Source: Macrostomum lignano
Lineage: Eukaryota
NCBI GenBank assembly: GCA_002269645.1
Contig: NIVC01000430.1
Coordinates: forward strand, 1 to 64,000
Direction: 5' to 3'
DNA length: 64,000 bases
Below the pieces are notes generated by a model that saw nothing but the letters and a program-made list of their open reading frames with translations, was not told the DNA's origin and searched no databases. Made by a program: the position numbers and the translations under genes. Positions 1 through 64,000 of this stretch are shown here, one piece after another (positions within the stretch are counted from its first letter, which is position 1; the number at the start of each line of letters is the position of its first letter).

Positions 1-130
1 TTGGAAATTAATTTTATTTATAGAAGGTTGCCAATGAGCCAAAGTCGCGGCCAGCGCTGCGCAAGTTAAGCAGAGTTGGCCATGGTTAGTTAGTACGGTG
101 CTTGCATCCATCACATCAAGGCAGCCACAA

Positions 131-2104
131 TCAGCGAGTGACAAGCTGTAGAAACTGCACCCAGCCATCGCGGATGCGCAATTCGCAGCGGCTCGGGCGT
201 ATTTCAATGACACGCTGTTCACTCAGCGCCTGGTTGACTTTCGCGGCCGAAATGGTGACGCCGAACAGACGGACCAGAGCAGACAGCAGCCCAGAACCAG
301 GCCTGCACGGCGGACCCATCGTGCGGGTACTGGCCCCACCAGGTTGTACAGGATGAGGCAGACGCTGAGAACGTCTGTTAGGAACAAAACGAACACGTAG
401 AAGTTAACAGGTCGTCTAGTTTAGTAACCAAGCGACTGATTCGCCAGGACTCTCAGCCCGGAACTTCTCGATGTCGCCAACAAAGATGTATCGTTCGTGC
501 AGGCCAGACGCAGCCGGTGGGCCAAGTAACGAAACTCGCGCTCAAAAATCCAAGTGAAACTGCAGAACAGCAGGGCCGGATAGACCCAGGCTGCGGCTGA
601 GAACGCGGCTAAAGATGAACTCCAGGCAGGTGAGAATGCCGCGGCTTGCCTGCGTCCACGGCCTACGAGGGTGTAAGGCCTCATGAACACCCGCAGGAAC
701 CCGCTGTCCGCCCGAGCCACCCACGACAAGTAAGTAGCCAGCTCTAGCACCATCACCAGCGCTCCACCGCTACCGTGATCTTCGTACGTCGCTGAGTGCG
801 AATCTGAGGAAATACATGTGTAAATTAAAGCAGTAAAACGTAGTTTTGCATTACGGTTTAAGTCATCATGCTATCGGATTCTGTACGGATAGCTTTAAGG
901 CCCTGAGTCTTCATACTATCGGATTCTGTACGGGTAGCTTTAAGGCCTGTCTTCATGCTATCGGATTGTGTATGAGTAGCTTTAAGGCGTGTCTTCATGC
1001 TATCGAATTCTGTACGGGTAGCTTTTAAGCCTTGTATCTTCATGCTATCGAATTCTGTACGGGTAGCTTTAAGCCTTGTGTCTTCATGCTATCGAATTCT
1101 GTACGGTAGCTTTAAGCCTTGTGTCTTCATGCTATCGAATTCTGTACGGGTAGCTTTAAGCCTTGTATCTTCATGCTATCGAATTCTGTACGGGTAGCTT
1201 TAAGCCTTGTGTCTTCATGCTATCGAATTCTGTACGGGTAGCTTTAAGCCTTGTATCTTCATGCTATCGAATTCTGTACGGGTAGCTTTAAGCCTTGTAT
1301 CTTCATGCTATCGAATTCTGTACGGGTAGCTTTAAGCCTTGTGTCTTCATGCTATCGAATTCTGTACGGGTAGCTTTAAGCCTTGTATCTTCATGCTATC
1401 GAATTCTGTAACGGGTAGCTTTAAGCCTTGTATCTTCATGCTATCGAATTCTGTACGGGTAGCTTTAAGCCTTTGTCTTCATGCTATCGAATTCTGTACG
1501 GGTAGCTTTAAGCCTTGTACTTCATGCTATCGAATTCTGTACGGGTAGCTTTAAGCCTTGTGTCTTGTGTAAGCTAGTGAGTCCCCAATTACCTGTAAGC
1601 CAGGTTGTGCGCTTGCCCATAAATTCGTGACACGCCTTGAAGAATCGCGGAAATTTGCCGGAAGCGCGAACATCACGGAGGTGGCCACCGCCGTCTGAAT
1701 ATAAATGGCGTGCTGCGTCAGCTTGAAGAACAACAGCGAGTCGAACTTCTCCTGGCCCCAGTCGTAAACGAAGAAGAATCGAAGCGCGTTGAACCAGGCG
1801 GCCAGCAGCACGAGGCCCGAGTAGATGTAGCTGTTGGTGAACTTTGGGGCCGCTCGGCCGCCCTTCTGACGTGTATGGAAAACGCCGAACAGCTTGAGAA
1901 CCATGAACAGCGGTGTAGCGGACTGTAGAGAGACACGTAGCTCCGCTTGTAGTTGGTGCCTTGCTCGCTGTGCCCGATCTGCGCCAGATCCTCCAGCTGG
2001 GAGAGGCTCCTCTGGCCCAGCTTCTGCAGTGAGTGCCGGGCGCTGGACGAGGCAAACTGATAGTCCAGCCGTACCGCCCGCTGGGCCGCCAGCTTTTTAT
2101 CCAC
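131..2104 (-). CDS. Gustatory-receptor-like (GRL, 7TMIC superfamily) gene, at least 2 exons, frameshifted in this assembly
   Basis: Joining frames gives SLYSPL[H]PLFMVLKLFGVFH...SGLVLLAAWFNALRFFFVYDWGQEKFDSLLFFKLTQHAIYIQ...PGLQ | IRTQRRTKITVAV[G]ALVMVLE...AWVYPALLFCSFTWIFEREF...L[G]DIEKFR...LDDL...LSVCLILYNLV...ISAAKVNQA. Phase-0 intron: donor CAG|GTAATT after 1593, acceptor TCCTCAG before 803. The motifs match my recollection of non-insect GRLs. The C-terminal TM7 is unresolved near the window edge. Confidence 0.65.
865..1562. repeat. 44-bp minisatellite in the GRL intron
   Basis: Unit CTTCATGCTATCGAATTCTGTACGGGTAGCTTTAAGCCTTGT(G/A)T; e.g. copies start at 1213 and 1257. Confidence 0.95.
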
Positions 2105-3098
2105 ACCGTCCAGCTGCGGAGCTGCCGCCGGCGTCGCTCAGCATCGACTGGCGTGAGGCCTTGCGCAGGCGCGCCAGATCCGGCGCCGACAGGAGGCCGC
2201 GAATTCGGGGCGAGCGGCGAGGCCAGCCGAGGCACCCCGTAGTAGACGCTGCCGGTGTCGTCGGCTGCCGGAGATCAGCGAGGACTGCCTGCGGTGCGGC
2301 GCGGTGCCGCAGTCGGTGGTGTAGGCGCCGATTCGTCCGAGTCCGCGTCAGCCGAGCGTTTCAACCGCTGCAGAGTTTCTAAAAGCTCCGGCGTCGGGGC
2401 GACACGCCTACTCGACGTCGAGGCTGTCGACGATCTGTCGCATGATCGAGCTGCAGGTCCGGCACCGCAGCTGAGCAGCTCCGGAACTTGTCAATCCGCA
2501 ACGTGACCACGTCTTCGTAGGTGTCCGTCTCCAGCGTCTCCGTGGCCGGGTCCGTGGCAGTCTGGATCACCAGAGTAGCAGGGATCTCGACAGCCATCAC
2601 GGAACTGTCCGCCGGCGGCGTTTCGTCTAGCACATCGACAATTGCGGCGGCAGCGGTTTCTGCAGCGGGTGCCTCCTTCTCTTCGTCAGACTGGAATGCC
2701 TCGTTCTCGAAGAACAGCCGGTTCACCGCCGACCAACTGACGAGACCTCACTGATGCCGCGCTTCCGTCGACGGTCCCTGAGCGTCTCGTCCGCTGCGAC
2801 AGGGTCGGTGGAGGCGGCTGCGGCGGCAGTGCTCTGTCAGCCGCTGCAGGCGATGCCGCTGCCGTTCTGTGCCGTCTGCGCCGTTGTTCGGCGCGGTTTT
2901 ACGCGCATCGACATCGCCCGAGATGGTTGGCAACGCCGCTCTGGCCGGTTTCCATGTCACTACCAACGTTGCTATTGACAACGGAGTCCTGGCCGCAAGC
3001 CGACTGGCTGGCGCCGGCCTCTTTGCCGCCGCAAGCGTTGAACTCATTGAGGCTCTGCCATCGGCGCATGCTGGTGACCGCGCGAGAGTCGGGAGCAA
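2105..3098 (-). CDS. Possible low-complexity N-terminal coding region of the GRL gene (fragmented ORFs)
   Basis: GC-rich, codon-like DNA contiguous with the GRL exon. ORFs 2748-3098 and 2379-2726 (acidic/Ala/Thr-rich) lie in different frames. No recognisable domain. Confidence 0.3.
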
Positions 3099-3587
3099 GG
3101 GAAACTTCTGCTCTTCGCCGAGGGAGCTTGTGAGCAGAAGAAAGTCTAGTTTGAGCAGTGCAGAGCTTATCAGAGGTTGTCACAATGCAGAAAGCAGGTT
3201 AAGATTGGCTCGGCAGGTTTTTTGTAGAAATTTTAAATGCTTCTTTCTTATCTTCTGCAACAGTCGTATCCATTGGCGCGGTTGTCTCCGGTTGAAATTT
3301 ATTGTTTTTTAAGCCTACCAGTTTTTCCAAGATATGTCTGATATCAGCTAGCAGCGGAGGCCAGTATTTCAGGAGTCCATGGCAAACTGCTGCACCGCCA
3401 AGTCTAAAAGCAGCTAGCCTTAAAATAAATTTAAATGAATTGAATATTGCGCACTAATTCTTGTTATTTATTCTTGTCGATTGATATAAGAGAGAGATGG
3501 GAGAGAATACGCTCGTGGAATATGTTAGATTATGCAAAATATATGAGATGGAGTAGAGATAGTGTGGATCGAAAATTTGAACAGGTG

Positions 3588-3880
3588 AGATCAGAGTGAG
3601 ATAAAGGTGAGACATGTGAGATCAAAGCGAGATAAAGGTGAGACATGTGAGATCAGAATGAGATAAAGGTGGGGCATGTGAGATCAAAGTGAGATAAAGG
3701 TGAGATATGTGAGATCAAAGTGAGATAAAGGTGAGATATGTGAGATCAAAGTGAGATAAAGGGGAGACAAAGATGAGACGTGAGATCAAAGTGAGAAAAA
3801 GGTGAGACATGTGAGATCAAAGTGAGATAAAGGTGAGGTAGGTGAGATCAAAGTGAGATAAAGGTGAGACAGGTGAGACA
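3588..3880. repeat. 31-bp minisatellite
   Basis: Unit GTGAGATCAAAGTGAGATAAAGGTGAGACAT. Confidence 0.9.
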
Positions 3881-4509
3881 AGTAACAAAAAGAGCAGCAA
3901 AGCAGAGCTTGCTCTAAAGGTTAGCAGCTCTTGCAGCTGCTCAACGAAACAGCAACAAGAAGATCTCAAATAGACTAATTAGATTTCTTCACCCCTGCCG
4001 GTCGGGCCACTCCCAGAAATGAATTTCTTCGAAGTATTTTAGCGCACACCCCCAACCACACAGGCGCCACTCCTCGACTTGTTATCGAGCAGCCAATTCG
4101 CAAATGGCTGGCGCCTCGCTTTCCTTTATCAGTTCGGTCACACAAGGCACTATTGGATTGGATTGGACTATATTGGACAGAGCAGCTGGCAGGTAATGAA
4201 TGCAAAAGGCGACGGAGTCGTGTTTAAAGTCCCCACGCCGCATTTTGGACCCTCTTGGCAACCGCTATCCCTCTGAGCTGACCAAGATACGAGATAAAAC
4301 TCAGCTAAACGCTCAAGGTGCAAAAGGTGCAAAGCGAGATCGTGACCTGAAGGAGTCGTCTTGAGCCCACCGTCTGTTCGGAATCCAAGAGCTACCTGCA
4401 GCTGCGACCATCCCATTGAACTGAGTAAGCCTTAGTTTCGTTATTAATTAATTGCTAGTTTATTTTCAGTGCAGCAAGCGCAGCACATTGAAAACAGAAC
4501 TGGAGCTAA

Positions 4510-5195
4510 CCAGCCAACACACCAGTTATCCAACCATCTAACAACCAACCAGCTAACACACACAGTCATCCAACCAACTAACAACCAACCAGCTAACACA
4601 CACCGTCATCCAACCAACTAACCAAACCAGCTAACACACCAGTTATCCAACCAACTAACAACCAACCAGCTAACACACACCGTCATCCAACCAACTAACC
4701 AAACCAGCTAACACACCAGTTATCCAACCAACTAACAACCAACCAGCTAACACACACACAGTCCTCCAACCAACTATAACCAAACCAGCTAACACACCAG
4801 TCATCCAACCAACTAACCAGACCAGCTAACACGCCAGTCATCCAACCAACTAACCAAACCAGCTAACACACAGTCCTCCAACCAACTAACCAGACCAGCT
4901 AACACGCCAGTCATCCAACCAACTAACCAAACCAGCTAACACACCAGTCATCCAACCAACTAACCAAACCAGCTAACACACCAGTCATCCAACCAACTAA
5001 CCAAACCAGCTAACACACCAGTCATCCAACCAACTAACCAAACCAGCTAACACACCAGTCATCCAACCAACTAACCAAACCAGCTAACACACCAGTCATC
5101 CAACCAACTAACCAAACCAGCTAACACACCAGTCATCCAACCAACTAACCAAACCAGCTAACACACCAGTCATCCAACCAACTAACCAAACCAGC
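4510..5195. repeat. 37-bp C/A-rich minisatellite upstream of the aquaporin
   Basis: Unit CCAACCAACTAACCAAACCAGCTAACACACCAGTCAT. Confidence 0.95.
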
Positions 5196-5325
5196 CAATC
5201 GTTAAACGAGTTATCGGAACAAATTTTCAACTAAAAGCTAATTCAGTTCCAGCCATAGACAAGTGCTACGTGTATCATTTACGCTTGATAAGGAAGTTTT
5301 ATTCAAATATTGAGATGAAGTCTAG

Positions 5326-6429
<1,104 letters not shown>

Positions 6430-8155
6430 ATGACACCAAATAAGCAGCGCATCGGTAAAAAGGATGTGGGCTGAAGCTCATTGTGGAAGCTAAAGGTGAA
6501 GCAGCAGCACAATGGGTGTAAAAATTACCGTTGACATGACCCTTAAAGATGGAGAAGCCTATAGCTATACGTGGATTGGATATGGCTATGCTGGGTCAAC
6601 ATTGACTTGCATTCGCTATTTTCAACTCAATCTACTGATGTAAATCTATTTCAAAATGTTATTTGTTTTATTTGTTCGACTTTTGCACCGGGTAATAATG
6701 TATACAATCTATTTATAGTTTCGGGAGGCTTTTATCCGTACTTACTAAATAAGTAGCGTATTCCTTCTTGTACATATTATCAAATCAATCTTTTTATAAC
6801 TGCAGATTCAATAATAGACCGCGGAGCGAACTCGTGCAACGAACTTGTGTGTTATACTATATTGGACATTGTTGGATATATCGGACATATATTGGGGGTT
6901 CCATGAGAATTGCCCGCAGACGTATTGCCCACCGAGCTTTTCCCGATGAAACTTTGCCCACAATGCTTTTTTCCTGCAGCGTATCTAGCCACGCGGCAGA
7001 TTTTGTCTGCGTTGCCTCCCAGTGCTTAGTAAGTCTTAATAAAGAGAATTAGGGACAGAGCGACATGGCATATGCATGAACTAATAGCTCACAGATGTAC
7101 CCCAGTTACCATCAAAACGTTTTGGTCGGATAAATCTTTTAAAGAGTTACTAAGCATTGCGGGCAAATCTCGGCGGGCTCTATGGCAAAACCCCCCCATT
7201 CAGCGTTAATTCGTTTCCTAGAGAGCATGCAAAATGCACTAGCGATAGCGATACGACAGGTATGCTTTCCTTACCGCCCAGCTAATTTCTAAGAAAATCG
7301 AGTTTAGCAGTCCTACTTCAGTTATCCGTGGCTCGACCCTTCGCAATTGGTTTCAATGTGTACACCCTATATATACACCCCATGCGCGCACTCCCAAGTG
7401 GTTTTTGTTGCAGTACTGAGAGGTGGCACAGGTAAAACTCAAGAGAAAAATAAAACTTTATCGCTTGGGCGCAGTGCGCAGCCGCGAGCACCGATGCAGG
7501 TTGCATTCCGATTTTGCCAGAAGTTCAACTACATTTTGAAGACTTTTCGTTCATAAATTGGCTATAGCTTGCAGCCATAAACTTTTTTGAAACAATTCAA
7601 TAAAGTTCGATGTAATTAAATGTTAAAAGTCTGCGGAACCAGGGGGAGCTACATTTTAATATGTTAGCTGTTAATTTTGTAGGCTGAAGCCTACAAAAGG
7701 CTTACAAAATCTGCTTCTTTTTCTGCGGTATGCTCGTCTTATTAGATTACTAGTAGTAGTCTGATTGGAAATGGCTTATTATTTATAAACATCGATTCTC
7801 TTTTCTCACTTTATAGAGCTGAATCTAATCCAACTATGGAAAATTTGATTCGTCGATAGCTCGATGATATGAGCAGGACGATGCGCGAATGTTTATTGAG
7901 TAAGTACGTTCAGCAATGAACAGCTGCTATTCTTCATTCTACACAAGAATAGAGGTAAAAAAAGCACGACCTGGTGACAAGGCTTGGCTTCATGCGACAC
8001 ACTACTAACATTCTAAGCCTGCTCCGTTCACTGGCCTGAGAAGAGAGAGAGAAAGAGAGCAGAGTGAGTGAGGACAGAAGATACACCTGGGGCAGACAGC
8101 AGGTCTGTACGGCCTGCCCCACCGCCCCACAGTGTACGCGGCTGCCCCGTCCAAC

Positions 8156-8170
8156 GTTGCCCCTGACAAC
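8156..8170. promoter_or_regulatory. X-box-like (RFX) site upstream of the ciliary gene DNAI7
   Basis: GTTGCCCCTGACAAC resembles GTNRCC-N(0-3)-RGYAAC with one mismatch; it lies about 290 bp upstream of the ATG. Confidence 0.35.
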
Positions 8171-8451
8171 AGCGCGAGCCCGGCCCGCCAATTCAAAACT
8201 GAAGCAACGATAGAATTTTTTCTACAGCACTTCTCAAATTTGCATTCTTTAGCCGAGAAGCCAGCACTCAGCAATCGGTTAGACAGGCCCATTGTGCTGC
8301 GTGCCTGCAGAAAGCATTGTTGAAGTTGCTCCTTGTTCCCGCCAGAGCCTTGTCCCCTGGCATCCGGCTTCCGGCCAGAAGCAGCAGAAAACGCAATTTG
8401 TGAAGAGTTGGCCCATCGTATATATAAAAGACCCCACAGCAGCTCAGCAGC

Positions 8452-10992
8452 ATGCCATCATCTGGCAAGAAGGGCGGCAAGGGTGACAAGGAGAAGCGAA
8501 AGCGCGAGGCCGAGGAGCGCAGACGAATAGCAGAGGAGGAGGAGCGAATTCGCCAGGAGCAAGAGGAGCGGGAGCGCAGGAAACGCGAGAAAACGGAGGC
8601 CGAAGAGCGCAAGAAGCGGGAGAAGGCGGAGCAGAAGGTGCGCATAGTGGAGCTGGCCCAGCTGCGCGCTCTGCTTGGCGGCTACCACGCCAGCCGGGAT
8701 GCCCATTTTGCCGCTCTGCGCCGCGACGAGCGCTGGCGACGCTACCTGCGCTGCGACGGCTCTCCGGACCCGGTGGTGCTGCCCGAGATCAACACCTACA
8801 TGGTGGCCTGGCGCGAGGACGACAAGCGGGTGCTTATCGAGGACGTGCTTGAAGACTCCAAGCCCTGTCTGGGCTTAATCGCCGAGCTCGAGGACCACCT
8901 GGCTGATGACGAAGCCAGTCCGGAGCAGGTGCGGCAGTACCGCGGCACCATCGCCGATCTGCAGGCGCTGCTGCAGCAGAAGCTCAGCCGGGCAACCTAC
9001 GAGATGCTGAGGCGGGGCGCCAACGCGGCAGACTCCGAGACCATGAACCTGCAGGCCGTGTGGCGCAGCGACACGATCTGCCTGTGCCTGTGGGGCAACC
9101 TTAGCAAGAACCCGCGCATCAAGACATTCGAGTTCCCCGAGTCCGGCATCGGCTTCGACATTCCCAAGGCGTTGACAAAAGTTGGTTGCGCCTACCAGTT
9201 CCTGCTCACCACCTTCGACCATTATTCGCCCCAGTCGGCCAGTTTCTACGCTGTACCAATCAAAAAGGAAGAAGAGGTGGAGCCAGTTGTCGAGGAGGCC
9301 GAAGCGGCGGACGAGGCGGAGGGCGAGGGCGAAGGAGCTGAGAAGGGAGAAGAGCAGGTGGAAGAAGAGCCGGTCCGGGAACCGACTATGGACCTGATGG
9401 CGGAGCTGCAGCGAATGGACGGCGAGGAGCCGGAGGAGAAGGAGCCAGAGCCCGAGCCGGAGGAGGAGCTCGAGACACCTGAAGAGGACCTCTGCGTGTC
9501 GCCACCACCGATGGAGTTCGAGGACTTCGATGGCGAAGAGGACGCAATGGATCTTCGCGGGTATCACACAATCGGCCCGGTGATGCAGTTCAACATTCTC
9601 CAGCTGCCGCCGCAGCCGCAGAACAAACGCGGCTGGACGATCGTGCAGCACCTGGTGCCGCCTCAGCCAGTGAGCTTCGACTATCACCCCCAGCCGATTG
9701 TGCGCAAGGAAATCGAGGAGCTGCAGCAGCCCGACGAAGCCGGCGACGTGAATTCGGTGACTGAAGGCAGCAACCCAACGACTGTGAGCAACCAACTCAC
9801 CGCCACCAGCACGCAGCAGCAAGCAGCCAACAAGAAGCAGCCAGAGATTGAGAATCCGCCCATTTCGGTGAGCTTCAAGCTCCCATCGAATGTGTTCTAT
9901 GCCGAGGAACCTAAGGTGGCTTGCTGGGACGCCGAGCGCAAGGAGTGGCGCACGGACGGCATCGAGGTGACCAAATTCGACGAGGACAAGCGCGTCCTGA
10001 ATTTCCGCACTTCGGTGTTCGGCACTCTGGGCTTCCTGCAGGACTTCCACATCAATATGCCATTCCAGCAGTGGGAGCTTCGGCCGCTCGGCACCCGCAG
10101 CTGCCGGCTGAGCATCATCGCCAGCATCAACGAAGTGGCAATCCATGTCAAGGAGGACCTGGTCTGTATCCCGGAGACGCCATCAGACGCTGCTGAAGAC
10201 AGTCCGGAAGCAGACCCGGAGGTGCAGCTGGGCAAGCGGGAGCTTTCGCACCTGGAGGGCAAATGGATGCCTGTCAGAAGCCTCATCGCCTGTCTGCGTG
10301 CCGCAGGCGTTAACCTGTTCCCGCGCGAGGACTCGTCCAAGCACGTGGATGTGCCCGACAAGAGCAGCATTGCAGAACAGCGCCTCTACGAGCAGATGGC
10401 CCTGCTCAGCCCAGTCATGGCTTTTGCCTGGAGCCGCTGGAACTCGGAAATCAAGGACCGCGAGTCGCTCATCGTACAGGTGAATTATTTTCAAATTGGG
10501 TCACACCCTATAGATACCGCACCCTGAGAGTTCTCTACATGCAAGTAATGAAATTGGCTATGCGCAAACGTCATAGGACTTGATCACCCATTTGACTTAT
10601 TAGGATTTTTATAAGCCACAGTAAAGAGTGAACGGCGGGAGCAACGTTTGATTCGTTGAAAACCTCGTTATCTTATTAGTTTAGCATCGAAAACATCGAA
10701 AATTGACGTCCCACAGGCCTGCGAGCATATGGAGGACTGCCCGGTTAACGAAGATGACTATTACCTGTTCACCGTCACCCGGAGACACGTCCGCCGGCTC
10801 AAGATCAAGGAGTTCGCCGAGGAGTTCAGCGACGAGCCGGACGAGGCGGTTGGTTATCACGCGGATTTCTACAATTCGTTCCAAGAGTTCAGCAGCCAAG
10901 AGGCCAAGGACAGGGTGGCCGAGGTGGACTTCCAGTACCTCAAGACCGTTACGGACCTCCTGTCGGCCACCCGGATGCTGGTGTTCTCATGA
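8452..10992 (+). CDS. DNAI7: Dynein axonemal intermediate chain 7 (CFAP94/CASC1/LAS1); exons 8452-10479 and 10717-10992
   Basis: N-terminal K/E/R coiled coil followed by RYLRCDGSPDP...EINTYMVAW (Casc1_N) and WGNLSKNPR, VACWD...W, FQQWELRP. Donor CAG|GTGAAT at 10479, acceptor CCACAG| at 10716, in frame to TGA at 10990-10992. Confidence 0.9.
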
Positions 10993-11654
10993 GCCCGATG
11001 GCTGCATACATGTAGCTTAACCTGTGCTCACTGGTGTCCTTTAAATATCTCGGCGAAAGTTTAAAACAATGACTTTTTAATGTTTTAAAGAGCAAGATGC
11101 TCTTCTGTGAAACCACTTTTCTATTTCCGTTGCTTAATCCAAAAATGTGCGAATGCCGACTTCAAATAGACGCCTGCAACAGAGTAAATATATGTAAGAG
11201 TTTACAGTAGACATGAATTCCGTTTAATTTAGGCTACGCTCGTACATGTGTAACAGCGTTCTGAAGTAGCTCAGTCATTTCTATCCTACAGGTGTCAAAG
11301 AAGGTCTTCGAAGTTAATTAGATTCGATGCAGACTGGAGTAAGAACTCGCTGACACGGTTGAAATCGAGGTGAACTATTAAAAAATGCAAAATAAGCCCT
11401 TTGCAGATCGTCTTGGATGCTTGTCCGTCGTCTTTGGGGCTTGGGCACCCAAAATTAGCCGCGAGTGGTCGTGCGATTCACACAACAACGAGGGCCAACC
11501 CACGAAGGCACAGATTGAGTGTACATATCTGACGATTAGAAATTCAAAGGGCCGCTGCACACCCTTTGTGAGCGTCTGCGTGAGTATTGGCGCGATTGCA
11601 TTTGCTCAAGGAGTCCGCGGGATGGGCAGAATTATTTATAACTTATTTTTATCT

Positions 11655-12262
11655 AACAACAACAACAACAACAACAAACTATAGCAACGCACCTTGGCTT
11701 GCCCACTTGCCCAGGCAAGCCAAGTTGGGTTGGGTTGTCAAAAGGCGCGCGCAAGCGCAGATTTGCGCAGAATAGCGAGTCCGCGGGGGTTGGAGATTTC
11801 AGCGGCTCTTAAAAGCAGGTCGACGAAACGCGGACTTCTCGCCTGACCAAGCCGCCGCGGCCCTTGAAGGGATAGCAGCAGCACGTCTTGAAGCGGCTCA
11901 GGGCAGTACTGCTCTGCCCGGATGACCTGGCTGGCCAGCTGTAGGCGCCGGATGCGCAGGGCTGGGTCGGGAGAGCTGGGCCCGTCGGTATAACTCGTCA
12001 TTGCTGGTGTTGGTGGTGGCGGTCGGCGAGTAGTGGACACTGAAGGCGGCTCTCAGGAGTCCAGCGTGAACGGCGTCGAGTTGCCGCTCCTGCGGGCCGG
12101 TCAGTGTCCACGTTTCAGCATTGTAAAGGAGGACGGTTTCAATGACGGCCTGGAACAGCCGCCCTCTCAGCCGATCCGGCAGGGCGGGGCTCTGCAGGAC
12201 AGTCCGCACGGTGCGGAATGCGCCCCAGGCAAGCGCCCTGCGTCGTGCTATGTCCTCCGTGA
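11655..12262 (-). mobile_element. 5'-truncated non-LTR retrotransposon (RTE/L2-like 3' end), degenerate
   Basis: Translation ARRRALAWGAF...RLFQAVIETVLLYNAETWTLT...LDAVHAGLLRAA...NDELYRR...RIRRLQLASQVIR is typical of the RT thumb/C-terminus. It is frameshifted and ends in a (GTT)n tail at about 11655-11678. No TSD seen. Confidence 0.8.
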
Positions 12263-12744
12263 TCTAAGTAAAACGTGAAGTTAACCAAATGCAACTAAGA
12301 ACTTATTTGCAATCGAAAATTGAGCCGTAAATGACCAGCAGGTCAACTCGTATTTGAGAGCAATTTATTTTTCGCTAGCCAAACAAACTAAATAACATTA
12401 TAAGAACAGATGTGGAACAAACCAATAATCAAGGTTAGCTAGGCGTTGCTGCTAGTTGGGCGTCAATGATTTCAGTTCAGAGGTGTGAACACATCTGCAC
12501 AGGTGTAGTCAGGTATTTTGAATCAGAGAGTCATTAATGGGGATTGCAGCAGTACAGAGAGATGTTTGATGGAGGTGCACAATGGACTGGCAAGTCCCTT
12601 TAAGTGGAACTCCAAGCAAAGATGAGGACACTTTTCTTAGAAAATGCTTGAAAGTTTGTTGTCATGCTGTATGAAATTTATAAACTTTCAAGTTCTCAAC
12701 AGCGTGTCCATTACATCTACTTTGAGCAGTGCAGTGGCGCTCAG

Positions 12745-14745
12745 TTAGCCCTTCTTCACAATGAGCGGGCCGACATTGTCTCCAGTGTCCTTGTTGTGCT
12801 GATTGTGCGTCCCATCGCAGTAGGGAAACTGCTTTGACCGCCAGCACCTGCACATGCACACTTTGTCGCCAGAGATCTCTTCAATGTCCACCGTGTTCAC
12901 AACCTTGTCTTTGTCCTTCTGCACACTCCAGTTCACTGGCTGGCTGCGGCTGCTGGCACTGCTGCCAGCAGACTTGCTGGAGAATTTGTAGCGACAGGTG
13001 GTGTACACAGAGTAGGCTAGGAAACCAGATGCACCAGTGAACAGCGTCAGCTTAGCAAGCTCAGATGCTGTGAAATCAATAAGCAAGAATATCAATTAGT
13101 TAATTTCAGTGAAATATGCCTGTTAAAAGTAGATTGCAATTGTAGAAAATTATTCAAAAACCAAATAATTCTATAATACATGGGTCTATTTTGAGGCAAC
13201 TCCAAAGACAAAATGAAAACTGTTTTTAACTTATACTTATTGAAATATAAGTGAACATTCATAAACCTTTGTATATATAGTAACTAGAAATAGAATGAAT
13301 AGAATTATATAATAATCTAATGAAAATGATAAGAAAGGGAGCAGCTCTTAGGGATAAAGGGGTAAGCCTATATTTTTTTAACAAATTTGATTGGTTACCC
13401 ACAGATAGGCCACTCAAGCATATACTTAGTACACTTAGTAGGCTAGAACTAGAACAACTGAGGAGGGTAATAAAAATTGGGTGATAGGGTGAGGACAGAA
13501 GTTCTGCATAAAGTTTGAGTGTTTAAACTTGGAAGTAAAAGCCAGTAAATGAACCTTATCGTTAAAAATATATTAAATGCTTCATTTTAACTTACACTAC
13601 TGAACTGAAAGTAGCTTGTATATAGATGTGCTCTGAGTGGCTTATTTAGTTATTCTGGTATTTGTAGGTTATCCTTGTAATCCTTTTAAAGCTTATGCTA
13701 AAAGGATAAGGCTACTCTTCATGTCTCCTAATTATTTAGCTGCACTGTATATAAACTATGATAGAAGTTTCTGGTGTGAGTTATTCAATTATTAAATAAT
13801 TGTTAACCATAGTCTAAACTATGCTAGGTGCATACCCAAAAAACAAATTGAAGAGTTAGAAATGCATGCAAAAATTGAGTATAAGCTCACTTTCTCAAAT
13901 CTAGGCCTGTGTTGCGACAATAAATGGTCTTTTTGGTTGATAACTTGGTTGATTATTTATCTTTCTTGTTTTATACAATTTATAAAAGAAAATCAATATG
14001 TACAATCATTTGCTTTAATACATTATTAATGAGCTTAAAAGCCAAAAAGTTAGAAATTTATGCTTAAATATGAATATTTAAATCTTTAATCCACTTAACA
14101 CTAACTTTTCCATGTTATTCCATGGATTGCATGCTAGGTATGCAAATGCACATATACTTTTTTCTTAAGTCATATAAGCCAACTGTGCATATTTAACTTT
14201 AGGCATGCAAGGCCAATTCATGCCCAAATTTTCTGGCATATACAGGTATACTACATGATCCAGAATGTGGATTATTATAATTTAAGATCATCAATTATAT
14301 TGATGAAATATAATACATTTACTACTAATATGGCAATAGAAAATTTTATACAATAATGGCATTCAGCCTATAAGGCCAATTTCGGGCCAACTGCTATTTC
14401 ATAACATTTTTCATTAAGTTACTATAAATTCAGGAGGTCGGGTCAGGTGCAACAAAATAACCAGATTTATCTTAGGGTTAGGCCTAGTTAGATAAATTGA
14501 ATGCTGGAAACAAGTGTCAACAAAATTTGCTTTCATTATATTGAAAAATTAACAGCAAACTTTGGTTGGCTATTTATGCTACTTTTTATTCATCGTTTTT
14601 GTCTTGTTAAAAAGAATATCACTTAAAAATATTAAATAATTGACGTACCTGAAAGTTTAAAAATCCCAAAGAAGCTATCAGGCACAGGAACATTTCGTAG
14701 AGTATCAGGAACTAATTCCGTGATAAAGCGACGATAGCAATTCAT
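12745..14745 (-). CDS. CISD2: CDGSH iron-sulfur domain protein 2 (Miner1/NAF-1-like); exons 14745-14649 and 13067-12745
   Basis: Exon 1 is [32 protein letters not shown] (CISD2-like N-terminus) with a phase-1 donor G|GTACGT. Acceptor TTTCACAG|. Then a TM helix and [34 protein letters not shown]. Confidence 0.9.
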
Positions 14746-16214
14746 GAATACGACTTGAAAACAAATATTTTCAAGTAATATTTTCAAGTTTCAAGTAAAA
14801 AATTATTTTGCGGACTACAGATTTTTTATCATAAAATGATGATAAAGTCATTTGTTTCTAAGAAAATCTAAGTTAAAAATCACAACCTAGTTTCTGTGAA
14901 AAATTTTGAGACGAAAAAGGTAAGCTAGAACAAAAAGACAAGTGTATATTTAAGTATTTTGAATGATTAAAACTTAAAGCCCATGCTTTCAGCTAAAATT
15001 TTGTTGTTAAGTGCAAATGGTGTTTAAATAAAATATATAAACAATTTAAAATAGAGTTTCGACGGAAGCTATCTAGATCGTCGGAGCCGCAATCTCCCTA
15101 TATACTATAATAATACTATCTTAGAAGGTACTAGATGGGAATAATATAATAATATAAAATAAATAATATACTAATATAATAAAATAATAATAATCCTAAA
15201 ATACTAAATGGGAGTGGCATAACTACGATTTACCGTTGGGATTCATACGAGCTACATTGGCTGGTAAATTGGTCTGTAAACCAAAGTTTGTAATTCGGAA
15301 GTTCATAAATAATTAAGATATATGCCATTTTAGGACTAAAAAACTAAACAGAAAAATTTACTGTATTGGGTAATGAATTTAAGACGAGACCCGGCATTCA
15401 TGCAGTGAAAATCCAGCGATTCCCAAGTGCAGTGTCTTATACTTTAGTTGTCCATACGGGTACATCCCCGGCCCCCACTATCTCAGTAGCTACAATGAAA
15501 ACGCGTACTTATGACACGGACTGTCGGCAGGAATCGAGCATGGTAATTCCGTACGTGTGTGTGCAAGCCAAAGACTAACTCAAGTAGTTTTTAATTGCGA
15601 GCTACAATGGAATGAGGTATACATGTAGTATAGCAACATGAACAAGGACAAACATCAAGACTGAAGTGGATAGCAATCTCGTACATGTAGTACTGTATAT
15701 TTGCGTTGGTCTCTCGATCTTTCTATGCAATTATGTATATAAGAGAGGAGCTATAGAAGCTATTATTAAGGAGCTCGGAGTGTAACTTAGCTGAGTTTCG
15801 CGTGCTATAGATTTAGAGTCAATAATTATATATGTACTTAACACATGTAGCTACATGTACATGCAGTTGAGTTAGGACACATAGTTGCTTTAAGTACTGG
15901 CTACAAAACATTCGACTTGACTCGCTAATGAGCTAGGATCTTTTACAACAAGCAAGCAATAAGCGTGAAATACAAAAAAGGTATAATAAGCATTAATTTG
16001 AAGATACCGACAAGCAAGCCTGCCAGTGCTAAAAATAACACAGTGATAAGGGTCAGATGCAAATTGAGAGAATTATACGGAAACGTTTAACAGCAGGCAC
16101 GTTCAACACAGCTTCGGTTGCAAATAAAATTCTGGCCACTTGATAATTGATAGAACAGATGTCCCCGTGAAGGACATCAGAAATAAAACAAGTTTCTTTT
16201 GTTGCAATTAATAT

Positions 16215-16483
16215 AATTGATTACACCTGCCCCAATTGGCAGATGTGCAACCGACAGCTCAGCCACAGCTATTGCGCGGCGCATCTGAAGGCTGCGTACG
16301 GCTGTTCAGTCCAAGGACTGGGGGGTCGCTAATGCTGGCACCCATTCTACAGCTGGCTAAACTGAAGCAATGCAGAGTTAAGTGTCTTGCTCAATGACAA
16401 AAATTGTTCCAGTGGGATCGGGAATCGAACCCCCGACCTTCAAGTCGTGAATCCGACGCTCTAACCACAAGGCTAAAACCCCC
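16215..16483 (-). mobile_element. tRNA-derived CORE-SINE
   Basis: Minus strand has an A box TAGCCTTGTGG, a perfect B box GGTTCGATTCC and a Val(CAC)-like loop, then TGTCATTGAGCAAGACACTTAACTCTGCATTGCTTCAGTTTAGCCAGCTGTAGAATGGGTG (16399-16339), which aligns to the MIR CORE sequence. The 3' boundary is approximate. Confidence 0.75.
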
Positions 16484-16605
16484 AAGCAATTAAAACTATT
16501 CTTGACGGACTCCTATCACAAAGCTACATTTGGGTACTGAGTTGCTAAGGAAAAACTGACAACAGTGACAATTTTTCAAATCCAACGCTGCATCACAGAA
16601 CTCCA

Positions 16606-17529
16606 TCAGCGCAGAATGACAGCGAGTTTATCCGCACTTTGTACGCTCAGCTTCCAAGTGACGTTATGTGAGGTGGTGTACAACAGCCGCGGCGGCGAGG
16701 TCATGTTGCCGCCGGCCCAGTCGACAGCGCAGCCGTCGGTTACGTCGAGAGCTACCATGAGGCCGAGATCGCCCGGGCAGCCGCCGTAAGCATAATTGAT
16801 GAACCAGCGACGCTCGAGTATGCCATCAGAATGACCTTCGATGCTGAAGTAGTTGAAGGTCCTGCTGGCAAGGTCGGTGACGGGCCAGCTGGCCTTCAGC
16901 CGGTCCCGAGAGAACCAGTTGGTCCTGTTCAGCTCGTGAGGCGACGCTGAGAGGTCGAAGGTGACCTTCACGACGACGGAGTCGGCGACAGAGAGCTGGA
17001 CGACGGCCTCCTTGAAGGTGAGCTTCGGCGCTACGGTGGGCAGCTGGTCGATGGCGCTGGCGCGGAACAGGTCGGGCAGGAGGCTGGCGGACCCGGGTGT
17101 GCCCTGGACGGCGGAGCCGTTGCTGCGGCTCGGCGAGTCGACCAGATCGAACGACTTGACGCCGACGCCCGCTCGGATGCTCAGCCCGAGGAAGCCGCGC
17201 TCGGCGACGTCGCAGGACACGAGGCAGCGGCCCCCTGCCGAGGCCGAGACGGGGCAGGCGGCGAAGTCGCCACAGTCGGTCGGGCGACGCTCGCAGACAC
17301 CGGCGGCGGCGTCCCACGTGACCGACTCGCCCGCGGCGGCTCCCGTCGGCTGCGGCAGGTCCGGCCGGAAGCAGCCGCGGACGCCTTGGCTGCCGCTGGC
17401 GACTCGAACCGGCGGCTCGCAGATCGATGCGAACTGCGACTCCGTGAAGCAGCGGAGCTGTCCGGCGGCGGCCCCGGCGGCCAGCAGCAGCGCCAGGCAC
17501 GTCAGGAGTGTCGCACCGGACGACTTCAT
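16606..17529 (-). CDS. Secreted Cys-rich protein, copy 1 (307 aa, intronless, unknown family)
   Basis: Signal peptide MKSSGATLLTCLALLLAAGAAAG, an 8-Cys N-terminal module, and a C-terminal domain with NWFSRDRL...FSIEG...RRWFINYAYGGC...C..W. N-glycosylation sequons present. The ORF is intact. Confidence 0.85.
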   Translation of the reverse strand: MKSSGATLLTCLALLLAAGAAAGQLRCFTESQFASICEPPVRVASGSQGVRGCFRPDLPQPTGAAAGESVTWDAAAGVCERRPTDCGDFAACPVSASAGGRCLVSCDVAERGFLGLSIRAGVGVKSFDLVDSPSRSNGSAVQGTPGSASLLPDLFRASAIDQLPTVAPKLTFKEAVVQLSVADSVVVKVTFDLSASPHELNRTNWFSRDRLKASWPVTDLASRTFNYFSIEGHSDGILERRWFINYAYGGCPGDLGLMVALDVTDGCAVDWAGGNMTSPPRLLYTTSHNVTWKLSVQSADKLAVILR

Positions 17530-18379
17530 TGATCAGTGCAAGTCTATGTCAGTGGTTTGGCCAGTCGATTTTTCTCTTCCAGTTTTGAGCGGCTCTAACG
17601 CTTGCTGGTTTTAGAGCATTTATTTCGCTTGCTGCCGGATCCAGCAAAACTTTTTGCGGATTGGCTGGGGGATTTTGGTCTCGCCCTGCAGACTCATCAA
17701 TTATTGGGCACGGCCATCTTTGCAGGACTCCGGAGATCCGCAAGACGGCTGTTTTGACAACGAAGTGAGGGGCTTGCAAGCTGAGTTGCTGCACTCTTCA
17801 AATTGCAAGAGTGGAAAAGTTTGCGTCCGATTAGGGATAGAAAACCTGCTTACTCAGGCTACGTTAAAAATAATTTGAAGCACTAATGTTAGCTACTAAG
17901 CACGCATTATTGTTCCCTCCTGGGGACTGGCGGCTGCGGATTAATTAATTAATGATGAGGCTACTCAGGAAGACTGGCTGGAGGAAGAGGCAACTGTTTC
18001 AGGCAGAAACTTTTCTTAACAAGTGGAGGACTTTAAACTGTTTCGACTGCAAGAAATTGCCAGTAAAAGTATTGGAGAGGCGCGTTGGACTCTGCGACTA
18101 AGAGGCAGAATTCGTTTTCAAAATAAATGTACATTTATGCATTCCATGTGGAGTTTTCTAGACCGAACACTTTTACCCGTTGTAAAAGAAGACAATTGGT
18201 GCAAAATCCGTTGTTGTCGTTGTGGCAGCCTAGTAGTCCAGTGCGGTGTTCTGATGTGCCAACGGCCCAGGTTCGATTCCAAGTGCAGTCACATTAATTT
18301 GAGGCTAAATTTGAATCTCGGCTTGACTCTGCTCGTGCAATTAACGCACTTGAAGGTCAACTCCCAAGGCAAAGTGAAG

Positions 18380-18654
18380 TGTACATGTCTAACGACAAAG
18401 AAAGTTAGGGCCGCTGTACACTCCTGTGTGAGTGTGTGTGCCTGTGCGTATGACTGAGTACGTATCCGCGCGCTTGGACCCTTGGAGTGTGCCTGCTCAG
18501 GTGAGTCGGCGGAATGTGCAGTAATGCCTCTCGCAGGTTGTGCGACAATGTCGCTTAATGTGCGCCAGTGTGCACACACCATCCTGCCTCTAATAAAACA
18601 CGAATAAAAGAAGTCTAGCACGCATTCAAACTCTATTTGCAATGCGGCAGGACA
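18380..18654 (+). mobile_element. Solo LTR (275 bp, Ty3/Gypsy-like) with 4-bp TSD
   Basis: Starts TGTAC, ends GGACA, and is flanked on both sides by GAAG (18376-18379 and 18655-18658). Two AATAAA signals lie near the 3' end. Confidence 0.6.
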
Positions 18655-18984
18655 GAAGGTGAGAAGTCAATTTACCGCTACGCAACTGATAATCCCCCCC
18701 TATTACCGATAATGCAAATTTAGACAAAGCTGGCCATACATATATTTGCTAGCCATTTAATTCGCACTGGACATTGTCTCTTGGCCTTGACAATTCCTTA
18801 AAATCTTTGCATACGTGACTGACATTTAGGATACCAAAACATTGATAGTTAAATTTAAGTTTTCACGGATTTATTGATATTTGCAAAGACTGGTTACCAT
18901 AGCAGTATAAGGTATCGAACCTGAAGTAGAAGAGCGGCAATTATAGATGTTGTACTACTAACTATCTGCACTGAACCATAGAAG

Positions 18985-19995
18985 ATTCATTGCACGTCGC
19001 AACGCCTCTGGATCTCCTCCAGGCTTCCCTCTGCACGTCCCAACGCCTCTGGATCTCCTCCAGGCTTCCCTCTGCACGTCGCAACGCCTCTGGATCTCCT
19101 CCAGGCTTCCCTCTGCACGTCCCAACGCCTCTGGATCTCCTCCAGGCTTCCCTCTGCACGTCGCAACGCCTCTGGATCTCCTCCAGGCTTCCCTCTGCAC
19201 GTCGCAACGCCTCTGGATCTCCTCCAGGCTTCCCTCTGCACGTCGCAACGCCTCTGGATCTCCTCCAGGCTTCCCTCTGCACGTCCCAACGCCTCTGGAT
19301 CTCCTCCAGGCTTCCCTCTGCACGTCGCAACGCCTCTGGATCTCCTCCAGGCTTCCCTCTGCACGTCCCAACGCCTCTGGATCTCCTCCAGGCTTCCCTC
19401 TGCACGTCCCAACGCCTCTGGATCTCCTCCAGGCTTCCCTCTGCACGTCCCAACGCCTCTGGATCTCCTCCAGGCTTCCCTCTGCACGTCGCAACGCCTC
19501 TGGATCTCCTCCAGGCTTCCCTCTGCACGTCCCAACGCCTACCTGGATCTCTCCAGGCTTCCCTCTGCACGTCCCAACGCCCATCTGGATCTCTCCAGGC
19601 TTCCCTGTACACGTCCCAACGCCTCTGGATCTCTTCAGGCTTCCCTGTGCACGTCCCAACGCCTCTGGATCTCTCCAGGCTTCCCTCTGCACGTCCCAAC
19701 GCCTATCTGGATCTCTCCAGGCTTCCCTCTGCACGTCCCAACGCCTACCTGGATCTCTCCAGGCTTCCCTCTGCACGTCCCAACGCCTATCTGGATCTCT
19801 TCAGGCTTCCCTCTGCACGTCCCAACGCCTCTGGATCTCCTCCAGGCTTCACTCTGCACGTCCCAACGCCTCTGGATCTCCTCCAGGCTTCCCTCTGCAC
19901 GTCCCAACGCCTTTGGATCTCCTCCAGGCTTCCCTCTGCACGTCCCAACGCCTCTGGATCTCCTCCAGGCTTCACCCATCGCGTCCCAACGCCTA
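18985..19995. repeat. 41-bp minisatellite between secreted-protein copies 1 and 2
   Basis: Unit GCACGTC(C/G)CAACGCCTCTGGATCTCCTCCAGGCTTCCCTCT, about 24 copies. Confidence 0.95.
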
Positions 19996-20331
19996 TGGAT
20001 TTGCGGGCTTCACTCATCGTGTCCCAAAGTCTAAATAAAACTCATTAGCGTCAAATTTATAGTACTGAGGCCGAGCTTCCAAGCCGACCACAGTCACCAC
20101 ATCTGAAATCTATTTCCTCAAAGATGAAACTTCGTTCTACTGATAATAAACTGACTGGATAGCAAGGAATTCTTTAGACTAAATTGCAGCCGGGCTCAGA
20201 ATTTAAGACAGAAAGAGCATTACTGTACATTGTGCGCAAGTTTCGGATTGCAAAACATTCGGTCTAAAATGGATAACACTGCCAGCAGCAGCCACCCTCT
20301 GCACTGCCAGCTCACACTGGTTTCAGGCAGC

Positions 20332-21237
20332 TCAGCGTAGGGTCACGGCCAGCCTGTCAGCAAGCTGGAAACTGCTCTTAAACGCCACATCCGACTGCGT
20401 GCTGTACACCAGCCGCGGCGGCGAGGTCACACTGCCGTTGCCCCAGGAGGCAGCGCAGCCGTCGGTTATGTCGAGAGCTACCATGAGGCCGCGGTCTCTG
20501 TTGCAGCCGCCGTAAGCATAATTGATGAACCAACGGCGCTCAAGTTTACGCTTGACATGACCCCCAATGCTGAAGTAGTTAAAGCTCTTTCTGGCGAGGT
20601 CGGTGACGGGCCAGCTGGCCTTCAGCCGGTCCCGAGAGAACCAGTTGGTCCTGTTCAGCTCGTGAGGCGACGCTGAGAGGTCGAAGGTGACCTTCACGAC
20701 GACGGAGTCGGCGACAGAGAGCTGGACGACGGCCTCCTTGAAGGTGAGCTTCGGCGCTACGGTGGGCAGCTGGTCGATGGCGCTGGCGCGGAACAGGTCG
20801 GGCAGGAGGCTGGCGGACCCGGGTGTGCCCTGGACGGCGGAGCCGTTGCTGCGGCTCGGCGAGTCGACCAGATCGAATGACTTGATGCCGACGCCCGCTC
20901 GGATGCTCAGCGCGAGGAAGCCGCGATCGGCGACGTCGCAGGACACGAGGCAGCGGCCCCCTGCCGAGGCCGAGACGGGGCAGGCGGCGAAGTCGCCACA
21001 GTCGGTCGGGCGACGCTCGCAGACACCGGCGGCGGCGTCCCACGTGACCGACTCGCCCGCGGCGGCTCCCGTCGGCTGCGGCAGGTCCGGCCGGAAGCAG
21101 CCGCGGACGCCTTGGCTGCCGCTGGCGACTCGAACCGGCGGCTCGCAGATCGATGCGAACTGCGACTCCGTGAAGCAGTCGGGCTCAGCAGCGGCGCCCA
21201 CCAGCAGCACCAAGCACGTAAAGAGTGGCGCAATCAT
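20332..21237 (-). CDS. Secreted Cys-rich protein, copy 2 (intronless, unknown family)
   Basis: ATG at 21237 (MIAPLFTCLVLLVGAAAEPDC). The mature N-terminal two-thirds is almost identical to copy 1; the C-terminal third is diverged. The ORF is intact. Confidence 0.85.
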   Translation of the reverse strand: MIAPLFTCLVLLVGAAAEPDCFTESQFASICEPPVRVASGSQGVRGCFRPDLPQPTGAAAGESVTWDAAAGVCERRPTDCGDFAACPVSASAGGRCLVSCDVADRGFLALSIRAGVGIKSFDLVDSPSRSNGSAVQGTPGSASLLPDLFRASAIDQLPTVAPKLTFKEAVVQLSVADSVVVKVTFDLSASPHELNRTNWFSRDRLKASWPVTDLARKSFNYFSIGGHVKRKLERRWFINYAYGGCNRDRGLMVALDITDGCAASWGNGSVTSPPRLVYSTQSDVAFKSSFQLADRLAVTLR

Positions 21238-21841
21238 TTTTGCAGACAAATTTTCAACTGGTGAAAAGCAGCAGTGCGAAAACGAGGGAACGAACAAGCG
21301 GCCTCTTATACCTTTGATCTCTTATACCTGACCCAGTTAACTTCCCAGTTAACTGCACACTCTGGCCAGAGGGGGATTCTCTAGCAAGTAAAACGTGTTG
21401 AGCCGGGCTGAGCAGCTCAGTAAGGTGCTCAGAGTGCCGGTCTGTTTACTCAAATTTCCGCTAAAGGCTATCAAAACACGCCGTTTCTATGGTGACGGGG
21501 CCAGCGCAATTTTTCCGCAAATTTCCTCGGTAGGAGAAACGAATTCACTACTCAGTTATCAGCAAACAATTGCGTTTGACACTAAAGGTGAGTCAACTTG
21601 AGTAACTTCGATTTTTGCAAGGAGCAAGGAGGATTTTTGTGACGCCTTCAAAATTTCCTGCAGTCGTCAAATATCCTGCAGGTAACAGGCTAGTCACACA
21701 CAATGAGCTGCTTAAAGTGAAAGCTGTATTCAGGCATACAAGGCTTGGGCTCAGTCGGCTCTCTTTCAAAATTCCAATGCAAATTGGAATAGAACCACAG
21801 CTTAACTCTTGCAACAAGACGCCATAGAAGTGCGTCCGCAT

Positions 21842-21855
21842 GTTTCCATGGAAAC
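21842..21855. promoter_or_regulatory. Perfect palindromic X-box (RFX site) between the head-to-head copies 2 and 3
   Basis: GTTTCCATGGAAAC matches GTTNCCATGGNAAC exactly. Confidence 0.5.
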
Positions 21856-22085
21856 GCAGTGCTTACCCTAAGCAATTTTATAATTGGGACCCAGCAGGTG
21901 CGTTTCCTGCAAGCCTTCTTAAATTATTAACCAAGCAATGAGTCTGCTTGCCTGTTTACGAACTGCCAAGGAGCACAGGGCCGGTGGGGAAGCTGGCAGG
22001 TATACGCTCGTAATATATTCAGAAGAATGAGTAGAGAGGAAAACTGCTTTAAGTTGATTCTAACGTAATCCACTGTACGACAGAC

Positions 22086-22951
22086 ATGGCGCATGTGAGG
22101 GTGCCGCTCCTGACGTGCCTGACACTGCTGCTGGGCCCGGCTGCTTCACGGAGTCGCAGTTCGCATCGACCTGCGAGCCGCCGGTTCGAGTCGCCAGCGG
22201 CAGCCATGGCCAGACCTGCCGCAGCCGATGGGAGCCGCCGCGGGCGAGTCGGTCACGTGGAAGGCCGACTCCGGTGTCTGCGAGCGTCGCCCGACCGACT
22301 GCGGCGACTTCGCCGCCTGCCCCGTCTCGGCCTCGGCAGGGGGCCGCTGCCTCGTGTCCTGCGACGTCGCCGAGCGCGGCTTCCTCGCGCTGAGCATCCG
22401 AGCGGGCGTCGGCGTCAAGTCGTTCGACCTGGTCGACTCGCCGAGCCGCAGCAACGGCTCCGCCGTCCGGGGCACGCCCAGCTCCGCCCGACCTGTTCCG
22501 CGCCAGCGCCATCGACCAGCTGCCCACCGTGGCGCCGAAGCTCACCTTCAAGGAGGCCGTCGTCCAGCTCTCTGTCGCCGCCTCTGTCGTCGTGAAGGTC
22601 ACCTTCGACCTCTCGGCGTCGCCTCACGAGCTAAACAGGACCAACTGGTTCTCTCGGGACCGGCTGAAGGCCAGCTGGCCCGTCACCGACCTCGCCAGCA
22701 GGACCTTCCAATTCTTCAGCATTGCTGGCGATGCTAGTGGACAGCGCCGCTGGTTCATTCACTAGTTTTACGGCGGCTGCCCGGGTGATCTTGGACTCAT
22801 GGTAGCTCTCGACGTAACCGACGTCTGCGCTGTCGACTGGGCCGGCGGCAACATGACCTCGCCGCCGCGGCTGGTGTACAGCACGCAGCCGGACGTGCCG
22901 CTTGAGACCAGTTTCCGCCTTGCTGACAAGCTGGCCGTGACGCTACGCTAG
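22086..22951 (+). pseudogene. Secreted Cys-rich protein, copy 3 (pseudogene, inverted)
   Basis: Homologous to copies 1 and 2 over its full length, but with three multi-nucleotide frameshifting deletions (after the signal peptide, near 22212, and 11 nt near 22486) and an in-frame TAG at 22763-22765 where the others have Tyr. The natural stop is at 22949-22951. Confidence 0.8.
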
Positions 22952-23833
22952 GATCTCTGAAGCAAGCCTCGATAGCCAATGATTTGGCAGAGTTAACATG
23001 CACTCCATGCGTTCGAAGTGTCGATTCACACATAAAATAACTTCATACGATACGAACTAAGCGCAATCTCTCCGTGTCAATCCGTGTCAAATCTATCAAT
23101 CAAAGCTTATTCGTAGAAATGAAAGTTCGTCATTAATAAAACGATTACGTAATCAATTCAATGATTATCCTCTGACTGTTTAGTAGAGCCAGTCCATTAT
23201 TAAATATAATTTACGAGTATATTGTTATTCGACATAATGCCAGCTTGAACTACAATTAGCAGACAACAAACAACTGGACCGCAGTAAACGGGTGGCAATA
23301 TAATTAATTGTCTTATAAGATGATCGATGGGGTCTGCGGCTCACACTACTTATCTACTCAACTATAACTGCTTAAAGCCAGACGGCAAGCGTTTTTAATA
23401 TAAATAATATAATTTTATGTTCATTTGCACTGCTTCCTACTGAAAATAGAATAACAGTTAAATTAACTAATAAACAACAAAAAAAGTTAGAAATACAATT
23501 TCGAAGCTTTGTTAGAAAGCGCGCAAACTACTAATTAGTAGTGAGTAGCTGAAAATTTGCAATTAAAATAAGAAAAAATTCCACAAAAAAGCTTGCAGCT
23601 GCAAAACCGGATGCTAAGAAATCCTCATTTGCAGCGCAATCTGGAATATAATACGGTTGTGAATGAAAACAACAATTTATATTAATATCTAATGTTTTTA
23701 GACACACGGAAAGCAAACAACAAACTGATCTATCAGTCAGTAGTTACCGCATAAATTTGATTGCCGACAAAAACATTCATCTGCAAAGCATCTCTGTTTT
23801 TAGGACTAAGAAAATGGTAAATTGAAAATAGTT

Positions 23834-24369
23834 GTTACCATGGATACGACCCGTTCCTATAAATTTATAAAACTGTTATAATGTAGCTAGAGAACCAGTT
23901 TACTCTGGATATGCCCCCCATAGCAACTAGTCACTATGAATACAGGCCTCCCTGTATCGCAACAGGATTTGTTACCATGGAAACGAAATAGTCCAAAAAG
24001 CAACCGGATTAGTTACCATGGATACGACATTCACTACATAGCAACAGGACTAGTTACCATGGATACTGCCCTACCCAACTAGCAACAGGGCTAGTTACCA
24101 TGGCTACTGCACTACCCATACAGCAACAGGGCTAGTTACCATGGATACTGCACTACCCAAATGGCAACAGGGCTAGTTACCATGGATACTGCACTACCCA
24201 AATAGCAACAGGGCTAGTTACCATGGATACTGCACTACCCATATAGCAACAGAGCTAGTTACCATGGATACTGCACTACCCAAATAGCAACATGACTAGT
24301 TACCAAGGATACTGCACTACCGATGTACCAACAGGACTAGACACTGTACCTTTTAGTTTCCATGGCTAC
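23834..24369. repeat. 41-bp minisatellite carrying RFX X-boxes, downstream of the GST
   Basis: Unit GTTACCATGGATACTGCACTACCCAAATAGCAACAGGGCTA. X-box-like 14-mers at 23834, 23971, 24012, 24053, 24094, 24135, 24176, 24217, 24258, 24299 and 24356. Confidence 0.9.
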
Positions 24370-24487
24370 AACTCCACTAAACTCCAAGTAACAAAAATAC
24401 TTCATATTTCATCTCCTATAACAGTACAGTCTTGAAAAATAGCTGAACTCAGGTGCTGATGAAGCCAGCGCTGAGAGGCTGGCCAGC

Positions 24488-25863
24488 TCACACTGAGTAG
24501 TCCGGGTTGCCGGCCCGCAGGCTCTTGAGAAAGGCGCCCCATTCGACCGGCTTGGTGGCCGCCGACGTCGCCTTTACTGCCTGCATCTCGGCCAGCCAGC
24601 CGGCCAGAGCCGTATCGCTGGCAGCCGGCTCCGGACAGTCGAGCACGCCGGCCAGACCGGTTGCTATGGCAACGGCCGGATAGGCGATCAGGTCGGCCAG
24701 GCCGACAGTCTGAGCGCCGCCAATGAAAGGCTTGGGGCCGAGGCGCTCGCCAAACTGGCGCATGGCGGCCGTAACCTGCTCCAGCTTCTCCGGAGCCTCA
24801 TCCGGCCGAGTCATGAGGTCGTGCATGGGCGGGAAGAACTCGCCCAGCCAGGCCAGGGCCAGCCGCTCGGCATCCGCATTGCTGCACAGCTGGGCCTCCG
24901 AGACGCCGCCAGACGGCAGCTCGTCAACGTAGCGGCAGATCATGAGGGAGTCGACCAGCCTCTGAGACCCCATCATCAGCACGGGCACCTTGCCGCCTGG
25001 GTTGATTTCGGCGAACCATTCGGGCTTGGCGGACAAGTTGATGTACACCGACTGGTAGGGAATACCGCGCTGGTTCAGCGCCAGGACCACCCGCTGGCAG
25101 AACGGGCAGAATTTCGATTCGAACAGCACCAGGGCGTCCTCGCCGGCTGGCAGCTCCGGGCGGGCGTCGCCTGCAGATTTTTTAAACAAAAAAATTAGAA
25201 TAAAAAACACGCTCGCCTACTAAAAGTAGACAATAGTGGTGACACATTTTAATTCGTGTCTACACTGGCTCTGTTACTCTGCATCGCCCAAGCCTCGCCC
25301 AACCCTAAATATTTGCTGCCGAGTTGCCATCTGCTTCCAGCCTCTCCTCTCCATCCTTTACTACCGAGTTGCCATCTGCTTCCAGCCTCTCCTCTCCATC
25401 CTTTGTACTGCCGAGTTGCCATCTGCTTCCAGCCTCTCCTCTCCATCCTTTGTACTGCCGAGTTGCCATCTGCTTCCAGCCTCTCCTCTCCATCCTTTGT
25501 ACTGCCGAGTTGCCATCTGCTTCCAGACTCTCCTCTCCGTCATTTGCAGCCGAGTTGTCATTTGCTTCCAGCCTCTCCTCTCCATCCTTTTTTGCCGAGT
25601 TGCCATCAGCTTCCAGCCTCTTCTCTCCATCATTTGCATGATAATCCAAGTTGCCATTTGCTTCGAGCCTCTCCTCTCCATCCTTTGAAACCGAATTCCA
25701 TTTGCTTCCAAATCATTTTTTGCCTAGCTGCCATGTGCTTCCAGCCTCTCCTCTCCATCATTTTGTACTGCCGAGTTGCCAACTGATACCAGCCTCTCCT
25801 CTCCATCCAGAATACACCCCAAATTAACCAAAAAGATTTACCAGTTTTGTAGTGATAGACCAT
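24488..25863 (-). CDS. GSTO: Glutathione S-transferase, omega-like; exons 25863-25842 and 25170-24488
   Basis: Micro-exon MVYHYKT with a phase-1 donor G|GTAAAT and acceptor TCTGCAG|, then SKFCPFCQRVVLAL...INLSAKPEWFAEINPGGKVPVL...DSLMICRYVDE and PFIGG...GLADLIAYP (N-cap motif). Confidence 0.85.
25315..25805. repeat. 47-bp minisatellite in the GST intron
   Basis: Unit GCCGAGTTGCCATCTGCTTCCAGCCTCTCCTCTCCATCCTTTGTACT, degenerating rightwards. Confidence 0.9.
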
Positions 25864-26519
25864 ATTCGAAGTTGGCAGTGGAGGTTTTTTCGTTAAACTT
25901 GAACAAGCATGCAAATTAGTAAAAAATTCGAGACTTGTTACTGACAGTAGTCAGTAGAGTAAATTTAAGTAAAAAACCTATATAAAAAACCAAAGAATAT
26001 TAATAGAAGAGAAATTGAAAAAGCCAAAAAGTCACCAGCTAAAGTCTTTGCTTCTAGAATGAAACAGATAAACAGGACAGCTTTATTAGGGCCGCAAGCA
26101 TTCAGGCAGAGACAGTTGCAGTCTGCGCTTCAAAAAATTGCTATATTTTGTTAAACTGTTCCGCATTTTAGGTAAACAAAAAGGATTGCTACCGATCGAG
26201 TATTTACAACAGCTTCTGGGTTTCTGAAACATCAACTGAGAATCTGCGCGCTCAACAAGCGCAATAAACATTTAATAATTGTAGTTTTTAACAGTGAAAA
26301 CTTCTAGTGGGCAGAGAAGCAAATAGAAGACAAGAGTTAAAGTGTTTAAAAACAGACTGTTTCGCATGCCAGGTGCAATTGCCAATGGGTGACTGGGGTA
26401 ATTCGAGTTCGAAACTGCCTGTCTGGCTGCAAGCACAGACTTGGGCAACTGTACAGGGGGGGGGTGCGGCTCAGTGTGTAGACAGACTAGATTGATTGCA
26501 AGCTGGGACAGGCAAGACT

Positions 26520-27450
26520 AGGGTGGATAGACTGGGAGATCAGGGTAGATAGACAGGGAGATCAGGGTAGATAGACAGGGAGATCAGGGTAGATAGACAG
26601 GGAGATCTAATGGTAGATAGACAGGGAGATCTAATGGTAGATAGACAGGGAGATCTAAGGGTAGATAGACAGGGAGATCTAAGGGTAGATAGACAGGGAG
26701 ATCAGGGTAGATAGACAGGGAGATCAGGGTAGATAGACTGGGAGATCAGGGTAGATAGACAGGGAGATCAGGGTAGATAGACTGGGAGATCAGGGTAGAT
26801 AGACAGGGAGATCTAATGGTAGATAGACAGGGAGATCTAATGGTAGATAGACAGGGAGATCTAAGGGTAGATAGACAGGGAGATCTAAGGGTAGATAGAC
26901 AGGGAGATCAGGGTAGATAGACAGGGAGATCTAAGGGTAGATAGACAGGGAGATCTAAGGGTAGATAGACAGGGAGATCTAAGGGTAGATAGACAGGGAG
27001 ATCTAAGGGTAGATAGACAGGGAGATCAGGGTAGATAGACAGGGAGATCAGGGTAGATAGACAGGGAGATCAGGGTAGATAGACAGGGAGATCAGGGTAG
27101 ATAGACAGGGAGATCAGGGTAGATAGACAGGGAGATCAGGGTAGATAGACAGGGAGATCAGGGTAGATAGACAGGGAGATCAGGGTAGATAGAAAGGGAG
27201 ATCAGGGTAGATAGACAGGGAGATCAGGGTAGATAGACTGGGAGATCAGGGTAGTTAGACAGGGAGATCAGGGTAGATAGACAGGGAGATCAGGGTAGAT
27301 AGACAGGGAGATCAGGGTAGATAGAAAGGGAGATCAGGGTAGATAGACAGGGAGATCAGGGTAGATAGACAGGGAGATCAGGGTAGATAGACAGGGAGAT
27401 CAGGGTAGATAGACTGGGAGATCTAAGGGTAGATAGACTGGGAGATCAGG
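26520..27450. repeat. 22/24-bp purine-rich minisatellite
   Basis: Units GGGAGATCAGGGTAGATAGACA and GGGAGATCTAAGGGTAGATAGACA. Confidence 0.95.
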
Positions 27451-28084
27451 GAGATAGATGAATTAGTTCAATATGTGGAAGATGTGGGAATTAAAAAAGA
27501 ACTTGGTGATCAGCAGTTCACTGATTGTAAGCACAAGTGAATGATTTAAAATTAATCAATAAAACATAAATAGCACAAGCAGTAGGCAGTATTTACAGAT
27601 AACAGTGTTAGCATTACTAAGAACATAAATAAGGTTGATTGAGAGTGTAGACTTAAACTGTCTGTTACTAAAATGACAAGGTGTCAAAGTTTGAAAAAAA
27701 TTAAAGAAAATATTATAAAACAGTACACGAGCCACTGTTATATAGACGCACAACACTGAAATGGCTGCCACAAACTTCTGGTCCACACAAACAATAAAAA
27801 CAACAAAACAACAACAGATAACAAACAAACAAACAAACAGAATCTTAATGCATTTTTGCATACTTTGAACTACCTGCTTATTTCGTTGAAAGCGAAGCTA
27901 ACAATTAAATTATACGCTAATGAACAAAACTAATGAAAAAATGACAGAGAAATCTGTATGAAGAGAGAGAGGGGGGGTCGTCAGGTTTGAAATAAACAGG
28001 TAAAAAGGAGAATTTCGATAGTAAAAAACAAGCATGACACAACAAGTGCACTGGGATATTAACAGAGTTGAACTCATTTGCAAT

Positions 28085-40695
<12,611 letters not shown>

Positions 40696-42853
40696 CTGCA
40701 ACACGGAAATCGGCAGTCAGTGAATTCAAGCGGATTGTCTTCTGCCCGATGCAGTCAGGCTATAATAGTAAAACTACGCCTCTGTCATCCGTGCTTCTTA
40801 TTTAGCGCGTCTCAATGTATTAAATAAGAAAACTTCTTTAAATTCGCTTTCAGTCAGCAGCCCAAAATCGGCGATATCGGCTTTTCTTCCCTCTCTCTCT
40901 TTCGGGCAAAAACAGTTCAGGCCTTCACTGGCGCAGTCCTCAACACCCTCAGCCCGGGCGTCACTGTTTGGTTGAACCTCCCCACCCCCAACCCCCTGGA
41001 CTGGCTCGCGAATACGAAACGAGATGAGGGACACAGAAGGGGAGAGAGGGAGGAAGAGAGACGCCGAAGGCAGCGGCATGGACTTTTAGAAAAAGATAAC
41101 CGGAATGGAAACTGAACTGGGTAGATTCGCTAATTTTTAAAAAAACATTAAATCTGACATTTTAGTCAGATGAATGAGTCTTAATGCGACAGACAAAATA
41201 TGCTTAATAAAATACGGCTGCAACTGAAGTTTTTAGTGAGTTTCCATTCCAGATAGCTTATTTATTTCCTAGAAGTCCTTGGCTACAGATAGAAGCCGGC
41301 TAGAGAGGAGCTGATGAGCGAAAGGGAGAACAGACCGTTGGCCGAGATGAAAACCGGGGAAGAGGAAAGCACAGAATCCTTTCCTCCTCATCCTCACTCT
41401 ATCCCCGCTTTCAAAATCCTCACCAGCTATTTTCCCGTCCAGCTTCTCCAGTGCCCTCCCCCAAAGCCTCCGACTGAAGCCGCGGCTTCGGCCTTCCCTT
41501 GTCAGGGAGAAATCCCACGCAGCACAGGCTGATGGGGGGCCGCTATTTCCCGCGCGTATCTCCCACGCCGGACTTCCCTCCCAAGAGGCAAGTCGAATGG
41601 GAATGGGATATATTTCTGCAGGGGATTTCTGTCGCAATCGCTGCCTGTCTCTCCCTCTATCCAGTGTCAAAAACTGGCCGAACTCCGCCCTCCCCTCAAC
41701 CTGTGGCGCCAACCAGTGCGACCAGTGCTGTCAATAGCTTTGGCCATTTTAACACCCACCATTTTTCTATTGAAAGTGCACCTGGTTGTTGTCACCTGTA
41801 AAGATAGTTTCATTTTAAAGTGCATTCTAGGGGATTCTAGGAATTTAAGAAAAGTTCACTCCAAGAAATTTTTAAAAGGGATTTTAAAGCTCTAGGAAGT
41901 ATGTCAAAGATTTTTCCAAAATCCTTTCTGGTGATTCTAAGAATATTTGGATATTTCTAAGAAATCACAGGGTTTCGACGAGATTCTAAGAAACCGTTTG
42001 AGCAATGCTAAAACAAATCTTTTTAGGTCGCATTGATGTAGAAAATCTTGCAAAATTTTAAATTTTAATATGGTTGCTTTCCCTGATAACTTGAACCACT
42101 AACCATCTTAGCTCAGCTCTCCCTAAAATAATCCCACGCACAGAAGCTCACAATGATCAATCTATGCGCTAAAACTTTTATTGACTTGGCAGGGTGCCAA
42201 AAACAGTTGCTACAGAAGATGGCCTCCTATAGGGTGAGGAGACAGAGTCCTGGCCCTGCTACCCCGTCTCCAGCGCGCCCGCCTTAAGCCTGTAGACTCA
42301 ACCAGTTTAATCAACACCTCCACTGAATGCAGAAGTTTTTTTTAGCCTGGTTCCCCGGTTTTTTATGATGCCATAAGAAGTTCTCGCTTAGTAAGTAGAG
42401 GAGGGGGTGGGTGACAGAGGGAGAGCTGCAAGCAAGGGCTTGACTGAGTACAACTGAAAATTGCATGGCACACAGTTAATAACAATAGAGCAGAAGGTAA
42501 AGCCGTGAGAACAATTGCAATGCAACAATGCGGCAGAGTTTCCCTTACAGGCCTCTAACTAGCTGAACTGCTAAACACTGATAGGTGAACAGGGGAATGG
42601 ACTGCCCGGCTGCAGGATAAAGATAAGGAAGCAAAAATTCCGAGAAAGACAAGAAAGCAGAAAACAGGGCAGGACAGAAGCAGCGAGAGGGCGAACGCAT
42701 TCCAGGAAAATAAGCGCGAGTACTCTGATGCGGAACAACACGGAGGGAATGAATGGCAACGGGAGGAAAAAGTCCGATGCAAAAGAGCAGCCCCCAACAG
42801 AACGACTAAGCAATTGGCATTTTGCTCTCGCCTTCTGTCGAGCCTGCACTGCA

Positions 42854-42934
42854 NNNNNNNNNNNNNNNNNNNNNNNNNNNNNNNNNNNNNNNNNNNNNNN
42901 NNNNNNNNNNNNNNNNNNNNNNNNNNNNNNNNNN
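42854..42934. other. Assembly gap (81 N)
   Basis: Run of N; it may hide Caskin 5' sequence. Confidence 1.
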
Positions 42935-43489
42935 ATCTGGTCTAATTGGGACAGGTGCAATTATTATTATTATTATTAAATTATTTATTCGTTAAAGCCA
43001 CTTATTTAAATCTGTGCCATAAGTACGAAGTTGTACACGCGAGCGAAAACACACAACGATGCGGTCAACAATGCAAATTGAATTGTGAGAATTACTAGCA
43101 GCAACCTGTGCTGCACTTGGGCCTCAGAATAAAATTGAGAATAAAATCTCTGGTTAAAATCTAGCAATAAATTAAAGCACTTCTGCACGCTCTAATTAAG
43201 TGTAATGAGAATCATTGACTTTTCATGAATCGAAAATGCTTGTAGACACACAACGAAGCAATTATATTAATAAATCTGATCTGATTAATTATTTGAACAT
43301 AAATTCATTGACTGAATGCCATACCGATAGGTTAAAAGTAAGCTAGACGAGCCGATTAACGGCTGAATTGGTGCACAAAAATGTAGACAGGATTCTTTTA
43401 ACTTGCTGAACTCTAAACCACCTACATGTACAAGATGGGACAACTGGTACCGCTCAATAAAACTGAATGACTAGAACAAACAACTTTCA

Positions 43490-44190
43490 GACAATCAGAG
43501 CCAATCAGAACCAATCAGAACCAACCAGAGCCAATCAGAGCCAATCAGAACCAACCAGAGCCAATCAGAGCCAATCAGAACCAACCAGAACCAACCAGAG
43601 CCAATCAGAGCCAATCAGAACCAACCAGAGCCAACCAGAGCCAATCAGAACCAATCAGAACCAACCAGAGCCAACCAGAGCCAATCAGAACCAATCAGAA
43701 CCAATCAGAGCCAACCAGAGCCAATCAGAGCCAATCAAAATTAATCAACAACAATCATAAACCAATCAACAACAATCATAAACCAATCAACAACAATCAT
43801 AAACCAATCAACAACAATCATAAACCAATCAACAACAATCATAAACCAATCAACAACAATCATAAACCAATCAACAACAATCATAAACCAATCAACAACA
43901 ATCATAAACAATCAACAACAATCATAAACCAATCAACAACAATCATAAACCAATCAACAACAATCATAAACCAATCAACAACAATCATAAACCAATCAAC
44001 AAAAATCATAAACCAATCAACAACAATCATAAACCAATCAACAACAATCATAAACCAATCAACAACAATCATAAACCAATCAACAACAATCATAAACCAA
44101 TCAACAACAATCATAAACCAATCAACAACAATCATAAACCAATCAACAACCACAATAAGCAAATCAACAACCATAATAAACCAATCAAAA
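43490..44190. repeat. 10-bp and 21-bp tandem arrays containing CCAAT boxes
   Basis: 43501-43740: A(G/A)CCAA(T/C)CAG decamers, 14 of them with exact CCAATCAG. 43745-44150: AAACCAATCAACAACAATCAT, about 19 copies. Confidence 0.9.
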
Positions 44191-44305
44191 ACAGTCAGAA
44201 CCAATATACAAACAAAGTTGAAGGGCTAAACATTAAAACAAACAGCCAATCAGCGACAACCAAGCAAACAGGACGATTCGGAATCAACTTCCAGGCTCAA
44301 CAAAG

Positions 44306-58205
<13,900 letters not shown>

Positions 58206-58209
58206 CTGC

Positions 58210-58555
58210 TGGGTGAGTGAGGGATGCTTGTGGGTGAGTGAGGGATGCTTGTGGGTGAGTGAGGGATGTTTGTGGGTGAGTGAGGGATGCTTGTGGGAGA
58301 ACGAGGGATGCTTGTGGGTGAATTAGGGGCTTGTGGGTGAATGAGGGATGCTTGTGGGTGAGTGAGGGATGCTTGTGGGTGAATTAGGGGCTTGTGGGTG
58401 AATGAGGGATGCTTGTGGGTGAATTAGAAGTTTGTGGGTGAGTGAGGGATGTTTGTGGGTGAATGAGGGATGCTTGTGGGTGAATGAGGGATGTTTGTGG
58501 GTGAATGAGGGATGCTTGTGGGTGAATGAGGGATGTTTGTGGGTGAATGAAGGAA
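58210..58555. repeat. 21-bp minisatellite abutting the L1-exon acceptor
   Basis: Unit GTGGGTGAATGAGGGATGCTT. Confidence 0.93.
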
Positions 58556-60839
58556 GCTGGAACGGAAGCTATGTGTAGGTGTCTGAACAATTCAGCTAAT
58601 TTAGAAGTGTGCCCCATACAGTAAGCTCATATTTTTTTCCTTCATATTCGCACCAAAATCGTTTTTTTACTTCAATTCCTTCTAGCTCTTGGTTTATAAT
58701 CCGGTTAATCCTGACAGAAGCTCCCACTTCAGTGGCTTAGTTACATCAGCGGTGTATTTCTCACACCTGAGCTGTAGGGCATTCAGTGTAGTGAAATTAT
58801 GATTAACTTAATTTATTTGAAGTAGCATTTTGTCATTTTTGTTAAAGATAGGAAGCCATTTTCTCTACAACCTTAATCTCGTTTAGCGACTTGAAATTAT
58901 AATTAGTCTAGTTTAGGCACCTAATAAAAATTTGAATTTCTTTTAGCCAGGAAAATTCATGATAGTGGCATTGATGATGATGATGATGCTAAATGGTGCA
59001 AAATCTTGCTTGGAAGAAATAAATCTTAATACGTTGTATGGTCATCGAAACAGCACTACTCGTTCCTTGAATTACTTAATTCTGTAAACGTAAAGTGATA
59101 GTCTTCAATCATGCCAGCTACATGTATATATAGTATACAGTTAGTTTAAAGTGTGTCTCGTAGAGTGCAGCTTAGTTTTTTTGCTGCTGACGCGTTATGG
59201 CCGCAGCCTCCCAGGTGCCTCAGGTGTGCGTGTTTTTTTAGGCGTCGTTAATCGCATTTGCCACGCCGCACGCACATAAGGTCCTGTGTAATCTCACCTG
59301 TTTGACGCGTTTCGGGCAGCTGCCTAATTTACCTTGCTAACCCAGTCACATACAACTAAATATACATCTACATATAAGTTGCCACAGAAGTAATTCCGGG
59401 GTAAATTTAAAATAAATAATGTTTGGCAAAACCTCCTGTTCGTCACACATTCTAATGTATACGAGCGTTCCAAGTACATGTAAGTTAATGAAGTGCTAAG
59501 TGAAAATATCAAATACTAAATCTACATGCTATTAGGTCGCTTGTCGAAAGACTTCACAGTCTTCCGGTAAAACGGACTAAAGCACTATCAAAAATGTTTT
59601 AACACGCGCAGTGCTAAAACGTTCAGTGGTATGAATGTACAAATATGAAAACCAACGTACTAAAAAGTTTAGCGGCTTACTTTCTGACGAAAATCGCGAA
59701 GCAGAAGCAAGTAAAATCTGTGTGACGGCAATCAAAAATCGATGAAGCTGGTTCAAAGCAGGCTAAAATTGTTCGATGGGAATAAATGTTGCAAGATGGT
59801 TGGTAATGCGCATTGAAAATAAGAAAGATGCGTTAAATTAAAAAAATGTATATGAGCAAGAACCATGAATTTATTTGCTGCTTTCTACGAAACAAAAATT
59901 GCAGCATATCTAAATAATGAAAACATGGTACAACCATGAGCAAGTACTCTCACTTACAGAAGTGCACCTCGACCGCATTGTCAGTTTCATTTCGTTTCAG
60001 AAAAAGAAAGTATTCACATATCTCAAAGTTAGTAATATCTATGTAATTGTGTTTAGTTTAAGTAAAGAAAAGCCGCAACTTTTATCGTTAATTAAAAAAA
60101 TCAGTTTGATATACGACAGCTAGTCTGGCAACTAGATTAACGTGATTGAAGTTTGAATTTTCACTCGGCAAATTATCGCATTCGGAGAAATGAAATTGTA
60201 AAGAATAACAAAGATGCTGACATTCATAATGTTGTGCTCTAAAATCAACTGCACAATGACAAAAGGTGAGCAAACACTATTAAAACATTACTTTAATATT
60301 TCTAGATGATTGCCCGCCAATAAAAAAAATTGTGTAAAAGTTTTAAACTTTTATTGTTAGATTTTGTATAAACTGTTGATGATTGATTTAGTTATCCTGA
60401 TCAATCAATCTACAATCATCACTAGTGGCTGTTCTAGTTCCAGTTCCAGCCCCAGCGCAAGAAGTCGGCTGCTAACTGTCATTAAATATTTTTTTAGCAT
60501 AGACATGGGCCCAAATCAGGGTTTACGACCATGCATGAGGTTGGCGGTATGATAACAAGAGTGCGCGACTGAGGGTAGGAGAGGAGGTTAGAATGTGAGC
60601 GGCGGACCAATCAGAAGGGAGGAAAGAACGAAAGGATAGAAAGACAGGTCTTATAAGTAAGACAGGTGAGGTTGACGCACATAGAGCGCGGACCAAACTG
60701 ATCCAAACTCGCTAATTTATATTACATGTTAAAACAAATACTATAGGCCTAACAGGAATACATTAACAAGTAGAACAATCAAATACATTACATACTCAAT
60801 AAGCAAACACTATCAGATCCATTATTACTGCGGTTTCGA

Positions 60840-60918
60840 TGTTTGTCGCCGAAGTGGTTGTCGCCGAAATGACTTGTCGCCAAAATGGTTGTCGCCGAAA
60901 TGACTTGTCGCCAAAATA
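60840..60918. repeat. Short 16-bp tandem array, possibly transposon subterminal repeats
   Basis: About 5 copies of TTGTCGCC(G/A)AAATG(G/AC). Confidence 0.6.
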
Positions 60919-61214
60919 GACCGGATTCTTTCCAGATATAAGCCTCATTATTTGTTATGTATTTTGGACTCCAAGTTGGAGAATAGATTTTTAGACCTTG
61001 GCTTGCTGCTTGGCTTGGCCTATAGCTACAAGCCTACAAGTCAAATTAAAAAAATATAATGCCAAGCCAAGAGCCAAGATAATCAATATTCAAGAGAAAA
61101 TATTTTACATAGGGCCTATTCCCTCAAAAAATCATTCAACCATTTTTATTTAGGTAGATAAAAATCTACATTTTTGTCTAATCTATTTTTGGCCTAAGTA
61201 TTTTTACTATGGGG

Positions 61215-61418
61215 CAGGGGCATAGCCAGGGGGGATCATGGGGGTCATGACCCCCCCCCCTGCCAGCCAGCTGATCCAGGCCAAATTTTTAGGCCCCCTT
61301 AGGCCCTCCCTCATTGCAGAGGCCTAGCAGTGCTAGCACCCCTTGCCCCCAGTTGCTGCTATGTGCCTGTGACTAACTATGACCTTCTCCCTAGAAGGAA
61401 ATCCTGGCTATACCACTG
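61215..61418. mobile_element. hAT-type MITE (204 bp)
   Basis: TIRs CAGGGGCATAGCCAGG and CCTGGCTATACCACTG (14/16 match); 8-bp TSD CTATGGGG (61207-61214) and CTATGGGA (61419-61426). Confidence 0.8.
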
Positions 61419-62483
61419 CTATGGGATATAGACTAGGCCTAGTATACTGTATAGGCAGTATAGCCTAGGCCTACATTGAATATCTCAAAATTCAAAAGCG
61501 TTTATGGCTAGGCCTATGCCTAGTTAGCACCTATATGACTTGGTTTTTGTAGCCAAGTTTCATAATATATATTTCTGCTATATTATATTCTTTTCTTCAA
61601 TTTTATAAATGTAAGATTAGTAGGGCTATGTTTAGGTCTAACAAAATAGTTTTACTAGAGGGCCTATTAGGGGCCTAGTATAATATTATTATTATTGGTC
61701 AATAGGCCATTGTTATTTGGCAATGCAATTGCCAAAAAAGAAAAAAATACATAAATAAAAATAATAATGGAAAAATAGACCTAAATAAATGCAAATAGTA
61801 GCTAAGGTTTTTAGACTACTATATTAAAATGATCCAAGTTATAGCTTGAGATATAAAATTATATTTTTATAAAAAAAAACTAAATTTAATTGTCATATCC
61901 TAATGAAAAAATTATAAATTTGCATTTATTAATACTAATGAAATATTATATTATTTAATATTTTTTTTCAATTACTAGTCATGGTTTTTAAACCTGATTT
62001 TGAGAGCTAAAATCTTATTTATAGTACTAAATTAATAATAGTATGAAAATATCTTTAATGATTAAAAACTTTTAAATTCCTGTCATTCTCAAAATCATTT
62101 CTTAGTTATACTTGATTAATCTTATAATGGTATTGACAGTTGGTTTTATGGCTCTGGATTATTTTTGTGAACCTCTTTGACTAAAGAGCTAATTATACTA
62201 CTGATTTCAAATGTTATCAATAAGTTATTTTGTCTTTATTAAATACCATAGTATAAATAAACAAAAGTTATATTGATATTCATATAAAGTATTTTATTCC
62301 ATCATTTTAAAACTATTAAAAACTTAATTATATAAAATAAAGTTTGATCAACTGATGCCTTTCCAGGCTTGGGGCAATAATCCTATTATATTTGTTCCTG
62401 TTTATGAAATACAGATACAAAAACCAACTTAATCTTTCCCCATTGACAGTGGCAAGCATAAGAAATACCAAGTAGAGAATCAA

Positions 62484-63483
62484 ATGAACAACAAGTTTCA
62501 ACAGTCGCCAAGAGGCAGCCATCGCGGCGGCAGTCGCCGGCCTAGCACTACTAGCAGGGGAGGCAGCATCAGAGCTGGCAGTCACAGTCGCGGTCGGGGC
62601 AGTCAAAATCATGGCAGCCATTCAACAGCGCCCGACGCTGCCCTACACGGCACCAGAGGCGGGGGTGTTGTCAGCAGAGCCAGGGGTTTGTTGTCCTATC
62701 GTCGCATAGGCAATGCCCAACAGCAGCAGCGTTTCAGTAGTGCCGCTTCGTCTTACTGGCAGCAGCAGCAGCAGCAGCAGTATCAGCAGGTTTCACAGTC
62801 GTCGGCCTCCTCGATGATGACAATGCCGCCACCTTCAGCGCCGCCGCCACAGAGGCCGTGGCAGCAGCGTCAGCAGCAGCAGCAGCAGCAGCTGCGCGGC
62901 CGAGGATCCCCGAGCCGTCAAAAACGCTACGCTGGTCGACGTCGTGTCTCCGCATCGAACGCTGCATCTTCAATCTTCATCTCAGCAGCATCAGCATCAG
63001 TCCTCGTCAACAGCTTCCACTTCAACGACGTCAACTTCGGCTGCCGTAGTTGATCCGCTCAATCTGCGCTGGGTGGCCGCTGAAAGCGAGCGTCGGGCGC
63101 GACGTGGTCACTCGCCGCTGCCTGGCGATAGTCCCGAGCCGGAGCCTCCGTCCGCGAATCAGCAGCAGCAACAGCAGCAGCAGAAATTCGTAGCCATGTA
63201 CGGAAATTTCCGGGCCGATTATAACAGGCAGACGCGCGGGGCTAGCGAGTTTAATATTGGTCAGATGCAGGACGACCGGCTGCAACTGCTGCAGCAGGAT
63301 TGGTACACGGGCAGGGACGTGTTGGATATCGGCTGCAACGACGGCGTATTCTCAATGCGCATTGCCGAGGCTATGGGAGTTAAATCTTTGACTGGTCTGG
63401 ACATTGACGAGGAGCTGGTGCGCACTGCCCAGAGCAATCTTGAGGATCGCCTGCGCGAGCTTGAGAAAGAGGAGGAAGGCAAG
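62484..63483 (+). CDS. MEPCE: 7SK snRNA methylphosphate capping enzyme (bin3 family), first exon; continues beyond the window
   Basis: Low-complexity R/G/Q-rich N-terminus, then DPLNL (63052), MYGNF, DDRLQLLQQDWYTGRDVLDIGCNDG...LTGLDIDEELVRTAQSNL (SAM-binding motif I and the bin3 signature), and donor AAG|GTGAGA at 63483. A frameshift or short intron is needed between about 62820 and 63050. Confidence 0.82.
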
Positions 63484-63589
63484 GTGAGAAACGTTTGTTT
63501 GAGGCTGGGTTACTCGCGAATAATAGCTACTGACAGTAGTGTCATGGCTCTGCACCCCATATTTTCGGTTTGTTGGGTCACCCGTAATC

Positions 63590-64000
63590 CTCCCAGATCC
63601 TTAGTTACTGAGCCACCAGCCTCCCAGATCCTCATTTGCTGGGCCAGCCTCCCAGATCCTCAGTTGCTGGGCCAGCCTCCCAGAGTTTCAGTTGCTGGGC
63701 CAGCCTCCCAGAGTGTCAGTTGCTGGGCCAGCCTCCCAGAGTGTCAGTTGCTGGGCCAGCCTCCCAGATCATCAGTTGCTGGGCCAGCCTCCCAGATCAT
63801 CAGTTGCTGGGCCAGCCTCCCAGATCCTCAGTTGCTGGGCCAGCCTCCCAGAGTGTCAGTTGCTGGGCCAGCCTCCCAGAGTGTCAGTTGCTGGGCCAGC
63901 CTCCCAGAGTGTCAGTTGCTGGGCCAGCCTCCCAGATCATCAGTTGCTGGGCCAGCCTCCCAGATCCTCAGTTGCTGGGCCAGCCTCCCAGATGCTCAAA
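63590..64000 (+). repeat. 28-bp minisatellite in the MEPCE intron, same family as 34350-34655
   Basis: Unit GTTGCTGGGCCAGCCTCCCAGA(TCCTCA/GTGTCA); runs off the window. Confidence 0.93.

What the first reader, a model, noticed from the sequence alone, without database searches (positions are those of the whole stretch)
16606..22951. Cluster of three intronless secreted Cys-rich protein genes of unknown family
Seen: two intact genes (-) and one inverted pseudogene (+). Each has a signal peptide, an 8-Cys N-terminal module and a roughly 200-aa C-terminal domain with two Cys and the motifs LSIRAGVG, NWFSRDRL, FSIxG, RRWFINYAYGGC and CxxxW...PRLxY. They lack introns, unlike most neighbours. Inference: the C-terminal motifs recall an uncharacterised extracellular domain I associate with mollusc, cnidarian and amphioxus proteins, which I cannot name. 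A locally expanded secreted family like this would fit mucus, adhesive or innate-recognition (lectin-like) roles.
Basis: partly seen in the sequence, partly recalled or inferred. Interest (0 to 1): 0.75.

Follow-up and report, generated by a model that had tools for sequence, protein, structure and literature searches.

The report
Flatworm secreted fibrinogen-like-related gene cluster
Three neighbouring gene copies (two intact, one dead) in the flatworm Macrostomum lignano encode secreted proteins whose C-terminal domain belongs to a large family that no curated database describes. The family is shared by marine invertebrates and predatory bacteria, is distantly tied to fibrinogen-type recognition domains, and has no tested function.

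Summary
Copy 1 (16606-17529, -) and copy 2 (20332-21237, -) are intact, intronless ORFs that are 85% identical. Copy 3 (22086-22951, +) is a pseudogene with three frameshifting deletions and an in-frame TAG.

The window is Macrostomum lignano. Neither intact protein is in the 15-billion-protein collection.

A profile search finds 966 relatives. Named ones come from amphioxus, a coral, gastropods, an acorn worm, a crinoid and Myxococcota, plus at least 11 other M. lignano gene models holding 39 domain copies. Canonical members put a fibrinogen/collagen-propeptide-type 'YCDxxxxGGGW' subdomain in front of an uncurated region of about 160 aa (NWF..FSIxG..FINxxYGGC..CxW..AVFVR). The window proteins keep that core but have lost GGGW.

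Pfam, NCBIfam, PDB sequences, hhalign and Foldseek give no significant match to the core. Membership in the fibrinogen-related superfamily therefore rests only on the N-terminal subdomain.

The copies are mosaics made by gene conversion. Their old 3' parts show purifying selection (omega 0.35) and opposite net charge.

The most likely function is a secreted ligand (probably glycan) recognition head. This is inferred, not shown, and expression was not tested.

The parts
16606..17529 (-). Copy 1: intact intronless CDS, 307 aa plus stop
   Evidence: ORF list; tblastn self-hit; GC3 of 0.85 matches host genes
17461..17529 (-). Copy 1 codons 1-23: predicted signal peptide (MKSSGATLLTCLALLLAAGAAAG)
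   Evidence: Hydrophobic core with Kyte-Doolittle windows up to 2.5; judged by eye, no predictor run
17212..17460 (-). Copy 1 codons 24-106: Cys-rich region (C27, C37, C53, C79, C86, C92, C102, C106). Its C-terminal part is a vestigial fibrinogen-type A-subdomain with a Cys-rich insertion.
   Evidence: Cys positions; hhalign aligns residues 53-120 to the YCD..GGGW subdomain of intelectin-1, angiopoietin-2 and ficolin at 87-94% probability; pLDDT below 50 for residues 20-68
16609..17211 (-). Copy 1 codons 107-307: C-terminal domain. The family core is about residues 148-307 and carries NWF, FSIxG, R240, YGGC251, D254, C267, W271 and the terminal strand LAVILR.
   Evidence: Profile search; conserved-column check; tandem M. 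lignano units align to residues 148-306; AlphaFold pLDDT mostly above 90 from residue 110
16870..17451 (-). Copy 1 codons 27-220: tract homogenised with copy 2 (5 differences in 582 nt)
   Evidence: dS of 0.013 here against 0.71 in codons 221-307; 99.1% identity
20332..21237 (-). Copy 2: intact intronless CDS, 301 aa plus stop; first ATG at 21237
20596..21177 (-). Copy 2 codons 21-214: the tract homogenised with copy 1
22086..22951 (+). Copy 3: inverted pseudogene, head-to-head with copy 2. It has three frameshifting deletions, one 6-nt deletion and a premature TAG at 22763-22765.
   Evidence: DNA alignment; lesion map; fragmented ORFs

Best explanation
The cluster holds three paralogues of a gene family that has expanded in Macrostomum lignano. 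Two are functional and one is dead.

Each intact gene encodes a protein of about 30 kDa. It has an N-terminal signal-like hydrophobic stretch and N-glycosylation sequons, so it is probably secreted and glycosylated. It has three parts:
- a lineage-specific Cys-rich N-terminus;
- a degenerate remnant of the fibrinogen/collagen-propeptide-type 'YCDxxxxGGGW' subdomain, in which CD is kept and GGGW is lost;
- a well-conserved domain of about 160 aa from a large uncurated family (consensus NWF..SSWTDL..NYFSIxGD..RxFFINxNYGGCxxDxGW..CxWE..Y..W..ADxxAVFVR).

In other organisms this domain sits at the extreme C-terminus of secreted or surface proteins. It follows the YCDxxxxGGGW subdomain in bacteria and corals, or stands alone or in tandem arrays in animals.

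By analogy with ficolins, tachylectin-5, intelectins and angiopoietins, I infer that it is an extracellular ligand-recognition head, most probably glycan-binding. The invariant R240, C251-C267 pair and D254 region would form the core or pocket.

The paralogues exchange sequence by gene conversion. Their old, purifying-selected last 87 residues differ in surface charge (-1 against +7), which would give them different ligand preferences.

Shown here: the gene anatomy, the host organism, family membership, the conversion mosaic, and the purifying selection on the last 87 codons of the core. Inferred: secretion, the binding function, the disulphide pattern, and the relation of the core to the fibrinogen fold.
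For: - ORFs and lesions.
- Host: the window's aquaporin is an exact member of an M. lignano protein cluster. P0003, UniRef A0A1I8IVZ4 from M. lignano, holds a near-identical fourth paralogue. GC3 of 0.84-0.85 equals that of neighbouring host genes.
- Family: 966 representatives at E<=1e-3 and 572 at E<=1e-10. The window keeps all 4 invariant columns and most of the conserved columns in its C-terminal half.
- Named members from Branchiostoma, Oculina, Lymnaea, Biomphalaria, Elysia, Ptychodera, Anneissia and Myxococcota.
- M. lignano expansion: 11 other gene models with 39 domain copies.
- Link to fibrinogen-type domains: PF00147 matches 21 of 64 members, PF01410 16 of 64 and NF040941 25 of 64, all on the N-terminal subdomain. 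The family profile hits intelectins, tenascin, MFAP4, tachylectin-5A and angiopoietin-2 chains in the PDB at E 2e-5 to 2e-2. hhalign gives 87-94% probability over 40-46 columns. I count 26 of the 50 best weak Foldseek hits as fibrinogen-type domains aligned over 110-270 columns, mostly 190-270.
- Selection and conversion: codons 27-220 have dS 0.013; codons 221-307 have dS 0.71, dN 0.25 and omega 0.35.
- Charge and sequons.
Against: - No tool links the conserved core of about 160 aa to any characterised domain. Pfam, NCBIfam and PDB sequence searches of the window protein are empty.
- hhalign and my own fibrinogen-domain HMM stop after the A-subdomain.
- Foldseek has nothing better than E=0.23 and TM 0.35 against PDB or BFVD.
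- The window proteins lack several family-conserved residues: the GGGW tryptophan, HYxN, W163, W257 (now L) and E272. If a family binding site exists, it may be altered here.
- No evidence of transcription was obtained. The exact proteins are absent from the protein collection and the contig index.
- No family member has a tested function. The only functional hint from context is one sub-threshold match of a bacterial member to the Bdellovibrio fibre N-terminus (27 bits against a cut-off of 60).
Confidence: 0.6

Rival explanations
1. The proteins are structural components of a secretion (mucus, glycocalyx, adhesive, eggshell or seminal fluid matrix). They would work by self-assembly or cross-linking through their many cysteines, not by specific ligand recognition.
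For: - 10 Cys in the mature protein, a low-complexity Ser/Ala/Pro stretch at residues 130-150 with low pLDDT, and N-glycosylation sequons.
- The family occurs in tandem arrays and in mosaic matrix-like proteins with EGF modules in amphioxus.
- There is a large lineage-specific expansion.
Against: - The identified M. lignano adhesive proteins are Mlig-ap1 and Mlig-ap2, with unrelated architecture (PMC6410801).
- The domain is compact and folded with high pLDDT, and sits at the C-terminal end like a recognition head in bacterial members.
- Nothing distinguishes this reading from the best explanation without expression and binding data.
Confidence: 0.2
2. They are ordinary fibrinogen-related lectins of the ficolin, tachylectin-5 or FREP type. 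They would bind acetylated sugars through the calcium-dependent P-subdomain pocket.
For: - The A-subdomain of family members is recognised by PF00147.
- UniProt names two mollusc members 'Fibrinogen C-terminal domain-containing protein'.
- Fibrinogen-type domains dominate the weak Foldseek hits.
Against: - The window proteins get no PF00147 hit even at E<=1.
- hhalign against an 18-sequence ficolin/angiopoietin profile aligns only 46 columns.
- None of the canonical motifs (DGSVDF, FWLGN, the DxDxD calcium site, GGWWYxxCxxSNLNG) align.
- GGGW is lost in the window proteins.
Confidence: 0.05
3. All three copies are decaying or never-expressed relics, so the cluster has no current function.
For: - Copy 3 is clearly dead.
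- The exact proteins are not in any annotation or assembly-derived protein set searched.
- A fourth paralogue appears only inside a chimeric gene model that seems to skip a frameshift.
Against: - Copies 1 and 2 keep full open frames of more than 900 nt.
- Across a segment with dS of 0.71 their omega is 0.35.
- They keep every invariant family residue.
Confidence: 0.07
4. The genes are bacterial contamination or a very recent horizontal transfer from a predatory bacterium.
For: - One of only two hits in the first protein search is a metagenomic protein of canonical YCDxxxxGGGW type (P0002).
- One such relative is named Myxococcota, and others look bacterial from their lipoprotein-like signal or metagenomic source.
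- The genes are intronless and GC-rich.
Against: - They lie between metazoan genes on one contig: a CASC1-like gene upstream, a GST-like gene and an insulin-receptor-like kinase downstream.
- GC3 equals that of host genes.
- Their closest relatives are other M. lignano and animal proteins.
- Several neighbouring host genes are also intronless.
Confidence: 0.03

Closest known systems
Fibrinogen-related domain superfamily (Pfam PF00147; ficolins, tachylectin-5A, angiopoietins, tenascin, MFAP4)
   Same: - Canonical family members start with the same Cys...YCDxxxxGGGWT(L/V) subdomain.
- The domain is C-terminal, extracellular, and ends on a hydrophobic strand followed by Arg (AVFVR against MKIRP).
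- It has a Cys-x(15)-Cys pair near the C-terminus.
- Reading the AlphaFold secondary structure by eye, the order of strands and helices parallels the A, B and P layout (inference).
   Different: - No sequence or profile similarity beyond about 46 columns.
- No calcium-site or acetyl-pocket motifs.
- The core of about 160 aa can occur without the A-subdomain and in tandem arrays, which true fibrinogen-related domains are not known to do (my knowledge).
- The window proteins themselves have lost GGGW.
Intelectins / X-type lectins (human ITLN1 4WMY, Xenopus XEEL 4WMO, serum lectin 7E1E)
   Same: - These are the best PDB sequence hits of the family profile (E 1.7e-5 to 2.5e-3), and hhalign gives 94% probability.
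- Like this family, they join a fibrinogen-like N-terminal part to a divergent C-terminal region, and end in a similar strand (AAVLLFYR).
   Different: Only 44 columns align. None of the intelectin-specific calcium or diol-binding region is matched.
NCBIfam NF040941 'fibrinogen-like YCDxxxxGGGW domain-containing protein' (bacterial)
   Same: 25 of 64 sampled family members match it. These are the canonical members of the same family.
   Different: The model is 46 positions long and covers only the N-terminal motif. The window proteins do not match it, and the conserved core is outside it.
Fibrillar collagen C-propeptide (Pfam PF01410 COLFI)
   Same: 16 of 64 family members, among them a coral protein, match COLFI positions of about 20-97, the same YCD-type subdomain.
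   Different: Most of the individual hits shown fall below the gathering score. No match to the rest of COLFI, and no match for the window proteins.
Tip domains of Bdellovibrio mosaic adhesive trimer fibres (PMC10769870)
   Same: One bacterial member (P0119) has a weak match to the fibre N-terminal model and carries this domain at its C-terminal tip. That is where those fibres place prey-binding lectin-like heads.
   Different: The match is 27 bits against a cut-off of 60. None of the solved tip folds appeared in the Foldseek search. This bears only on how the domain is used in bacteria.

Membership tests
Uncurated 'NWF-FSIxG-YGGC' C-terminal domain family (defined here by profile A2/A3) | Significant profile or pairwise similarity over the core of about 160 aa | tested here: met
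   The profile finds 966 representatives. phmmer of copy 1 against members gives E 1e-28 to 1e-9, and 50-93 bits per domain against M. lignano arrays.
Uncurated 'NWF-FSIxG-YGGC' C-terminal domain family (defined here by profile A2/A3) | Invariant R, C, D, C and the near-invariant W205, D219, F228, G232, Y248, G256 and A299 | tested here: met
   All are present in copies 1 and 2. The exceptions lie in other conserved positions: W257 is L, W163 is L, and E272 is A or G.
Fibrinogen-related domain (PF00147 / PROSITE PS51406) | Match of the protein to the curated family model | tested here: not met
   No Pfam family at E<=1 for copy 1 or copy 2. No PDB sequence hit at E<=10.
Fibrinogen-related domain (PF00147 / PROSITE PS51406) | A-subdomain with Cys...YCDxxxxGGGW | tested here: inconclusive
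   It is present in 28 of 64 sampled relatives. In the window proteins only C53...C106-D107 remain, with F113 in place of the GGGW region. hhalign places this stretch on the A-subdomain at 87-94% probability.
Fibrinogen-related domain (PF00147 / PROSITE PS51406) | Homologous B and P subdomains (DGSVDF, FWLGN, calcium site, CA..GGWWY..C..SNLNG) | tested here: not met
   hhalign against 2-sequence and 18-sequence fibrinogen-domain profiles aligns only 40-46 columns. My own fibrinogen-domain HMM hits only HMM positions of about 100-172.
Fibrinogen-related domain (PF00147 / PROSITE PS51406) | Fibrinogen-type three-dimensional fold | tested here: inconclusive
   The model has pLDDT above 90 over most of residues 110-307. 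By my count, 26 of the top 50 Foldseek PDB hits are fibrinogen-type domains, but the best E is 0.23 and TM is at most 0.35. The model could not be trimmed or superposed with the tools at hand.
Intelectin / X-type lectin | Intelectin-specific C-terminal region with calcium and diol-binding residues | tested here: not met
   hhalign against ITLN1 (the sequence was checked against 4WMQ) aligns 44 N-terminal columns only.
NCBIfam NF040941 GGGWT_bact | Score at or above 30 bits to the 46-position model | tested here: not met
   No hit for the window protein at E<=10, although relatives score 40-88 bits.
Fibrillar collagen C-propeptide (PF01410) | Match to the COLFI model | tested here: not met
   None for the window proteins. 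Relatives match only positions of about 20-97, mostly below the cut-off.

The most novel reading that the evidence does not exclude
The conserved core of about 160 aa may be a previously undescribed autonomous domain, possibly a new fold or a radically remodelled fibrinogen B/P unit. On this reading it serves as a glycan-recognition head both on surface fibres of predatory bacteria and in secreted or matrix proteins of marine invertebrates. Its patchy distribution between kingdoms would reflect ancient horizontal transfer. The M. lignano expansion (more than 40 domain copies) would form a diversifying recognition repertoire, comparable in logic to snail FREPs.
Probability: 0.25. Interest if true: 0.65.

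Novelty: new variant of a known kind. Interest (0 to 1): 0.4.

Why it matters
The family has about a thousand 50%-identity clusters, yet it has no Pfam or NCBIfam model for its core, no solved structure and no tested function. Describing it would fill a gap in domain catalogues. It would also give a testable candidate recognition module shared by predatory bacteria, corals, molluscs, deuterostome invertebrates and flatworms.

For Macrostomum, a model for regeneration, adhesion and sexual selection, it points to an unannotated, expanded set of secreted proteins. These evolve by gene conversion together with divergence in surface charge. The practical value is modest until expression and a ligand are shown.

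Tried and rejected
- Pfam, NCBIfam and PDB sequence searches of the window proteins found nothing.
- The first structure prediction, from a 4-sequence alignment, failed with pLDDT 31.
- The word-indexed protein search was of little use here. It found 2 hits with the single protein and 6 with the 64-sequence alignment. Used on ficolin and angiopoietin, it returned almost only mammalian ficolins, so the fibrinogen-domain profile stayed shallow.
- Foldseek against PDB and BFVD gave no significant match.
- hhalign against fibrinogen-domain profiles and intelectin-1, and my own fibrinogen-domain HMM, matched only the A-subdomain.
- Exact-sequence look-ups of copies 1 and 2 found no annotated gene or contig, so no expression proxy was available.
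- A literature search for the motifs, and for fibrinogen in Macrostomum, found nothing relevant.
- tRNA and Rfam scans of the window were empty. The bacterial promoter scan is irrelevant for a eukaryote.
- Contamination or recent horizontal transfer was considered and rejected on context and GC3.
- Canonical ficolin-like lectin and intelectin membership were rejected (see the membership table).

Full report
**What is in the sequence**

The ORF list and a tblastn of copy 1 against the window show exactly three related units.
- Copy 1 is 16606-17529 on the minus strand, 307 aa, starting at an ATG.
- Copy 2 is open from 20332. Its first ATG is at 21237, giving 301 aa.
- The two proteins are 85% identical.
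- Copy 3 is on the plus strand at 22086-22951, head-to-head with copy 2.

Copy 3 carries deletions of 22, 19 and 11 nt, a 6-nt deletion, and a TAG at 22763-22765 replacing the Tyr of the YAYGGC motif. It is a pseudogene.

The cysteine count is correct: eight up to residue 106, then C251 and C267. The N-termini are hydrophobic and look like signal peptides (judged by eye).

**Organism and context**

The window's aquaporin ORF (5413-6429) is an exact member of a protein cluster whose named members are Macrostomum lignano proteins PAA58593.1 and PAA58579.1. The closest relative of the cluster, P0003, is a chimeric M. lignano gene model (UniRef A0A1I8IVZ4) that contains a fourth, near-identical paralogue.

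The neighbours are metazoan genes: a CASC1-like gene, an aquaporin, an omega-type GST, an SH3-SAM protein, and an insulin-receptor-like kinase spread over many exons. The window is packed with minisatellites.

GC3 of copies 1 and 2 (0.85 and 0.84) equals that of the neighbours (0.78-0.84). Contamination or recent horizontal transfer is therefore excluded.

The aquaporin is a single-ORF gene, and the CASC1-like and GST-like genes also lie in single long ORFs.

Neither copy 1 nor copy 2 exists as an exact protein in the 15-billion-sequence collection or in the contig index. The genes appear to be unannotated.

**The family**

Curated libraries say nothing about the window proteins. The word-indexed search found only a Lymnaea protein and a metagenomic protein.

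A profile of these four sequences, scored against 1.84 billion representatives, found 966 proteins at E<=1e-3 and 572 at E<=1e-10.

Names recovered for a sample place the family in:
- Branchiostoma (four tandem domains, separated by EGF-like Cys-rich linkers by eye);
- the coral Oculina;
- the gastropods Lymnaea, Biomphalaria and Elysia;
- the acorn worm Ptychodera and the crinoid Anneissia;
- Myxococcota;
- many unnamed metagenomic proteins.

In M. lignano itself, 11 further gene models carry 39 copies of the domain, mostly as tandem units of about 155 aa that align to window residues 148-306. After P0003, these are the closest relatives of the window proteins.

**Relation to known domains**

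Canonical members (the bacterial-type ones and a coral protein) begin with 'VYCDMTTDGGGWTLVFK'. That N-terminal part is matched by Pfam Fibrinogen_C in 21 of 64 sampled members, by COLFI in 16 of 64, and by NCBIfam NF040941 in 25 of 64. Every one of these matches stops after about 50 residues.

The family profile hits PDB chains of intelectins, tenascin, MFAP4, tachylectin-5A, angiopoietin-2 and fibrinogen, again only over the first 100 or so profile positions.

I then ran profile-profile comparisons:
- 87% probability over 40 columns against angiopoietin-2 plus ficolin-2;
- 94% over 44 columns against intelectin-1;
- 92% over 46 columns against an 18-sequence fibrinogen-domain profile.

A fibrinogen-domain HMM that I built hits only the A-subdomain of GGGW-type members, and nothing in the animal-type members or the window proteins.

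With a 64-sequence alignment, AlphaFold gives a confident model for residues 110-307 (pLDDT mostly above 90). The N-terminal 20-68 is disordered.

Foldseek finds nothing significant in PDB or BFVD (best E 0.23, TM at most 0.35). By my count, 26 of the 50 best weak PDB hits are fibrinogen-type domains aligned over most of the model, and the rest are mainly galectins and PL7 lyases.

UniProt calls two mollusc members that lack the YCD motif 'Fibrinogen C-terminal domain-containing protein'. I treat that as a lead, not a test.

My reading is this. The family is attached to the fibrinogen/intelectin/COLFI superfamily through its N-terminal subdomain. The conserved core of about 160 aa is not demonstrably homologous to any described domain, and it behaves as an autonomous module: it occurs alone and in tandem.

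**How the window proteins differ from the family norm**

They keep the four invariant residues (R240, C251, D254, C267) and most of the conserved C-terminal-half positions: W205, D219, N226, F228, G232, Y248, G256, W271, Y284, A299 and D300.

They have lost the GGGW tryptophan, the HYxN motif, W163, W257 (now Leu) and E272.

The stretch C53...C106-D107 aligns to the A-subdomain with a 17-residue Cys-rich insertion.

**Evolution of the cluster**

Nucleotide similarity between the copies ends within the coding sequence, and the flanks cannot be aligned.

Between copies 1 and 2:
- codons 27-220 differ at 5 of 582 nt (dS 0.013);
- codons 221-307 have dS 0.71, dN 0.25 and omega 0.35.

Copy 3 is 96% identical to both in the central tract. 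In codons 263-282 it is 98% identical to copy 1 but only 82% to copy 2. In codons 283-307 it is 87% identical to copy 2 but only 53% to copy 1.

This patchwork is the signature of repeated gene conversion among old duplicates. The low omega in the unconverted part argues that copies 1 and 2 are functional.

The divergent part changes net charge from -1 (copy 1) to +7 (copy 2), and the mature pI from 6.0 to 8.4. The substitutions cluster in loops next to the invariant residues.

**Function**

Nothing here tests function. The domain sits at the C-terminal end of secreted or surface proteins. It is associated with the fibrinogen-type subdomain. One bacterial member has a weak, sub-threshold match to the N-terminus of a Bdellovibrio adhesive fibre (PMC10769870). 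The family has expanded and diversified in charge in one animal.

From these points I infer a secreted ligand-recognition head, most probably glycan-binding, at about 40% on its own. A structural or matrix role is the main rival. The known M. lignano glue proteins are unrelated (PMC6410801).

**Verdict**

This is a real gene cluster. It is a divergent variant of a known kind of protein (fibrinogen-superfamily-linked extracellular heads), not a categorically new system. Interest is moderate, because function and expression are unknown and the link of the core to any fold is unresolved.

Noticed in passing
window 5413-6429 (+): An aquaporin gene in one ORF. It is an exact sequence match to a cluster of annotated Macrostomum lignano proteins, which identifies the organism.
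   Followed up: yes
window 44306-57963 (-): An insulin-receptor-like tyrosine kinase split over many exons: receptor L and furin-like domains at 57247-57963, and the kinase C-lobe at 44306-44743. Its introns are filled with minisatellites and (TGTC)n / (CAGA)n runs.
   Followed up: partly
window 8452-10527 (+): A 691-aa single ORF with Casc1_N and Casc1_C domains (a CASC1/DNAI7-like axonemal protein). The exact sequence is not in the protein collection.
   Followed up: partly
window 24488-25210 (-): An omega/CLIC-like glutathione S-transferase in a single ORF, immediately downstream of the cluster. No ATG is near the start of the ORF, so its first exon may lie elsewhere.
   Followed up: partly
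window 31076-32355 (-): Adjacent ORFs with an SH3 domain and a SAM domain, probably two exons of one adaptor gene, with long poly-Gln and poly-Ala runs.
   Followed up: no
window 18991-20000: A 41-bp minisatellite (24.6 copies, 95% matches) fills most of the spacer between copies 1 and 2 and creates long spurious ORFs in all frames. TRF reports 53 rows at score >=100 across the window, some of them overlapping descriptions of the same array.
   Followed up: partly
window ~16380-16500 (-), core at 16412-16434: About 170 nt downstream of the copy 1 stop codon there is a stretch with a tRNA B-box-like 'GGTTCGATTCCCG' and flanks that look like a SINE. ARAGORN and Rfam call no tRNA, and the 23-mer occurs once in the window.
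   Followed up: partly
P0003 residues 1314-1571 (UniRef A0A1I8IVZ4, M. lignano): A fourth paralogue lies elsewhere in the genome. It is fused by gene prediction into a 2216-aa model that starts with Ig/FN3 receptor-phosphatase-like sequence. The model seems to skip a frameshift ('CPGAAASCPATS' is the out-of-frame reading seen in copy 3).
   Followed up: partly
P0006, P0155, P0156, P0009, P0302, P0012, P0303-P0306 (M. lignano UniRef models): These gene models consist largely of tandem copies of this domain. They carry unrelated automatic names (Peptidase S9, TSPc, CBM_X, MULTIHEME_CYTC, HZS_alpha, DUF4091). The names are likely annotation artefacts or fused tandem genes.
   Followed up: partly
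L002 10001-12836 and 17902-19979 (Lymnaea stagnalis CAXITT010000197.1): The Lymnaea homologues are also tandem paralogues, but they have introns, one of them filled with a minisatellite. Intron loss is therefore specific to the flatworm copies.
   Followed up: partly
window 37013-38700 (-): ORFs containing ankyrin-repeat-like sequence ([19 protein letters not shown]..., [13 protein letters not shown]) are interrupted by tetranucleotide and 37-bp repeats. This was judged by eye only.
   Followed up: no
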